In this document: positions 1-38,646 of the stretch, one piece after another
How positions within the stretch are numbered: the stretch's first letter is position 1
Layout: every line of letters starts with the position of its first letter
DNA from: a bacterium
GTDB taxonomy: Bacteria > Oederibacteriota > PGYV01 > Palsa-1178
Assembly: GCA_037138355.1 (NCBI GenBank)
Contig: JBAXIL010000014.1
Location: 1 to 38,646 of the forward strand
Reading direction: 5' to 3'
Length of the DNA: 38,646 nt
The notes under the pieces: model-generated
The model's database searches: none
What the model was told of the DNA's origin: nothing
The model's input: only the letters and a program-made list of their open reading frames with translations
Position numbers and translations under genes: made by a program

Positions 1-1635
1 GGTGAAGCTCTTGATAAAAAAATACCAGTATTGCGCTCTATAGATGCTGTATCAAAACAAGCGCTTAGAGTTTTAAAAGCATTAGGAAATAAAAGTTCAA
101 AACGAGTCATTGCCACTTTAGGGCCAGAACAGGAATATTTTTTAATTGATAAAAAATATTTTGCAGATCGTCTCGACCTTATGTTAACTGGAAGGACACT
201 TTTTGGTGCCCCATCTCCTAAGGGACAAGAACTTGAAGATCAATACTTCGGAGCTCTTAAAGATAAAGTTTCAAATTTTATGACTGACCTTGATCTTGAA
301 TTATGGAAAATGGGAATTGCCTCTAAAACTCGCCATAACGAAGTTGCTCCTGCACAGTTTGAAATGGCTCCAGTTTACGGAACACTCAATCTTGCTGTTG
401 ATCACAATCAACTTGCAATGGAGACAATGCAGAAAGTTGCTATAAGACATGACCTTGTTTGTCTTTTACACGAAAAACCATACGCGGGTGTAAATGGTTC
501 AGGCAAACATAATAACTGGTCACTCTCAACAGATGACGGTTTAAATCTTTTAGAGCCAGGACTTAATCCACATGACAATGCACAATTTTTAATTTTCTTA
601 TCATCTCTAATTACTGCAGTAGATAAACACTCTGATTTATTGAGGGGCTCTGCTGCTACACCGGGCAATGACCATCGTCTCGGAGCAAACGAAGCACCAC
701 CAGCGATTATTTCAATGTTTCTTGGCGATCAGATAACAACAGCTATAACAGCTGTCGCTGAGGGAAGAAAAATTGAAGGTTATAAAAATGCACCTTTGAA
801 AATCGGTGTTGATACCCTTCCACAATTCCCTATTGATAATTCTGACCGTAACAGAACTTCACCTTTTGCTTTTACTGGTAACAAATTCGAGTTCAGAATG
901 GTTGGATCTTCCGCATCAGTTGCTGGTCCAAATATAATATTGAATACTGTTGTTGCTGAAACATTAGATGAATTTGCGACAAGACTTGAAAAATCAAAAG
1001 ATGTAAATGCAGAAATTACAAGTATTCTCAAAGACACTCTAAAAGCACATGGCAAAATAATTTTTAATGGTAATAATTACTCTGAAGAGTGGGTAAAAGA
1101 AGCAGAAAAAAGAGGACTTCCAAATGTTAAAAACACTGTGGATGCGCACAAAGCCTTTACAACCCAGAAATCCAAAGATGTTTTTGCGAAATACGGAGTC
1201 CTTTCAAACGAAGAGCTTCATTCACGATATGAAATCTATATAGAACAATATGCAAAATGCATAAATATTGAAGCAATGACTGCCTTGAAAATGCTTAAAA
1301 CTTTGTACATACCTGCAATAATCGGCTTTACAGACAGTCTTGCTGGTACTGTAGCAAAAGTTAAAGCAGCTGGTTCTTCATCAGATGTTCAGTCTGGGCT
1401 GCTTAAAATGGTTACCACTTTACTTGAGTCAATCGTAACAAAAACCATGAAGCTTGAAACTAATACAGTAAAAGCCCAGGAAACAAATGACACAGTAAAA
1501 AAAGCAGAAACTTATAGAGATAATGTATTTACTGCGCTTGCAGAAGTGAGAAAAGATGTTGACGCCGCAGAAAAAATCATGCCAGCCGGTTTATGGCCTG
1601 TTCCAACATACGCCGATATGCTGTTTAAACTCTAA
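1..1635 (+). CDS. glnN: Glutamine synthetase type III (GlnN-like), 5'-truncated by window edge
   Basis: Frame is open from base 1 ([13 protein letters not shown]...). GSIII motifs [77 protein letters not shown] and C-terminal WPVPTY. Confidence 0.95.
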
Positions 1636-1710
1636 GTAATTTTGTACACTTTTTAAATAAGCAATATAACAATTATTAATTGATATCCCCTTCTACTTCG
1701 ACGCCTACAC

Positions 1711-1742
1711 ATGGCCCCGTCGCGCCGACGCGACGGGGCCAT
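1711..1742. repeat. Perfect GC-rich inverted repeat (14-bp arms) downstream of the GS gene; possible terminator, 3'-stabilising or ANTAR-type hairpin
   Basis: ATGGCCCCGTCGCG-CCGA-CGCGACGGGGCCAT. No U-tract follows it on either strand. Confidence 0.8.
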
Positions 1743-1930
1743 AAAAACTGTCCCCTTCAATATACAATATAATATTTTATTCTACTCAAATTTCAACAGC
1801 TACAATCTATAACAATGTTATTTATGGATTAATATCTCTTATAACTTCACGCCAAAACGACAACTATCCTAACTAACTCAAATAATTATATTACAATAGC
1901 ATTATATGTTCACTATTCAACCACTTGTAT

Positions 1931-1951
1931 GTCAAATGTTATATATTTGAC
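1931..1951. promoter_or_regulatory. Inverted repeat, candidate activator (bEBP) or repressor site upstream of the sigma54 promoter
   Basis: GTCAAAT-N7-ATTTGAC, about 55 bp upstream of the -24 element. Confidence 0.4.
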
Positions 1952-2003
1952 CACCAAAATACTATTGTCATGTTAAAACATTGTGATTTAGAACTTCTTT
2001 TTG

Positions 2004-2019
2004 TGGCACGATATATGCT
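2004..2019 (+). promoter_or_regulatory. Sigma54 (-24/-12) promoter of the barrel-amtB-glnK operon
   Basis: TGGCACGATATATGCT matches TGGCAC-N5-TTGCW with one mismatch and exact GG-N10-GC spacing. It lies about 50 bp before the ATG of an ammonium-uptake operon. Confidence 0.8.
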
Positions 2020-2070
2020 TTATATATGGTGTAGTCATTAAATAATAAAAACTGAAAAGGAGGTTTTAGA

Positions 2071-2769
2071 ATGAAAAAATTACTAGTTCTTGCTTTATTA
2101 ACAGCAGCAATTTTTATGTCAGCTTTTTCATCAGTTAGTGCAAGTTTGTCTGGTAGTATTTATACGGCTGGTGTGGGAAGATACATTTGGAGAGGTCAGC
2201 TTTTGTCTGACGGTCTTGCCATACAACCAGGGTTCACGCTCAATCTAAATAAATTCTCTTTTGGTTATTGGGGTTCTTATCACGGTTTTGCTGATACCGC
2301 AAATCTCAATGAGTCAGATTACACTTTCAGTTTTACAGATACCGTGCCATATGTAGACATTTTAAGTCTTAAGTCTGGTTTTACAGTTTACACATTTCCA
2401 TATAGTCCACCTTCAGCTAATAACTCAACAGAAGTATTTGGCGGACTTTCTTTAGCTACTTTACTATCTCCAACAGTTACCTTTTATTACGATCCTACAC
2501 TCGGTAAAGGTGGTTATGTTGAAGCAGGAATTTCACAATCACAAGCATTTGGAGATTTCGGAATATCTGGTGGATTAACAGCTGGCTATAATTTTGGTCA
2601 GTGGGGATATACTCCATCTTTTACAGCTTTAGCAGCCACTATTGGTGCAAGTTATTCTTTAGCAGGATTTGTTTTAACACCATCAGTTGTGTTACAGCTT
2701 CCTCTTAACGATCAATACAAAAGTTTTGCTGTAGGTTCATTAGCATTGTCATATAATTTTGGATTATGA
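2071..2769 (+). CDS. Putative outer-membrane beta-barrel (TorF/Gcw_chp-like putative porin)
   Basis: Signal peptide, RYIWRG...AIQPG...GYWGS...ESDY pattern, alternating aromatic beta-strands, C-terminal YNF. RBS AAGGAGG. Confidence 0.7.
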   Translation: MKKLLVLALLTAAIFMSAFSSVSASLSGSIYTAGVGRYIWRGQLLSDGLAIQPGFTLNLNKFSFGYWGSYHGFADTANLNESDYTFSFTDTVPYVDILSLKSGFTVYTFPYSPPSANNSTEVFGGLSLATLLSPTVTFYYDPTLGKGGYVEAGISQSQAFGDFGISGGLTAGYNFGQWGYTPSFTALAATIGASYSLAGFVLTPSVVLQLPLNDQYKSFAVGSLALSYNFGL

Positions 2770-2793
2770 AAAAAACGAATGGAGGTAAGTAAA

Positions 2794-4143
2794 ATGAAAA
2801 AGATTATCTTGTTAGTAATGATGTTAGTAGCACTTCTCGGACTCGCTGGACTGTCAATGGCAAACGATGTAGCAACGACCGTACCTGTTGCTGCTCCAAT
2901 CGCAGCCCCTGCTCTCGCAATCAATGCAGGAGACACAGCTTGGGTACTTATGTCGGCTGCCCTCGTCATGCTCATGACTCCTGGACTGGCTTTCTTTTAT
3001 GGAGGCTTAGTACGCAAAAAGAACATGTTAAGTATTCTTATGCAGTGCATGGTTGCTCTTGCAGTCATCAGTGTGCAGTGGGTATTATACGGCTATTCTC
3101 TTTCCTTTCACCCTGGAGAAGGTTTTTGGGGCGGACTTCACTGGGCTGGTTTACATGGAGTAGGATTTGAACCATACGCAGATTACTCTTTAACTATTCC
3201 TCATCAGGCTTTCATGATATTTCAGGCAATGTTTGCAATAATCACGCCTGCTCTTATCATAGGAGCTTTTGCTGAAAGAATGAAATTCTCATCTTTCGTA
3301 GTTTTCTTACTTGCTTGGGCCACATTTGTATACGATCCACTTTGTCACTGGGTATGGGGCGTTGGCGGATTCTTAAGAAAAATGGGAGCTCTTGATTTTG
3401 CAGGAGGAACTGTAGTTCACATTAACGCAGGTATAGCCGCTATTGTTACTGCTCTATATTTAGGAAAAAGAAAAGGTTTAGATAAAACACCACCGCCTCA
3501 TAACCTTCCACTTTCTGTACTTGGTGCAGGATTGCTTTGGTTTGGCTGGTTTGGTTTCAATGCCGGAAGTGCTCTTGGAGCAAACGGACTTGCAGCAAAT
3601 GCTTTTGTTGTAACTAACACCGCAGCAGCAATGGCTGGTATAACATGGGCAGTAATTGATTGGATAATAATCGGTAAGCCAACAGTGCTTGGCACTATCA
3701 CAGGTGCTGTAGCAGGTCTTGTCGCTATCACTCCTGCCGCTGGATTTGTAGATGTAAACGGCGCTCTTGCTATTGGAATCTTAGTTAGCTTGGGATGCTA
3801 CTTTATGTTAAGCGTAGTAAAACCAAAGCTTGGCTATGATGATTCGCTTGATGCTTTTGGAGTACATGGTATCGGTGGTATAATCGGAGCTCTTGCAACA
3901 GGTTTGTTTGCAACAACAGCAGTAAACTCTGCAGGTGCAAACGGTCTATTTTATGGTAATCCAAAACAGTTTATGATTCAGTTGATGGCAGTGGGAGTAA
4001 CCGTCGGATATTCCTTAGTTATGACATTTGTTATACTCAAAGTGATTGACCTTGTAATGGGAGTTCGAGTCAAAGAAAGAGACGAAGCTATAGGACTCGA
4101 CTTGACTCAGCATCATGAAAGTGCTTACACTTTGATAGAATAA
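2794..4143 (+). CDS. amtB: Ammonium transporter AmtB
   Basis: Motifs MTPGLAFFYGG, FQAMFA, HWVWG, DFAGGTVVH, WFGWFGFNAGS, DDSLDAFGVHG. Start set at ATG 2794 after GGAGG (2781-2785); signal-like N-terminus. Confidence 0.97.
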   Translation: MKKIILLVMMLVALLGLAGLSMANDVATTVPVAAPIAAPALAINAGDTAWVLMSAALVMLMTPGLAFFYGGLVRKKNMLSILMQCMVALAVISVQWVLYGYSLSFHPGEGFWGGLHWAGLHGVGFEPYADYSLTIPHQAFMIFQAMFAIITPALIIGAFAERMKFSSFVVFLLAWATFVYDPLCHWVWGVGGFLRKMGALDFAGGTVVHINAGIAAIVTALYLGKRKGLDKTPPPHNLPLSVLGAGLLWFGWFGFNAGSALGANGLAANAFVVTNTAAAMAGITWAVIDWIIIGKPTVLGTITGAVAGLVAITPAAGFVDVNGALAIGILVSLGCYFMLSVVKPKLGYDDSLDAFGVHGIGGIIGALATGLFATTAVNSAGANGLFYGNPKQFMIQLMAVGVTVGYSLVMTFVILKVIDLVMGVRVKERDEAIGLDLTQHHESAYTLIE

Positions 4144-4224
4144 TTTATTATCTTGTTCCCTGCAATACGATATATAACAAATTTAGCTAAAAAAATTAAA
4201 TTCAAAAAAATGGAGGTGTAGAAC

Positions 4225-4566
4225 ATGAAACTCGTAATCGCGATCATCCAACCGCACAAATTGGAAGATGTAAAACAAGAACTGTATAAAGCCGAAGTTC
4301 ATCTTCTGACAGTCAATGAAGTGTTAGGTCACGGCAGACAAAAAGGAATTACTGAGGTTTACAGAGGTGTAAAAGAGTCAGGCAACTTGCTCAGAAAGCT
4401 TCGCCTTGAAATCGCAGTAAATGACAACTTTCTTCAGGCAACTATAAATGCTATTCTTAAAGGCGCACAAACTGGAGAGACTGGTGATGGCAAGATATTT
4501 GTAATGCCGATGGAAGAATGCATAAGAATCAGAACTGGAGAAAAAGGAAAAACAGCAATAGGATAA
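4225..4566 (+). CDS. glnK: P-II nitrogen regulatory protein (GlnK-type by linkage to amtB)
   Basis: GHGRQKG, YRG T-loop, TGETGDGKIFV, IRIRTGE. RBS GGAGGT. Confidence 0.93.
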   Translation: MKLVIAIIQPHKLEDVKQELYKAEVHLLTVNEVLGHGRQKGITEVYRGVKESGNLLRKLRLEIAVNDNFLQATINAILKGAQTGETGDGKIFVMPMEECIRIRTGEKGKTAIG

Positions 4567-4605
4567 AAACAGGTAAATCTTAGATATATAACAATTTTAA
4601 GTTTT

Positions 4606-4647
4606 AAGAAAAAAGGGCGGGATTAAATCTCCCGCCCTTTTTCTTTT
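4606..4647. terminator. Bidirectional intrinsic terminator between convergent glnK and gdhA
   Basis: AAGAAAAAAGGGCGGGA-TTAAATC-TCCCGCCCTTTTTCTT, with A and T tracts on both sides. Confidence 0.9.
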
Positions 4648-4685
4648 CATATCATAAAACTAAAAAAACTTATTAATCTCAGTTA

Positions 4686-6026
4686 TTAAACTACACCCTG
4701 ATCTATCATTGAATCGGCTACTTTAACAAAACCTGCTATATTCGCACCCATTACATAGTTAGTAGGGTCGCCGTATTCTGTGGCGGCACTTACGCACTGA
4801 TTATGGATTGCGATCATAATATTATGCAGCCTTGTATCAACTTCTTCGCGTGTCCACGAAAGTCTCATGGAGTTCTGCGACATTTCAAGACCTGATGTTG
4901 CAACTCCGCCAGCATTTGCGGCTTTACCTGGGCCATACATAATCTTTTTAGCCAAGTATTGTTCAATAGCTTCAGGAGTAGAAGGCATATTTGCGCCTTC
5001 ACTTATTAATTTGCAACCATTATCAAGTAATAGCTTTGCATTTTTACCGTCAATCTCATTCTGTGTGGCACTTGGGAATGCACAATCACAAGCAATTGCC
5101 CATGGTTTTGCCCCAGGTCTGTACTCACATTTATATTTATCTGCATATTCTTTAATACGACCGCGTTTTACATTTTTTAAATCAAGTACATATGCAAGCT
5201 TTTCTGCATTTATACCGTCTTTATCATATATAGTTCCTTCTGAATCAGAAAGTGAAACAGCCTTACCGCCGAGATGATTTATTTTCTCAACTGTATACTG
5301 TGCTACATTTCCTGAACCTGAAACTACACAAGTCTTTCCTTTAATGGAATCATTTTTTGTTTTAAGCATTTCCTGTGCAAAATATACTGCTCCATAACCA
5401 GTAGCTTCTGGGCGAATCAATGAGCCACCCCAATTTAACGCCTTACCTGTTAATATCCCTGTAAACTCATTACGAATTCTTTTATACTGCCCAAACATAA
5501 AACCAATCTCTCTTCCGCCTACACCAATATCTCCAGCTGGGACATCTGTGTCAGGTCCAATGTGGCGTTGAAGTTCAAGCATAAAAGACTGAATGAAACG
5601 CATAACTTCATTATCAGATTTACCTTTAGGGTCAAAATCAGATCCACCTTTTCCGCCACCCATAGGGAGTGTAGTAAGGGAATTTTTGAAAACCTGTTCA
5701 AATCCAAGGAATTTGAGAATTGAAGCATTTACTGATGGGTGAAGGCGAAGACCGCCTTTGTAAGGACCGATTGCGCTATTAAACTCAAATCTAAAACCAC
5801 GATTTACTTGAACTATATTCTTATCATCAACCCAAGGAACGCGAAAAATAATCTGTCTTTCTGGTTCAACTATACGCTCTAAAATACTTGCCTTCTCATA
5901 CTTTTTATTTCTGTCAACTACTGGGGCAAGTGACTCAAGCACTTCTGTTACCGCCTGCAAAAACTCAGGTTCATTTGCATTGCGTTTCTTAACTGTTTCA
6001 AGAACTTTATTGATATACTCCGACAT
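4686..6026 (-). CDS. gdhA: NADP-type glutamate dehydrogenase
   Basis: GPYKGGLRLHPSV, LPMGGGKGGSDFDPK, DVPAGDIGVGGREIG, RPEATGYG, VSGSGNVA, KAANAGGVATSGLEMSQN. Confidence 0.97.
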   Translation of the reverse strand: MSEYINKVLETVKKRNANEPEFLQAVTEVLESLAPVVDRNKKYEKASILERIVEPERQIIFRVPWVDDKNIVQVNRGFRFEFNSAIGPYKGGLRLHPSVNASILKFLGFEQVFKNSLTTLPMGGGKGGSDFDPKGKSDNEVMRFIQSFMLELQRHIGPDTDVPAGDIGVGGREIGFMFGQYKRIRNEFTGILTGKALNWGGSLIRPEATGYGAVYFAQEMLKTKNDSIKGKTCVVSGSGNVAQYTVEKINHLGGKAVSLSDSEGTIYDKDGINAEKLAYVLDLKNVKRGRIKEYADKYKCEYRPGAKPWAIACDCAFPSATQNEIDGKNAKLLLDNGCKLISEGANMPSTPEAIEQYLAKKIMYGPGKAANAGGVATSGLEMSQNSMRLSWTREEVDTRLHNIMIAIHNQCVSAATEYGDPTNYVMGANIAGFVKVADSMIDQGVV

Positions 6027-6064
6027 ATTTTTCCCCTCCTGCTTCGTATGCGCTTTTATCTTTC

Positions 6065-6144
6065 AAAACGACAAATCTGCCGCCAACACATCAATGTGTC
6101 TGCTATCGTGTATCTTCTGAACACATCAGCGTGCTCAGGCAGAT
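6065..6144 (-). promoter_or_regulatory. gdhA leader: ANTAR-type dual-hairpin RNA with basal helix and overlapping weak terminator
   Basis: Minus strand: CTGAGCAC-GCTGAT-GTGTTCAG and GCAGACAC-ATTGAT-GTGTTGGC, enclosed by ATCTGCC/GGCAGAT. Competing hairpin GGCGGCA-GATT-TGTCGTT followed by TT. Confidence 0.75.
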
Positions 6145-6202
6145 ATTGTTATAAACCTAAAGCACAGCGCTGTGCATTTAAGTTTGCCGACGAAAATTTT
6201 AT

Positions 6203-6979
6203 TTATTTTCCAATTTCCATAGTAAGTATTATTGCTTCCGCTACTTCTTTCATAGACTTTCTTGAATCCATTGATTTTTTATGTATTGATTTATATGCTA
6301 TGTCTTCTGACATTTTAAACTTGCTCATTAATATTCCTTTGGCCCTATCAATGAGTTTTCTTGTTTCAAGTGCTTCTTTCGCCATAACTGTTTCTTCTAA
6401 CAACTTGACATTTTCTATCCCAATGGCAGCTTGATTGGCCACAGACTGTAATATGCGTATTTCACTTTCACTAAAGACATGCTCTTGAGTGGTATAAATA
6501 TTAATTACCCCCATTACATTGTTTCGTAAAATCATCGGAACTGCCAGCATTGATTTAAGCCCTTCCTTAAGTGCTATTTCCTTAAATGCATAACCATTCT
6601 CTTTTGTAACATTTAAAACAGTTACTGGTTTTTTGTCAACAACTGCCCTTCCAGATATTGATTGCCCTACATTAATATTTGGTTTATTTCTATATTCAGT
6701 ACTTAGGCTTTGCGTTGCAATTGATTTAAGTTCCTGTTGATTTTTATCCAGCAACATTATAGAACAAATTTTAGACCCCATCATTTCGGCAGTAAGCGAA
6801 ACCACTATGTGCAATATTTCTTCTAAATATCTTCCAGAAACAATAGATTTACTTATTTCGGTTAAGGTTTCAATTTCTTTTTCTTTTTCCTGTATAATTA
6901 ATTTGAGTCTTGTTATTTCCGAGATACTTTTTGTAGGAACGATTTTTTTTCGTTTTTTTGCGATTTTCTTCTCAATCAT
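6203..6979 (-). CDS. GAF + ANTAR domain RNA-binding regulator
   Basis: N-terminal coiled coil, GAF-like core (CSIMLLD...GQSISGRAV...SMLAVPM...GVINIY...F...LQSVANQAAIGIEN) and C-terminal ANTAR (ALETRKLIDRAKGILM...SEDIAY...SMDSRKSMKEVAEAII). Start set at ATG 6979 after GGGGAG; the ORF track start is 7039. Confidence 0.92.
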   Translation of the reverse strand: MIEKKIAKKRKKIVPTKSISEITRLKLIIQEKEKEIETLTEISKSIVSGRYLEEILHIVVSLTAEMMGSKICSIMLLDKNQQELKSIATQSLSTEYRNKPNINVGQSISGRAVVDKKPVTVLNVTKENGYAFKEIALKEGLKSMLAVPMILRNNVMGVINIYTTQEHVFSESEIRILQSVANQAAIGIENVKLLEETVMAKEALETRKLIDRAKGILMSKFKMSEDIAYKSIHKKSMDSRKSMKEVAEAIILTMEIGK

Positions 6980-7062
6980 GAACGCTCCCCAAAAACAGAA
7001 TATAAAATGCGTGCTATTTCGGCCGACAGAAAAAGCCAAATCTTTATTTATATATCAAAAAG

Positions 7063-7091
7063 ATTATATACCAACACTCAAACATCGTCAA
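7063..7091 (-). promoter_or_regulatory. Sigma70-type promoter of the ANTAR gene
   Basis: TTGACG-17 nt-TATAAT on the minus strand. Confidence 0.8.
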
Positions 7092-7109
7092 GACAATGAA
7101 TTACATATC

Positions 7110-8543
7110 TTAACTTTCCAATTCTTCCAAATATTTAGCTATGGCCTTTGCTGATTTTCTGCCTGCACCCATAGCAGCAATAACTGTTGCAGAGCCAGTT
7201 GTTATGTCGCCTCCAGCATATACTCCAGGGATCGATGTAGCACCTGTTTCAGGATCAACTTCAATATTGCCCCATTTAGTAAGTTTTAACCCAGGAACAT
7301 CAGATGTCAAAAGTTTGTTTGCTTTTGTACCTAAGGCAGGTATTATCGTATCCAGCTCAATTACAAACTCTGAACCAGGAACTGGTATCGGTTTGCGTCT
7401 ACCTGAAGAATCTGGCTCTCCTAACTCCATTTTAATGCACTTTATGCCTTTTACCCAACCATTTTCATCACCAAGTACTTCAACTGGGTTTGTCAATAAA
7501 TTAAATATCACTCCCTCTTCATGAGCTCTTTCTATTTCTTCTTTTCTTGCTGGCATTTCTGCATCCGAGCGTCTATAAATTATGTGTGATTCTTCTACCC
7601 CTGGAAGACGCTTACTCCAACGAGCAGAATCCATTGCCACATTTCCAGCTCCCACAACTGCCACTTTTTTACCGACTCTTACTGGCGTATCGTACTCTGG
7701 GAATAAATATCCTTTCATAGCATTTATTCTTGTAAGATACTCATTTGCTGAATATACACCTTTAAGATTTTCTCCAGGAATGCCAAGAAACATAGGTGTC
7801 CCTGCTCCTACTCCAATAAACACTGCCTTAAAACCTTGTTTTTTTAAATCATCTATTGTATAAGATTTACCAATTACCACATTAAGTTGAAACTCTACGC
7901 CGATTTTTTGCAAGTAATCAACTTCTCTTTGTACTATTGCTTTAGGTAATCTAAATTCAGGAATACCATAAACCAATACGCCGCCAGCTATATGCATAGC
8001 TTCAAAAACTACTGGCGAATATCCCATTTTCACAAGGTCTCCAGCCAAAGTTAAACCAGCTGGACCTGCACCAGCGACAGCAATTTTTATCAGCTTTCCA
8101 TCACGCCCAAGACGCTTAGTGATTACAGTTGCTTCCTGTTTTAAATTAGCAGCTTCCCAATCCGCAGCAAAACGCTCCAAAGAACCTATGTTTATAGGAT
8201 TTTTTGTTTTGAGCATTACACAAGTACTTTCACATTGCTCTTCTTGTGGACATACTCTGCCACACACTGCTGGCAAACTATTATCATTTTTTATAGTGTC
8301 AATTGCCCCTTTAAAATCTCTAACAGCTATTCGTCTTATAAATTCTTTTATATTGATATTAACCGGACAACCTAATATACATGTTGGATTCTTGCACTGA
8401 ATACATCTTTCTGCTTCAGCAACAGCTTCTTCCTCATTGTAACCAAAAGGCACTTCATTAAAATTATTAACTCTTATCTGCGGCTCCTGCTGTCTTACTG
8501 CAACTCTTGGCCTTTTTGCTTTAGGTATTTTATTTTCTTCCAT
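7110..8543 (-). CDS. nfnB: NfnB/SudA-like flavoprotein (often annotated homotetrameric glutamate synthase GltA); large subunit of NfnAB transhydrogenase
   Basis: RCIQCKNPTC...GCPV, CGRVCPQEEQCE, GAGPAG, YGIPEFRLPK, VGAGNVAMD, YRRS. Translationally coupled to the upstream NfnA-like gene. Confidence 0.85.
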   Translation of the reverse strand: MEENKIPKAKRPRVAVRQQEPQIRVNNFNEVPFGYNEEEAVAEAERCIQCKNPTCILGCPVNINIKEFIRRIAVRDFKGAIDTIKNDNSLPAVCGRVCPQEEQCESTCVMLKTKNPINIGSLERFAADWEAANLKQEATVITKRLGRDGKLIKIAVAGAGPAGLTLAGDLVKMGYSPVVFEAMHIAGGVLVYGIPEFRLPKAIVQREVDYLQKIGVEFQLNVVIGKSYTIDDLKKQGFKAVFIGVGAGTPMFLGIPGENLKGVYSANEYLTRINAMKGYLFPEYDTPVRVGKKVAVVGAGNVAMDSARWSKRLPGVEESHIIYRRSDAEMPARKEEIERAHEEGVIFNLLTNPVEVLGDENGWVKGIKCIKMELGEPDSSGRRKPIPVPGSEFVIELDTIIPALGTKANKLLTSDVPGLKLTKWGNIEVDPETGATSIPGVYAGGDITTGSATVIAAMGAGRKSAKAIAKYLEELES

Positions 8544-9390
8544 CTGAGGCCGCCTTTATTCCAGGATTTAAATTACAATTATGATTTAATGAATGTTTTT
8601 CTTCGTCTTTATACGCAGACAATCTGCTCGTGAGCTGTTCAAAATCTACTTTATGTCCATCAAAATCAGGACCATCGACACAAGAAAATTTTACTTCTCC
8701 TCCTACAGTTACCCTACAACCACCACACATTCCTGTCGCATCAACCATCATGGCATTTAAACTCACAATTGTTTTCAAACTATATTTTTTTGTTAAATCA
8801 GAAACAGCTTTCATCATAACTACAGGACCTACTGCTACCACTAAGTCAATCTTATCACCCTTATCTATCATTTGCTGAAGTACATCTGTCACAAAACCTT
8901 TTTGACCATGTGAGCCGTCATTAGTAGCTATTTTCAATTCATCTGAAACTGCTCTCATTTCATCCTCGAGAACCACCATATCTTTTGTCCTATAACCAAT
9001 TATAGATGTGACTTTATTTCCGTCTTGTCTTAACTGCCTGGCGATTGGGTATATAGCAGGTACACCAACACCGCCACCAACTACCACTGTATTGCCATAT
9101 TTTTCAGAGTGAAAATGATGTCCAAAAGGTCCTGCGACAGCAAAGACATCATCCCCTACATTTAGCTTTCCAAGTTTTATTGTAGATAATCCAATTTCCT
9201 GAAATACCATATATAGAATTCCTTTTTCTTTATTCCAATCATAAATAGTTAGAGGAATTCTCTCGCCTTTTTCGTCGGGAATTACAATTATGAAATTACC
9301 TGCTTTTGCGTTAAATGTGACATGCGGAGCTACTACACCTAATAGTTTTATATCTTTTGAAAGGACTTTCTTTTCTACGATTTTATACAC
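8530..9390 (-). CDS. nfnA: NfnA/SudB-like FAD/NAD-binding [2Fe-2S] subunit
   Basis: GERIPLTI, VGGGVG, MVDATGMCGGCRV...SCVDGPDFDG (Asp + 3 Cys cluster motif). GTG start after GGAGG. Confidence 0.88.
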   Translation of the reverse strand: MYKIVEKKVLSKDIKLLGVVAPHVTFNAKAGNFIIVIPDEKGERIPLTIYDWNKEKGILYMVFQEIGLSTIKLGKLNVGDDVFAVAGPFGHHFHSEKYGNTVVVGGGVGVPAIYPIARQLRQDGNKVTSIIGYRTKDMVVLEDEMRAVSDELKIATNDGSHGQKGFVTDVLQQMIDKGDKIDLVVAVGPVVMMKAVSDLTKKYSLKTIVSLNAMMVDATGMCGGCRVTVGGEVKFSCVDGPDFDGHKVDFEQLTSRLSAYKDEEKHSLNHNCNLNPGIKAASDGRK

Positions 9391-9416
9391 TTTTCCCTCC
9401 TACATTTTTGTGATAT

Positions 9417-9448
9417 AAAAACGACTTACGACATCGGTGGCGTAAGCC
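9417..9448 (-). terminator. Intrinsic terminator/attenuator between gltD and nfnA, carrying an ANTAR-like ACCGAT hexaloop
   Basis: Minus strand GGCTTACGCC-ACCGAT-GTCGTAAGTC followed by GTTTTTAT. Confidence 0.75.
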
Positions 9449-9453
9449 CAACC

Positions 9454-10887
9454 CTACTTGCTTTTTGAAGCCAAATACTCAGTTATTCCGTCTGCAACTT
9501 TTCTACCCTCTGCAATTGCCCAAACTATTAATGAGGGACCTCTGGATACATCACCTGCAGCAAAAACACCTTTAACAGTTGTCTCAAGAGATTTTGCATC
9601 TCTAATAATATTTCCGCGCTCATCAAGCTTTACTGCTAATTTTTCAAGCAAACCTTCTTTTACAGGATTAGTAAAACCCATAGAAAAAATTACAAGATCA
9701 ACATCAATATCAAAAGCTGAACCTTCAACTTCTTTCATTGAAGGCCTGCTGCTTGATTCTGTTTTTACCCATTCAACTTTTGCGCATTTTACTTTTTTTA
9801 TAATTCCATTTTCACCAGCAAACTCTTTTGTTGTAACATTCCATTTTCTATCAGAACCCTCTTCATGACTTGAAGTGGTTTTAAAAACAAATGGATATTT
9901 TGGCCACGGCTGATCAATAGGCCTATCCCTTGATGGTTCAGGTAATATTTCTATCTGCATAACACATTTAGCGCCTTGCCTATTAGCCGTTCCGACACAA
10001 TCTGCCCCTGTATCACCGCCACCAATAACCAATACACTTTTACCTTTTGCATCAATAATTTCAGCTTCTATTTTATCTCCAGCTACTTTACGGTTGGATT
10101 GTGTGAGATAATCAACAGCTTGATAAATTCCCTTTAACTGCCTTCCCGGTATATTCATATCTCTTGGTACCCGACATCCAACAGCGACACAAACTGCATC
10201 ATATTCCTTTATTAATTCCTCAGTCGCGAAATTTATACCTACATTAATACAAGTTTTAAAACGAATTCCTTCTTCTTGCCAAACAGACAACCTTCGATCA
10301 AGAATAGATTTTTCAAGTTTGAAATCAGGTATGCCATATCTCATAAAACCACCGAGACGATCTTCTTTTTCAAAGACTGTAACAGTATGTCCAGCCATAT
10401 TCAAAAACGCAGCTGTTGAAAGACCTGCAGGGCCAGAACCAATAACCGCCACTTTTTTTCCAGTGCGAAGTATTCCTCTTTCTGGTTTTACATACCCTTC
10501 TTTAAAAGCCTTTTCTATTATTGCCAACTCGTTTTCTCTTATGGTCACGGGATAATCGTTTATCCCCAAAACACATGCCGATTCACATGGAGCAGGACAT
10601 ACGCGACCAGTAACTTCCGGAAGGACATTAGTAGCAGATAACAAAATGTATGCCCCTTCCCACCTATCACGATATGCATGATCATTCCACTCTGGCACAT
10701 AGTTACCAAGCGGACATGCCCAGTTACAAAAGTCAGTACCACAATCCATACATCTTGATGCTTGTTCTTTTGCCTTTTCATCCGTTCTCGGAACTGCCAC
10801 TGGCTTAAAATCTTTTACTCTATCGCAAACAGGCCTGTATGACATAGTTTCTCTCTTTACTTTTAAAAAACCAGTTGGATTTCCCAC
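9454..10887 (-). CDS. gltD: Glutamate synthase small (beta) subunit
   Basis: (M)GNPTGF start, RCMDCG...CPLGN, TGRVCPAPCE, GSGPAG, YGIPDFKLEK, IGGGDTGADC, SLIVWAIAEGR. Start set at GTG 10887, just after the gltB stop and GGAGG. Confidence 0.95.
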   Translation of the reverse strand: MGNPTGFLKVKRETMSYRPVCDRVKDFKPVAVPRTDEKAKEQASRCMDCGTDFCNWACPLGNYVPEWNDHAYRDRWEGAYILLSATNVLPEVTGRVCPAPCESACVLGINDYPVTIRENELAIIEKAFKEGYVKPERGILRTGKKVAVIGSGPAGLSTAAFLNMAGHTVTVFEKEDRLGGFMRYGIPDFKLEKSILDRRLSVWQEEGIRFKTCINVGINFATEELIKEYDAVCVAVGCRVPRDMNIPGRQLKGIYQAVDYLTQSNRKVAGDKIEAEIIDAKGKSVLVIGGGDTGADCVGTANRQGAKCVMQIEILPEPSRDRPIDQPWPKYPFVFKTTSSHEEGSDRKWNVTTKEFAGENGIIKKVKCAKVEWVKTESSSRPSMKEVEGSAFDIDVDLVIFSMGFTNPVKEGLLEKLAVKLDERGNIIRDAKSLETTVKGVFAAGDVSRGPSLIVWAIAEGRKVADGITEYLASKSK

Positions 10888-10888
10888 T

Positions 10889-13800
10889 TTAGGCCTCCGT
10901 CGTTTCAAGGGACTGCTGTTTTTTCGCAAGGTCCATTATTTGTTTATATTCAATTGGAATTACTTTAACAAAGTTTTTAATACTATAATCAAAATTTTCC
11001 AACAACTCTGAAGCTTTCCCGCTGGAAGTATATTTTATGTGATTTTCAAGCATTGTCTTTACAGTTCTAATATCATCTGCGTCTAATCCTGATAACTCCA
11101 CCATATCTTTATTACATTTGTCAGGAAATACTCTTGCTTCATCATACACATAAGCAATTCCGCCAGACATACCCGCTGCAAAGTTTCTTCCTGTCTGTCC
11201 TAACACCACTACTCTTCCACCTGTCATATATTCGCAACCATGGTCACCTAAACCTTCTACCACAGCATAAAGTCCAGAGTTTCTTATACAAAATCTTTCT
11301 CCAGCCATTCCACGAATATAGGCCTCGCCTGATATAGCTCCGTAAAAAGCCGTATTACCTATAATTACATTTTCTGTTGAATTATACATTGCTTTTTTAA
11401 ATGGATATATTGAAATACGGCCACCAGAAATTCCTTTTCCCACATAATCATTTGCAAGACCTTCAAGCTCAAAATTAATTCCTTTAGCAAGAAATGCACC
11501 AAAACTTTGTCCTGCAGTACCTTTAAACTTACAGTGTATTGTATTTTCAGGTAAATATTGTTCTCCGTATTTTTTGCATACCTCTCCTGATAACATAGCA
11601 CCACATGAACGATCTGTATTCTTAATAACTTTTTCTATTTTAACCACTATTTTATTATCTAATGCTGGTTTACTTTCCAATATCAGTTCCCGATCAAGAA
11701 CTTTATCTATTTCATGATCCTGCTTTGTTACACAGTATGTTGCTGTATCTGCCTTTACCTCTGGTTTATACAGAATCTTTGAGAAATCTATTCTCTTTGC
11801 CTTCCATGGAATTATTTCTTTATCTACCTCAAGCAAATCAACTCTACCGACCAAATCATTAACAGTTTTAATTCCAAGTTCAGCCATTATTTCTCTTAAA
11901 TCCTGTGCAATAAATTTCATAAAGTTTACTACATATTCTGGTTTGCCAGCAAAACGCTTTTGTAAAAGCTCGTCTTGCGTAGCAACACCTAAAGAACAAT
12001 TATTTAAATGACAATGTCTAAGCATTACACAACCTAAAGTAATAAGTACGATAGTTCCAAAACCAAACTCTTCCGCTCCTAAACATGCTGCCACAGCCAA
12101 ATCGCGGCCAGTTCTCATTTGTCCATCTGTTTGTAAACGAACTCTTCCCCGCAAATTATTCATGACAAGAGTTTGATGTGTTTCTGAAATGCCTAATTCC
12201 CACGGCAAACCTGCATGCATAATAGAGGTTTTAGGAGAAGCACCTGTTCCACCATCTCCACCTGATATCAGTATCATATCTGCATGAGCTTTGGCAACAC
12301 CTGCCGCAACTGTGCCTACTCCAGCTTCCGACACAAGTTTTACACTTATTCTGGCTCTTGGATTAGCATTCTTCAAATCAAAGATAAGCTGTTTTAAATC
12401 TTCAATAGAATAAATATCATGATGTGGTGGCGGTGATATCAAAGTAACTCCAGGGGTTGTATATCTCGTTCTGGCAATTATTTCGCTTACTTTATGACCA
12501 GGCAATTGTCCACCTTCTCCTGGTTTTGCACCTTGAGAAATTTTTATTTGTATTTCATCAGCATTAGTTAAATAATTTATATTTACACCAAACCTACCAG
12601 AAGCAACCTGCTTTATAGCACTGCGCGCAAGATCACCATTTGGATAAGGAGTAAATCTTATTGGATCCTCTCCGCCTTCTCCAGTATTTGATTTTCCACC
12701 AAGTCTATTCATGGCTATTGCCATTGCCTCATGAGCAGCGCCACTGATAGAACCAAAACTCATTGCTCCTACCACAAATCTTTTTACAATTGAATCAACA
12801 GACTCAACTTCAGATAACAAAACAGCTTTCTGTTTTTTAAACTTAAGCAAGCTTCTTAATGTCACAGGTTGATTTGCCTGATTATTTATAATTGCAGCAA
12901 ACTCCTTAAATCTTTTTTCGTCATTATTCCTTACGGCGTCCTGTATCGCAGCAATAGATTCAGGATTCCATAGATGTGTTTCCCCGTCTTTTTTCCACTG
13001 ATATAATCCACCAGTAGGCAATATCTTTTCTGCGGCACCTGTTTTACAGAATGATTCCGTATGAGTCATTATTACTTCTTTTGCTATTTCTTCAAAACCC
13101 ACTCCACCTATGCGTGAGACAGCACCAGTAAAACATCTGTCTATCACTTCATCGTGAATACCAAAGGCCTCAAAAATCTGCGCGCCTCTGTAGCTTTGTA
13201 ATGTGGATATACCCATTTTTGCCATAACTTTGCGTATTCCCTTATGGCAAGTTTTCCTGTAATTATAAACAGCCTTTTCATAACCGCAGTCTATTTCACC
13301 TTTATCTGTCATATATCTTATTGCTTCATACACCAAATAAGGATTGATAATATCAACTCCAAAACCGAGCAGAACACAAAAATGATGAACTTCTCTTGGT
13401 TCTCCTGATTCAAGTATTAATCCTACGCTTGTCCTTAAAGACTTTCTAACAAGCTCTTGATGAACAGCTCCTGAAGCCAAAAGTGAAGGTATCGCAGTAT
13501 ATTCATCACTAACGCCTTTATCACTTAAAATTATATATGAATAACCTTCTTTTATTGCCTTCACTGATTCTTCACATACCCTATCTAAAGCACTAACAAA
13601 ATCACCTGTATCTCCAGGCATAAGTAATAAAGAAATAGTTTTAGTTCTAAATCCATTTACTGCTATATGTTTTATTTTCTCAAGTTCTTCATTTGTAACA
13701 ATAGGCTCTCTCACCTGTAGCTTATGTGTATGCTGAGCTGTTTCTTCAAAAAGATTTTTCTGCGGACCTATAAAGCTCCGCAAGCTCATTACTATTTCCT

Positions 13801-15427
13801 CTCTTTCAGAATCGATAGGCGGATTTGTAACCTGAGCAAAGAGCTGCTTGAAATATGTAAAAAGTAATTTTGGTCTTATTGAAAGCACTGCGTGAGGCGT
13901 ATCATTACCCATAGAACCAAGCGGATCCTTAGCTTCTCCTGCCATAGGTTTCAAAATATCTTTAAGGTCTTCTCTTGTGTATCCAAAAACTTTAAGCTGA
14001 TCCATGAGTCCTTCGGGATTGGAAGGTTTCATATCAGGAACCGGAAGATCTTCTATGTATATTAGCTGTTCTTTTCTCCATTGCCTATATGGCGCGCGCC
14101 TTGATAAATCTTCTTTGACTTCCGAATCATTTATTATTCTGTTTTTTGCAGTGTCTATATAAAATATTTTGCCAGGCTCTAATCTTCCCGACTTATTTAT
14201 ATTGGAAGGAGGTATGTCAAGAACTCCAACCTCTGATGACATGACCACATAACCATCATTTGTTATTATATATCTTGCTGGTCTGAGTCCATTTCTATCA
14301 AGTACTGCCCCTATTCTTATCCCATCCGTAAAAGCAAGTGCCGCAGGACCGTCCCAAGGTTCCATGAAGCAAGCATGATACTTATAAAAACTTCTTATAG
14401 AATTAGGTAAAAGATCATTATGTTCCCAAGCTTCTGGGACTAACATCATCATAGCGTGCGGCATACTTCTTCCTGCTTTAGTTAGCATTTCAAAAGCATT
14501 ATCTATGGAAGCCGAATCACTTTGTTTTTCATCGCGAATAGCGGGTTTCATGTGTTTAGTATCAGTACCAAAAAGAGCACTATTGAAAAGTCCTTCTCTC
14601 GCTTTCATCCAGTTTAAGTTTCCTCTTAAAGTATTAATCTCGCCATTGTGAGCCAAATAACGGAATGGCTGAGCTAAATCCCATGTAGGAAAAGTGTTTG
14701 TAGAATAACGGGAATGAACAAGGCAAATTGCGCTTTTAATATCTTCGTCTTTTAAATCTGTAAAGAAATTAGCTATCTCTGCTGGCATCATAAGACCTTT
14801 ATATATGATAACTCTGCTTGATAAATTAGTAACATAAAATTGTGCTTTTTGTTTTAGATTAGAATCTCTTACAACATTTTCAACTTTTTTTCTTATTATA
14901 TAAAGCGCGCGTTCAAAAGCTTCTCTATCATTTATATTCTCTGCTTTCTTTATAAAAAGGTGTTCAAACCTTGGCTCGCTTGCCCTTGCTACAGGACCTA
15001 TTACATTATTATCAACTGGCACTTCTCTCCAACCCAAAAGAGTTTGTCCTTGTTCATCAATCGCTTTTTTTATTTCATTTTTTACTACCTTGCATTCATT
15101 TTCATCTTGTGGTAAAAAAACTAAACCTATACCATATTCACCTTCATCAGGAAGGTTTATGCCAATATTTTTTGATACCTTTATAAAAAAATCATGTGGA
15201 ATTTGTATAAGAATCCCCGCTCCATCACCGGTTTTTGAATCAGCACCAGTTGCCCCACGATGAGTCATGCGCTCAAGTATCTGCATGCCATCAAGAACGA
15301 GCTTATTTGTCTTATCGCCTTTTATGTTTGCGATAAAACCTACACCACAGGAATCTTTTTCAAATGAAGGATCATATAACCCTTTTTTCATTGGCATATA
15401 ACCTTCCATAGAGCTTACAGTTTCCAT
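10889..15427 (-). CDS. gltB: Glutamate synthase large (alpha) subunit
   Basis: EKDSCGVGF (catalytic Cys), HSRYSTNTFP, EPWDGPA, KQLFAQVTNPPID, IKQVASGRFGV, QGAKPGEGGQLPG, [3Fe-4S] motif CVMLRHCHLNNC, C-terminal GXGXG repeats. Confidence 0.98.
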   Translation of the reverse strand: METVSSMEGYMPMKKGLYDPSFEKDSCGVGFIANIKGDKTNKLVLDGMQILERMTHRGATGADSKTGDGAGILIQIPHDFFIKVSKNIGINLPDEGEYGIGLVFLPQDENECKVVKNEIKKAIDEQGQTLLGWREVPVDNNVIGPVARASEPRFEHLFIKKAENINDREAFERALYIIRKKVENVVRDSNLKQKAQFYVTNLSSRVIIYKGLMMPAEIANFFTDLKDEDIKSAICLVHSRYSTNTFPTWDLAQPFRYLAHNGEINTLRGNLNWMKAREGLFNSALFGTDTKHMKPAIRDEKQSDSASIDNAFEMLTKAGRSMPHAMMMLVPEAWEHNDLLPNSIRSFYKYHACFMEPWDGPAALAFTDGIRIGAVLDRNGLRPARYIITNDGYVVMSSEVGVLDIPPSNINKSGRLEPGKIFYIDTAKNRIINDSEVKEDLSRRAPYRQWRKEQLIYIEDLPVPDMKPSNPEGLMDQLKVFGYTREDLKDILKPMAGEAKDPLGSMGNDTPHAVLSIRPKLLFTYFKQLFAQVTNPPIDSEREEIVMSLRSFIGPQKNLFEETAQHTHKLQVREPIVTNEELEKIKHIAVNGFRTKTISLLLMPGDTGDFVSALDRVCEESVKAIKEGYSYIILSDKGVSDEYTAIPSLLASGAVHQELVRKSLRTSVGLILESGEPREVHHFCVLLGFGVDIINPYLVYEAIRYMTDKGEIDCGYEKAVYNYRKTCHKGIRKVMAKMGISTLQSYRGAQIFEAFGIHDEVIDRCFTGAVSRIGGVGFEEIAKEVIMTHTESFCKTGAAEKILPTGGLYQWKKDGETHLWNPESIAAIQDAVRNNDEKRFKEFAAIINNQANQPVTLRSLLKFKKQKAVLLSEVESVDSIVKRFVVGAMSFGSISGAAHEAMAIAMNRLGGKSNTGEGGEDPIRFTPYPNGDLARSAIKQVASGRFGVNINYLTNADEIQIKISQGAKPGEGGQLPGHKVSEIIARTRYTTPGVTLISPPPHHDIYSIEDLKQLIFDLKNANPRARISVKLVSEAGVGTVAAGVAKAHADMILISGGDGGTGASPKTSIMHAGLPWELGISETHQTLVMNNLRGRVRLQTDGQMRTGRDLAVAACLGAEEFGFGTIVLITLGCVMLRHCHLNNCSLGVATQDELLQKRFAGKPEYVVNFMKFIAQDLREIMAELGIKTVNDLVGRVDLLEVDKEIIPWKAKRIDFSKILYKPEVKADTATYCVTKQDHEIDKVLDRELILESKPALDNKIVVKIEKVIKNTDRSCGAMLSGEVCKKYGEQYLPENTIHCKFKGTAGQSFGAFLAKGINFELEGLANDYVGKGISGGRISIYPFKKAMYNSTENVIIGNTAFYGAISGEAYIRGMAGERFCIRNSGLYAVVEGLGDHGCEYMTGGRVVVLGQTGRNFAAGMSGGIAYVYDEARVFPDKCNKDMVELSGLDADDIRTVKTMLENHIKYTSSGKASELLENFDYSIKNFVKVIPIEYKQIMDLAKKQQSLETTEA

Positions 15428-15518
15428 ACAAAACTCCTTTTATATTATTAATTTTCAAATTAAGTTTTAAGCTTTATAAATTTTTAGCCAAATAACAATC
15501 TATCTATAGGCATACTTA

Positions 15519-15592
15519 TAGCAACTATACAACCTTGAGATTTGTCGCATCGTAGCGACATATTAGGCAGGCATCGACGCCAACTGTTGCTA
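15519..15592 (-). promoter_or_regulatory. gltB leader: ANTAR-type dual-hairpin RNA with basal helix
   Basis: Minus strand: GGC-GTCGAT-GCC, 9-nt linker, TGTCGC-TACGAT-GCGACA, enclosed by TAGCAAC/GTTGCTA, immediately after the promoter. Confidence 0.75.
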
Positions 15593-15596
15593 AATA

Positions 15597-15625
15597 ACTA
15601 TACAAAATATGTGATTAAAAGTCAA
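15597..15625 (-). promoter_or_regulatory. Sigma70-type promoter of the gltB operon
   Basis: TTGACT-17 nt-TATAGT on the minus strand. Confidence 0.75.
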
Positions 15626-15670
15626 ACAGAAAACTAAAAGTACGATTATAAGATATGCTATATTTAATTG

Positions 15671-16162
15671 CTATTTTTGTTCTGTTGGCTTGTTTATTTT
15701 ACCTGAAAGTTTCGCCTTTAATATTGTATGCATTTCACCTTCATTTTTTACAATATTATCCAGAACACCGTTGATAAAACTACCTGATTTTTCGTCCCCA
15801 AACCTTTTAGCAAGTTCGATGGCTTCGTTTATCGTAACTTTATATGGTATGTCTTCACGGAAAACCAACTCCGCTACTCCAATGCGCAGTATATTTCTAT
15901 CTATAGATAAAATCCTGTCGTATTTCCAGTTTTTCAGATATTTTGGAATTATCTCATCTATTTCCTTCATATGTTCCATAACATCTTTTATTAAGTCTTT
16001 GGAAAACTCTTTCGATTTATCTAAAAACTTTTCCTCTTGTCCTAAATTCTGTGTTGAGTAAGTATCAATGAACTCGTTTATCTCATCCATTGGCTTTTCT
16101 GCAATCTCAATCTGATACAAACTCTGAAGAGCAATAATTCTTCCAGCACGCCTTATTCCCAT
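15671..16162 (-). CDS. nusB: Transcription antitermination factor NusB
   Basis: [34 protein letters not shown]...FINGVLD. Follows ribH. Confidence 0.95.
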
Positions 16163-16226
16163 GTTATCCTTTCAAGAAAACAATTATAATTTAAATTTTT
16201 TGAAATACTACAATATACAAATTTTA

Positions 16227-16691
16227 TTACTTAATTTGATCTATCAGATCTGTCATTTCAAGCGTTGACAAAGCCGAATCCCAACCTTTGTTTCCTGCTT
16301 TTACCCCTGCTCTGTCTTTTGCCTGTTCTGCTGTGTCTGCAGTTATAATACCAAATCCTATAGGCACGCCTGTTGCCATGCTCTGTGAAGCGATTCCTTT
16401 AGTCACTTCTGAGGCAATAAAATCAAAATGCGGTGTCTCACCACGAATAATAACACCAAGTGCTATCATACCTGTATATTTCTTCTTTTTAAGTATGTTT
16501 GACAAAGCAGTAGGTATTTCAAAAGAACCTGGTACCCAATAAACATCTATATTTGATTCTACAACCTGATGTCTAAGCAAGCAATCTATCGCTCCAGCAA
16601 GCAGGTTTTTTCCTATTGCTTCATTGAATCTTGAAATTACTATACCAAACTTCTTACCCTTGCCTATCAATTGTCCTTTAATTTCCTTCAT
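16227..16691 (-). CDS. ribH: 6,7-dimethyl-8-ribityllumazine synthase
   Basis: SRFN, VPGSFEIP, GVIIRGETPHFD, RAGVKAGNKG. Confidence 0.97.
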   Translation of the reverse strand: MKEIKGQLIGKGKKFGIVISRFNEAIGKNLLAGAIDCLLRHQVVESNIDVYWVPGSFEIPTALSNILKKKKYTGMIALGVIIRGETPHFDFIASEVTKGIASQSMATGVPIGFGIITADTAEQAKDRAGVKAGNKGWDSALSTLEMTDLIDQIK

Positions 16692-16719
16692 AATATACCT
16701 CCTATTTTGTAATATTTAC

Positions 16720-16748
16720 ATAATATCAGTGAATTTATATCATGTCAA
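16720..16748 (-). promoter_or_regulatory. Sigma70-type promoter of ribH-nusB
   Basis: TTGACA-17 nt-TATTAT with extended TGn. Confidence 0.7.
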
Positions 16749-16761
16749 TAACAAAGGCCTC

Positions 16762-17022
16762 TTATTTATAAACCAACTTTTGTATAATAACAATGATATT
16801 GCATATTATTGAGAATAAATTAGCCAAAATCATTGGCATATTATTCAAATATAGGCCATAAATAAACCATAAAGTCATACCAACACCCAGCAATAATGGC
16901 TGCCATAGTGCCACATCTTTCATATGTTTAGTTTTAAAACCTTTTATTACCTGCGGAATAAAACCAAAAGATGTGATTGTTCCTGCAGCATAACCTAACA
17001 AAGTCAATTCCATAGTAGTCAT
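16762..17022 (-). CDS. SemiSWEET / PQ-loop family small transporter
   Basis: 86 aa, three hydrophobic helices, FIPQV, WFIYG, PMILAN. Confidence 0.88.
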   Translation of the reverse strand: MTTMELTLLGYAAGTITSFGFIPQVIKGFKTKHMKDVALWQPLLLGVGMTLWFIYGLYLNNMPMILANLFSIICNIIVIIQKLVYK

Positions 17023-17031
17023 AATAGCTCC

Positions 17032-19671
17032 TTATAAGTATTTGTCTTTCAATTCTTTTAATTTAAGTAATGCTTCCACAGGAGTGATAGTATCTAAGTC
17101 AATTTTTTCAACTTCTATCTTAAGTCGAGAATCATTTGAAGAAAACAAATCTAATTGAGGAGCTTCTGTGGCATTATCAGCGCCTATCTTTGGCTTACCG
17201 TCTTTAGTATAATTGGCTTTTTCAAGATCAGAAAGAATCTGATTTGCTCTTTCAATAACTAAACCAGGCAAACCAGCAAGCTGTGCCACATGTATTCCAT
17301 AACTGCGGTCAGTTGAACCTTTAATAATTTTTCGAAGAAATATTATTTTATCGCCCCATTCTTTTACTTGTATATTATAATTTTTTACACCTTTTAAATT
17401 TTCAGCCAATTCCGTTAACTCATAATAATGAGTTGCAAAAAGAGTTTTTGCTTTCACATGACTATGAATATATTCTGTAATGGCCCATGCGATAGACACC
17501 CCATCAAATGTAGAAGTTCCCCTACCTACTTCATCAAGTAAGATTAGCGATTTAGAAGTAGCATTGTTTAAAATATTTGCAGTTTCAATCATTTCTACCA
17601 TAAAAGTAGATTGCCCTCTTGCAAGATGGTCAGATGCACCTACGCGAGTAAATATCTTATCCACTACTCCTATTCTCGCGCGCTTGGCAGGAATAAACGA
17701 ACCAGCCTGTGCCATAATTATTATTATTGCTGTTTGCCTCATATAAGTTGATTTTCCTGCCATGTTAGGACCAGTTATTACCATAATCATATTATCTTTT
17801 GTATCCAGTTTTGTGTCATTTGAAATGAATTCATTATAACCCAAGCTTCTTTCTATTACTGGATGTCTGCCTTCTTCTATATCTATTTGTTCTGAATTAT
17901 CAATAATTGGTCTAATATAATTTCCATTAATTGCAGCAGTTGTCAAAGCTAAAAGACAATCAAGACTTGCTAACCTCGATGAAGCGTCTTGAAGTGCAGC
18001 AATATTTGCAGAAAGTTTTTCTCTTATTTCGCTAAAAATTTTATACTCAAGTGCCATGATTTTATCCTGAGCACCAAGTATCTTGCTTTCGTATTCCTTA
18101 AGTTCAGGTGTTACAAATCTTTCCGCATTAACCAAAGTTTGTTTTCTTATATAGTTTTCTGGAATATTTTTCAAATTTGCTTTACTAATTTCAATATAAT
18201 AACCAAATACCGATGTGTAACCAACTTTAAGCGAACCAATACCACTTCTTTTTCTTTCATCTTCTTGCAAAGAAGCAATCCAATCTTTACCATCACTACT
18301 CACATTCTTTAAAGCAGCGAGCTCTTTATCATAAGCAGGACGGATTATCCCACCTTCTTTTATAGATATGGGCGGTTCTTCTACTATAGAATTACTTATC
18401 AGCAGGCACATATCCTTTAACACCTGTGAGTTAAACATAAAGTTTTTAATTAAAAGACTGTTTGAACTTGATTTAATAACCTCTCCGGCACGAGCCGCGT
18501 TCTCAAGTCCTTTCTTTAAAGCATTTAAATCCCTTCCATTAGCAGTTTGACTACCAAGCTTTCCTGTTATTCTTTCTATATCAGAAATTTCCTTAAGTAC
18601 TTCTTTCAAATTTTCCCTTGTCTCAGAATAATCATAAAAGAATTGTATTATATCTTGTCGCTCTATTATTTTAGAAATATCAGTTAATGGATTTATAAGC
18701 CATTTTTTTAGTTCCCTGCTTCCCATAGAGGTTAAAGTATGGTCCAAAACACCAAATAAAGTAGTATCGTCTGCTTTTACAGATGATTCAGTAACCTCAA
18801 GGTTTCTTAGCGATACAGCATCTATATATAAAAGGTCATGCCGTGAACGCAGTACAAGCTTAGAAATATGATATAACACTGTTTTTTGTGTTTCATATAT
18901 GTAAGCAATCAAGCTACCCGCAGCACCAATAACAGTATCCTTTGCTTCTATACCAAAACCATCCAGATTTATTACACCAAAATGTTCTTTGAGCTTTTCA
19001 GTCGAGACATCCTTTTGATAGTTCCATCCTGAATACATATTCACATAAACCCTGTGAGTTCCGGCTTTTACACGGTCAATAAGATTTCTTGTTATGATTT
19101 TATCATCAGCATAATTATCAGGAAGAAGTAACTCAGTTGGTTGGATCTTTTCTATCTCATCAATTATCAAATCATAATTTCCTTTGTATTCAATTTCTTG
19201 GCAAAAGAACTCACCAGTTGTGATATCTAAAAAAGCCATTCCTGCAATTTGTTTATCAATACAAACAGACATTATATAGTTATTTGTTTTTCTATCCAAA
19301 GCAGATTCTTCGAGCACCGTACCAGGAGTAATTACTTTAACAACTTCACGCTTCACCAAACCTTTAGCATCTTTAGGATCTTCAACCTGTTCGCATATTG
19401 CTACCTTGTACCCTGCAGTAATAAGCTTGTATATGTAAGAATTTGCAGCATGAAATGGTATGCCGCACATAGGAATTTTTACTTGTCTGCCATCTCCAGA
19501 ACTTCTTGATGTTAAAGCTATTTGCATGACTTTTGACGCAAGCTTAGCATCATCACCAAACATTTCATAAAAATCACCAAGTCGAAAAAACAAAATAGCA
19601 TCGCCGACTTTCTTTTTAGTCTCTAAGTACTGTTTCATCATTGGTGTTAGTTCTGACATTTTATCCTTCAT
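17032..19671 (-). CDS. mutS: DNA mismatch repair protein MutS
   Basis: TPMMKQY, FFRLGDFYEMF, TGPNMAGKST, STFMVEM, DEVGRGTST, FATHY, SYGIHVA. Confidence 0.98.
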   Translation of the reverse strand: MKDKMSELTPMMKQYLETKKKVGDAILFFRLGDFYEMFGDDAKLASKVMQIALTSRSSGDGRQVKIPMCGIPFHAANSYIYKLITAGYKVAICEQVEDPKDAKGLVKREVVKVITPGTVLEESALDRKTNNYIMSVCIDKQIAGMAFLDITTGEFFCQEIEYKGNYDLIIDEIEKIQPTELLLPDNYADDKIITRNLIDRVKAGTHRVYVNMYSGWNYQKDVSTEKLKEHFGVINLDGFGIEAKDTVIGAAGSLIAYIYETQKTVLYHISKLVLRSRHDLLYIDAVSLRNLEVTESSVKADDTTLFGVLDHTLTSMGSRELKKWLINPLTDISKIIERQDIIQFFYDYSETRENLKEVLKEISDIERITGKLGSQTANGRDLNALKKGLENAARAGEVIKSSSNSLLIKNFMFNSQVLKDMCLLISNSIVEEPPISIKEGGIIRPAYDKELAALKNVSSDGKDWIASLQEDERKRSGIGSLKVGYTSVFGYYIEISKANLKNIPENYIRKQTLVNAERFVTPELKEYESKILGAQDKIMALEYKIFSEIREKLSANIAALQDASSRLASLDCLLALTTAAINGNYIRPIIDNSEQIDIEEGRHPVIERSLGYNEFISNDTKLDTKDNMIMVITGPNMAGKSTYMRQTAIIIIMAQAGSFIPAKRARIGVVDKIFTRVGASDHLARGQSTFMVEMIETANILNNATSKSLILLDEVGRGTSTFDGVSIAWAITEYIHSHVKAKTLFATHYYELTELAENLKGVKNYNIQVKEWGDKIIFLRKIIKGSTDRSYGIHVAQLAGLPGLVIERANQILSDLEKANYTKDGKPKIGADNATEAPQLDLFSSNDSRLKIEVEKIDLDTITPVEALLKLKELKDKYL

Positions 19672-19715
19672 ATTTTGAATTTAAGTCAAGCTACTCGTAA
19701 CAAGACACTTAAAAC

Positions 19716-19742
19716 AAAAAAACGACCATGCACGGTCGTTTG
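19716..19742 (-). terminator. Intrinsic terminator after the TPR gene pair
   Basis: Minus strand AAACGACCG-TGCA-TGGTCGTTTTTTT. Confidence 0.8.
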
Positions 19743-19770
19743 CTGTTCGTTGCGTGTATCACTGCTGGTA

Positions 19771-20703
19771 TTACAACTCTTCGTTGGCTTCTGTTCTTTG
19801 CTTATTGATTTTCTTATCCATTAATTTAAGACCTTTTTCAACATTTTTACGCCATATAGTTTCAGGGAACATCTGTAGCAAAGAAGTATATACATCTTTT
19901 GCTAATTTATATTCACCCAATTTATAATAGGATTTACCTAAACCGTATAAAGCTTCTTCCTGAAAGAAGTTATCCTTATGCGTAAGTTCATTAAAGGCAT
20001 TCTTCGCAGATATAAAATCATTTTTTTCCATATTTGCCTGTGCGAGATGCAGCAAAGAAAGCGAATATAAAACTTTATTCTTGTCAGAATCAGTGACCTT
20101 TTGATATTTTGCTATCGCCCTATCATAATCCTTGCGACCTGAATATATATCGCCTGAGTAAATCGCTGCCCAACTATGAAACCATAACTCATTTTGATAA
20201 TTATTTAATATCTCATTAAAACAACGGAGTGCTTCATCTTTATTGCCAGTTTGTTTATATATAGCCGCCTCATTAAAATATGCCATAACAGCAAACTCAC
20301 CTTTGGGATAATTTCTCAAATACAATTCATAGGCTTTCACTGCCTGTACTGCCATATTCTGAGTTGTCCTGATTCTACCTATAGCAAAATATGCTTCTTC
20401 AGCAACATGTAAAGTTGAGTATTTTTCAATTAGAGTTTTGTATTCTGCGATAGCATCATCATATTTATTCATTTTTTCATAATTTAAAGCAACTTGCAGA
20501 ATGCTTCGAGGGACCCACTCAGTGTCAGGATATAATTGTTTGACTCTCATATAAACTTTTATTGCTTCAGCATACTTGCCTTTTTCTGACAATGTTTTTG
20601 CTTCAGTAAAAGGATCTATTGAAAAAACAAATTGGAACATTAACATCTGAAAAATTACTAATAAGAAAAATAACTTTTTACTCTGCATAAAATTTATCTT
20701 CAA
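19771..20703 (-). CDS. Secreted tetratricopeptide-repeat protein (start may be 20688)
   Basis: Signal-peptide-like N-terminus, several CpoB/BamD-like TPRs (A...Y..L...YP). Confidence 0.75.
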   Translation of the reverse strand: MKINFMQSKKLFFLLVIFQMLMFQFVFSIDPFTEAKTLSEKGKYAEAIKVYMRVKQLYPDTEWVPRSILQVALNYEKMNKYDDAIAEYKTLIEKYSTLHVAEEAYFAIGRIRTTQNMAVQAVKAYELYLRNYPKGEFAVMAYFNEAAIYKQTGNKDEALRCFNEILNNYQNELWFHSWAAIYSGDIYSGRKDYDRAIAKYQKVTDSDKNKVLYSLSLLHLAQANMEKNDFISAKNAFNELTHKDNFFQEEALYGLGKSYYKLGEYKLAKDVYTSLLQMFPETIWRKNVEKGLKLMDKKINKQRTEANEEL

Positions 20704-21799
20704 TCGCCTTGTGAGATTTTAAGCTTTTAATTCTTTCTTCTGCCTGCAAAGTATAAACATCGTATTTATAATATTCATTTATCACTATAGAGTATGCTTC
20801 TCTTGCATTTCTATACTCTCCCGCAAGCTTGTAAGTATCACCAATATGTATAGCCGCCTTCGGAGCCCACTCAGTATTTTTATATTTGTACATTATCAAT
20901 TTATATTCCTTCACCGCACTTTTAAATCTGCTCGTTTGCGCATAAAGCTGAGCGAGTTGAAAACGCCCCTGAATTTCTGAAGCAGAATTTGGAAATGACT
21001 TTACAATATTTTTATATATAAGTTCTACTTTTTTATAATTGCCCTGTTTCATATATATATTGGCTAAGCTGAAATAAGCTCTTATGTCAGCTATTTTACT
21101 TGGACCTCTTAGTATTATATCTTTATAAATCTCAATTGCTTGTGGATATTTTTCAAGCTTAACATAACAACCTGCTAATCTATAATTTGCTTCTATCGAG
21201 ATATCGAGTTTTGGGTTTTCTGCCAACACCTTTTGGTACTGTGCGATGGCATTATCATATTGCAAAGCGTATTCATAAGCATTTGCCAAAGAATATCTTA
21301 TGGTATGAAGATTTTTTGATGTTGAATAATTTGTTAGCAATCTCATCCATATTTCAGAAGCCCCTTCATAGTCCTCTATATCATAATACTTTTTTCCTTC
21401 TTTATATAAATCCTGCACATCCTGTTCCATTTGCTGTCTTGTTTTTGCTTGAGCTTCAATATTAATTTCATTTGATTTATTCATTGTTTGACTTTTATCT
21501 TTTATTACGCGATTGGCAGTAGCTTCTTTTTTGGCAACTGATAAATTATTATTTTGATTCAAAGCTGGTTCAGAAGAACCAGACATACCATCTAAAGGAT
21601 TTACTACGGCTCCACTGGTTGCAGTGTTATTTTCATTAGGAACAGGTGTATCTCCCGCAAATATGTCAGACACATTTACAGTGTTTTCATTTACTGTTGT
21701 TTCATTACCATTCGAAAAAGCTTCAGACTCATCTTGACAAATAATAAAAACAGGCAAAACAAGCATAAATATAAAGGTAAAACACAGTAATCTTTTCAT
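20678..21799 (-). CDS. Secreted TPR protein with low-complexity N/T/S-rich linker
   Basis: Start set at ATG 21799 after AAGGAG. Hydrophobic signal, disordered linker, about six TPRs. Confidence 0.75.
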   Translation of the reverse strand: MKRLLCFTFIFMLVLPVFIICQDESEAFSNGNETTVNENTVNVSDIFAGDTPVPNENNTATSGAVVNPLDGMSGSSEPALNQNNNLSVAKKEATANRVIKDKSQTMNKSNEINIEAQAKTRQQMEQDVQDLYKEGKKYYDIEDYEGASEIWMRLLTNYSTSKNLHTIRYSLANAYEYALQYDNAIAQYQKVLAENPKLDISIEANYRLAGCYVKLEKYPQAIEIYKDIILRGPSKIADIRAYFSLANIYMKQGNYKKVELIYKNIVKSFPNSASEIQGRFQLAQLYAQTSRFKSAVKEYKLIMYKYKNTEWAPKAAIHIGDTYKLAGEYRNAREAYSIVINEYYKYDVYTLQAEERIKSLKSHKAIEDKFYAE

Positions 21800-21827
21800 T
21801 AATTTCTCCTTTTTCATTGTATAAAAC

Positions 21828-21856
21828 AGAATATCATAAGGGTAATAGTTTGTCAA
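21828..21856 (-). promoter_or_regulatory. Sigma70-type promoter of the TPR pair
   Basis: TTGACA-17 nt-TATTCT with extended TGn. It overlaps the ORF-track 5' extension, which supports the later start. Confidence 0.6.
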
Positions 21857-21954
21857 TTATAAGTAAATCAATAAACTTGAACACCTTTGCACCAATATAC
21901 TAAGTGTAGATGTGACTCAAAAGGACTTAATTCATCCACTTTTATACAACAATA

Positions 21955-24306
21955 CTATATATTTACTTCTACCACACACTTTGCTACAACTTGTATAGGG
22001 ATGACATTTCCTATTATTGGTTTTCCGTCAACAACAATACCTTTATCGCCACGCTTGACTCTTATATCATACTCGCAACCACGATATATTCTTTTTACTG
22101 TGTACCCGTTCCAGGTTGACGGTATTCTTGGCAACACGGAAAGACCATTCAAAGTAGGTTTTATTCCAAGTATATACTGGGTTGCAGCAACATACATCCA
22201 AGAAGCAGTTCCTGTAAGCCAAGAATTTGCTCCCTCTCCAACATTCAAACCATCATTAGAAACTATAGTCTGGCAAAAAACATAAGGTTCAGTTTTTAAT
22301 ATTTCAGCATTGTCATTATTTTTTAAAGGTAATATATTTTTATAGTATTCAAAAGCTAAATCTGGTCGGTCTAATACACATTCTGCCACTATAGCCCAAG
22401 CATTGGCATGTGAAAAAATGCCATTTTCCTTGCGGCCTGTATTATACCTGGATATTAATCCATAAGTTTGATCATATTTATCAAAAGGTGGCCAAAGTTT
22501 CTTAACTCCTTCTTTAGAAGCAAGATATTTATTTACACTGTCCATACATAACAAAGATTTATCACGCGGTGCAGCCCCAGATATCACACTCCAAACTTGT
22601 GAGTTTAAAAATATTTTTGCTTTCTCACTTTTTTGCGTTCCTATTACTTTGCTTCCAAAACCACGGACATACCAATTTCCGTCCCAACACTTTTGATTAA
22701 TAATTAAAGACATTTGATCTGCACGCTCATTTAATAATTTTGTCTCTGTCGGATTTGATATCTCTTCACTTAATTGTGCTAAAAGTCTTAAAGCATAAAC
22801 ATATAGCTCCGCAGTTAAGACCGATTCAGGTTCTTTAGCTTCCATCCATAAATGAAGTGTATCATTCCAATCAGCCGTAAGAATAAGTGGCAAACCATGT
22901 ACGCCTTTCATTTTTTCAGTATAATTAACCGCATCAAGCAAATGTTGATATATGGAAGCTTTCTTTGTCGAATCTGCATAACCACATTCCTCATTTAATA
23001 TGCCGCTATCACCAGTCTCTGCTATATATGCATGAACCATTTGGATTAACCATAGATGATCATCAGAAAAGCCTTTTAAATCGCCTTTCCCACCATTAGG
23101 AAAAAACTGATGGTAAGTGTCACCAGTTTCAAACTGGCAAGTAGAAATAATCATAAATATTCTGGTTTTTGCTCGCTCAGGCATTTGTGAATTTATTGCC
23201 AGAGTATCTTGACACGAATCGCGGGTACCCATACCACGACCTTCGCCATTTTCATAATATGAAATGTAGCGCGACCAATCAAAAGTCGTCTTGCACTGAT
23301 ACTGATTCCAAATATTTACCATGAGATTAAAATCTTTATCAGGCGTTTTAACTGAAAAATTATTAAAATATGTGCTCCAAACATTTTTTACTTTTTCCAA
23401 TGCTTCCGTAGTGTTTTTTTCATTACTAAAAAAATCTCGTACTTGGGCTGCTTCTTCGGCTGTTTTAGCATAACCCAAAACCACTGTAATTGTTTTTTCT
23501 TCACCTGGGTTCAGTACTATAGAAGTTCTCAATGCGGCGCAACCATTGCCGCCACGAAGTATAGAGTTTGAAAGTTTTTCATTAGCCAAAGCCACAGGGT
23601 TGGATTCTGTATTGTACATGCCTATGAACTTATCCCTTACGCATTCAAAATCCAGTACTTTTTCACTCATTCCCATAAAAGCATAACCAGGCCGGTCTCC
23701 TACATAATTTTTATTTGCCTGCATATCAAACGCCGGATGCGGCTCAATGAAATCATATAAGACCATATCATTGGCAAAAGATCCTTTCGTTAAGTGCAAG
23801 GACCATTGTATATTTCTTGACTCTGGTTCACACCACATTGAAAATTCGGAATACGAATATATAGATAGTTTTTTTGGAGAACTAGAAGTGTTTTTTATTT
23901 TCATGCTCCATATCTCACAATCATGATCGGTCGGAACAAAATACGATATTTTAGTTTCTATTTTTTCAAAAACCTGACTGATTATAGTATATCCCTGTCC
24001 ATGCCTACACTCATACGAATCCGGAGTTTTATCAACTGGCTGGCATGTCGGTGAAAAATAGCTTCCTGTTTCTTCATCTTTAATATAAAAATATCTTCCC
24101 GGCCTATCTATTGGTATATTATTGCATCTATATTTTGTAAGCCTTCTATCGCGAGGGTCTTTATGAAAAGAAAAACCTCCTGCTGTTTGACTTATAATGC
24201 CGCAGTACCCACGCATGTTTGAGATATAATTAATCCACGGTGATGGCGTATGCGGATTAGTTATAATATATTCCCTACCATTTTCAGAAAAATAACCATA
24301 ACGCAT
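21955..24306 (-). CDS. GH94 glycoside phosphorylase (cellobiose/chitobiose/cellodextrin phosphorylase family)
   Basis: MRYGYF...REYII..P.TP.PWINY, D.PGRYFY, GRGMGTRDSCQD, SDDHLWL, ADWND (catalytic Asp), KENGIFSH, EPYV, SWLTGTASW. Confidence 0.93.
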   Translation of the reverse strand: MRYGYFSENGREYIITNPHTPSPWINYISNMRGYCGIISQTAGGFSFHKDPRDRRLTKYRCNNIPIDRPGRYFYIKDEETGSYFSPTCQPVDKTPDSYECRHGQGYTIISQVFEKIETKISYFVPTDHDCEIWSMKIKNTSSSPKKLSIYSYSEFSMWCEPESRNIQWSLHLTKGSFANDMVLYDFIEPHPAFDMQANKNYVGDRPGYAFMGMSEKVLDFECVRDKFIGMYNTESNPVALANEKLSNSILRGGNGCAALRTSIVLNPGEEKTITVVLGYAKTAEEAAQVRDFFSNEKNTTEALEKVKNVWSTYFNNFSVKTPDKDFNLMVNIWNQYQCKTTFDWSRYISYYENGEGRGMGTRDSCQDTLAINSQMPERAKTRIFMIISTCQFETGDTYHQFFPNGGKGDLKGFSDDHLWLIQMVHAYIAETGDSGILNEECGYADSTKKASIYQHLLDAVNYTEKMKGVHGLPLILTADWNDTLHLWMEAKEPESVLTAELYVYALRLLAQLSEEISNPTETKLLNERADQMSLIINQKCWDGNWYVRGFGSKVIGTQKSEKAKIFLNSQVWSVISGAAPRDKSLLCMDSVNKYLASKEGVKKLWPPFDKYDQTYGLISRYNTGRKENGIFSHANAWAIVAECVLDRPDLAFEYYKNILPLKNNDNAEILKTEPYVFCQTIVSNDGLNVGEGANSWLTGTASWMYVAATQYILGIKPTLNGLSVLPRIPSTWNGYTVKRIYRGCEYDIRVKRGDKGIVVDGKPIIGNVIPIQVVAKCVVEVNI

Positions 24307-24363
24307 AAAATGCTCCTTTTAAATGAGAAATAAAAATGTAATCAGCGACTTCAAAACAGATAA

Positions 24364-24392
24364 ATTATAGTTAAAAGGACAGTATTAGTCAA
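24364..24392 (-). promoter_or_regulatory. Sigma70-type promoter of the GH94 gene
   Basis: TTGACT-17 nt-TATAAT. Confidence 0.8.
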
Positions 24393-24436
24393 ATGAAAAC
24401 ATATGTTGATTGCATAATACAAATACCCTAATGTTC

Positions 24437-24465
24437 TTGACTATACACATGATTATCTTTATACT
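24437..24465 (+). promoter_or_regulatory. Sigma70-type divergent promoter of the O-antigen-ligase-like gene
   Basis: TTGACT-17 nt-TATACT. Confidence 0.75.
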
Positions 24466-24508
24466 GATTAATATTCACCTAAAGAAAATATACTAACTGA
24501 GGTTATTT

Positions 24509-26761
24509 ATGGCGAAAGACATTAGCACTCATAAAAAAACAGAACTTACCGATAGTTTCCCATCTATATGGTTAGACAAGCTCGTCTTTTGGCTGCTTTT
24601 AGTAACCGTAGTAGCACTTCCTCTATATTTTAACATTATGTCTTTTGATCAGTTTGAATTACCCAAACTCACCTTGCTCAGAATCATAACTACTATCATG
24701 ACAGCACTTTGGCTTGTCAGAATGTTAGAAAAAGGCAAGTTTGAATTTATCCAAACACCACTCGACTTGCCCTTGCTTGGCTTTGCTATCATGAACTTAG
24801 TAACCACATTTACAAGCTTTGCTCCTCAGCTTTCATTTCGTGGTGAATATGAGAACTTTGCTGGTTCTCTTTCAACCCTAAATTATATATTGATTTATTT
24901 TATTGCTGTTAATCATATTAATACTTTACCAAGAATAAAAGCCTTCAATTATGCTATTTTAATCAGTGGGGCTATAATTACCATTTATGCCATTTCTCAA
25001 TTTTTTGGCTATGACATTGTTCAGTGGAGCGAAGATTCCTTAATCAAAGGCAGATACTTTGCCTCTATGGGTAATCCGAATTTTCTCGGAGCCTTGCTTG
25101 CTATGATTATTCCAATAAATTTAGCTTTGCTTCTAATTAATATAAGAAATAAAAAATATATAGTTTCGGCTTCTTTATTGCTCTTATGTATTCTTATGTA
25201 TATAGCATTATTTGGAACTCAAAGCCGCGCTCCATTTCTTGCCTTTGTAGCTTCCCTTTTTGTTTTTGGTATTTATTGGTTAAGTACTCTAATGAAAAAT
25301 GCGACAGCCCAACCAGTACTTGCCTCAAAACACACTTTTGCTTTTTTATCTAATGAATTACCCAAACATCGCAAGGTTTTAGCTTTTGTTCTTGGACTAA
25401 TAATTGTGACATCTACTTTGAGTATAACCATAGGTAGAGAAGCCACAAACAGATTATGGAACTCTATAGCAAATGTTAAACAAAGCTTAGCAGTTTCAAG
25501 ACTACACATTTGGATCCCAGCTCTTAAAATCATTAATGAGAATCCAATTTTAGGAACAGGCGTAGATACCTTCAAAAGTGTTTTTCCTAAATACGCAGGC
25601 ACAAACTTTGCTCAAATTGACGGTGCGAATGTTTCATCTCGTACTGCGCATAATGAGCTTTTAAATATAGCTGCAACAATGGGAATCACCACACTTGGCA
25701 TTTACTTATTGCTCATTTTATCTTATATTCTCATGTGGTATAGAGCTTTCAAACGCATCTCAGATAACAATATACGCCTTATTTCAATTGCTATGTTTGC
25801 TTCTTTTATTGCCTATTTTGTTCAAAATTTATTTTCCTTTGGCGTAGCTGCCATCAATACTTATCTTTATATGATTTTTGCAGCACACGCGATAATTTAT
25901 TGTTCTTTGTTTGGTTCAAAAATATATTTAATTAATCTATTTGAGCCTGCTAACAATAAATCAAAATTCATTAAGTACTCTCTTCAGATTGTAGTCATAT
26001 TGCTTGCTGCATTTTTTTCATATGAGGCCTACATGATATACTCCGCTGATGTTCACTACAATAAAGCGAAAAATTTTGGGTTGCGTAATAAATGGGACAT
26101 TGCCGTAGAAGAACATATAAAAGCAGTTAACGAAGCACCTCACGAAGTTAAATATTATGTTTATCTGGCTTTAGCCTATGAGAAGCTGGCAATGATTACT
26201 CAGGACAGAAATCAGCAACTCATGCTTATACACAAAGCAGCAGAATCTTACACAGTCGGTGTAAAAATAAATCCAGGAAATTCATACTATTGGGGAAACT
26301 TAGGACGCATATATGCTCTACTTGCCAGATATGAAGATATTAAATACCTACAGACATCAATTGACGATTACAAAATGGCTATAAAAGAAGCGCCTGTAAC
26401 AGGATTATTTTATGGCAATCTTATAGATCTATATCTAAACATTAATATGCCTGATAATGCCCTGCCCTATATACAAAAACTTGAGCTTTATGACACAAAA
26501 CTTGCTTCAAATGCCTATTTTTTACTTGGCAACTATTACTTTGGAAAAAAGCACTTGGCTGAAGCTATAGCTGCTTATCATAAATCAATTGATTTAAACC
26601 CAGATTTTTCAATGGGATATTACAATTTAGGAGTTGCTTGTGCTGCAAGTGGTAGTAAAAAAGAAGCAATTGTATATTTAAGAAAATATATAGAACTATC
26701 GCCCACCTCCGACATGGTAGCAAACGCAAAAAAGATATTGAAAGATTACGGATTAAAATAA
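24509..26761 (+). CDS. O-antigen ligase / O-oligosaccharyltransferase-like (Wzy_C) membrane protein with C-terminal TPRs
   Basis: About 12 TM segments, GNPNF, TQSR, R..IW...PILGTG...F, AHNE, followed by TPRs. Confidence 0.85.
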   Translation: MAKDISTHKKTELTDSFPSIWLDKLVFWLLLVTVVALPLYFNIMSFDQFELPKLTLLRIITTIMTALWLVRMLEKGKFEFIQTPLDLPLLGFAIMNLVTTFTSFAPQLSFRGEYENFAGSLSTLNYILIYFIAVNHINTLPRIKAFNYAILISGAIITIYAISQFFGYDIVQWSEDSLIKGRYFASMGNPNFLGALLAMIIPINLALLLINIRNKKYIVSASLLLLCILMYIALFGTQSRAPFLAFVASLFVFGIYWLSTLMKNATAQPVLASKHTFAFLSNELPKHRKVLAFVLGLIIVTSTLSITIGREATNRLWNSIANVKQSLAVSRLHIWIPALKIINENPILGTGVDTFKSVFPKYAGTNFAQIDGANVSSRTAHNELLNIAATMGITTLGIYLLLILSYILMWYRAFKRISDNNIRLISIAMFASFIAYFVQNLFSFGVAAINTYLYMIFAAHAIIYCSLFGSKIYLINLFEPANNKSKFIKYSLQIVVILLAAFFSYEAYMIYSADVHYNKAKNFGLRNKWDIAVEEHIKAVNEAPHEVKYYVYLALAYEKLAMITQDRNQQLMLIHKAAESYTVGVKINPGNSYYWGNLGRIYALLARYEDIKYLQTSIDDYKMAIKEAPVTGLFYGNLIDLYLNINMPDNALPYIQKLELYDTKLASNAYFLLGNYYFGKKHLAEAIAAYHKSIDLNPDFSMGYYNLGVACAASGSKKEAIVYLRKYIELSPTSDMVANAKKILKDYGLK

Positions 26762-26778
26762 CAATAATAAAAATTGAC

Positions 26779-26814
26779 AAAAAAAAAGACTGGCCTGATG
26801 CCGTCTTTTTTTTT
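26779..26814. terminator. Bidirectional intrinsic terminator between convergent genes
   Basis: A9-GAC(T)GGC-CTGAT-GCCGTC-T9. Confidence 0.85.
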
Positions 26815-26840
26815 ATGAACAAGCTTTATATTAACAATAT

Positions 26841-28181
26841 CTAAAAAGCACCTTTGGGAGATATTTTTTTTGCTTTTCTAAAAATTTCTTTAGCTTCAAT
26901 TTTTCTACCCTCTTTTTCATACACTGTTGCCAAACCTATTAAGGCATCTGCATAGTTACTATTTAGTTCTCTTGCTTTTTTAAAATGTTTTTTAGCTTCT
27001 GCCAATTTACTCATTTGATATTTAACCCAGCCTAAACCCACATAAACTTCAGGCATATCAGGTGCAAGCTCAGCACTAAGCTTAAACTCTTTTTCTGCGT
27101 CTTTAATAAGCTCTTTCTTTGTGTCAATTAATTTATAATAGACCCAACCTAAACCAAGATGTGGCTCAGCTGAATCAGGATTGAGCTCTAAAGCCTTCAA
27201 AAAGTTTTTCTCACTATCGTCCAGCTTGTCCTGATGAAAACAAACCCAACCTAAGCCAAGATAAGCGTCACCATATTTTGGATCAAGCTTAACAGCTGTC
27301 TTGAATTCCTTATCTGCTGCCTCAAGTTGACTTTCTGCAAGAAGATACATTCTGAAATATGTCCAACCCAAGCCAACAAAAGAATCAATATTATTTTTCT
27401 TAATTGATTTTGCCTTTAAAAAATCAGCCTCCGCCTCATCATAGCGATTAAGCTTATAATTAATCCAACCAAGGCCTGTGTATATTTCGTATTCCTGCGG
27501 TGTTAAAATTGCAGCCTTTTGAAATTCTTTTTCAGCATTCTTCAGAGCTCCACGCAAATAGTAAAGCCAACCTAATCCAGTACGAGCTTCTGCATAATGC
27601 GAATTTATAGCAATCGCTTTTTTATGTTCATCTTCCGCTTCATTTAGCTTCCCAAGTCCTACATAAACTCCCGCCAAACCGAGATGAGCATCTGCATATC
27701 CCGGCCTTAATGAGATTGCCTTTTTAAATGCTATTTCGGCTAAATCCAACTTTTCCTGTGAATAATAAATTCTTCCTAATACAATATACGCATTAGCAAA
27801 TTTAGGTTGTTTCTTTATAGAATTTTTAATATATACTTCTGCTTCATCAAATCTTTCTAATTGAAAAGAAATATCACCAGCAGCAAAATTGGCATCTGAA
27901 AAATCCGGATTTATTGATATGGCTTTCTTAATTTCAGCATCCGCGTCCTTATATCTACCACTTGTGGCATGTATCCGAGCGAGTGCAACATAAGCATCTG
28001 CGTATGTTTTATCTTGTTTGATTACATTAGAACATTCGTCTTCAACAACATCAAGTTGAGCCTTTGTTCCATAAACGCCACATAGACAAACTGGTGGCTC
28101 CGATGATAAAAATCTGGGATCTTTTTTTTGTTTCTTCAGTATTTCTTTGAATAATTTAAGTTTGCTATAAGTATCAACCAC
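26841..28181 (-). CDS. TPR-array protein (about 11 TPRs, recurrent GLGW)
   Basis: Regular 34-aa repeats. Start set at GTG 28181 after GGAGG; the ORF track start is 28223. Confidence 0.85.
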   Translation of the reverse strand: MVDTYSKLKLFKEILKKQKKDPRFLSSEPPVCLCGVYGTKAQLDVVEDECSNVIKQDKTYADAYVALARIHATSGRYKDADAEIKKAISINPDFSDANFAAGDISFQLERFDEAEVYIKNSIKKQPKFANAYIVLGRIYYSQEKLDLAEIAFKKAISLRPGYADAHLGLAGVYVGLGKLNEAEDEHKKAIAINSHYAEARTGLGWLYYLRGALKNAEKEFQKAAILTPQEYEIYTGLGWINYKLNRYDEAEADFLKAKSIKKNNIDSFVGLGWTYFRMYLLAESQLEAADKEFKTAVKLDPKYGDAYLGLGWVCFHQDKLDDSEKNFLKALELNPDSAEPHLGLGWVYYKLIDTKKELIKDAEKEFKLSAELAPDMPEVYVGLGWVKYQMSKLAEAKKHFKKARELNSNYADALIGLATVYEKEGRKIEAKEIFRKAKKISPKGAF

Positions 28182-28251
28182 AGCACCCTCCGATAGTATT
28201 TGTCTAACGCTTAATAATAGCAATATAAAAAGTTTAAATCAATAATTAAAT

Positions 28252-30246
28252 TTAGGACTTTTGTGTTACATTATTAATAGAATCAATTTCAAGTTTTATG
28301 TTTGCTTTCTCAGTTTCATCTGTAGAACGATTGTATAAGACATTTAAATATTCAATAGCCCGCAAAGGATTTACTTGTTTAAACAACCATATCAAATGAA
28401 CTATCTCCGTGCTATCACTTGGATCCATTTCATAAATTTTTCTTTCATAATCTATGGCACTATTGACATCGCCAAAACTAAAATAATATACAGTCGCAAT
28501 ATTATTTAAAATTTCTGGACTCGCCCCAGCAGTTATATAAGCCAACTTGAGCCATTTGTCTGCTTCTTCACGATTTCCAGCTAAGCCAGCATAACGCCCA
28601 CGCATTACAAAATAACGCGCCGTAGTATCTCTGTAGTATAAATCCTGATTGTTACAATTAAAATAATCTCTAACAGAATAAAGCTTTGCAATCGCCAAAG
28701 TATCAACAGTAGTAGTTCCCAAAGGTGACATTTTAAAGATAACACCATAAGGCAGAGCAACTAATTTATCAGAAGGCAAGCTGGCAAGTGCTGCATAATA
28801 AGAATTGCTTTTGTTTTGATTATATATATCGAACTCAACCTGTTTTATTGCTGACTCTGTTTTAGCTTTAATATTTTTAAATATTGAGCCGTCAAGCATA
28901 TTGGCATTGCTATCATAAGTTTTAATTCCATCAAATTTAGACTTCACCGACTGCAGGTAAACGAGATTAAAAAGTGGACAATCTCCTTTTAGCCATAGCA
29001 CATCACCTTTATTTAATGTTTTATTAATATTTAACCCATGGTCATAACCCATAAAAGTTCTTGAAAAATTATTTAAATTAAAATTTACAGCAATAGTAAG
29101 TATTAATGCACAAAATAAAACCGCTCCAACAAAGATACTATTTATTTTATATTTTCTTGTCAAGGTTTTCAATAAATAAAAAACTCCAAGCATCGCTATA
29201 AAAATCGGAATTAAATCAATCATTAAATAAAAATTTTTCGAAGCATACAAAGATATTGAAGACATTGAATTAATCGCAAAACCCGCAGAAGTATTTATTA
29301 CATAAACAAGCAATAGCAGATTTAAAACAATAAACGAAGCTATTGCTAAAGTTAATTTTTTAGAATAGGCATAAAGTGAATAAAATCCAACAAACAAAAA
29401 TACAACAAGGATATTATATTTTTCAACAAATTGAGTAATCAGGTTACCAGTTTTTAAAAAATATGTCCCCATGTCAAAACGGGCTGTAAACTTTCTCTCA
29501 TATGCTTTTCTCATAATATGATTCATTACATCCCCTGCACTCTGCAAGTAACCAAAATTTACAGGAGTACCCGATTTGGCCCTAATAAAAAGATACATAT
29601 ATGAAGTAAGCAAAGCCACAAGGAAAATTGCCGAAGCCGTAATAATATTTTTGAATGTAATATTTTTTCTATTGACATACAACAACAAAGCCATTAACGA
29701 AATCAAAAATAGTGCTGTGGAATTATGTGCAGGAATCAAGAAACCAGCTATAAATGCTGTCACATAAAAGTATTTAGTTTTTCCTGTTGCTATATTTTTA
29801 AGAGTAAAAAGCAGAGCCAATATCATAAGCATATTTGCTAAGACATATACTACGCCTTTAGCATGTATAGATTCAAACCAAAACATAGACGAGAAAATAA
29901 ACATAAGTGTTACAAATAAAGAAGCAAATCTAATGCTTTTCTTAGCAGCATCTTCCTTAAATATCAGCTTTAAAAGCTCTTCACCAGCCAAGTACATGAA
30001 AATAAAACAGAAAATTGCCAATAATGAAGATAATATATTCATTCTAAAAGCCATATCCCCAACAGGAACAAGCATAGATATTTTTCCAAGCACCATGTCA
30101 AGTGGATAACCAGGAGGATGTGGAATCCCTAAGGTATAAGCTGCAGCAACTATCTCTCCGCTATCTCCCATATATATTGTTGGAGGTGCAGTGTGTAGGT
30201 AAAATCCAAAAATGATTAATGACAAGAAAGCGAGTATATATTTCAT
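28252..30246 (-). CDS. DUF2723 / TMEM260-like GT-C membrane glycosyltransferase with C-terminal TPR-like region
   Basis: GDSGE...LGIPHPPGYPL signature, multiple TM helices, GD..LF.L.YLQ. Confidence 0.85.
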   Translation of the reverse strand: MKYILAFLSLIIFGFYLHTAPPTIYMGDSGEIVAAAYTLGIPHPPGYPLDMVLGKISMLVPVGDMAFRMNILSSLLAIFCFIFMYLAGEELLKLIFKEDAAKKSIRFASLFVTLMFIFSSMFWFESIHAKGVVYVLANMLMILALLFTLKNIATGKTKYFYVTAFIAGFLIPAHNSTALFLISLMALLLYVNRKNITFKNIITASAIFLVALLTSYMYLFIRAKSGTPVNFGYLQSAGDVMNHIMRKAYERKFTARFDMGTYFLKTGNLITQFVEKYNILVVFLFVGFYSLYAYSKKLTLAIASFIVLNLLLLVYVINTSAGFAINSMSSISLYASKNFYLMIDLIPIFIAMLGVFYLLKTLTRKYKINSIFVGAVLFCALILTIAVNFNLNNFSRTFMGYDHGLNINKTLNKGDVLWLKGDCPLFNLVYLQSVKSKFDGIKTYDSNANMLDGSIFKNIKAKTESAIKQVEFDIYNQNKSNSYYAALASLPSDKLVALPYGVIFKMSPLGTTTVDTLAIAKLYSVRDYFNCNNQDLYYRDTTARYFVMRGRYAGLAGNREEADKWLKLAYITAGASPEILNNIATVYYFSFGDVNSAIDYERKIYEMDPSDSTEIVHLIWLFKQVNPLRAIEYLNVLYNRSTDETEKANIKLEIDSINNVTQKS

Positions 30247-32003
30247 TTGGCACCTATATCAATATTTTCTACCATTTCCCGCGCCGCTTTTAACGAAGTC
30301 TCTGTTACGGTTTCGCCACTCAATAACTTTGCTATTTCCTGAATTTTGCTACTATCATCTAATTTAATAATTAATGTTTCTGTTTTATTATCCTTAACAT
30401 GTTTTTCTACACTGTAATGCGTATCTGAATACGCCGCAATCTGTGGAAGATGAGTAATGCAAAGCAGCTGTTTTTTAAATGATATTTCTTTTAATTTTTT
30501 TCCTACAACTCCTGCAATTTTACCAGAAATACCAGTATCTATCTCGTCAAAAACCATTACAGGCACTCTATCAACCGCAGACAAAATATTTTTAATCGAA
30601 AGCATTATTCTCGAAATTTCTCCACCAGACGCCACCTTAACCAACGGCTTTAAATCTTCACCAGGATTTAGCGATATCATGAACTCCACAGTATTAATAC
30701 CTATACCAGTTACTTTATAATTTTTATTTTTGATTGTTACAAAAAAGTCATCAGGATTATCAGACACGCTATCTTTTACTTCTACTAAAAATCTCCCCTT
30801 CACTATACCAAGATCTTTCAATTCAGACTCGATTTTATGTCCCAAATCAATCGACTTCTTATGCCTTGCCTCAGATAAAATCTCACATTTCTCTGCAAGT
30901 ATAGTCATTAGTTTAGCTTTTTCTTTTTCCTTTTCTGCAATTATTACACTATTTAATTCAATATTATTTCTGTCTTTTTTCAGTTCCTCTTGATATTCCT
31001 TAAGTTGTAGAATACTTATTTTCCTATACTTTTTCATTAAGGACTCTATGAGTGTTATTCTCGCTTCAGTTTTTGCAAGCTTATCCTTATCAAACTCAAC
31101 TTTTTCTCTATAAGTCACAAAAAATTCTTTAATTTCTTCAAGTTTTATAACAGCCTCTTTTGAAAGCGCCAAATATTCCTCTACGCCTTTCTTGTCAATC
31201 TTCGCAATCTCTTCAATATCTTCATTTGATTTATATACTAAATCTATAGCTCCATCGCCTTCTTCGTCTAAAGATGATGGAGAAAGGTTCATAATAATAT
31301 TATTGACAGCTTCTTTCATAGCCTCTGTATTTATCATAATATCCCTATCTCTGTTTAGCTCTTCCAGTTCTGAATCTCCTGTAAGCTCCGCCTGCTCTAA
31401 TTCATTTAGTCTGTAAATCGTCATTTCTAATCGTTCTTGTTTTTCACTTTCTAATATTTTTAATTTTTTAATTTCAAGACAAGCACTATTAAATGAATTA
31501 TAAGCAGACAATACCTGAGACTTAACTACACTACTACCAGAATAATCATCAAGTAAATCCATATGTATTTCATTTTTTAACAGAGATTGGTGTTCGTGCT
31601 GTCCGTGTATGTCTATCAGAAGCTTCCCAATTTTTTCAAGAAAAACAAGTGAAGCATTTGAATTATTTATATGAATTTTTCCTTTAGAGGTGCGACTTAT
31701 TTCTCTTCTTATTACAAGTCCATCTTTAACTTGCTCCACACCTGCTTCTGCAAGCTGTTCGTTTATCAGCTTTATCAGTAGAGGATTATCTTTAAAATCA
31801 AAAACAGCTTCAACAACCGCCTTATCTTCACCTGTTCTAATATTTTCCAGATAGCCGCGCTCACCTATAGCAGTATTTATGGCACCTATTATTATTGATT
31901 TTCCTGCCCCGGTTTCGCCTGTAAGTATATTAAGACCTTTTGTAAAGTCAATTTCTATATCCCTAAGTAAAGCATAATTTTGAATTTTCAATGTTGAAAG
32001 CAT
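30243..32003 (-). CDS. recN: DNA repair protein RecN
   Basis: TGETGAGKS, IHGQHEHQ, ASGGEISR, FDEIDTGISG, CITHLPQIAA. Confidence 0.97.
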   Translation of the reverse strand: MLSTLKIQNYALLRDIEIDFTKGLNILTGETGAGKSIIIGAINTAIGERGYLENIRTGEDKAVVEAVFDFKDNPLLIKLINEQLAEAGVEQVKDGLVIRREISRTSKGKIHINNSNASLVFLEKIGKLLIDIHGQHEHQSLLKNEIHMDLLDDYSGSSVVKSQVLSAYNSFNSACLEIKKLKILESEKQERLEMTIYRLNELEQAELTGDSELEELNRDRDIMINTEAMKEAVNNIIMNLSPSSLDEEGDGAIDLVYKSNEDIEEIAKIDKKGVEEYLALSKEAVIKLEEIKEFFVTYREKVEFDKDKLAKTEARITLIESLMKKYRKISILQLKEYQEELKKDRNNIELNSVIIAEKEKEKAKLMTILAEKCEILSEARHKKSIDLGHKIESELKDLGIVKGRFLVEVKDSVSDNPDDFFVTIKNKNYKVTGIGINTVEFMISLNPGEDLKPLVKVASGGEISRIMLSIKNILSAVDRVPVMVFDEIDTGISGKIAGVVGKKLKEISFKKQLLCITHLPQIAAYSDTHYSVEKHVKDNKTETLIIKLDDSSKIQEIAKLLSGETVTETSLKAAREMVENIDIGAK

Positions 32004-32018
32004 TTCTTACACTCCCTA

Positions 32019-33914
32019 TTACTTATTTAGTCCCATAATATCAATTATGGCTTTTTCTATTCCTTTTTCATTCAGACCACAATCATTTAATAATTGTTGC
32101 ATGGTCCCATGCTCAACAAACTTATCTGGTATGCCAAGTATTTTAACTTTTGGACTAACTATGTCTGACTTTAGCACCAGACGAGCCACACTCATACCAA
32201 AGCCACCCTCTATAGCGCCTTCTTCTATTGTTATCAAATGCTTTGTTTTCTTGACCGAGGCAAGTATTGTAGCTTTATCAATTGGTTTTGCAAACCTTGC
32301 GTCAATGACTTCAATCTTAATACGATTAGTCTTTTCAACTTTTTGTGCAGCATTTAATGCCGCATTTAGTGAAGGACCTAAACAAACAATCGTCAAATCA
32401 TTTCCTTTTTTTACTATTTTTGCATGACCTATTTTAACTGGTATTTTTAAAGAGATGCCTATGGATTTAGAAACTTTTCCTCTTGGAAATCTTATTGATA
32501 CAGGTCCGTCTTTATACAAAGCTGCCGCTAATAACATTCTCTCAAGTTCTATATCGCTCGATGGAGCCATAACTACCATGCCTGGTATCATTTTCATGAA
32601 AACAATATCAAATACTCCATGATGGGTTGGACCATCTTCACCAACTAAACCAGCCCGATCTAAAGCAAAAATTACTGGAAGTTTTTGCAAAGCCACATCA
32701 TGTATAATCTGATCTATAGCGCGTTGCATAAAAGTGGAATAAATAGCAACAACAGGTTTGAAGCCAGCCATAGCAAGACCAGCAGCAAATGTAACTGCAT
32801 GCTCTTCAGCAATTCCAACATCAAAAAATCTATCAGGAAATAATTCTCTAAACTTTGAAAGATTTGTACCTTCTATCATTGCTGCCACTATTGCCACGAT
32901 TTTTTTATTTTTTTTAGCAATACTTATTAACTGTTCGGAAAAAACAGAAGAATATGGAAGCGCTCCATCAGACTTCGCTGGTTCACCTGTAAGCTTATTA
33001 AATTTCCCTATTCCATGAAAAAGCGTTGGATTTTTTTCAGCAGGCTCAAATCCTTTTCCTTTTTTTGTAATAATATGAACTAATTTAGGACCTTTAATCT
33101 CCTGTAATTTTGTAAATGTTTCAACGAGCATTTTTATATTATGTCCACCTGATATCGGTCCAAAATACCTAAAGCCAAGCTCCTCAAACAAAACTCCAGG
33201 AGAAAGAATACCTTTTATGCCCTCTTCAAAATGTTTCATTACACTTGTTACTGGGACAGAAAAACCTTTTGGCATTATATCTAAAAACGATTTTGCAGTA
33301 TCTCTCAACTTATTATATGTTTTACCAATTATTATACTGTTTAAATAATTTGAAAGAGCACCTACAGTTGGAGAAATTGACATTTCATTATCAATTACAA
33401 CTACAAGAATATCAGTTTTATCATGGCCTATGTGGTTTATTGCTTCCAAAGACAAACCATTTGCCAGAGAAGCATCACCCAATACAGCTATCACATTGTG
33501 TTTTTCTCCATTAATATCTCGCGCCTTAGCGAAACCCATAGCTGCAGAAATAGAAGTAGAGGTATGACCAGCACCAAAAAAATCATATTTACTCTCAGAT
33601 GGTTTTAGAAAACCCGAAACTCCTTTATACTGCCGAAGTGTTTTAAAAGAAGATTTTCTTCCTGTCAATATTTTATGAGCGTAAGCCTGATGACCCACAT
33701 CCCATATTACCTTGTCATGATCTATATCAAATACTTTATATAAAGCAATCGTAGTTTCGACAGCACCAAGTGACGAGGCTAAGTGACCACCTGTTTCAGA
33801 AACAACATCCACCATAAAACCCCGAATATCTGAAGCAAGTATCTCAAGCTCTTCAAAGTTTAGTTTTGTTAAATCCGCAGGTTTATCAACTTTATTTAAA
33901 ATTTTATAATCCAT
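32019..33914 (-). CDS. dxs: 1-deoxy-D-xylulose-5-phosphate synthase
   Basis: GGHLASSLG, WDVGHQAY.HK, GHTSTSIS, DNEMSI, DVGIAEEHA, DRAGLVGEDGPTH. Confidence 0.97.
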   Translation of the reverse strand: MDYKILNKVDKPADLTKLNFEELEILASDIRGFMVDVVSETGGHLASSLGAVETTIALYKVFDIDHDKVIWDVGHQAYAHKILTGRKSSFKTLRQYKGVSGFLKPSESKYDFFGAGHTSTSISAAMGFAKARDINGEKHNVIAVLGDASLANGLSLEAINHIGHDKTDILVVVIDNEMSISPTVGALSNYLNSIIIGKTYNKLRDTAKSFLDIMPKGFSVPVTSVMKHFEEGIKGILSPGVLFEELGFRYFGPISGGHNIKMLVETFTKLQEIKGPKLVHIITKKGKGFEPAEKNPTLFHGIGKFNKLTGEPAKSDGALPYSSVFSEQLISIAKKNKKIVAIVAAMIEGTNLSKFRELFPDRFFDVGIAEEHAVTFAAGLAMAGFKPVVAIYSTFMQRAIDQIIHDVALQKLPVIFALDRAGLVGEDGPTHHGVFDIVFMKMIPGMVVMAPSSDIELERMLLAAALYKDGPVSIRFPRGKVSKSIGISLKIPVKIGHAKIVKKGNDLTIVCLGPSLNAALNAAQKVEKTNRIKIEVIDARFAKPIDKATILASVKKTKHLITIEEGAIEGGFGMSVARLVLKSDIVSPKVKILGIPDKFVEHGTMQQLLNDCGLNEKGIEKAIIDIMGLNK

Positions 33915-33915
33915 A

Positions 33916-34395
33916 TTATCCGTTCTTTAAGTAAAAAAATATTGGAAACAAAAGCCCTATTAAAATTCCCGCAGCAGCTTCTATAGGGGTGTGCCCTAAA
34001 AGCTCTTTCATTCTTTTTTCAGCATGAAACTTATGGTGCCTTAATTCATCTACTATCATATTTAATAATTTGGCTTGCTTTCCAGCAGCTCTTCTCACTC
34101 CCAAAGCATCTGAAATAACCACAACACAATACAATAAAGCCACCATAAAAACTGGATCTGTAAAACCAACTGTTAAACCAACGCAAGTAGTCAAAGCTGT
34201 CACTGAAGCAGTATGTGATGACGGCATACCGCCAGTTCCTACCAATAACCTAAAATCTAACTTATGATGCAATACAAGATTGATTATGAGTTTTAATGCC
34301 TGGGCAAAAAACCAAGCAGCAAAAGTCACATAAAATATCTTTGTAGTAACTATTGAAGTAAGAATTTTTCCAGCCTCAGCTATGGAATTTAACAT
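33916..34395 (-). CDS. Divergent PAP2 family protein (DUF212)
   Basis: GGMPSSH, DA.GVRRAAG.QA..LN, ELLGHTP.E. Confidence 0.92.
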   Translation of the reverse strand: MLNSIAEAGKILTSIVTTKIFYVTFAAWFFAQALKLIINLVLHHKLDFRLLVGTGGMPSSHTASVTALTTCVGLTVGFTDPVFMVALLYCVVVISDALGVRRAAGKQAKLLNMIVDELRHHKFHAEKRMKELLGHTPIEAAAGILIGLLFPIFFYLKNG

Positions 34396-34423
34396 TGAGC
34401 CTCCTTGTAACTACCTTATTTTA

Positions 34424-35308
34424 TTAGTAATTTCTCTTAGTAAAGAATTTAGCAAGTTCCTTTAAATCATTTGTATCACCGTCTATTTTACCTAAAATAC
34501 CACACGCTTCAAGCACTAATTTGTCCGCTTTTATCATTGCTGCGTTAAGACCAAACACAGAAGGATATGTTGCTTTATTTACCTTTTCATCTTTCCTTAA
34601 TTTCTTTCCCATTTTCTTTTCATTTCCTGTTACATCCAGTATGTCATCAACTATTTGAAAAGCAAGACCAGTTTTTTCTCCAAAGGTTCTCAATAGTGCG
34701 AGCTTATGTTTATTTGCATTTGATAGAATTCCGCCCATAACAACGGAAGCTCTAATCAAAGCACCTGTCTTACATTTGTGTAAGTAAGCTAATTGTTGAG
34801 CATTTATTTTTTTTCCTTCACTTGTAATATCTAAAACCTGTCCGCCTATCATACCTCTCATACCAGCCCCATCCGCCAATTCAAGTGTTGCTTTAATAAT
34901 ATTTTCGGACTTAATCTTTTTATTTTTTGAACACATCATAAGACATTCAAAAGCACTTGTTAAAAGAGCGTCTCCAGCAAGAATAGCTATTGCCTCACCA
35001 AATTTTTTATGTAATGTAGGTTTTCCTCGCCTAAAATCATCATTGTCCATAGCAGGTAAATCATCATGAATTAATGAATAAGTGTGTATCATTTCCATAG
35101 CACATGCCGCAGGCATTACATCAAGATAAGAAAAGCCACAAGCTTTAGCAGCAAGCAAAGTCATTATAGGTCTTAATCTTTTTCCACCCGCAAAAAGGCT
35201 ATACTTGACCGCCTTGTATATGACTGGTGGGTATTCTTTTTTTGCACTAATATATTTGTTAAGATTTCGTTCCACCAGCAATGCTAATTTTTTTAATTTA
35301 TCATTCAT
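34424..35308 (-). CDS. ispA: Farnesyl/geranylgeranyl diphosphate synthase
   Basis: GGKRLRP, SLIHDDLPAMDNDDFRRGKPT, KTGAL, FQIVDDILD. Confidence 0.95.
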   Translation of the reverse strand: MNDKLKKLALLVERNLNKYISAKKEYPPVIYKAVKYSLFAGGKRLRPIMTLLAAKACGFSYLDVMPAACAMEMIHTYSLIHDDLPAMDNDDFRRGKPTLHKKFGEAIAILAGDALLTSAFECLMMCSKNKKIKSENIIKATLELADGAGMRGMIGGQVLDITSEGKKINAQQLAYLHKCKTGALIRASVVMGGILSNANKHKLALLRTFGEKTGLAFQIVDDILDVTGNEKKMGKKLRKDEKVNKATYPSVFGLNAAMIKADKLVLEACGILGKIDGDTNDLKELAKFFTKRNY

Positions 35309-35323
35309 AATTTCACCTTTTAT

Positions 35324-35623
35324 TTAGAAAAGTCCGCCATCTACATCTTTTGGCTGTTTTTTTACCGGCTTAATTTTAACATGTTCTTCAGAAGTTGAAA
35401 CTTCATCAAGCTCTTCAGCAGTATAACCGTCTGCTGTTCTTTTTTTTAGTACTTCAATCTTCAATTTTTTTTCTTTTAGTATCTCTCTACATTTTTCTAT
35501 GAGCTTCATGCCCTTCTCATAATATTCAATATTTGTGTCCAGGTCCGCCTCACCTGATTCCAGTTTGTCAACAGTCTCTTCAAGTTCGTTAAGATAAGCT
35601 TCAAAACCTTTGTCTTTTTTCAT
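35324..35623 (-). CDS. xseB: Exodeoxyribonuclease VII small subunit
   Basis: FE..L.ELE..V.KLE.G...L......YEKGM. Lies between xseA and ispA. Confidence 0.93.
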   Translation of the reverse strand: MKKDKGFEAYLNELEETVDKLESGEADLDTNIEYYEKGMKLIEKCREILKEKKLKIEVLKKRTADGYTAEELDEVSTSEEHVKIKPVKKQPKDVDGGLF

Positions 35624-35696
35624 AAATCCTCCTGTTAAAATTCTTTTATACTATTTAGACAAAAAACTTTCATTTATTATTCTCAAAATTATTCAA

Positions 35697-36896
35697 CTAT
35701 ATTTTTTTAGTAATATCTGCTTCCAAGCTACCTTTATACAATTTTATCTTTACCGATTTGCCAGCGGTAGCAGAATCTTTTATTATACTTCCGTTTGCTG
35801 AATCATATACTACCGAATAACCTTTTTTTAATATGTTTAAAGGATTCATTATCTTCAGCCTATCATTAATGATTTTAAGGTTGTCAGAACTTTCAGTAAT
35901 TTTTTCATCTAATAATTTTCCAATGCTTACGCTAAGTTCGTCTATTCGTTGGACATGATCATTAAATATATTGAAAGGTATTTTAAATGCATATCTTCCC
36001 GCAAATGAATCAAGTCTTTCTTCATAGCTATCAATCATATAGGTTATAGCTGTTTTTACTTTATTTTCTATTGCTTGTAAGGCATCCAAAAGTTCTTGCC
36101 TGTCTGGGACTACAAGTTCTGCAGCAGCAGATGGTGTTGGAGCTCTCATGTCGGAGACTAAATCCGAAATCGTAAAATCTATCTCATGACCTATAGCAGA
36201 AATAATCGGTGTTTCTACCTCAGCAATAGCATATGCCAGCTTTTCATCATTAAAAGCCCAAAGGTCTTCCATAGAACCGCCGCCCCTTGTAAGAATGAGA
36301 ACATCCAAGTTGAGCGAATCCATTTCCTGCAAAGCATTGATTATCTGAGGAGGAGCTGAATCACCTTGAACCGTAACTGGGTAAATTAGTATATCAACCG
36401 AAGGATAGCGTCTGCTCAAAATATTGAGTATATCTCTAATAGCCGCACCTGTGCGACTGGTTATAATGCCGATTTTTTGTGGAAACTTTGGTATTGGAAG
36501 CTTGCGAGAAGCATCAAAAAGTCCCTCTATGGATAACCTTTTTTTTAGCTTTTCAAACTCTATTAATAGGTTTCCTACGCCCACTACTTGTATTTCATCA
36601 GCTATTATCTGATACTCACTTCTTTTCCCATATATTGACACTCTTCCAAGAACTGCTACCTTTGTTCCGTCTTTTAAATCCATATCATCTGCTTTTCTTC
36701 TTCCACCGAAAAATGCAGTCTTAATCTGATTGTTTTCATCTTTTAAAGTAAAGTAAACATGCCCAGATGCGGGACAAGAATAATTTGATATTTCTCCATG
36801 TATCCATATAGTTTTTAGGTTTTGTTCAAGTATCTCTTTAACTATATTGGTTATCTCAGAAACAGAATAAGCCGTGTCTCTTGAGTCACCAAACAT
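35697..36896 (-). CDS. xseA: Exodeoxyribonuclease VII large subunit
   Basis: GEISN...SGHVYFTLKD, RGGGSMEDLWAFNDE, SAIGHEID, APTPSAAAE. Confidence 0.97.
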   Translation of the reverse strand: MFGDSRDTAYSVSEITNIVKEILEQNLKTIWIHGEISNYSCPASGHVYFTLKDENNQIKTAFFGGRRKADDMDLKDGTKVAVLGRVSIYGKRSEYQIIADEIQVVGVGNLLIEFEKLKKRLSIEGLFDASRKLPIPKFPQKIGIITSRTGAAIRDILNILSRRYPSVDILIYPVTVQGDSAPPQIINALQEMDSLNLDVLILTRGGGSMEDLWAFNDEKLAYAIAEVETPIISAIGHEIDFTISDLVSDMRAPTPSAAAELVVPDRQELLDALQAIENKVKTAITYMIDSYEERLDSFAGRYAFKIPFNIFNDHVQRIDELSVSIGKLLDEKITESSDNLKIINDRLKIMNPLNILKKGYSVVYDSANGSIIKDSATAGKSVKIKLYKGSLEADITKKI

Positions 36897-36899
36897 TTT

Positions 36900-37883
36900 C
36901 TATACTTTCCGCAAAAAATCTGCGGCCTCTTCAGGCAATGTCGGGTTTATATAAAAACCACTTCCCCACTCAAAACCAGCAATAGATTTTACCCTTGGCA
37001 TTATTTCAATATGCCAGTGATAATGGTCAATATCCTGTTGTTTTACTGGGGTAGTATGTATCATGTAGTTATATGATGGGTAGTTTAGGGCCTTATTAAG
37101 CCTTGTAATGCTATCTTTTAGGATTATTGCTAAGTCAGCCTCTTCGTTTTCTGACAACTTGTAAAAATGGCTCGCATGCGTCTTTGGAATTATCCACATT
37201 TCAAAAGGTGTCTGGGAGGCAAACGGAGTAATACAAACAAATCTCTCAGTTTCTCTAACTATTCTTTCCTTCATATGAATCTCATTATCCACAAGGTCAC
37301 AGTAAACGCACCTTTTTTTGAAGTTAAAATATTCCTTTGAAGCATCCATTTCCTCTGTTATCTTTTTCGGTATCACTGGCAAAGCCATTAGTTGGGAATG
37401 TAAATGTTGGGAGTTCGAACCCGCTCTTTCACCCCTGTTTTTGAAAATTAACACATATTCAAGTCGAGTATCATTTTTTAAGTCCAATATCCTGTCTTTA
37501 TATGTCCGAATCACATCTACAACTCTGGAAACATCCATTTTGTCAAAATCAACATTATGCAGGGGGGTATCAACTATAATTTCATTGGCCCCCGTTCCTG
37601 ATATAACATCAAAAATCCCAACACCTTTTTTCTTAAGTGGCGTTTCAACCCTCAAATAAGGGTGATTGTTTGGTATGACCCGAACTTTCCATTTTCCATC
37701 AGGATCATTGACCGAAAGTATATTCTTACCAGTTTTATCTTCATTCCCTGGACATAAAGCACACGAGCTGTCCTTGTCAGAAAGATTCGCTGGTATTTTG
37801 GAATCAGCCTGTGGTTTAAAGCTCTTATCATCAAGAGTTATTACCCACCTGTTTATGACTGGATCCTTGCGTAATTCAGACAT
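36900..37883 (-). CDS. galT: GalT-family (HIT superfamily) nucleotidyltransferase
   Basis: MSELRKDP...RWVI, CALCPGNE, FKN.G..AG, HLHSQ, HWHIEI.PR, AGFEWGSG..IN...PE.AA..LR. Confidence 0.8.
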   Translation of the reverse strand: MSELRKDPVINRWVITLDDKSFKPQADSKIPANLSDKDSSCALCPGNEDKTGKNILSVNDPDGKWKVRVIPNNHPYLRVETPLKKKGVGIFDVISGTGANEIIVDTPLHNVDFDKMDVSRVVDVIRTYKDRILDLKNDTRLEYVLIFKNRGERAGSNSQHLHSQLMALPVIPKKITEEMDASKEYFNFKKRCVYCDLVDNEIHMKERIVRETERFVCITPFASQTPFEMWIIPKTHASHFYKLSENEEADLAIILKDSITRLNKALNYPSYNYMIHTTPVKQQDIDHYHWHIEIMPRVKSIAGFEWGSGFYINPTLPEEAADFLRKV

Positions 37884-37884
37884 T

Positions 37885-38217
37885 TTAAACCGTCTTATCT
37901 ACTTTTCTTGTAATGTAAGGTCTGAGTACATTAAGCTTGGTATTTTCTCCGCTTGTGATTGTCATAGTATCTTCTTTATCAGTGATTTTTGTGATAATTC
38001 CAACAATACCGCCAGCAGTTACAACCTTATCGCCTTCTTTAAGTGCGGCAAGCATTTCTTTTGTTTTTTTCTGTTCTTTTCTCTGTGGCATAATAAACAT
38101 AAAATAAAATAATACAAAAATTACTACAAGCGGTAAAAATGTTGCGATCATTGATGTTGGGCTACTTGCTACTGCGCCTGCTGTAGCTGCATCTGCTGCG
38201 AAAAGCATTGAAATCAT
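37885..38217 (-). CDS. yajC: Preprotein translocase subunit YajC
   Basis: TM helix followed by FYF..I.PQ.K..K, L..GDKVVT.GGI.G. Confidence 0.95.
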   Translation of the reverse strand: MISMLFAADAATAGAVASSPTSMIATFLPLVVIFVLFYFMFIMPQRKEQKKTKEMLAALKEGDKVVTAGGIVGIITKITDKEDTMTITSGENTKLNVLRPYITRKVDKTV

Positions 38218-38268
38218 TTTGAAACCTCCAAGTTTTTTTTCTTACTAACTTAAACATCTCAGTTCAAG

Positions 38269-38646
38269 TCATTCTTCCTCATTCAAATCCATTTTTCCAA
38301 CTTTATAAACACTAAAAAATTTTTCTTTTTCGCGTTCATAATTATTGCTAAGTATGGCCTCTTTTATTTTTCCCATCAAGTTTATCATAAAATGTATATT
38401 GTGTAAAGTAGTGAGCCTCATACCAAGTATCTCGTGAACATTGAACAAATGTCTTATATATGCTCGCGAAAATGTTCTACACGCATAGCAGCTACAATCA
38501 GCATCAATAGGTCTGAAATCTTCCTTATACTCGCCATTTCTTATTTTAACCAAACCTTCCGCCGAATAAGCTGTACCATTTCTTGCTATTCTCGTAGGAA
38601 AAACACAATCAAACATATCAACACCTTTTTCAACTGAATACCATAT
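38269..38646 (-). CDS. tgt: tRNA-guanine transglycosylase, C-terminal part (5'-truncated by window edge)
   Basis: GVDMFDCVFPTR.ARNG, zinc site CSCYAC, SRAYIRHL, TLHN. Upstream of yajC. Confidence 0.96.
   Translation of the reverse strand: MWYSVEKGVDMFDCVFPTRIARNGTAYSAEGLVKIRNGEYKEDFRPIDADCSCYACRTFSRAYIRHLFNVHEILGMRLTTLHNIHFMINLMGKIKEAILSNNYEREKEKFFSVYKVGKMDLNEEE

Follow-up and report, generated by a model that had tools for sequence, protein, structure and literature searches.

The gdhA leader and the genes around it

The window, meaning the whole stretch of 38,646 nucleotides that was analysed, is a nitrogen-assimilation neighbourhood according to its Pfam assignments, and belongs to a genome of 1.66 Mb (91 contigs, 34.9% G+C). 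Ammonium transporter and P-II genes lie on its plus strand, and the minus strand upstream of the regulator gene described below carries gltB, a gltD-like gene and two NfnAB-like genes. The stretch also occurs in freshwater and lake metagenome runs.

The leader considered here is the minus-strand gap between an open reading frame of 278 codons (6203-7039) and gdhA (4686-6026), which encodes glutamate dehydrogenase (Pfam ELFV_dehydrog, 2.7e-92; ELFV_dehydrog_N, 3.9e-49). The upstream frame, also on the minus strand, encodes a GAF-ANTAR regulator with both Pfam scores above their cut-offs (GAF_2, 8.7e-23, 81.5 bits against 28.6; ANTAR, 2e-20, 72.8 bits against 27.3), and it is the sole ANTAR match across the genome, which is 94% complete. 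This frame was drawn from a TTG at 7039; an ATG at 6979 is the more likely start, since the orthologues align only from about residue 63. In a consensus scan, a promoter-like site with 11 of 12 matches was found ahead of the regulator gene (7091-7063), and no sigma-70-like promoter was detected on the minus strand of 6027-6202. Candidate gdhA promoters picked by eye were dropped, as was a -24/-12-like site, the spacing of which was wrong. By sequence reading, a Shine-Dalgarno sequence (6039-6033) precedes the gdhA start codon (6026-6024, minus strand).

The pairings of the leader were checked by sequence reading and by a scripted listing of base pairs on the minus strand, and every pairing proposed in an earlier note on this DNA was found where it had been placed. 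We compared them with L002, the closest orthologue locus (regulator 76% identical), and with a DNA contig from another study that covers the whole stretch with 173 differences and eight gaps in 1501 bases (88.5% identical). Among the differences listed for this relative, those within 6027-6158 comprise the loss of 2 nt at 6032 and substitutions at 6046, 6060, 6103, 6108, 6115, 6157 and 6158; these listed changes leave hairpin 1, the hairpin 2 core, both basal strands and the candidate terminator untouched.

Directly 3' of the regulator stop codon stands a hairpin, P0 (6153-6185, minus strand; apex stem 6175-6162), seen in minimum-energy folds. Its apex is the sole minus-strand terminator-like match in the leader by consensus scan, and P0 is probably a weak terminator or insulator of the regulator gene. 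An alternative drawing of the apex gives a third hexaloop hairpin, whose loop has A at position 1 and G at position 4. Four pairs of P0 are altered on both sides between this genome and L002, and the relative at 88.5% identity has two changes in it, with pairing kept in both. A reading of P0 as a DNA operator palindrome was rejected in favour of an RNA hairpin, the lower stem being altered on both sides in L002.

The next element is a basal helix, for which the earlier note had given 6144-6138 / 6081-6075. These seven Watson-Crick pairs exist and the helix covaries, but its extent had been underestimated: it runs over 6149-6139 / 6080-6071, with ten pairs and one bulge at 6145 (strands annotated at 6139-6149 and 6071-6081, minus strand, from pair listing, folds and the L002 comparison). 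In this extended form it also takes up part of the 3' strand of the candidate terminator. Against L002 it shows one compensatory and two one-sided changes and no broken pair. An outer pairing, 6189-6183 / 6075-6069, is likewise present, with seven pairs including one G-U.

Within the basal helix lie two hairpins on the minus strand. Hairpin 1 (P1, 6117-6138, -11.6 kcal/mol) has a stem of eight pairs, one of them G-U, and a hexaloop (6130-6125) closed by a C-G pair, with G at loop positions 1 and 4; P1 and the basal helix are both there, although base 6138 had been counted in both. Hairpin 2 (P2, 6082-6103, -7.5 kcal/mol) has seven pairs, namely a core at 6100-6085 and two outer pairs past an A.G mismatch (6101/6084), and a C-G-closed hexaloop (6095-6090) with A at position 1 and G at position 4; the energy model puts one extra pair inside this loop, which is a common ambiguity. 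P1 is unchanged in the relative at 88.5% identity, in which the outermost pair of P2 is broken by the change at 6103; against L002, P2 has one compensatory pair. The linker of 13 nt between the hairpins (6104-6116, minus strand; fold of 6067-6147) can instead pair with 6145-6141 and 6073-6068, lengthening P1 and P2, and these alternative pairs would persist as wobbles with the relative's substitutions at 6108 and 6115.

Hexaloop hairpins beside regulator orthologues

The eut leaders of Enterococcus faecalis, as described by Ramesh et al. (2012; PMC3369931), consist of two tandem stem-loops with hexanucleotide loops that are bound by an ANTAR-domain dimer (EutV/EutW), with the regulator gene nearby; the closing pairs matter to this binding, as do an A in loop position 1 and a G in position 4. 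The gdhA leader resembles them in its tandem hexaloop stem-loops and in the regulator gene close by. Both of its hexaloops are closed by C-G and both hairpins are part of the minimum-energy fold; the A1/G4 signature is complete in P2, and P1 has G4 but G at position 1, where the orthologous P1 of L002 has A1.

Orthologues of the regulator are clear among 61 related genomes, and the order regulator-then-gdhA recurs in nine of 29 other loci of relatives as well as in the metagenome locus L032. In the genomes of the same genus no regulator orthologue was found (best E 1e-15 to 1e-17). We counted hexaloop hairpins with a C-G closing pair, G at loop position 4 and a stem of 4 bp or more in the 250 nt downstream of 51 orthologues, with no preselection for hairpins and with two exact duplicates of this locus dropped. 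The sense strand holds 45 such hairpins, with at least two in 13 loci, against 14 hairpins and a single such locus on the antisense strand, and against means of 9.8 hairpins and 0.98 multi-hairpin loci in shuffled versions of the same regions (maxima 19 and 4). Furthermore, the loop signature (G4, mostly A1, C-G closure) is kept across orthologous leaders with diverged stems. A MAFFT alignment of 16 dual hairpins placed gaps within the P1 3' strand and misplaced the L025 sequence.

A second element of the same design was identified by sequence scan and folds in the leader of gltB (15519-15592, minus strand). It consists of two hairpins, 15581-15570 with a 3-bp stem and 15560-15543 with a 6-bp stem, and of a 7-bp helix around them (15592-15586 / 15525-15519), and lies just 3' of a promoter-like site (15625-15597, 10 of 12 matches). 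The gene that follows, gltB (10889-15427, minus strand; Pfam GATase_2, Glu_syn_central, Glu_synthase and GXGXG), encodes the glutamate synthase large subunit and opens an operon whose last gene directly precedes the regulator gene. The consensus scan returned no terminator-like site in 15300-15800, and the folds of the gltB leader were no better than those of shuffles.

The motif by itself says little at the scale of the genome. A generic two-hairpin descriptor gave no genome-wide enrichment (eight matches, against 5-13 in shuffles), a loose two-hairpin scan returned 1123 matches, and single hairpins with G-A-U at loop positions 4-6 were not enriched either (198, against 249-290 in shuffles). 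Tandem hairpins sharing their last three loop letters occur only in the gdhA leader, in the gltB leader and as a weak pair on contig C9. Rfam gave no match at gathering score in the whole window and, with E allowed up to 10 in 5900-6350, nothing above chance level. The case for an ANTAR target thus rests on context and conservation. The earlier note had recognised an ANTAR-type dual-hexaloop element in this leader, and P1, P2, the 13-nt linker and the adjoining GAF-ANTAR gene bear this out; since hexaloop hairpins are strongly enriched downstream of the regulator orthologues, the gdhA hairpins are, to judge from these comparisons, very probably a real ANTAR target.

Folding of the leader and the candidate terminator

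The minimum-energy fold of the 186-nt leader (-51.5 kcal/mol; z -2.69, with one of 200 shuffles equally good) comprises the basal helix and both hairpins, and the fold of 6062-6185 stands out further (z -3.38; none of 200 shuffles as good). The same closed junction is obtained for L002, with z -3.52 when P0 is included. A consensus fold of the two leaders has 36 pairs, with six compensatory changes (four in P0, one in the basal helix and one in P2), seven one-sided changes and no broken pair, a covariation that rests mainly on two sequences. In other gdhA leaders the hairpins are enclosed by flanking helices of unrelated sequence. A test for duplexes between the 5' and 3' flanks of 14 leaders gave a Fisher p of 1e-4, to be read with the caution that kin are not independent; four of the 14 were individually below 0.05, the signal of L017 being an extension of hairpin 2 itself, and the p of the present leader was 0.097.

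The earlier note went beyond the hairpins and described a full attenuator, in which hairpin 2 would compete with a terminator immediately downstream. The candidate is a hairpin at 6084-6067 followed by a short U run (6065-6084, minus strand), of seven pairs with a 4-nt loop. The same note had warned that this terminator was GU-rich with a short U-tract, and rightly so: three of its pairs are G-C and three are G-U, and its U run amounts to four (6068-6065), two of these within the stem. No consensus terminator was flagged at 6084-6062 by a scan requiring at least five U among the eight nucleotides after the stem. The hairpin had also been called mutually exclusive with hairpin 2, which is true of the two outer pairs of P2 but not of its core at 6100-6085; the two structures share only 6084-6082 (3 nt), and the P2 core and the candidate coexist in the minimum-energy and centroid folds of 6103-6067. 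Against L002, six of the terminator pairs are invariant, one central pair is broken and none covaries, and the L002 tail at this position is A-rich, with no U tail. Given this weak stem, deficient U-tract, 3-nt overlap and lack of conservation, the proposed competition between hairpin 2 and a terminator is not supported, and the hairpin at 6084-6065 is a marginal one that probably does not work as a terminator.

Some observations point the other way. The hairpin and its four U lie immediately 3' of P2. When the U criterion is relaxed to four, such sites number 1.33 per kb per strand in the six largest contigs of the genome, against 0.76 in shuffles, and the chance of so weak a site within 60 nt of hairpin 2 is about 0.05-0.08, a figure that is suggestive but not compelling. 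The site is the same in the relative at 88.5% identity, but so is all of 6100-6061.

Energies and folding order bear on the same question. The basal helix with both hairpins reaches -24.6 kcal/mol, hairpin 1 with the terminator -18.0 and the candidate terminator alone -6.4. For RNA transcribed as far as the terminator stem, a 5' end at 6156 or 6185 is predicted to give the closed junction and one at 6147 both hairpins, lengthened through the linker; an RNA that starts at 6141 has no basal helix, and the terminator hairpin shows up in its centroid alone. These predictions take no account of kinetics, being made at equilibrium, and depend on the transcription start assumed.

Sequencing runs were consulted for the same region; four were examined, all as assembled contigs, from which transcript ends are not readable. 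Two RNA-library contigs (5600-6147 and 5724-6182) cross 6062-6084 unbroken into gdhA, so that leader and gene are joined in both libraries, which come from one sample and in which DNA carry-over is possible. Both contigs stop inside the leader, at 6147 and at 6182, where adapter sequence follows the second, and these positions are no more than hints of 5' ends. Stretches lacking contig cover (6148-6319 in run X6, upstream of 6182 in run X15) were given no weight.

Leaders of relatives offer a broader comparison. By the same consensus rules, with loops of up to 22 nt, a census of 23 leaders found no consensus terminator overlapping the last hexaloop hairpin in any of the 13 from the window's order, this one included (L001-L005, L008, L010-L013, L016, L017 and L025). 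Outside the order in the same phylum, three of four leaders have such a terminator (L021, L023 and L026, but not L030), as do three of six metagenome loci (L036, L037 and L038, but not L032 or L035; L033 is ambiguous). The canonical terminators have 13-15 pairs, -15 to -22 kcal/mol and five to eight U in the 8-nt tail window. The leaders that carry them precede glnA, a glutamate synthase gene, a nitrite-reductase-like gene and, in L037, a probable gdh gene, and their regulators belong to the same family at 45-65% identity.

The probability of the loop-closing pair at equilibrium was computed for 20 of the census leaders. It is 0.75 for P1 and 0.74 for P2 here, and 0.99 and 0.86 in L002; the other same-order leaders are mostly at 0.5-1.0, with exceptions of one hairpin at 0.31 (L025) and one at 0.11 (L011). 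In the six canonical leaders (L021, L023, L026 and L036-L038) the hairpin overlapped by the terminator stands at 0.00-0.01, so it would need protein to form, as expected of an antiterminator. At probabilities of about 0.5-1.0, the leaders of the window's order would, according to the folding model, show their hairpins with no help from a protein. Since the gdhA hairpins are predicted to form alone and there is no strong terminator, the default here would be read-through, the reverse of what antitermination needs.

The region around the Shine-Dalgarno sequence was considered as well. That of gdhA is predicted to be unpaired with a probability of 0.89; over 12 leaders the value ranges from 0.05 to 0.89 with no pattern, and sequestration as a conserved mechanism was rejected on this ground. 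Rho-dependent attenuation was also set aside, the spacer past P2 being A/U-rich and not C-rich.

Possible modes of action and their meaning

Taken together, the predicted closed junction and free Shine-Dalgarno sequence and the order-wide census suggest, with a probability that we put at about 0.55, that the gdhA leader is a pre-folded, terminator-less platform for ANTAR binding, which would act after initiation with no terminator competition. In such a scheme, the GAF-ANTAR protein made from the adjoining upstream gene would bind the loops of P1 and P2, which the basal helix of about 10 bp (6149-6139 / 6080-6071) would clamp and so keep displayed in the absence of protein. The ligand state of the GAF domain would then set the occupancy of the platform near the 5' end of the gdhA mRNA, and we infer that occupancy alters gdhA output after initiation, in a direction that we do not assign. 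An effect on mRNA stability, or on ribosome loading at the A/U-rich spacer before the Shine-Dalgarno sequence, appears the most plausible route, given pre-folded hairpins, a Shine-Dalgarno sequence that by prediction is free and no consistent sign of sequestration; this preference is held loosely, as the route has no positive sequence signature.

The platform differs in several respects from the systems known to us. In the eut leaders, according to Ramesh et al. (2012; PMC3369931), the second hairpin shares a strand with a strong intrinsic terminator and forms only with protein, whereas in the gdhA leader a basal helix clamps the hairpins, which by prediction need no protein to form, and no convincing terminator goes with them; a GAF domain also takes the place of the receiver domain as sensor, and the P1 loop begins with G. 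NasR/nasF and AmiR/ami likewise combine an ANTAR protein, a non-receiver sensor, a nitrogen-related gene and a hexaloop leader hairpin, but, as these sources describe them, their leaders carry intrinsic terminators and their sensors are NIT or pseudo-receiver domains, not GAF (PMC3369931; PMC7496416). Actinobacterial ANTAR RNAs are described as intergenic in many cases, with few predicted terminators, and as a setting in which ANTAR proteins act on translation (PMC8164766). The cases given there overlap the ribosome-binding site, whereas P2 of the gdhA leader ends at 6082, 42 nt upstream of a Shine-Dalgarno sequence starting at 6039 and predicted to be largely free, so that the leader does not belong to this occluding type; moreover, the leader comes from an uncultivated bacterium of low GC content that is not one of the actinobacteria.

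The link to nitrogen genes is not new in itself. In Desulfotomaculum acetoxidans, ANTAR motifs are predicted upstream of genes for P-II, ammonium transporters and glutamate and glutamine synthases, and several targets may share one ANTAR regulator (PMC3369931). Those regulons, as the article presents them, were chosen for a terminator overlapping P2, which the gdhA leader does not have. Neither 'glutamate dehydrogenase' nor 'gdh' occurs in the main text of that article, the supplementary tables of which, like those of PMC8164766, may list gdh targets. GAF-ANTAR proteins were called uncharacterised there in 2012 (PMC3369931), and our literature search returned no GAF-ANTAR protein characterised since and no study of ANTAR and gdhA.

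Among the other explanations, the one that survives best, though we consider it unlikely, is the classic arrangement, in which the hairpin at 6084-6067 and its U run would terminate transcription and active GAF-ANTAR protein would hold P1 and P2, giving read-through into gdhA. Antitermination is the default mechanism of the family, because more distant relatives, including L037 with its probable gdh target, use canonical terminators; the logic of a strong terminator in those six leaders, the placement of the weak site, its identity in the 88.5% relative and its appearance in the centroid fold from 6141 are all consistent with it. Those canonical leaders share the regulator family, the hexaloop signature and the nitrogen-assimilation targets with the present locus, but in them the terminator covers the whole hairpin and keeps it from forming at equilibrium, which is not so here. 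The candidate, at -6.4 kcal/mol with three G-U pairs, falls far from their -15 to -22 kcal/mol, went unflagged, leaves the P2 core intact, has an equivalent in none of the 13 same-order leaders and loses a pair and the U tail in L002. In addition, the basal helix, its competitor, comes earlier in the transcript and has the greater stability, the closing pairs of P1 and P2 reach about 0.75 with no protein, and the RNA-library contigs bridge the site.

It is improbable, in our judgement, that the logic is reversed, with the closed junction as the ON state and an ANTAR dimer opening the basal helix, so that active regulator would lower gdhA. Opening would free either the 6084-6067 terminator or the pyrimidine-rich 5' strand, which could then pair near the Shine-Dalgarno sequence, and the regulator would have to act differently on gltB. 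Such a scheme agrees with a default fold in which the Shine-Dalgarno sequence stays free and no terminator forms, and with L002, in which, once the ribosome-binding region is included, the minimum-energy fold pairs it with the 5' basal strand. It would also make physiological sense of opposite control of gdhA and gltB by one sensor, gdhA being reported as repressed under nitrogen limitation in Geobacter (PMC2995071). However, the L002 alternative is no better than shuffles (z -0.41), the 5' strand of the present leader pairs weakly with the Shine-Dalgarno region, in relatives with canonical leaders a protein of the same family turns a probable gdh gene on, and the literature consulted on ANTAR control held no precedent for it.

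We also doubt that the leader is a relic, that is, an ancestral attenuator whose terminator has decayed and whose hairpins, now a stable 5' structure or functionless, exert no regulator-dependent control of gdhA: the lack of a consensus terminator and of an alternative-pairing signature, the constitutive folding, the small genome and the absence of the regulator orthologue from same-genus genomes would fit, but the regulator gene is intact and kept beside gdhA in several genera, the loop signature is maintained across leaders with diverged stems, and gltB has the same design.

Returning to the pre-folded platform, a wider proposal can be put forward only tentatively, and we think it less likely than not to hold in full: in this order the ANTAR/hexaloop system may have exchanged terminator competition for control through the occupancy of a pre-folded three-way junction at the 5' ends of the gdhA and gltB mRNAs, with one GAF-ANTAR nitrogen sensor setting mRNA stability or ribosome loading. 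Such a rewired system could even push gdhA and gltB in opposite directions, with no intrinsic terminator involved.

Nitrogen genes have been known as targets of ANTAR control since 2012, and what differs here is a lineage-wide, terminator-less, clamped form of ANTAR target. If the classic reading were true after all, the locus would be merely one more nitrogen-gene attenuator. ANTAR proteins are widespread, and mechanistic work on them has dealt nearly entirely with hairpin-versus-terminator switches. The present lineage keeps the regulator and its predicted hexaloop targets on both routes of ammonium assimilation, GDH and GOGAT, with no terminator, and so may offer a natural test case for ANTAR action without termination, for which canonical leaders of the L036-L038 type would provide built-in positive controls.

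A hairpin between the regulator gene and gdhA

Immediately 3' of the stop codon of the GAF-ANTAR regulator gene, we identified a further hairpin, P0, on the minus strand (6153-6185). When the window was compared with the locus of the closest regulator orthologue (L002), the apex of P0, a 12-base palindrome, was found to be the same in both, and the lower stem was found to covary. P0 could act as a terminator or insulator of the regulator gene; alternatively, it could represent a third hexaloop hairpin, with A at position 1 and G at position 4 of its loop. Two RNA libraries made from one sample each hold a contig with an end in this same intergenic region, at 6147 in one and at 6182 in the other, with adapter sequence adjoining the end at 6182; these positions may correspond to 5' ends of the gdhA transcript.

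Other nitrogen-related leaders and promoter-like sites in the window

A second dual-hexaloop element, enclosed by a helix of 7 bp, was located in the gltB leader (15519-15592, minus strand), with a promoter-like site just upstream (15625-15597) and no terminator-like site in 15300-15800. Elsewhere, an operon comprising a 232-codon ORF, the ammonium transporter gene and the P-II gene starts about 55 nt downstream of a -24/-12 (sigma-54-type) promoter-like element that was read by eye on the plus strand (2004-2019) and has the correct GG-N10-GC spacing. The ORF (2071-2769, plus strand), lying directly 5' of the ammonium transporter gene, encodes 232 residues with a hydrophobic N-terminus and had no match in Pfam; its product may be an outer-membrane channel.

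Leaders in relatives and the use of canonical terminators

Downstream of more distant relatives of the regulator, textbook ANTAR attenuators were detected at six loci (L021, L023, L026, L036, L037, and L038), each built from a terminator of 13-15 bp that overlaps a hexaloop hairpin. The genes that follow, read by eye from their first codons, appear to be glnA, glutamate-synthase-like and nitrite-reductase-like genes, and a probable gdh.

At L011, L012, and L013, the regulator-gdhA spacers extend over 500-650 nt and carry several hairpins and short tandem repeats, followed downstream by a strong promoter-like site, and the leaders contain three hexaloop hairpins, of which two abut directly. In several high-GC relatives (L015, L019, L022, and L024), the sequence 3' of the regulator orthologue looks like a tmRNA gene, judging by eye from its tRNA-like 3' end.

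In the window itself, a strong bidirectional terminator of 13 pairs, flanked on either side by U/A tracts, is located between the P-II gene and the end of gdhA (4610-4642), denoting that canonical terminators are in use in this organism.

Follow-up and report, generated by a model that had tools for sequence, protein, structure and literature searches.

ANTAR-domain regulators of the EutV, NasR and AmiR type act on RNA elements made of two tandem hexaloop hairpins, P1 and P2. Ramesh et al. (2012, PMC3369931) reported that an A in the first position of the loop (A1) was important for EutV and NasR, that only ~30% of ANTAR-target hits have terminators that overlap P2, and that ANTAR substrates are linked to genes for glutamate synthase, glutamine synthetase (GS), PII and ammonium transporters. 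In the EutV-RNA complex, G at loop position 4 (G4) is the only loop base contacted base-specifically (PMC8934654), and one point variation per element is accepted for ANTAR targets in the account of PMC8164766. In Geobacter, GnfR binds a GGC-AANGGC-GCC site (PMC2995071). One-component sensors comprising a GAF and an ANTAR domain are described as uncharacterised in the Introduction of PMC3369931 and in a 2025 review (PMC12591593), and our literature search found no paper on a GAF-ANTAR protein controlling gdhA or gltB.

Here we analyse a 38,646-nt stretch of DNA (hereafter the window), which comes from an uncultured freshwater bacterium. A sequence-only reading of the window had proposed that a GAF-ANTAR protein and hexaloop hairpins at gdhA, gltB and gltD/nfnA form a regulon for ammonium assimilation, in a configuration not described before. 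ANTAR nitrogen regulons have already been published (PMC3369931; GnfR, PMC2995071), so that the novelty was overstated, but the form found here is unusual.

RESULTS

The GAF-ANTAR gene and the dual-hexaloop elements

A whole-genome domain search reveals a single ANTAR domain, located in a GAF-ANTAR protein encoded between gdhA and gltB-gltD (Table 1), confirming that such a gene lies inside the cluster. In particular, Pfam assigns GAF_2 (8.7e-23) and ANTAR (PF03861, 2e-20) to the protein, with an ANTAR score of 72.8-75.9 bits against a curated cut-off of 27.3. The ORF as listed starts with TTG at 7039, with an ATG at ~6979 as the likelier start, and its sigma-70-like promoter (11/12 consensus matches) is the top site of the region scanned. 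GAF-ANTAR orthologues are present in many relatives. At the alignment columns of EutV residues Y164, M172 and R175 the regulator has Y, M and R, and at those of EutV residues R168, N173 and R177 it has H, D and S; its ANTAR helix region is identical in the window genome and in the sister genus (G004).

The five minus-strand C-[NNYGAU]-G hexaloop hairpins of the sequence-only reading are present with the letters and at the positions proposed: all five have a C-G closing pair and share G4-A5-U6, on stems of different sequence. The hairpin pairs of the gdhA and gltB leaders form dual elements (Table 1), with P1-P2 linkers of 16 nt (gdhA) and 9 nt (gltB), within the 2-25 nt range of PMC8164766; the elements are located ~45 nt upstream of the gdhA start codon and ~90 nt upstream of the gltB start codon. 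The gltB element is preceded by a sigma-70-like promoter with 10/12 consensus matches, the predicted transcript start is placed at ~15591, at the foot of the element, and promoter-like sites likewise directly precede the gltB element in G004, G003, G008 and G016. RNA-library contigs (two runs of one sample, with most of 7400-13600 without cover and uninformative) bridge the leader and gdhA; one of them ends at 6147, near the predicted start, a weak hint with DNA carry-over uncontrolled. Between the ANTAR stop codon and the gdhA junction lies a further long hairpin, P0, followed by a U-rich stretch. The tip of P0 can be read as C-AGCGCU-G (A1, G4) and is identical in G004, where the lower stem is of other sequence.

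From these arrangements and from the comparisons below, we consider it probable that the GAF-ANTAR protein is an RNA-binding regulator and that it targets the two dual-hexaloop elements with which the gdhA and gltB-gltD mRNAs begin. Each of these elements has two C-G-closed hexaloops with G4, and its basal helix closes it into a junction; the GAF domain would sense a nitrogen-status metabolite, and a GAF-ANTAR dimer would dock on the hexaloops.

Table 1. Positions of the features discussed, numbered from the first letter of the window
Feature	Position	Strand	Basis
gdhA (glutamate dehydrogenase), putative target gene	4686..6026	(-)	Pfam ELFV_dehydrog
gdhA leader element, three-way junction	6071..6149	(-)	minimum-energy and centroid folds; R2 match
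gdhA basal helix	6139-6149 paired with 6071-6080	(-)	fold
gdhA P1 hairpin, loop GCUGAU	6117-6138	(-)	fold; stem 8 bp
gdhA P2 hairpin, loop AUUGAU	6085-6100	(-)	fold; stem 5 bp
P0, long hairpin between ANTAR stop and junction, U-rich stretch after	6152..6184	(-)	fold
GAF-ANTAR one-component regulator gene	6203..7039	(-)	Pfam GAF_2 and ANTAR
Sigma-70-like promoter of GAF-ANTAR gene, TTGACG-17-TATAAT	7063..7091	(-)	consensus match alone
Terminator-like hairpin and U run after gltD (fifth hairpin, loop ACCGAU)	9415..9448	(-)	fold
gltB-gltD, putative target operon	9454..15427 (gltB 10889-15427, gltD 9454-10929)	(-)	Pfam GATase_2, Glu_synthase, GXGXG, Fer4_20, Pyr_redox_2
gltB leader element	15519..15592	(-)	fold; R2 match
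gltB basal helix	15586-15592 paired with 15519-15525	(-)	fold
gltB P1 hairpin, loop GUCGAU	15570-15581	(-)	stem 3 bp
gltB P2 hairpin, loop UACGAU	15543-15560	(-)	perfect 6-bp stem
Sigma-70-like promoter of gltB, TTGACT-17-TATAGT	15597..15625	(-)	10/12 consensus matches

Conservation of the elements and co-occurrence with the ANTAR gene

For a covariance model, R2, we used 18 elements, all of them from relatives and none from the window genome. Model R1, with the window's gdhA leader among its 5 sequences, was too narrow, giving the gltB leader 9.7 bits, and was replaced by R2; MAFFT alignments A1, A5 and A6 misplaced hairpins and were kept out of the models. The genome scan suggested in the sequence-only reading recovers both leaders with R2: the gdhA leader ranks first in the genome (24.8 bits, E 0.036), and the gltB leader ranks second within the window (16.9 bits), the gltB element by itself not being significant genome-wide, where a coding-region match reaches 17.3 bits (E 1.5). 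The remaining R1 and R2 matches in the genome were discarded as chance-like, those on contigs C27 and C2 reading as coding sequence.

Among 80 loci around ANTAR orthologues from several phyla, 38 of the 39 R2 matches (E up to 0.5) are on the strand of the ANTAR gene. The 33 ORFs downstream of R2 matches include 12 for CN_hydrolase/NAD_synthase, 3 for GS III, 2 for gdhA, 2 for glutamate synthase, and 1 each for an ammonium transporter, a porin and a GAF-ANTAR protein. A model search of 41 genomes yielded 12 matches at E up to 0.1, with the window genome below threshold under stricter filters: 9 are intergenic and located before nitrogen-related genes (5 training elements and 4 new ones, at G014:C83, G009:C46, G019:C68 and G027:C1:1040492), and 3 are inside long ORFs (G002, G006 and G014:C101).

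Orthologous gdhA-type leaders with dual hexaloops are present in G004, G003, G011, G008 and G016; at gltB, the element is kept in G004 and G003 and takes less regular forms in G008 and G016. The claim that gdhA and gltB bear dual-hexaloop ANTAR-type elements thus holds, with both conserved in relatives. In five family members no ANTAR domain was found, and none of the five (0/5) has a gdhA match; the three gltB leaders readable from such ANTAR-less members contain a P1-like hairpin only, with no P2 hexaloop. The expected co-occurrence with the GAF-ANTAR orthologue is therefore borne out, both by the shared strand and by the missing dual element in ANTAR-less relatives.

The basal helix and the mode of action

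The closure of each hairpin pair by a basal helix, also proposed earlier, is confirmed by duplex energy compared with shuffled flanks. Specifically, the flanking helices that close the two pairs have energies of -9.5 and -9.7 kcal/mol, equalled by 2.5% of shuffled flanks, with z = -2.1 for gdhA and z = -2.7 for gltB. A level met by at most 10% of shuffled flanks is reached in 9 of 11 leaders in the order versus 2 of 24 in other phyla. This helix is a real feature, specific to the clade, and it stands in place of the P2-overlapping terminator of other phyla, in which P2-complementary sequence followed by U runs forms clear terminators.

A terminator scan detected no terminator-like site past either element, and the classical terminator overlapping P2 is absent from both, indicating that the output is probably not a competition between hairpin and terminator. 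The minimum-energy fold without protein is already the closed junction; the RNA by itself does not resemble a switch. Sequestration of the Shine-Dalgarno sequence was dropped as a general rule, there being no alternative pairing common to the window's leader and those of relatives: in the minimum-energy fold of G004 the Shine-Dalgarno region is paired to the 5' strand of the basal helix, which is not so in the window's leader and the others.

As our leading guess, a pre-folded platform at the 5' end would govern the translation or the stability of the mRNA. In the specific form of this guess, which is tentative and to which we give well under an even chance, the ANTAR target of this candidate phylum would have lost its terminator, and a GAF-ANTAR dimer responding to glutamine or 2-oxoglutarate would set translation or mRNA lifetime, and not read-through, at a terminator-less, pre-folded three- or four-way junction at the 5' ends. 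If true, this would constitute a second, structurally distinct ANTAR mode of action that tolerates any loop base 1.

Rather unlikely, in our view, is classical antitermination, in which a junction held by GAF-ANTAR would prevent weak or unconventional terminators downstream. Two candidates can be drawn, a small hairpin with a U run at ~6064-6083 and, at ~15504-15520, an AU-rich one that precedes a U-rich stretch; in both leaders the small hairpin overlaps, with its 5' half, the basal helix's 3' strand and is followed by U-rich sequence, and the clear terminators in relatives of other phyla would fit such a mechanism as well. However, the candidate hairpins, formed by 4-6 weak pairs, fall far short of the junction in stability and escape the terminator scan, and in G004, G003, G011 and G008 there is no conservation of the U-rich tail.

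Status of the gltB element

The gltB element has a low R2 score, a P1 stem of 3 bp and A1 in neither loop, and a very similar P1 hairpin is present at gltB in ANTAR-less relatives (loops GAUGAU and GAUGAA). The persistence of this P1-like hairpin where no ANTAR gene was found means that gltB P1 may serve a different function or be vestigial. The ANTAR gene and gdhA, moreover, behave as a two-gene module, being jointly present or absent. These observations favour a view that we nevertheless hold to be improbable, namely that only the gdhA element works and that the gltB pair survives as a remnant, decaying or repurposed: P2 of gltB has a perfect 6-bp stem with G4, its hexaloop is kept just in the ANTAR-bearing genomes (the window's own, G004 and G003), the U at position 1 of its loop recurs in related elements (5 of 36), and the basal helix is present.

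Loop sequence and motif statistics

The loops had been read as a variant motif in which position 1 is relaxed and GAU is fixed. This reading is supported only in part. Within the window, three of the four loops of the gdhA and gltB elements lack A1 (bases G, A, G and U), with G4 in 4/4. GAU is not fixed: across 36 related elements (72 loops), position 5 is A in 48/72 and G in 18/72, and position 6 is C in 42/72 and U in 16/72. In the same loops A1 is present in 64/72, the remainder being G or U, and G4 in 71/72.

GAU ends all four loops in the window and is favoured, along with GAC, in the close relatives G004, G003 and G017, as would be expected if the lineage had an altered recognition code that reads G4-A5-U6 and leaves position 1 free. 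We find such a code very doubtful: the ANTAR helix is the same in G004, where A1 is present in the gdhA loops and in the P1 loop of gltB, and across the related elements it is positions 5 and 6 that vary and A1 that holds. Furthermore, the EutV complex reads G4 alone base-specifically (PMC8934654), and therefore tolerance at position 1 requires no new code.

Single C-NNNGAU-G hairpins are not enriched (79 in the genome, with GAU 29th among 64 loop endings), whereas their tandem arrangement is: tandem C-NNNGAU-G pairs number 3 genome-wide, two of them being the gdhA and gltB leaders, and pairs with combined stems of at least 9 bp number 2, compared with a mean of 0.17 and a maximum of 1 in 12 block shuffles, indicating that the tandem arrangement is beyond chance. 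A generic tandem scan of the genome returned 25 pairs, none convincing besides the gdhA and gltB leaders.

That the leaders are unrelated structures or a metabolite riboswitch with a chance likeness to ANTAR targets is barely credible: no Rfam family matches at gathering level in the window, nor at E up to 10 in either leader, and the junction folds without protein, but across phyla the motif follows the ANTAR gene, it is missing where an ANTAR gene was not detected, and its loop conservation is limited to the positions expected for ANTAR.

The hairpin after gltD and other nitrogen genes

The fifth hairpin is an ordinary terminator-like hairpin outside the regulon. It sits just past the gltD stop codon, not in a 5' leader, and has the features of an intrinsic terminator, an 8-bp outer stem (~9423-9448) followed by GUUUUUAU; a simple terminator scan misses it because its loop is longer than 8 nt. 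As a hexaloop it is weak, with a C.U mismatch beneath the closing pair and a minimum-energy fold in another register, and R2 gives no match there at E up to 10. The gltD-nfnA region of G004 contains no counterpart but a different terminator-like region, and nfnA there has its own promoter-like site. The hairpin is thus not conserved, and the proposed coordination of Nfn by the regulon is not supported.

A motif had likewise been predicted in the GS 5' leader; the 5' end of glnA, on contig C20, instead has a sigma-54-like promoter and a best model score of 2.3 bits. The amtB operon also has a sigma-54-like promoter and no dual-hexaloop element. In the proposed scheme, sigma-54-like promoters would take the place of the element at glnA and the amtB operon. 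Separately, TTCGTCGG, which is repeated near gdhA, glnA and the leaders of some relatives, was considered as a shared motif and dropped, with just 15 occurrences genome-wide in varied contexts.

DISCUSSION

The locus presents a known type of switch that is folded in an unusual way and lacks an attached stop signal. The clade provides a compact test case, with one regulator, two targets and an RNA folded shut without a competing terminator, and in it the action of an ANTAR protein in the absence of a terminator becomes directly testable. For annotation, glutamate dehydrogenase and glutamate synthase would be regulated differently from GS and AmtB, whose promoters are sigma-54-like.

The elements share with the targets of EutV (eut leaders of Enterococcus faecalis), NasR (nasF) and AmiR (amiE) the tandem short stems, the hexaloops and G4 (PMC3369931, PMC8934654), as well as conserved closing pairs, a short linker and a cognate ANTAR gene nearby. 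Unlike those systems as described there, the present one has three of four loops without A1, no P2-overlapping terminator, and a basal-helix junction at the mRNA 5' end, with a GAF domain as its sensor in place of a receiver, NIT or AmiC-partnered domain. Nitrogen-assimilation targets, including glutamate synthase, are common to this locus and the regulons predicted by Ramesh et al. (PMC3369931).

GnfK/GnfR of Geobacter sulfurreducens likewise involves an ANTAR nitrogen regulator, and the GnfR RNA site CAGGCAANGGCGCC is a GGC-hexaloop-GCC hairpin, like gltB P1 here (PMC2995071). GnfR differs in that it is a response regulator, is phosphorylated, and acts by overriding terminators at nif, glnK and amtB, and Geobacter gdhA, unlike what is proposed for gdhA here, is described as being under GnfM at a sigma-54 promoter and not under an ANTAR protein (PMC2995071). 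Mycobacterial ANTAR targets, as portrayed in PMC8164766 and PMC12591593, are also terminator-less and accept a single loop deviation, with a translational output; they overlap the ribosome-binding site or start codon, whereas the elements here lie ~45 and ~90 nt upstream, at the 5' end of the message.

Paired hexaloop hairpins precede gdhA and gltB

The contig (C14) belongs to a draft genome of 1.66 Mb in 91 contigs, with 35% G+C and 94% completeness. The closest named relative of its GAF-ANTAR protein (the regulator) comes from a MAG labelled candidate division FCPU426 (81% identity). The gene for type III glutamine synthetase is divided between two contig ends; judging by its two pieces, this is an assembly break, not a broken gene.

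Coordinates of genes, RNA elements and promoter-like sites (C14 unless another contig or locus is named)
Feature	Positions	Strand
Type III glutamine synthetase, 3′ part	1–1635	+
Type III glutamine synthetase, other piece	G000:C20:1–552	−
Sigma-54-like site, glnA	C20 ~540–556	−
Sigma-54-like site, amtB operon	2004–2020	+
ORF without Pfam match	2071–2769	+
amtB	2779–4143	+
PII gene	4225–4566	+
gdhA	4686–6026	−
Dual element, gdhA leader	6071–6149	−
Hairpin P0	6152–6184	−
GAF+ANTAR protein	6203–7039	−
NfnB/GltD-like gene	7110–8543	−
NfnA-like gene	8530–9390	−
Fifth hairpin	~9415–9448	−
gltD	9454–10929	−
gltB	10889–15427	−
Dual element, gltB leader	15519–15592	−
Weak dual-hairpin match	38222–38271	−
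Dual hexaloop + terminator before CN_hydrolase/NAD_synthase gene (example within L021–L100)	L087:1146–1200	
Dual hexaloop + terminator before CN_hydrolase/NAD_synthase gene (example within L021–L100)	L082:11305–11359	

The five hairpins and loops claimed by the sequence-only reading are all present as described: a dual element (hairpins P1 and P2) in each of the gdhA and gltB leaders, and a fifth hairpin after gltD. Tandem C-NNNGAU-G pairs occur three times in the whole genome, two of them in these leaders, and pairs with combined stems of at least 9 bp number two, versus 0.17 on average over 12 shuffles; the gdhA and gltB pairs exceed chance. Lone hairpins with such a loop are common (79 genome-wide, GAU being 29th of 64 loop endings), so a single one carries little weight. 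During the motif count, a ~60-nt repeat element (GGACTATAGGCTTCGTCGGCAT ... CCTCCTCGCAATGAC) was seen on three contigs (C5:22683, C9:47658 and C19:24808).

Between the ANTAR stop codon and the gdhA junction there is a further hairpin, P0, with a palindromic tip (CACAGCGCUGUG) that is the same in the relative G004 above a lower stem of other sequence. Three roles are conceivable for P0: terminator of the regulator gene, DNA operator, or an additional (third) ANTAR-type hexaloop with A1 and G4.

Relatives carry the same elements beside the regulator

Rfam has no family for either leader element, and relatives were therefore used for comparison. Regulator orthologues are widespread, and in G004, G003, G011, G008 and G016 the orthologue is followed directly 3′ by dual hexaloops and then gdhA (Pfam-confirmed in the first two, assigned by N-terminus likeness in the other three). 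In the gltB leaders of G004 and G003, P1 (loops AAUGAU, AAAGAU) comes immediately after a promoter-like site, with P2 (loops UUAGAG, UUUGAU) behind it; the leaders of G008 and G016 have a dual element in less regular form. R2, a covariance model trained on 18 elements from relatives only (alignment A7), gives the gdhA leader its best score of the whole genome (24.8 bits, E 0.036) and, against the window with filters off, places the gltB leader second (16.9 bits), a score not significant genome-wide by itself because a coding-region match on contig C27 reaches 17.3 bits at E 1.5. A weak R2 match between tgt and yajC (11.9 bits, loops UGAGAU and UUGGAG) is probably chance.

Around regulator orthologues of Nitrospirota, Omnitrophota, Syntrophorhabdus-like and other MAGs (80 loci), R2 gives 39 matches at E ≤0.5, of which 38 lie on the regulator's strand. 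The ORFs after R2 matches (n = 33) comprise CN_hydrolase/NAD_synthase proteins (12), which we read as glutamine-dependent NAD synthetase, glutamine synthetase III (3), gdhA (2), glutamate synthase (2), an ammonium transporter, a porin and a GAF-ANTAR protein (1 each), and ORFs without Pfam match (11). The most frequent arrangement after the GAF-ANTAR gene in Nitrospirota and Syntrophorhabdus-like MAGs is a dual hexaloop with terminator and then a CN_hydrolase/NAD_synthase gene, the source of the 12 such ORFs among the 33.

The identical search that recovers the window's own ANTAR domain found none in five same-family genomes (G001, G002, G005, G006 and G007), and gdhA matches were likewise absent from all five. 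The gltB leader is readable in three of them; the P2 hexaloop is absent from all three, and a P1-like hairpin is kept in two (loops GAUGAU, GAUGAA). The absence pattern fits a dual element that would require the regulator, and shows that a predicted gltB P1 hairpin can survive without it.

A basal helix closes the dual element

The proposed basal helix closing both hairpins is borne out. Specifically, folding the 14 nt 5′ of P1 against the 32 nt 3′ of P2 gives −9.5 kcal/mol for gdhA and −9.7 kcal/mol for gltB; in either case 2.5% of 200 shuffles fold at least as stably. A level attained by ≤10% of shuffles is found in 9 of 11 same-order leaders, with strands wholly different in sequence among genera of this order, and in 2 of 24 leaders from other phyla. 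Independent folds of the gdhA leaders of this genome, G011 and G008 also close the junction. Leaders from other phyla have P2-complementary sequence and then U runs, the classical arrangement, as does G027, from another order of the same phylum. From this distribution, basal helix within the order and P2 terminator pattern in other phyla, we infer that the closing helix replaces the terminator in this clade. The phrase "three-way junction" does not occur in the ANTAR RNA papers listed by the library search.

Loop positions 5 and 6 vary

Loops were counted in 36 distinct related elements (72 loops; 24/36 outside the R2 training set), where variant loops are undercounted because R2 favours A1. 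Position 1 is A in 34/36 and G in 2/36 P1 loops, and A in 30/36, U in 5/36 and G in 1/36 P2 loops. Position 4 is G in 71/72, position 5 is A in 48/72 or G in 18/72, and position 6 is C in 42/72 or U in 16/72. The GAU ending, which had been taken as fixed, is thus a local preference, not a general rule. The loops of this genome begin with G and A (gdhA) and G and U (gltB), U1 of gltB P2 being common to G004 and G003. The ANTAR helix region is identical to that of G004, and thus gives no sign of an altered reading head. The EutV–RNA structure, in the sections available, has a base-specific contact to G4 only and a minimal site of one hexaloop (PMC8934654). Because EutV A1 mutants have lower binding and induction, according to passages of PMC3369931, the predicted sites here may simply be weaker targets.

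The predicted regulon covers gdhA and gltB-gltD

Two predicted extensions, to Nfn through the fifth hairpin and to the glutamine synthetase 5′ leader, were not supported. The fifth hairpin starts a few bases past the gltD stop; its best fold, an 8-bp stem capped by a 10-nt loop, precedes a U run, and R2 gives it no score. In G004, the gltD–nfnA interval contains other genes and an unlike terminator-like region, and nfnA has a promoter-like site of its own. We read the hairpin as a putative gltD terminator. The 5′ part of glnA has, instead of a dual element (top R2 score 2.3 bits), a sigma-54-like site, TGGCAT-N5-TTGCT, ~45 nt 5′ of the start codon. As far as the draft shows, the predicted ANTAR set is gdhA plus gltB-gltD.

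Sigma-54-like −24/−12 sites (TGGCAY-N5-WTGCT, then a TATATA-rich stretch) precede both glnA and the ORF2071-amtB-PII operon; the pattern has 21 genome matches, at least nine in extended form, before varied genes, one starting like DnaK. Porin genes adjoin ANTAR elements at other loci (L078), and by that analogy the first gene of the operon (232 aa, signal-peptide-like start) may code for a channel in the outer membrane.

Possible mode of action

No terminator-like site was found after the gdhA or gltB element, the closed junction is already the minimum-energy fold, and promoter-like sites position both elements at the extreme 5′ end of their transcripts. For these reasons we favour a reading in which the regulator would dock on a pre-folded 5′ RNA platform and affect translation or mRNA stability, over the main alternative, antitermination at weak downstream hairpins. 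A Shine-Dalgarno-sequestering alternative fold common to the leaders was looked for, and none emerged. In two metatranscriptome runs made on a single sample, exactly matching contigs extend from the leader into gdhA (5054–6147, and 5724–6182, which terminates in adapter letters); leader-plus-gdhA RNA may exist, and there is a weak hint of RNA 5′ ends near 6147 and 6182.

The nearest solved relatives of the regulator's GAF domain include the GAF domains of a cGMP phosphodiesterase and of the nitrogen-PTS enzyme PtsP; the GAF domain of PtsP responds to glutamine and 2-oxoglutarate. The PtsP likeness is a lead only, a possible pointer to the GAF ligand.

Comparison with known ANTAR systems

Ramesh et al. 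2012 (PMC3369931) predicted that glutamate synthase genes of Desulfotomaculum carry ANTAR substrates, described a general link to nitrogen genes, and placed terminators at only ~30% of predicted substrates. Excerpts of two further articles give GGC-AANGGC-GCC as the binding site of Geobacter GnfR (PMC2995071) and cite Clostridium nitR (PMC4676874). The dual elements at gdhA and gltB-gltD are members of this ANTAR nitrogen-target kind, with an expression platform changed in a clade-specific manner.

Follow-up and report, generated by a model that had tools for sequence, protein, structure and literature searches.

The closest described systems are the ANTAR dual-hexaloop antiterminators, namely EutV and the eut terminators, NasR and nasF, and AmiR (Ramesh 2012, PMC3369931), in which a six-nucleotide loop whose first base is A and whose fourth is G (A1 and G4) adjoins a terminator and its hairpin competes with the terminator stem. 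According to Walshaw 2022 (PMC8934654), terminators under ANTAR control are also found between genes in the eut locus, and Tyr164 and Met172 of EutV contact the RNA, the reported contacts being stacking on G4 and plugging of the loop. In the same paper, one RNA bridges two protein dimers in the EutV crystal and, on the basis of that structure, a single hexaloop is proposed as the minimal ANTAR site, so that one G4 hexaloop could suffice for one ANTAR domain. As for ordinary intrinsic terminators, PMC4824070 reports that E. coli tR2 is almost fully repressed when its stem lies as close to a stop codon as in the case described below, the terminating ribosome blocking its folding. Here we compare with these systems a terminator-like hairpin located between gltD and an nfnA-like gene, in a nitrogen-metabolism cluster which, as in the ANTAR antiterminators, encodes an ANTAR protein.

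The analysed stretch of DNA, hereafter the window, is contig C14 (38,646 nucleotides) of the 1.66-Mb genome, in 91 contigs, of an uncultured lake bacterium. By gene annotation, this region is a nitrogen-assimilation cluster, in which the following features were identified, those of the minus strand being listed in transcription order:

plus strand: type III glutamine synthetase, a 232-aa protein without assigned function, amtB and a P-II gene
10889-15427, minus strand: gltB, glutamate synthase large subunit (Pfam)
9454-10929, minus strand: gltD, glutamate synthase small subunit (Pfam and NCBIfam TIGR01317), followed by the hairpin
8530-9390, minus strand: nfnA-like FAD/NAD-binding subunit (Pfam and NCBIfam NF004862)
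7110-8543, minus strand: nfnB-like/GltD-like subunit (NCBIfam name NADPH-dependent glutamate synthase GltA)
6203-6979, minus strand: GAF-ANTAR regulator, with a promoter-like site at 7091-7063
6026-4686, minus strand: gdhA

The gene pair 3' of gltD is named NfnAB here. gltB, gltD, the hairpin, nfnA and nfnB are co-oriented, the spacer between gltD and nfnA being of 63 nt, and the promoter-like sites lying 5' of nfnAB are one at 15625-15597, before gltB, and a weak internal one. The order nfnA-nfnB-GAF-ANTAR-gdhA (window 4686-9390) was also observed in the genomes G004 and G011 (L004, L005, L081, L082), the order ANTAR-gdhA-nfnAB in G012, G022 and G023, and throughout the order such NfnAB-type genes show linkage to genes of glutamate synthesis. 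Two further elements were seen on the plus strand of the window. The motif TGGCAC-N5-ATGCT (2004-2019), with GG and GC 10 nt apart, is found ~50 nt upstream of the gene for the 232-aa protein, itself followed by amtB and the P-II gene, and resembles a sigma-54 promoter. A very strong GC hairpin (1700-1745), GGCCCCGUCGCG-CCGA-CGCGACGGGGCC, follows the glutamine synthetase gene and has no U run after it.

The gltD-nfnA junction, as read in the sequence and folded with RNAfold, comprises the following elements:

9454-9456, minus strand: gltD stop codon UAG, the stem of the hairpin beginning 5 nt further on
9442-9457, minus strand: competing upstream hairpin GUAGG-GUUGGG-CUUAC, -4.7 kcal/mol
9423-9448, minus strand: terminator-like hairpin of 26 nt (sequence and RNAfold)
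9433-9438, minus strand: apical loop ACCGAU, with A1 at 9438 and G4 at 9435, closed by C9439-G9432
9417-9422, minus strand: GUUUUU tail, G9422 and U5 (9421-9417), adjoining the stem and followed by AUAUCAC
9400-9395 and 9390-9388, minus strand: nfnA ribosome-binding site GGAGGG and GTG start codon

The 5' arm GGCUUACG (9448-9441) pairs with the 3' arm CGUAAGUC (9430-9423) over 8 bp, the second pair being a G.U wobble, and above this stem a C9440/U9431 mismatch is followed by the closing pair C9439-G9432. The preliminary description had named the same 8-bp stem, C.U mismatch, C-G closing pair, ACCGAT loop and GTTTTT, all of which were found in the sequence, although the wobble went unmentioned there, and had placed the element about 15 nt from the nfnA ribosome-binding site, the distance counted from the end of the U run being 16 nt. 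Its claim of a terminator-like hairpin between co-oriented genes of one cluster is likewise borne out by sequence and fold: a stable stem-loop is located 3' of a stop codon, with the U run directly after it. The 26-mer occurs only once in the genome. A 40-nt piece folded at -10.6 kcal/mol (z-score -1.8), 11 of 200 shuffled sequences being equally stable; the minimum-energy fold adds an A9438-U9433 pair, giving a CCGA tetraloop, and the hexaloop form is 0.5 kcal/mol costlier. The hairpin is absent from the list returned by a simple terminator scan of the window, because the rule applied admits only stems without interruption and loops of 3-8. Searching the whole window against Rfam gave no family at the gathering score, and just four weak, unrelated matches were obtained in 5900-16000 at E up to 10.

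With intrinsic terminators and attenuators found within clusters, the hairpin shares a G-C/A-U-rich stem, the immediate U run, the location just after a stop codon and the co-oriented downstream genes. Unlike in them, its U run is preceded by a G, its apical region measures 10 nt, and its stem begins 5 nt from the stop codon, where E. coli tR2 is nearly inactive according to PMC4824070. A census of the genome was performed on both strands and also within coding regions, with crude criteria (T5 preceded by a hairpin of 6 or more pairs and -8 kcal/mol or lower). It returned 386 terminator-like hairpins, i.e., about one per 8.6 kb of strand, so that chance alone would not be expected to place one in any particular 63-nt spacer.

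Taking sequence and predicted fold together, we put at roughly 55% the probability that the hairpin is a species-specific, leaky intercistronic intrinsic terminator or 3'-end hairpin. Such a terminator would split transcription between gltBD and the downstream nfnAB, and would leave the gltBD mRNA with a protective 3' hairpin. Since the hairpin and the nfnA start are 20 nt apart, too close for a promoter to fit, every nfnAB transcript must read through the hairpin, and since nfnAB is intact and 84-86% identical to its relatives, the terminator is probably leaky. Its modest tail, a G and then five U, would make it a weak terminator. It would also be sensitive to translation, ribosomes halting at the gltD UAG codon being expected to cover the 5' arm and thus to increase read-through, and more read-through would also result from the upstream hairpin forming first. 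This competing hairpin includes the gltD stop codon and overlaps 7 of the 8 nt of the terminator 5' arm. On the leaky-terminator reading, the ANTAR-like loop would be a coincidence, or at least would not be needed.

The ANTAR setting of the locus is real. The genome contains a single match to the ANTAR domain (PF03861), at 6227-6379, in the gene located two genes downstream of the hairpin, and in an alignment the encoded GAF-ANTAR protein retains the Tyr and Met corresponding to EutV Tyr164 and Met172. Two leaders of the same cluster carry hexaloop hairpins:

6082-6179, minus strand: gdhA leader, directly 3' of the ANTAR gene, with three hexaloop hairpins (loops AGCGCU, GCUGAU and AUUGAU; fold z -3.44)
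15541-15586, minus strand: gltB leader, after the promoter-like site 15625-15597, with two hexaloop hairpins (loops GUCGAU and UACGAU) and no terminator after them

The loop ends in GAU in four of these five cases, as it does in ACCGAU. The gltB leader site, to which the preliminary description had pointed, is thus present, and it is conserved in relatives: in many of them the gltB leader opens with a GGC-hexaloop-GCC hairpin and usually has a second one behind it. Of 26 loci examined in relatives, 9 showed linkage of ANTAR and gdhA genes, and those gdhA leaders carry two or three hexaloop hairpins. Overall, the leader sites, with 3-11 contiguous pairs each, form groups of two or three after promoters and keep their position across genera. 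To describe them, 42 leader hairpins (L080-L137), selected for G4 and at least 3 contiguous pairs, were aligned. The closing pair was C-G in 42/42, a feature that had not been imposed in the selection, A1 was present in at least 70%, and G4 in 42/42, as imposed. The invariant C-G closing pair represents a stricter rule than the published A1/G4.

Some further observations were made on these leaders. In the gdhA leader (window 6082-6179, minus strand, compared with L081 2308-2409), the first hairpin, with loop AGCGCU, stands on a long stem (~13 bp), the arms of which are not the same in G000 and G004 although they pair in both. The second and third hairpins lie within an outer stem, AUCUGCC/GGCAGAU, which is in competition with a small hairpin preceding UUUUG. 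Neither a GAF-ANTAR gene nor gdhA was found in the whole genomes of G001, G002 and G005. In G001 and G005 the gltB leader still starts with a hairpin, GGC-GAUGAU/GAUGAA-GCC, which has no second one after it and which may therefore not depend on ANTAR alone. The nfnA leader of G011 (L005 2356-2432, minus strand) has its own TTGACA/TATAAT promoter, then a strong 9-bp hairpin (z -4.24), then AUAUUCAUUUU. The apical region of that hairpin holds AGC-GACGAA-GCU, which reaches 10.4 bits with the covariance model introduced below, and a weaker hairpin is present at the equivalent position in G004.

Compared with these leader hairpins, the apex C-ACCGAU-G of the gltD-nfnA hairpin bears the three marks of the lineage (C-G closing pair, A1 and G4) and shares GAU at loop positions 4-6, and the identical loop ACCGAU is that of the second gdhA-leader hairpin in the relative L090. 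A covariance model, R1, built from the 42 lineage leader hairpins, gave the apex 6.1 bits (E 0.19 in 121 nt), a chance-level score. The five sites in the leaders of the window, all of them part of the training data, obtained 10.2-16.6 bits; 20 sites in the window reach at least 9.2 bits. In a whole-genome search for single hairpins with R1, the sole match at E up to 10 sits in a murD-like reading frame, and therefore the single hairpin is not specific and such sites are not findable without context. The same holds for the simple tandem pattern: two NNNGAU hexaloop hairpins in tandem were counted genome-wide 176 times with a stem of at least 3 (156-178 in five shuffles) and 22 times with a stem of at least 4 (22-27 in five shuffles), without enrichment, so that this pattern is not specific. 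The claim of an ANTAR-type loop thus stands as regards C-G, A1 and G4, but not as regards the score, which falls below all five leader sites. The resemblance is real as a pattern, and the apex is a candidate site only.

The six-nucleotide loop with A1 and G4 and the ANTAR protein encoded in the same genome agree with the known antiterminators, and as there the hexaloop adjoins a terminator. Unlike in those systems, the loop is the terminator's own apex, so that the ACCGAU hairpin forms together with the stem instead of competing with it. The element at this junction is moreover not conserved. The preliminary description had seen no partner hairpin, which is correct for the lineage consensus type, R1 detecting no second consensus hairpin in 9380-9500, but GUAGG-GUUGGG-CUUAC does exist at 9457-9442. 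It is the sole competitor of the terminator stem and is placed where the second ANTAR hairpin sits in the eut leaders; G4 is present, but G1 and the G-C closing pair are off-consensus for ANTAR and the hairpin was not reported by R1.

These features raise the possibility, tentative in our view and clearly less probable than a plain leaky terminator, that the GAF-ANTAR protein binds the hairpin region and tunes read-through into nfnAB. The most likely mode would be antitermination, in which the protein would hold GUAGG-GUUGGG-CUUAC and the mini-hairpin GCC-ACCGAU-GUC, thus withholding the 5' arm of the terminator. Binding to the folded apex, which might stabilise the terminator, protect the gltBD 3' end, titrate the regulator or hinder the nfnA start, appears less likely, and the protein could hardly bind the apex before the stem folds. 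Ordinary antitermination is favoured over a stabilising mode, being in line with the activation that the gdhA and gltB leaders imply. In the accessible text of a 2025 review (PMC12591593), no mention was found of a single hexaloop, EutX, translational repression, terminator stabilisation or intergenic sites.

The census speaks for such binding. An apex-centred C-ANNGNN-G was found in 3 of the 386 terminator-like hairpins and an upstream G4-hexaloop hairpin (at least 5 bp) overlapping the 5' arm in 7 of 386, the gltD-nfnA hairpin being the only one with both, although both features were defined after seeing the locus and the counts are therefore suggestive and no test. The rare apex, the rare competitor and the location in the sole cluster with both the genome's ANTAR regulator and leader sites count against a plain terminator. 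In favour of binding, the nfnAB-ANTAR-gdhA linkage recurs in two relatives (G004 and G011), and the Tyr and Met of EutV are kept in the protein. Binding would also be in accordance with the minimal single-hexaloop site and the intergenic ANTAR-controlled terminators of the eut locus, as presented in PMC8934654, the former resting on the EutV crystal structure.

Against binding, besides the low R1 score, the closing pair is isolated above the C.U mismatch, whereas all 42 lineage sites have at least 3 contiguous pairs, having been chosen so. The leader sites also differ in coming in twos or threes after promoters and at conserved positions, and the loop-to-loop distance is 14 nt here and 17-41 nt in the leaders. 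The alternative with two hairpins is worth -1.8 kcal/mol as compared to -10.6 kcal/mol for the terminator, no such class of hairpin recurs in relatives, and the nfnA leaders of G004 and G011 have no clear consensus site, the G011 hairpin described above being the best. That the lone GAF-ANTAR regulator reads a hexaloop on or next to the intercistronic terminator, and thereby sets transcription from gltBD into nfnAB, we regard as slightly less probable still. Such a site may be a single or degenerate-dual one, intra-operon and built into the terminator's own apex.

A target on the opposite strand was also considered. The plus strand at the apex reads C-AUCGGU-G, and the gltB leader loops (15541-15586) and ACCGAU (9432-9439) share C3, G4 and U6 and have plus-strand complements that also show A1/G4; this candidate was dropped because the relatives' loops are A1/G4 on the sense strand only. 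It is highly improbable that the apex hexaloop pairs with the gltB leader hairpins, located 6 kb upstream on the same transcript, or is bridged to them by an ANTAR dimer. The leader hairpins do exist, with no terminator after them, and bridging of two protein dimers by one RNA is described for the EutV crystal in PMC8934654. Nevertheless, no sequence complementarity was found beyond that common to the loops, ribosomes travel along the 6 kb between the two sites, and G001 and G005, in which no ANTAR gene was found and which lack such a downstream hairpin, still have the hairpin of the gltB leader.

Conservation of the junction was analysed through an NfnA search of 41 genomes, with 29 of 30 nfnA loci aligned (the incomplete L029 was left out), and through GltD scans returning 48 genome-contig and 32 metagenome-contig loci, of which the 20 closest genome-contig loci were examined and the 2 nearest metagenome loci were compared by their listed identities only. 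Among the 41 genomes, gltD directly precedes nfnA elsewhere only in G001, a member of the same genus, and among the GltD loci examined the junction was found only in the organism itself and in the G001 species. The G001 junction consists of a 38-nt spacer without a hairpin and, on visual comparison of the two spacers, the hairpin resembles an insertion or deletion of ~30 nt just after the stop codon. A gltBD-nfnAB arrangement can therefore work without the hairpin. At 98% completeness, G001 yielded neither an ANTAR domain nor gdhA, so that the absence of the hairpin in this genome is no test of an ANTAR link. The G001 contig runs out in a repeat, 360 nt beyond nfnB. Locus L174 (G001:C20:1-420) has two copies of a ~120 nt repeat directly after nfnB, at the contig end, where G000 has the ANTAR gene.

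Ordinary intrinsic terminators, the loops of which are unrelated to this one, are frequent after gltD in other relatives (L033, L034, L042, L043, L046 and L049), and the 338 terminator-like hairpins of the relatives' loci contain no recurring class with an ANTAR-like apex. A relaxed C-NNNGNN-G pattern gave 14 matches on 13 distinct hairpins among these 338, none of them both of A1 type and sensibly placed. The nfnA leaders of relatives show no consistent consensus site, the best one reaching 10.4 bits in G011. The gene content between gltD and nfnA also varies among relatives: in G004 two additional reading frames are present and nfnA has a promoter of its own. The conservation of the loop in relatives, on which the preliminary description had made its proposal depend, thus leans against it, both for the junction without hairpin in G001 and for the unrelated gltD terminator loops of the other relatives. 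At the level of the organism itself, contigs from four DNA runs of four studies are identical across the hairpin and across the whole aligned pieces (0 other letters); the flanks being equally identical, this carries no information on constraint.

The same comparison bears on whether the hairpin has a function at all. That it is a neutral insertion, or the remnant of a terminator after gene rearrangement, would agree with its lack in the otherwise similar junction of G001, with the different gltD-nfnA gene content of relatives such as G004 and with its modest stability (z -1.8). We nonetheless judge this improbable, as, owing to its G.U pair, the stem is better on the sense strand than on the complementary one, the U run comes directly after the stem and the placement is exactly intercistronic; the identity among the four runs also points this way, though it says little.

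If the reading as a leaky terminator holds, the hairpin would be an ordinary internal terminator setting the ratio between the two halves of the cluster, and its interest would be local. If instead the regulator reads the loop, the hairpin would offer a natural test case for one hexaloop sufficing for an ANTAR domain and would represent ANTAR control at the terminator's own apex; in a little-known candidate phylum, the supply of NADPH (nfnAB) would then be tied to glutamate synthesis (gltBD, gdhA) by one GAF-sensing RNA-binding protein.

Follow-up and report, generated by a model that had tools for sequence, protein, structure and literature searches.

The leader of gltB, the gene for the large subunit of glutamate synthase, is best read as a non-canonical ANTAR target whose effect would come from a protein sitting on the 5' end of its mRNA rather than from antitermination, a reading to which we assign a probability of roughly 0.4. 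According to this proposal, the first 72 nt of the gltB mRNA would constitute a promoter-proximal RNA module in which two hairpins with six-base loops, P1 and P2, are stably folded. This module would most likely still be a binding site for the only GAF-ANTAR protein of the genome, whose GAF domain probably senses nitrogen status. P1 and P2 would form with or without the protein, and the output would depend on whether the protein occupies the structured 5' end. Most likely, such occupancy would alter 5'-end-dependent decay of the untranslated leader, which is long and A+U-rich, and thereby the level of gltBD mRNA. As for the decay machinery, the genome contains genes for RNase E/G and RNase Y, and an RNase J gene was not found in it. 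Judged from sequence comparison, the module appears to correspond to, and to descend from, the double-hexaloop gltB leaders of ANTAR-bearing relatives, and the comparative pattern fits a single protein that may coordinate gltB and gdhA, without giving the direction of control.

The window, that is, the whole stretch of 38,646 nt that was analyzed, derives from an uncultured lake bacterium, and the gltB leader lies on its minus strand, to which the coordinates of the leader refer. A sigma-70-type promoter at 15625-15597 comprises TTGACT (15625-15620), a 17-base spacer, and TATAGT (15602-15597); its 10/12 matches to the consensus support a transcript start near 15590, as predicted from the promoter position and as proposed in an earlier, sequence-only reading of this DNA. 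The mRNA would thus open with AGCAAC (15591-15586), the 5' strand of a basal helix termed P0, followed by P1 (15581-15570), with a GGC stem and a six-base loop (GGC/GUCGAU/GCC), and by its conserved 3' flank UGCCU (15569-15565), which has the general form UNCCU in relatives. After a P1-P2 linker of 9 nt, P2 (15560-15543) presents a 6-bp stem and another six-base loop (UGUCGC/UACGAU/GCGACA). On its 3' side lie a conserved single-stranded motif, AAUCUCAA (15542-15535), and the 3' strand of P0, GUUGCU (15525-15520), complementary to AGCAAC. The sequence-only reading had located AGCAAC, P1, P2, and GUUGCU exactly, as all four were found at those places on the minus strand. Its stretch of about 80 AU-rich nucleotides corresponds to a terminator-less spacer of 78 nt with 82% A+U (15519-15442), which leads to the ribosome site GGAG (15437-15434) and the ATG start codon (15427-15425) of gltB, together 15437-15425. 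The gap between nusB and gltB measures 243 nt, and the untranslated gltB leader accounts for 163 nt. Both hexaloops carry G at position 4 (G4); neither has A at position 1, which is occupied by G in P1 and by U in P2.

The 78-nt 5' domain of the leader folds into a three-way junction of -22.4 kcal/mol (z -2.14), with 6/200 shuffles reaching an equal value. Within the full leader the pair probability is 0.73 for P1 and about 1.0 for P2, and the full-leader fold contains no structure competing with P2. Strong pairs of G4-hexaloop hairpins number 471 genome-wide versus 354-407 in three shuffles, a frequency of about 1 per 7 kb of strand that translates into roughly 2% for any one 130-nt leader. 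Since the top scores of real and shuffled sequences overlap in a genome-wide descriptor scan, the motif alone cannot define a regulon. Rfam returned no match in the window at gathering thresholds, the glutamine riboswitch being among the families unmatched, and over 15400-15660 it gave just four matches at chance level (E 0.98 to 9.2). Three additional candidate features were dropped for involving at most 3-4 pairs or for lack of conservation across the relatives G004 and G003: kissing of the P1 and P2 loops, a pseudoknot of the P2 loop with the AAUCUCAA flank, and a mini reading frame, AUG-CCU-GCC-UAA, beginning in P1, all judged by eye.

The absence of both a terminator and a hidden ribosome site means that the output of this leader cannot be canonical antitermination. 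A consensus scan of 14800-16400 found no terminator-like site, and the region after P2 is structured no more than its shuffles (-9.5 vs a mean of -9.6 kcal/mol, z 0.05), in agreement with the earlier remark that a clear intrinsic terminator is missing. The same scan located an equivalent promoter upstream of the gltB leader in 7/8 relatives and no terminator-like site after the hairpins in 8/8, and inspection by eye combined with folding disclosed a strong long-loop terminator in G016 and a small one in G008. A terminator-less gltB leader is therefore common, though not universal, in this order. It is still conceivable that canonical antitermination operates here through a weak or unusual terminator, namely an A+U-rich hairpin at about 15521-15503 followed by UUGUUAUUU at 15498-15490. 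An A-rich stretch (ACAAA) before the region and a U-rich stretch after it point in this direction, as do a small hairpin in G003 that occupies the corresponding position and precedes AUUUUGG, and the canonical arrangement of more distant orthologous systems, in which P2 overlaps a terminator (Syntrophorhabdus L120 and Elusimicrobia L160). However, the local hairpin after P2 is worth just -2.1 kcal/mol and does not overlap P2, whereas the genuine terminators of this window consist of G+C-rich stems followed by a U run, and together with the scan and shuffle results this renders the weak-terminator explanation quite unlikely.

Forcing P1 and P2 in the folding left the accessibility of the ribosome site unchanged (0.63 vs 0.60), and likewise in G004 and G003, so that the sequence-only reading was also right in seeing no stem that sequesters the ribosome site. 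The 3' end of P2 lies 105 nt upstream of GGAG, without overlap with the ribosome site or the start codon. Since P1 and P2 compete with no other fold and neither a terminator nor a ribosome site lies close by, the gltB module is not a switch. Long-range translational control would require the CCU-containing flank of P1 to pair with the ribosome site and a bound protein to alter this pairing. Such pairing reaches -8.2 kcal/mol in G004 (2.8% of shuffles), where the full-leader fold contains it, and -6.7 kcal/mol in G017 (3.2%), but it is weak in the genome under study (-4.4 kcal/mol, 18%) and in G003 (-4.0 kcal/mol, 31%); considering also the 105-nt distance and the unchanged accessibility in three leaders, we regard this form of control as distinctly unlikely. 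Rho-dependent termination had been suggested as another possible output. Rho loading sites are C-rich and G-poor, while in the 78-nt spacer C (6.4%) is scarcer than G (11.5%) and the YC dinucleotide occurs just once; Rho-dependent termination of the gltB leader is accordingly unlikely. The specific variant in which a bound protein modulates Rho-dependent attenuation can appeal to the 163-nt untranslated length and to the presence of a rho gene in the genome, but with a spacer so unlike a Rho loading site it appears highly improbable.

The genomic setting connects the leader to a candidate binding protein. The gltB gene (10889-15427, minus strand), which encodes GATase_2, Glu_syn_central, Glu_synthase, and GXGXG domains, is followed by gltD (9454-10929), two NfnAB-like genes, a GAF-ANTAR gene (6203-7039), and gdhA (4686-6026), which adjoins the latter, all on the minus strand. 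The other strand of this nitrogen cluster carries a type III glutamine synthetase gene (glnN), a gene without Pfam match, amtB, and glnB. Preceded by its own promoter (7091-7063, minus strand, 11/12 matches), the GAF-ANTAR gene lies 8.4 kb downstream of the gltB leader element and is the sole ANTAR-domain gene found in the 1.66-Mb, 94% complete genome (match at 6227-6379, minus strand, 75.9 bits). The ANTAR part of its 278-aa product matches the Rv1626, NasR, and EutV chains, and the matches of the GAF part include the GAF domain of nitrogen-PTS enzyme I. Its closest named relatives come from metagenome-assembled genomes labelled candidate division FCPU426, Goldiibacteriota, and Firestonebacteria, and orthologues with 50-60% identity occur in Syntrophorhabdia, Elusimicrobiota, Omnitrophota, and Nitrospirota; the orthologous ANTAR loci were gathered with an alignment query, a single-protein query having matched none. 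ANTAR regulators are widespread in nitrogen control, and GAF-ANTAR proteins form a large class. The available text of Ramesh et al. (2012, PMC3369931) states that no GAF-ANTAR protein had been characterized as of that year, and a full-text literature search for 'GAF-ANTAR' found no characterized example.

A sister element precedes gdhA. In the gdhA leader (6149-6070, minus strand), a basal helix encloses two hexaloop hairpins: AUCUGCC (6144-6138) pairs with GGCAGAU (6081-6075), extended by AACA/UUGU, around hairpins at 6137-6118 and 6100-6085 with the loops GCUGAU and AUUGAU. The fold amounts to -28.2 kcal/mol (z -2.62), a value equalled by 0/200 shuffles. An enclosing helix of differing sequence recurs in 6/8 gdhA leaders of relatives, each matched by 0.9-5.9% of 1000 shuffles, and this recurrence identifies the three-way junction as a conserved gdhA feature. 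The gdhA leaders of this lineage mostly lack a canonical terminator, and the one in this genome has no clear terminator either. The sequence-only reading had set the gltB leader apart from that of gdhA and proposed that different outputs might allow reciprocal control of the two pathways by one protein; the contrast turns out to be weaker than assumed, as gdhA leaders are also closed junctions and mostly devoid of canonical terminators.

In this genome's gltB leader, P1 and P2 are probably enclosed by a short basal helix. The AGCAAC/GUUGCU duplex is worth -8.3 kcal/mol and is matched by 3.1% of 1000 shuffles. In the nearest relative, G004, 19% of shuffles are as good, the helix is absent from the other four gltB leaders tested, and the P0 probability is near 0 when the full leader is folded together with 12 coding nucleotides. 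UAGCAA is conserved in relatives even where a complementary 3' strand is missing, and it may therefore serve transcription initiation and not pairing.

Comparison among relatives indicates which parts of the leader persist. Searching the leader DNA against 40 relatives yielded A+T-rich chance matches alone, so the gltB leader is not alignable as DNA outside its own family, and because these similarity searches failed, the regions upstream of gltB were taken directly from 28 relatives. The family comprises 8 species, 7 of which entered the leader alignment. Invariant across these seven leaders are the -35 element TTGAC, TGTATA of the -10 region, and P1 in the form GGC-NNNGA-N-G-C; the rest diverges. 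G004 and G003, the other ANTAR-bearing members, have P1 and P2 at equivalent places, with P1/P2 loops AAUGAU/UUAGAG and AAAGAU/UUUGAU, respectively, both P1 loops beginning with A. Their P2 stems are CCGC/GCGG and CAGC/GCUG, and compensatory changes affect 2 of the 4 P2 stem positions common to the three ANTAR-bearing leaders. When RNAalifold was applied to these three leaders, P2 of G003 had been misaligned by MAFFT, and the resulting pair counts are unusable for P2.

Within this family, the ANTAR gene and gdhA are jointly present or jointly absent. Neither an ANTAR domain nor a gene of the Glu/Leu/Phe/Val dehydrogenase family was found in G001, G002, G005, G006, and G007 (86-98% complete), nor was a gltB match found in G002. 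P1 with a G4-A5 loop is nonetheless kept in the ANTAR-less, gdhA-less G001, G005, and G007, its stem is broken in G006, and the second hairpin of the ANTAR-less gltB leaders of the family is not a hexaloop. Retention of P1 without ANTAR implies that it has, or once had, an ANTAR-independent role, or else that it decays slowly after loss of the ANTAR-gdhA pair. An AAUC(U/C)C-like motif after P2 occurs in this genome, G004, and three g4 genomes, and more loosely in G001 and G003, independently of ANTAR presence. Across the order, two strong G4 hexaloops occur in the 200 nt preceding gltB in 6/17 ANTAR-bearing versus 0/10 ANTAR-less genomes, a count that drops one 81-nt leader and under-counts one leader longer than 200 nt.

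These patterns also feed the strongest alternative, according to which P1 and P2 form a constitutive structured 5' end (a stabilizer or processing signal) or the site of another factor, their likeness to ANTAR targets being a relic or coincidence. We consider this possible, although we lean against it. The invariance of the promoter and the P1 pattern in seven family members, four of them without ANTAR or gdhA, speaks for it, as do the unaided folding of P1 and P2, the lack of A1 in both loops, the want of a significant sense-strand match to the covariance model described below, and a motif after P2 that is kept irrespective of ANTAR. On the other hand, the second G4 hexaloop hairpin is confined to ANTAR-bearing genomes, and the non-hexaloop replacements of P2 in ANTAR-less genomes, together with the broken P1 stem of G006, look like decay after loss of the regulator. 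The GGC-NNNGAU-GCC hairpin type moreover serves gdhA leaders too, for example in G003.

A covariance model, R1, whose seed consisted of 14 double hexaloops from relatives and excluded this genome, bears on the preferred reading of the leader as an ANTAR target from another side. On the sense strand, R1 matched inside the gltB leader at 8/11 ANTAR-bearing versus 0/7 ANTAR-less loci (18 loci). Each of these matches is weak by itself (E 0.003 to 0.5), the one in G013 is closely related to two of the seeds, and the counts overstate independence because the genomes are mutually related. Within the window, R1 scores highest on the gdhA leader (17.5 bits, E 0.013). For the gltB element itself, the sense strand yields just a partial match of 7.9 bits (E 3.6), at which the model does not recognize it, and the opposite, plus strand yields 14.6 bits (E 0.072). 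A genome-wide R1 search, which scored 150 of 632 candidates, failed to return even the gdhA leader.

The opposite-strand score raises the question of whether the plus strand is the functional one, producing an RNA antisense to the gltB leader in which both loops would have A1 and G4. In the genome-wide descriptor scan, too, the plus strand ranks 13th versus 109th for the sense strand. Yet any sense loop NNCGAU automatically reads AUCGNN on the other strand, which accounts for the R1 score, and in relatives the A1/G4 loops and R1 matches lie on the gltB sense strand, for which reason the sense orientation was retained. The promoter-like sites near a plus-strand transcript are weak (9/12) and no gene lies downstream, leaving this option barely tenable.

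The ANTAR reading is weakened by the lack of A1 in either loop, by an R1 match that is good on the opposite strand alone, and by the retention of P1 in genomes without ANTAR or gdhA; according to the available portion of Ramesh et al. (PMC3369931), A at loop position 1 is important. In the accessible text on EutV (PMC8934654), G4 is the sole base-specific RNA contact and a single hexaloop is the minimal site, and these two properties make binding to the gltB leader plausible despite the missing A1.

The resemblance to known ANTAR targets is accordingly partial. As far as the consulted parts of PMC3369931 and PMC8934654 describe them, the dual-hexaloop antiterminators (EutV with the eut leaders, NasR with nasF, AmiR with amiE) share with the gltB leader adjacent G4 hairpins with six-base loops, a 9-nt linker, location in the 5' leader of a nitrogen operon, and an ANTAR gene in the cluster. 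Unlike them, the gltB leader has no terminator overlapping or following P2 and no A1 in its loops; its hairpins are stable without protein, stand at the very 5' end, are perhaps closed by a basal helix, and would answer to a regulator with a GAF sensor. The same source, in the portion available, reports ANTAR substrates predicted before glutamate synthase genes in Desulfotomaculum reducens, with nitrogen genes as a general theme (Ramesh et al. 2012, PMC3369931). Gene class and RNA motif are common to both cases, both of them computational; the D. reducens matches, as described there, had been screened for an overlapping intrinsic terminator, whereas the present leader has none and belongs to a different phylum and an uncultured organism. 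At the Omnitrophica loci L154 and L155, which encode members of the orthologous GAF-ANTAR family, the hexaloop hairpins overlap terminators, as far as these loci were seen, in contrast with the terminator-less gltB leader. Control without a terminator is a feature shared with the mycobacterial ANTAR target RNAs (PMC12591593, from the available text), but those sites overlap the ribosome site or start codon and inhibit translation, while here P2 lies far upstream and its folding is uncoupled from the ribosome site. Stabilizing stem-loops of the ompA 5' UTR type show the same order of elements as the gltB leader, a paired 5' end and then an untranslated stretch rich in A+U; they are not known to have a protein partner. 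An RNase E/G-type enzyme is encoded here too, and the gltB mRNA may be stabilized in a comparable manner. The gltB leader is an ANTAR-hexaloop leader in kind, without two of the defining features (A1 and an overlapping terminator) and with a 5'-terminal position and a possibly closed junction in addition; comparable matches without a terminator may also appear in Tables S1 and S2 of PMC3369931.

EutX is reportedly a separate small RNA, whereas the gltB sites head a long mRNA. The EutX/Rli55 decoy, as presented in the accessible part of PMC8934654, nevertheless resembles the gltB leader in offering ANTAR-type hexaloop sites without terminator function in cis. By analogy with the sequestration of EutV by EutX described there, the folded sites on an abundant gltB mRNA could titrate the GAF-ANTAR protein away from the gdhA leader and in this way couple both pathways. 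The strong gltB promoter, sites that need no protein to fold and lack an expression platform in cis, and a single ANTAR protein with one clear other target would all suit such a decoy. We give it an outside chance, however, as no clear terminator through which the protein could act is present in the gdhA leader, and the conservation of P1 in ANTAR-less genomes is left unexplained.

If occupancy of the gltB 5' end is indeed the mode of action, its implications extend beyond this gene. To our knowledge, just two ANTAR read-outs are documented, antiterminator stabilization and blocking of the ribosome site. In most of this order, the gltB and gdhA leaders place ANTAR-type hexaloops at strong promoters where neither known read-out is available, and binding of the GAF-ANTAR protein to the gltB leader would mean that a further ANTAR mechanism exists. 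The most far-reaching version, which we regard as rather doubtful, is that the gltB and gdhA mRNAs begin with closed, terminator-less hexaloop junctions that represent a third mode of ANTAR control, in which one nitrogen-sensing GAF-ANTAR protein sets the GDH/GOGAT balance by 5'-end occupancy, via stability or titration, in this candidate-phylum lineage. A simple two-target system of gltB and gdhA would then be a good place to define the signal and mode of action of a GAF-ANTAR regulator. Should the protein not bind, the conserved P1 would point to a so far undescribed role of the glutamate synthase 5' leader in an uncultured phylum.

One RNA run contributed a single 254-nt contig, which lies on nusB (15741-15994) and covers none of the gltB leader, and the DNA sequencing runs contained no variants within the leader. 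A pattern scan of metagenomes for the promoter and 5' end gave 28 matches, four of which were real leaders (the one described here and three identical to the G006 or G005 types), adding no new diversity. Double hexaloops also precede other genes near orthologues of the GAF-ANTAR protein, including those for five ammonium transporters, a P-II fusion, NadE, GltS-like proteins, a gltD-like protein, and the regulator itself, in line with the clustering of ANTAR substrates on nitrogen genes reported in PMC3369931. In G018, where gdhA is absent, a GltS-like gene and gltB come directly after the ANTAR gene, and A1/G4 double hexaloops stand before both.

Within the family, the GAF-ANTAR gene (6203-7039, minus strand), the only ANTAR-domain gene found in the window's genome, and gdhA are either both present and adjacent or both absent, as judged from whole genomes by setting G001, G002 and G005-G007, which are other species of the family, against the window's own genome (G000) and the ANTAR-bearing relatives G003 and G004. 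Both genes are missing from the only two further species in the window's genus, whose genomes, at 2.7-3.4 Mb, are about twice the size of the window's genome (1.66 Mb).

The GAF domain of the encoded regulator matches, among solved structures, that of a phosphoenolpyruvate-protein phosphotransferase, namely the enzyme I of the nitrogen PTS (E 7e-12), as well as NifA-like regulators. These matches fit glutamine or 2-oxoglutarate as the signal of the regulator.

The hexaloop with A at position 1 and G at position 4, typical of ANTAR targets, also occurs in two terminators of the minus strand. The first lies 3' of the GAF-ANTAR gene (6162-6175; GCAC, loop AGCGCU, GUGC, then UUUAGGUUU), immediately upstream of the gdhA leader junction, in which a basal helix encloses two hexaloop hairpins; its AGCGCU loop is retained in G004 (loci L033/L091). 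Because a weak promoter-like sequence, TGCACA-17-TATAAC, recognized by eye only, overlaps this terminator, the gdhA junction, too, may stand at the 5' end of its transcript. The second is an intrinsic terminator (9417-9448) located where gltD is followed by the NfnA-like gene; it begins 5 nt after the gltD stop and consists of GGCUUACGCC, the hexaloop ACCGAU and GUCGUAAGUC, followed by GUUUUU. Its folding energy is -10.6 kcal/mol (z -2.47), and a consensus terminator scan did not return it.

In the gltB leader (minus strand), a single-stranded AAUC(U/C)C-like motif follows the second hairpin (15535-15542). In the alignment of family gltB leaders, the window's genome, G004 and all three g4 genomes share this motif, G001 and G003 have less strict forms of it, and its presence is irrespective of an ANTAR gene in the genome. 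The gltB leaders of three further relatives (L077, L078 and L079, from G017, G013 and G009, respectively), which are about 200 nt long, carry 3' of their hexaloop hairpins four to five AGAUGUU-like copies spaced by about 13 nt, and these repeats could be a binding-site array for some RNA-binding protein.

A sigma-54-type promoter-like sequence (2004-2019, plus strand; TGGCAC, 5 bases, ATGCT), likewise identified by eye only, lies upstream of an operon comprising the 2071-2769 gene, amtB and glnB. If it is a sigma-54 promoter, ammonium uptake would be under a different regulator from that of gltB and gdhA. The 232-aa product of the first gene (2071-2769, plus strand) had no match in a Pfam search at E 1e-5, and its N-terminus resembles a signal peptide.
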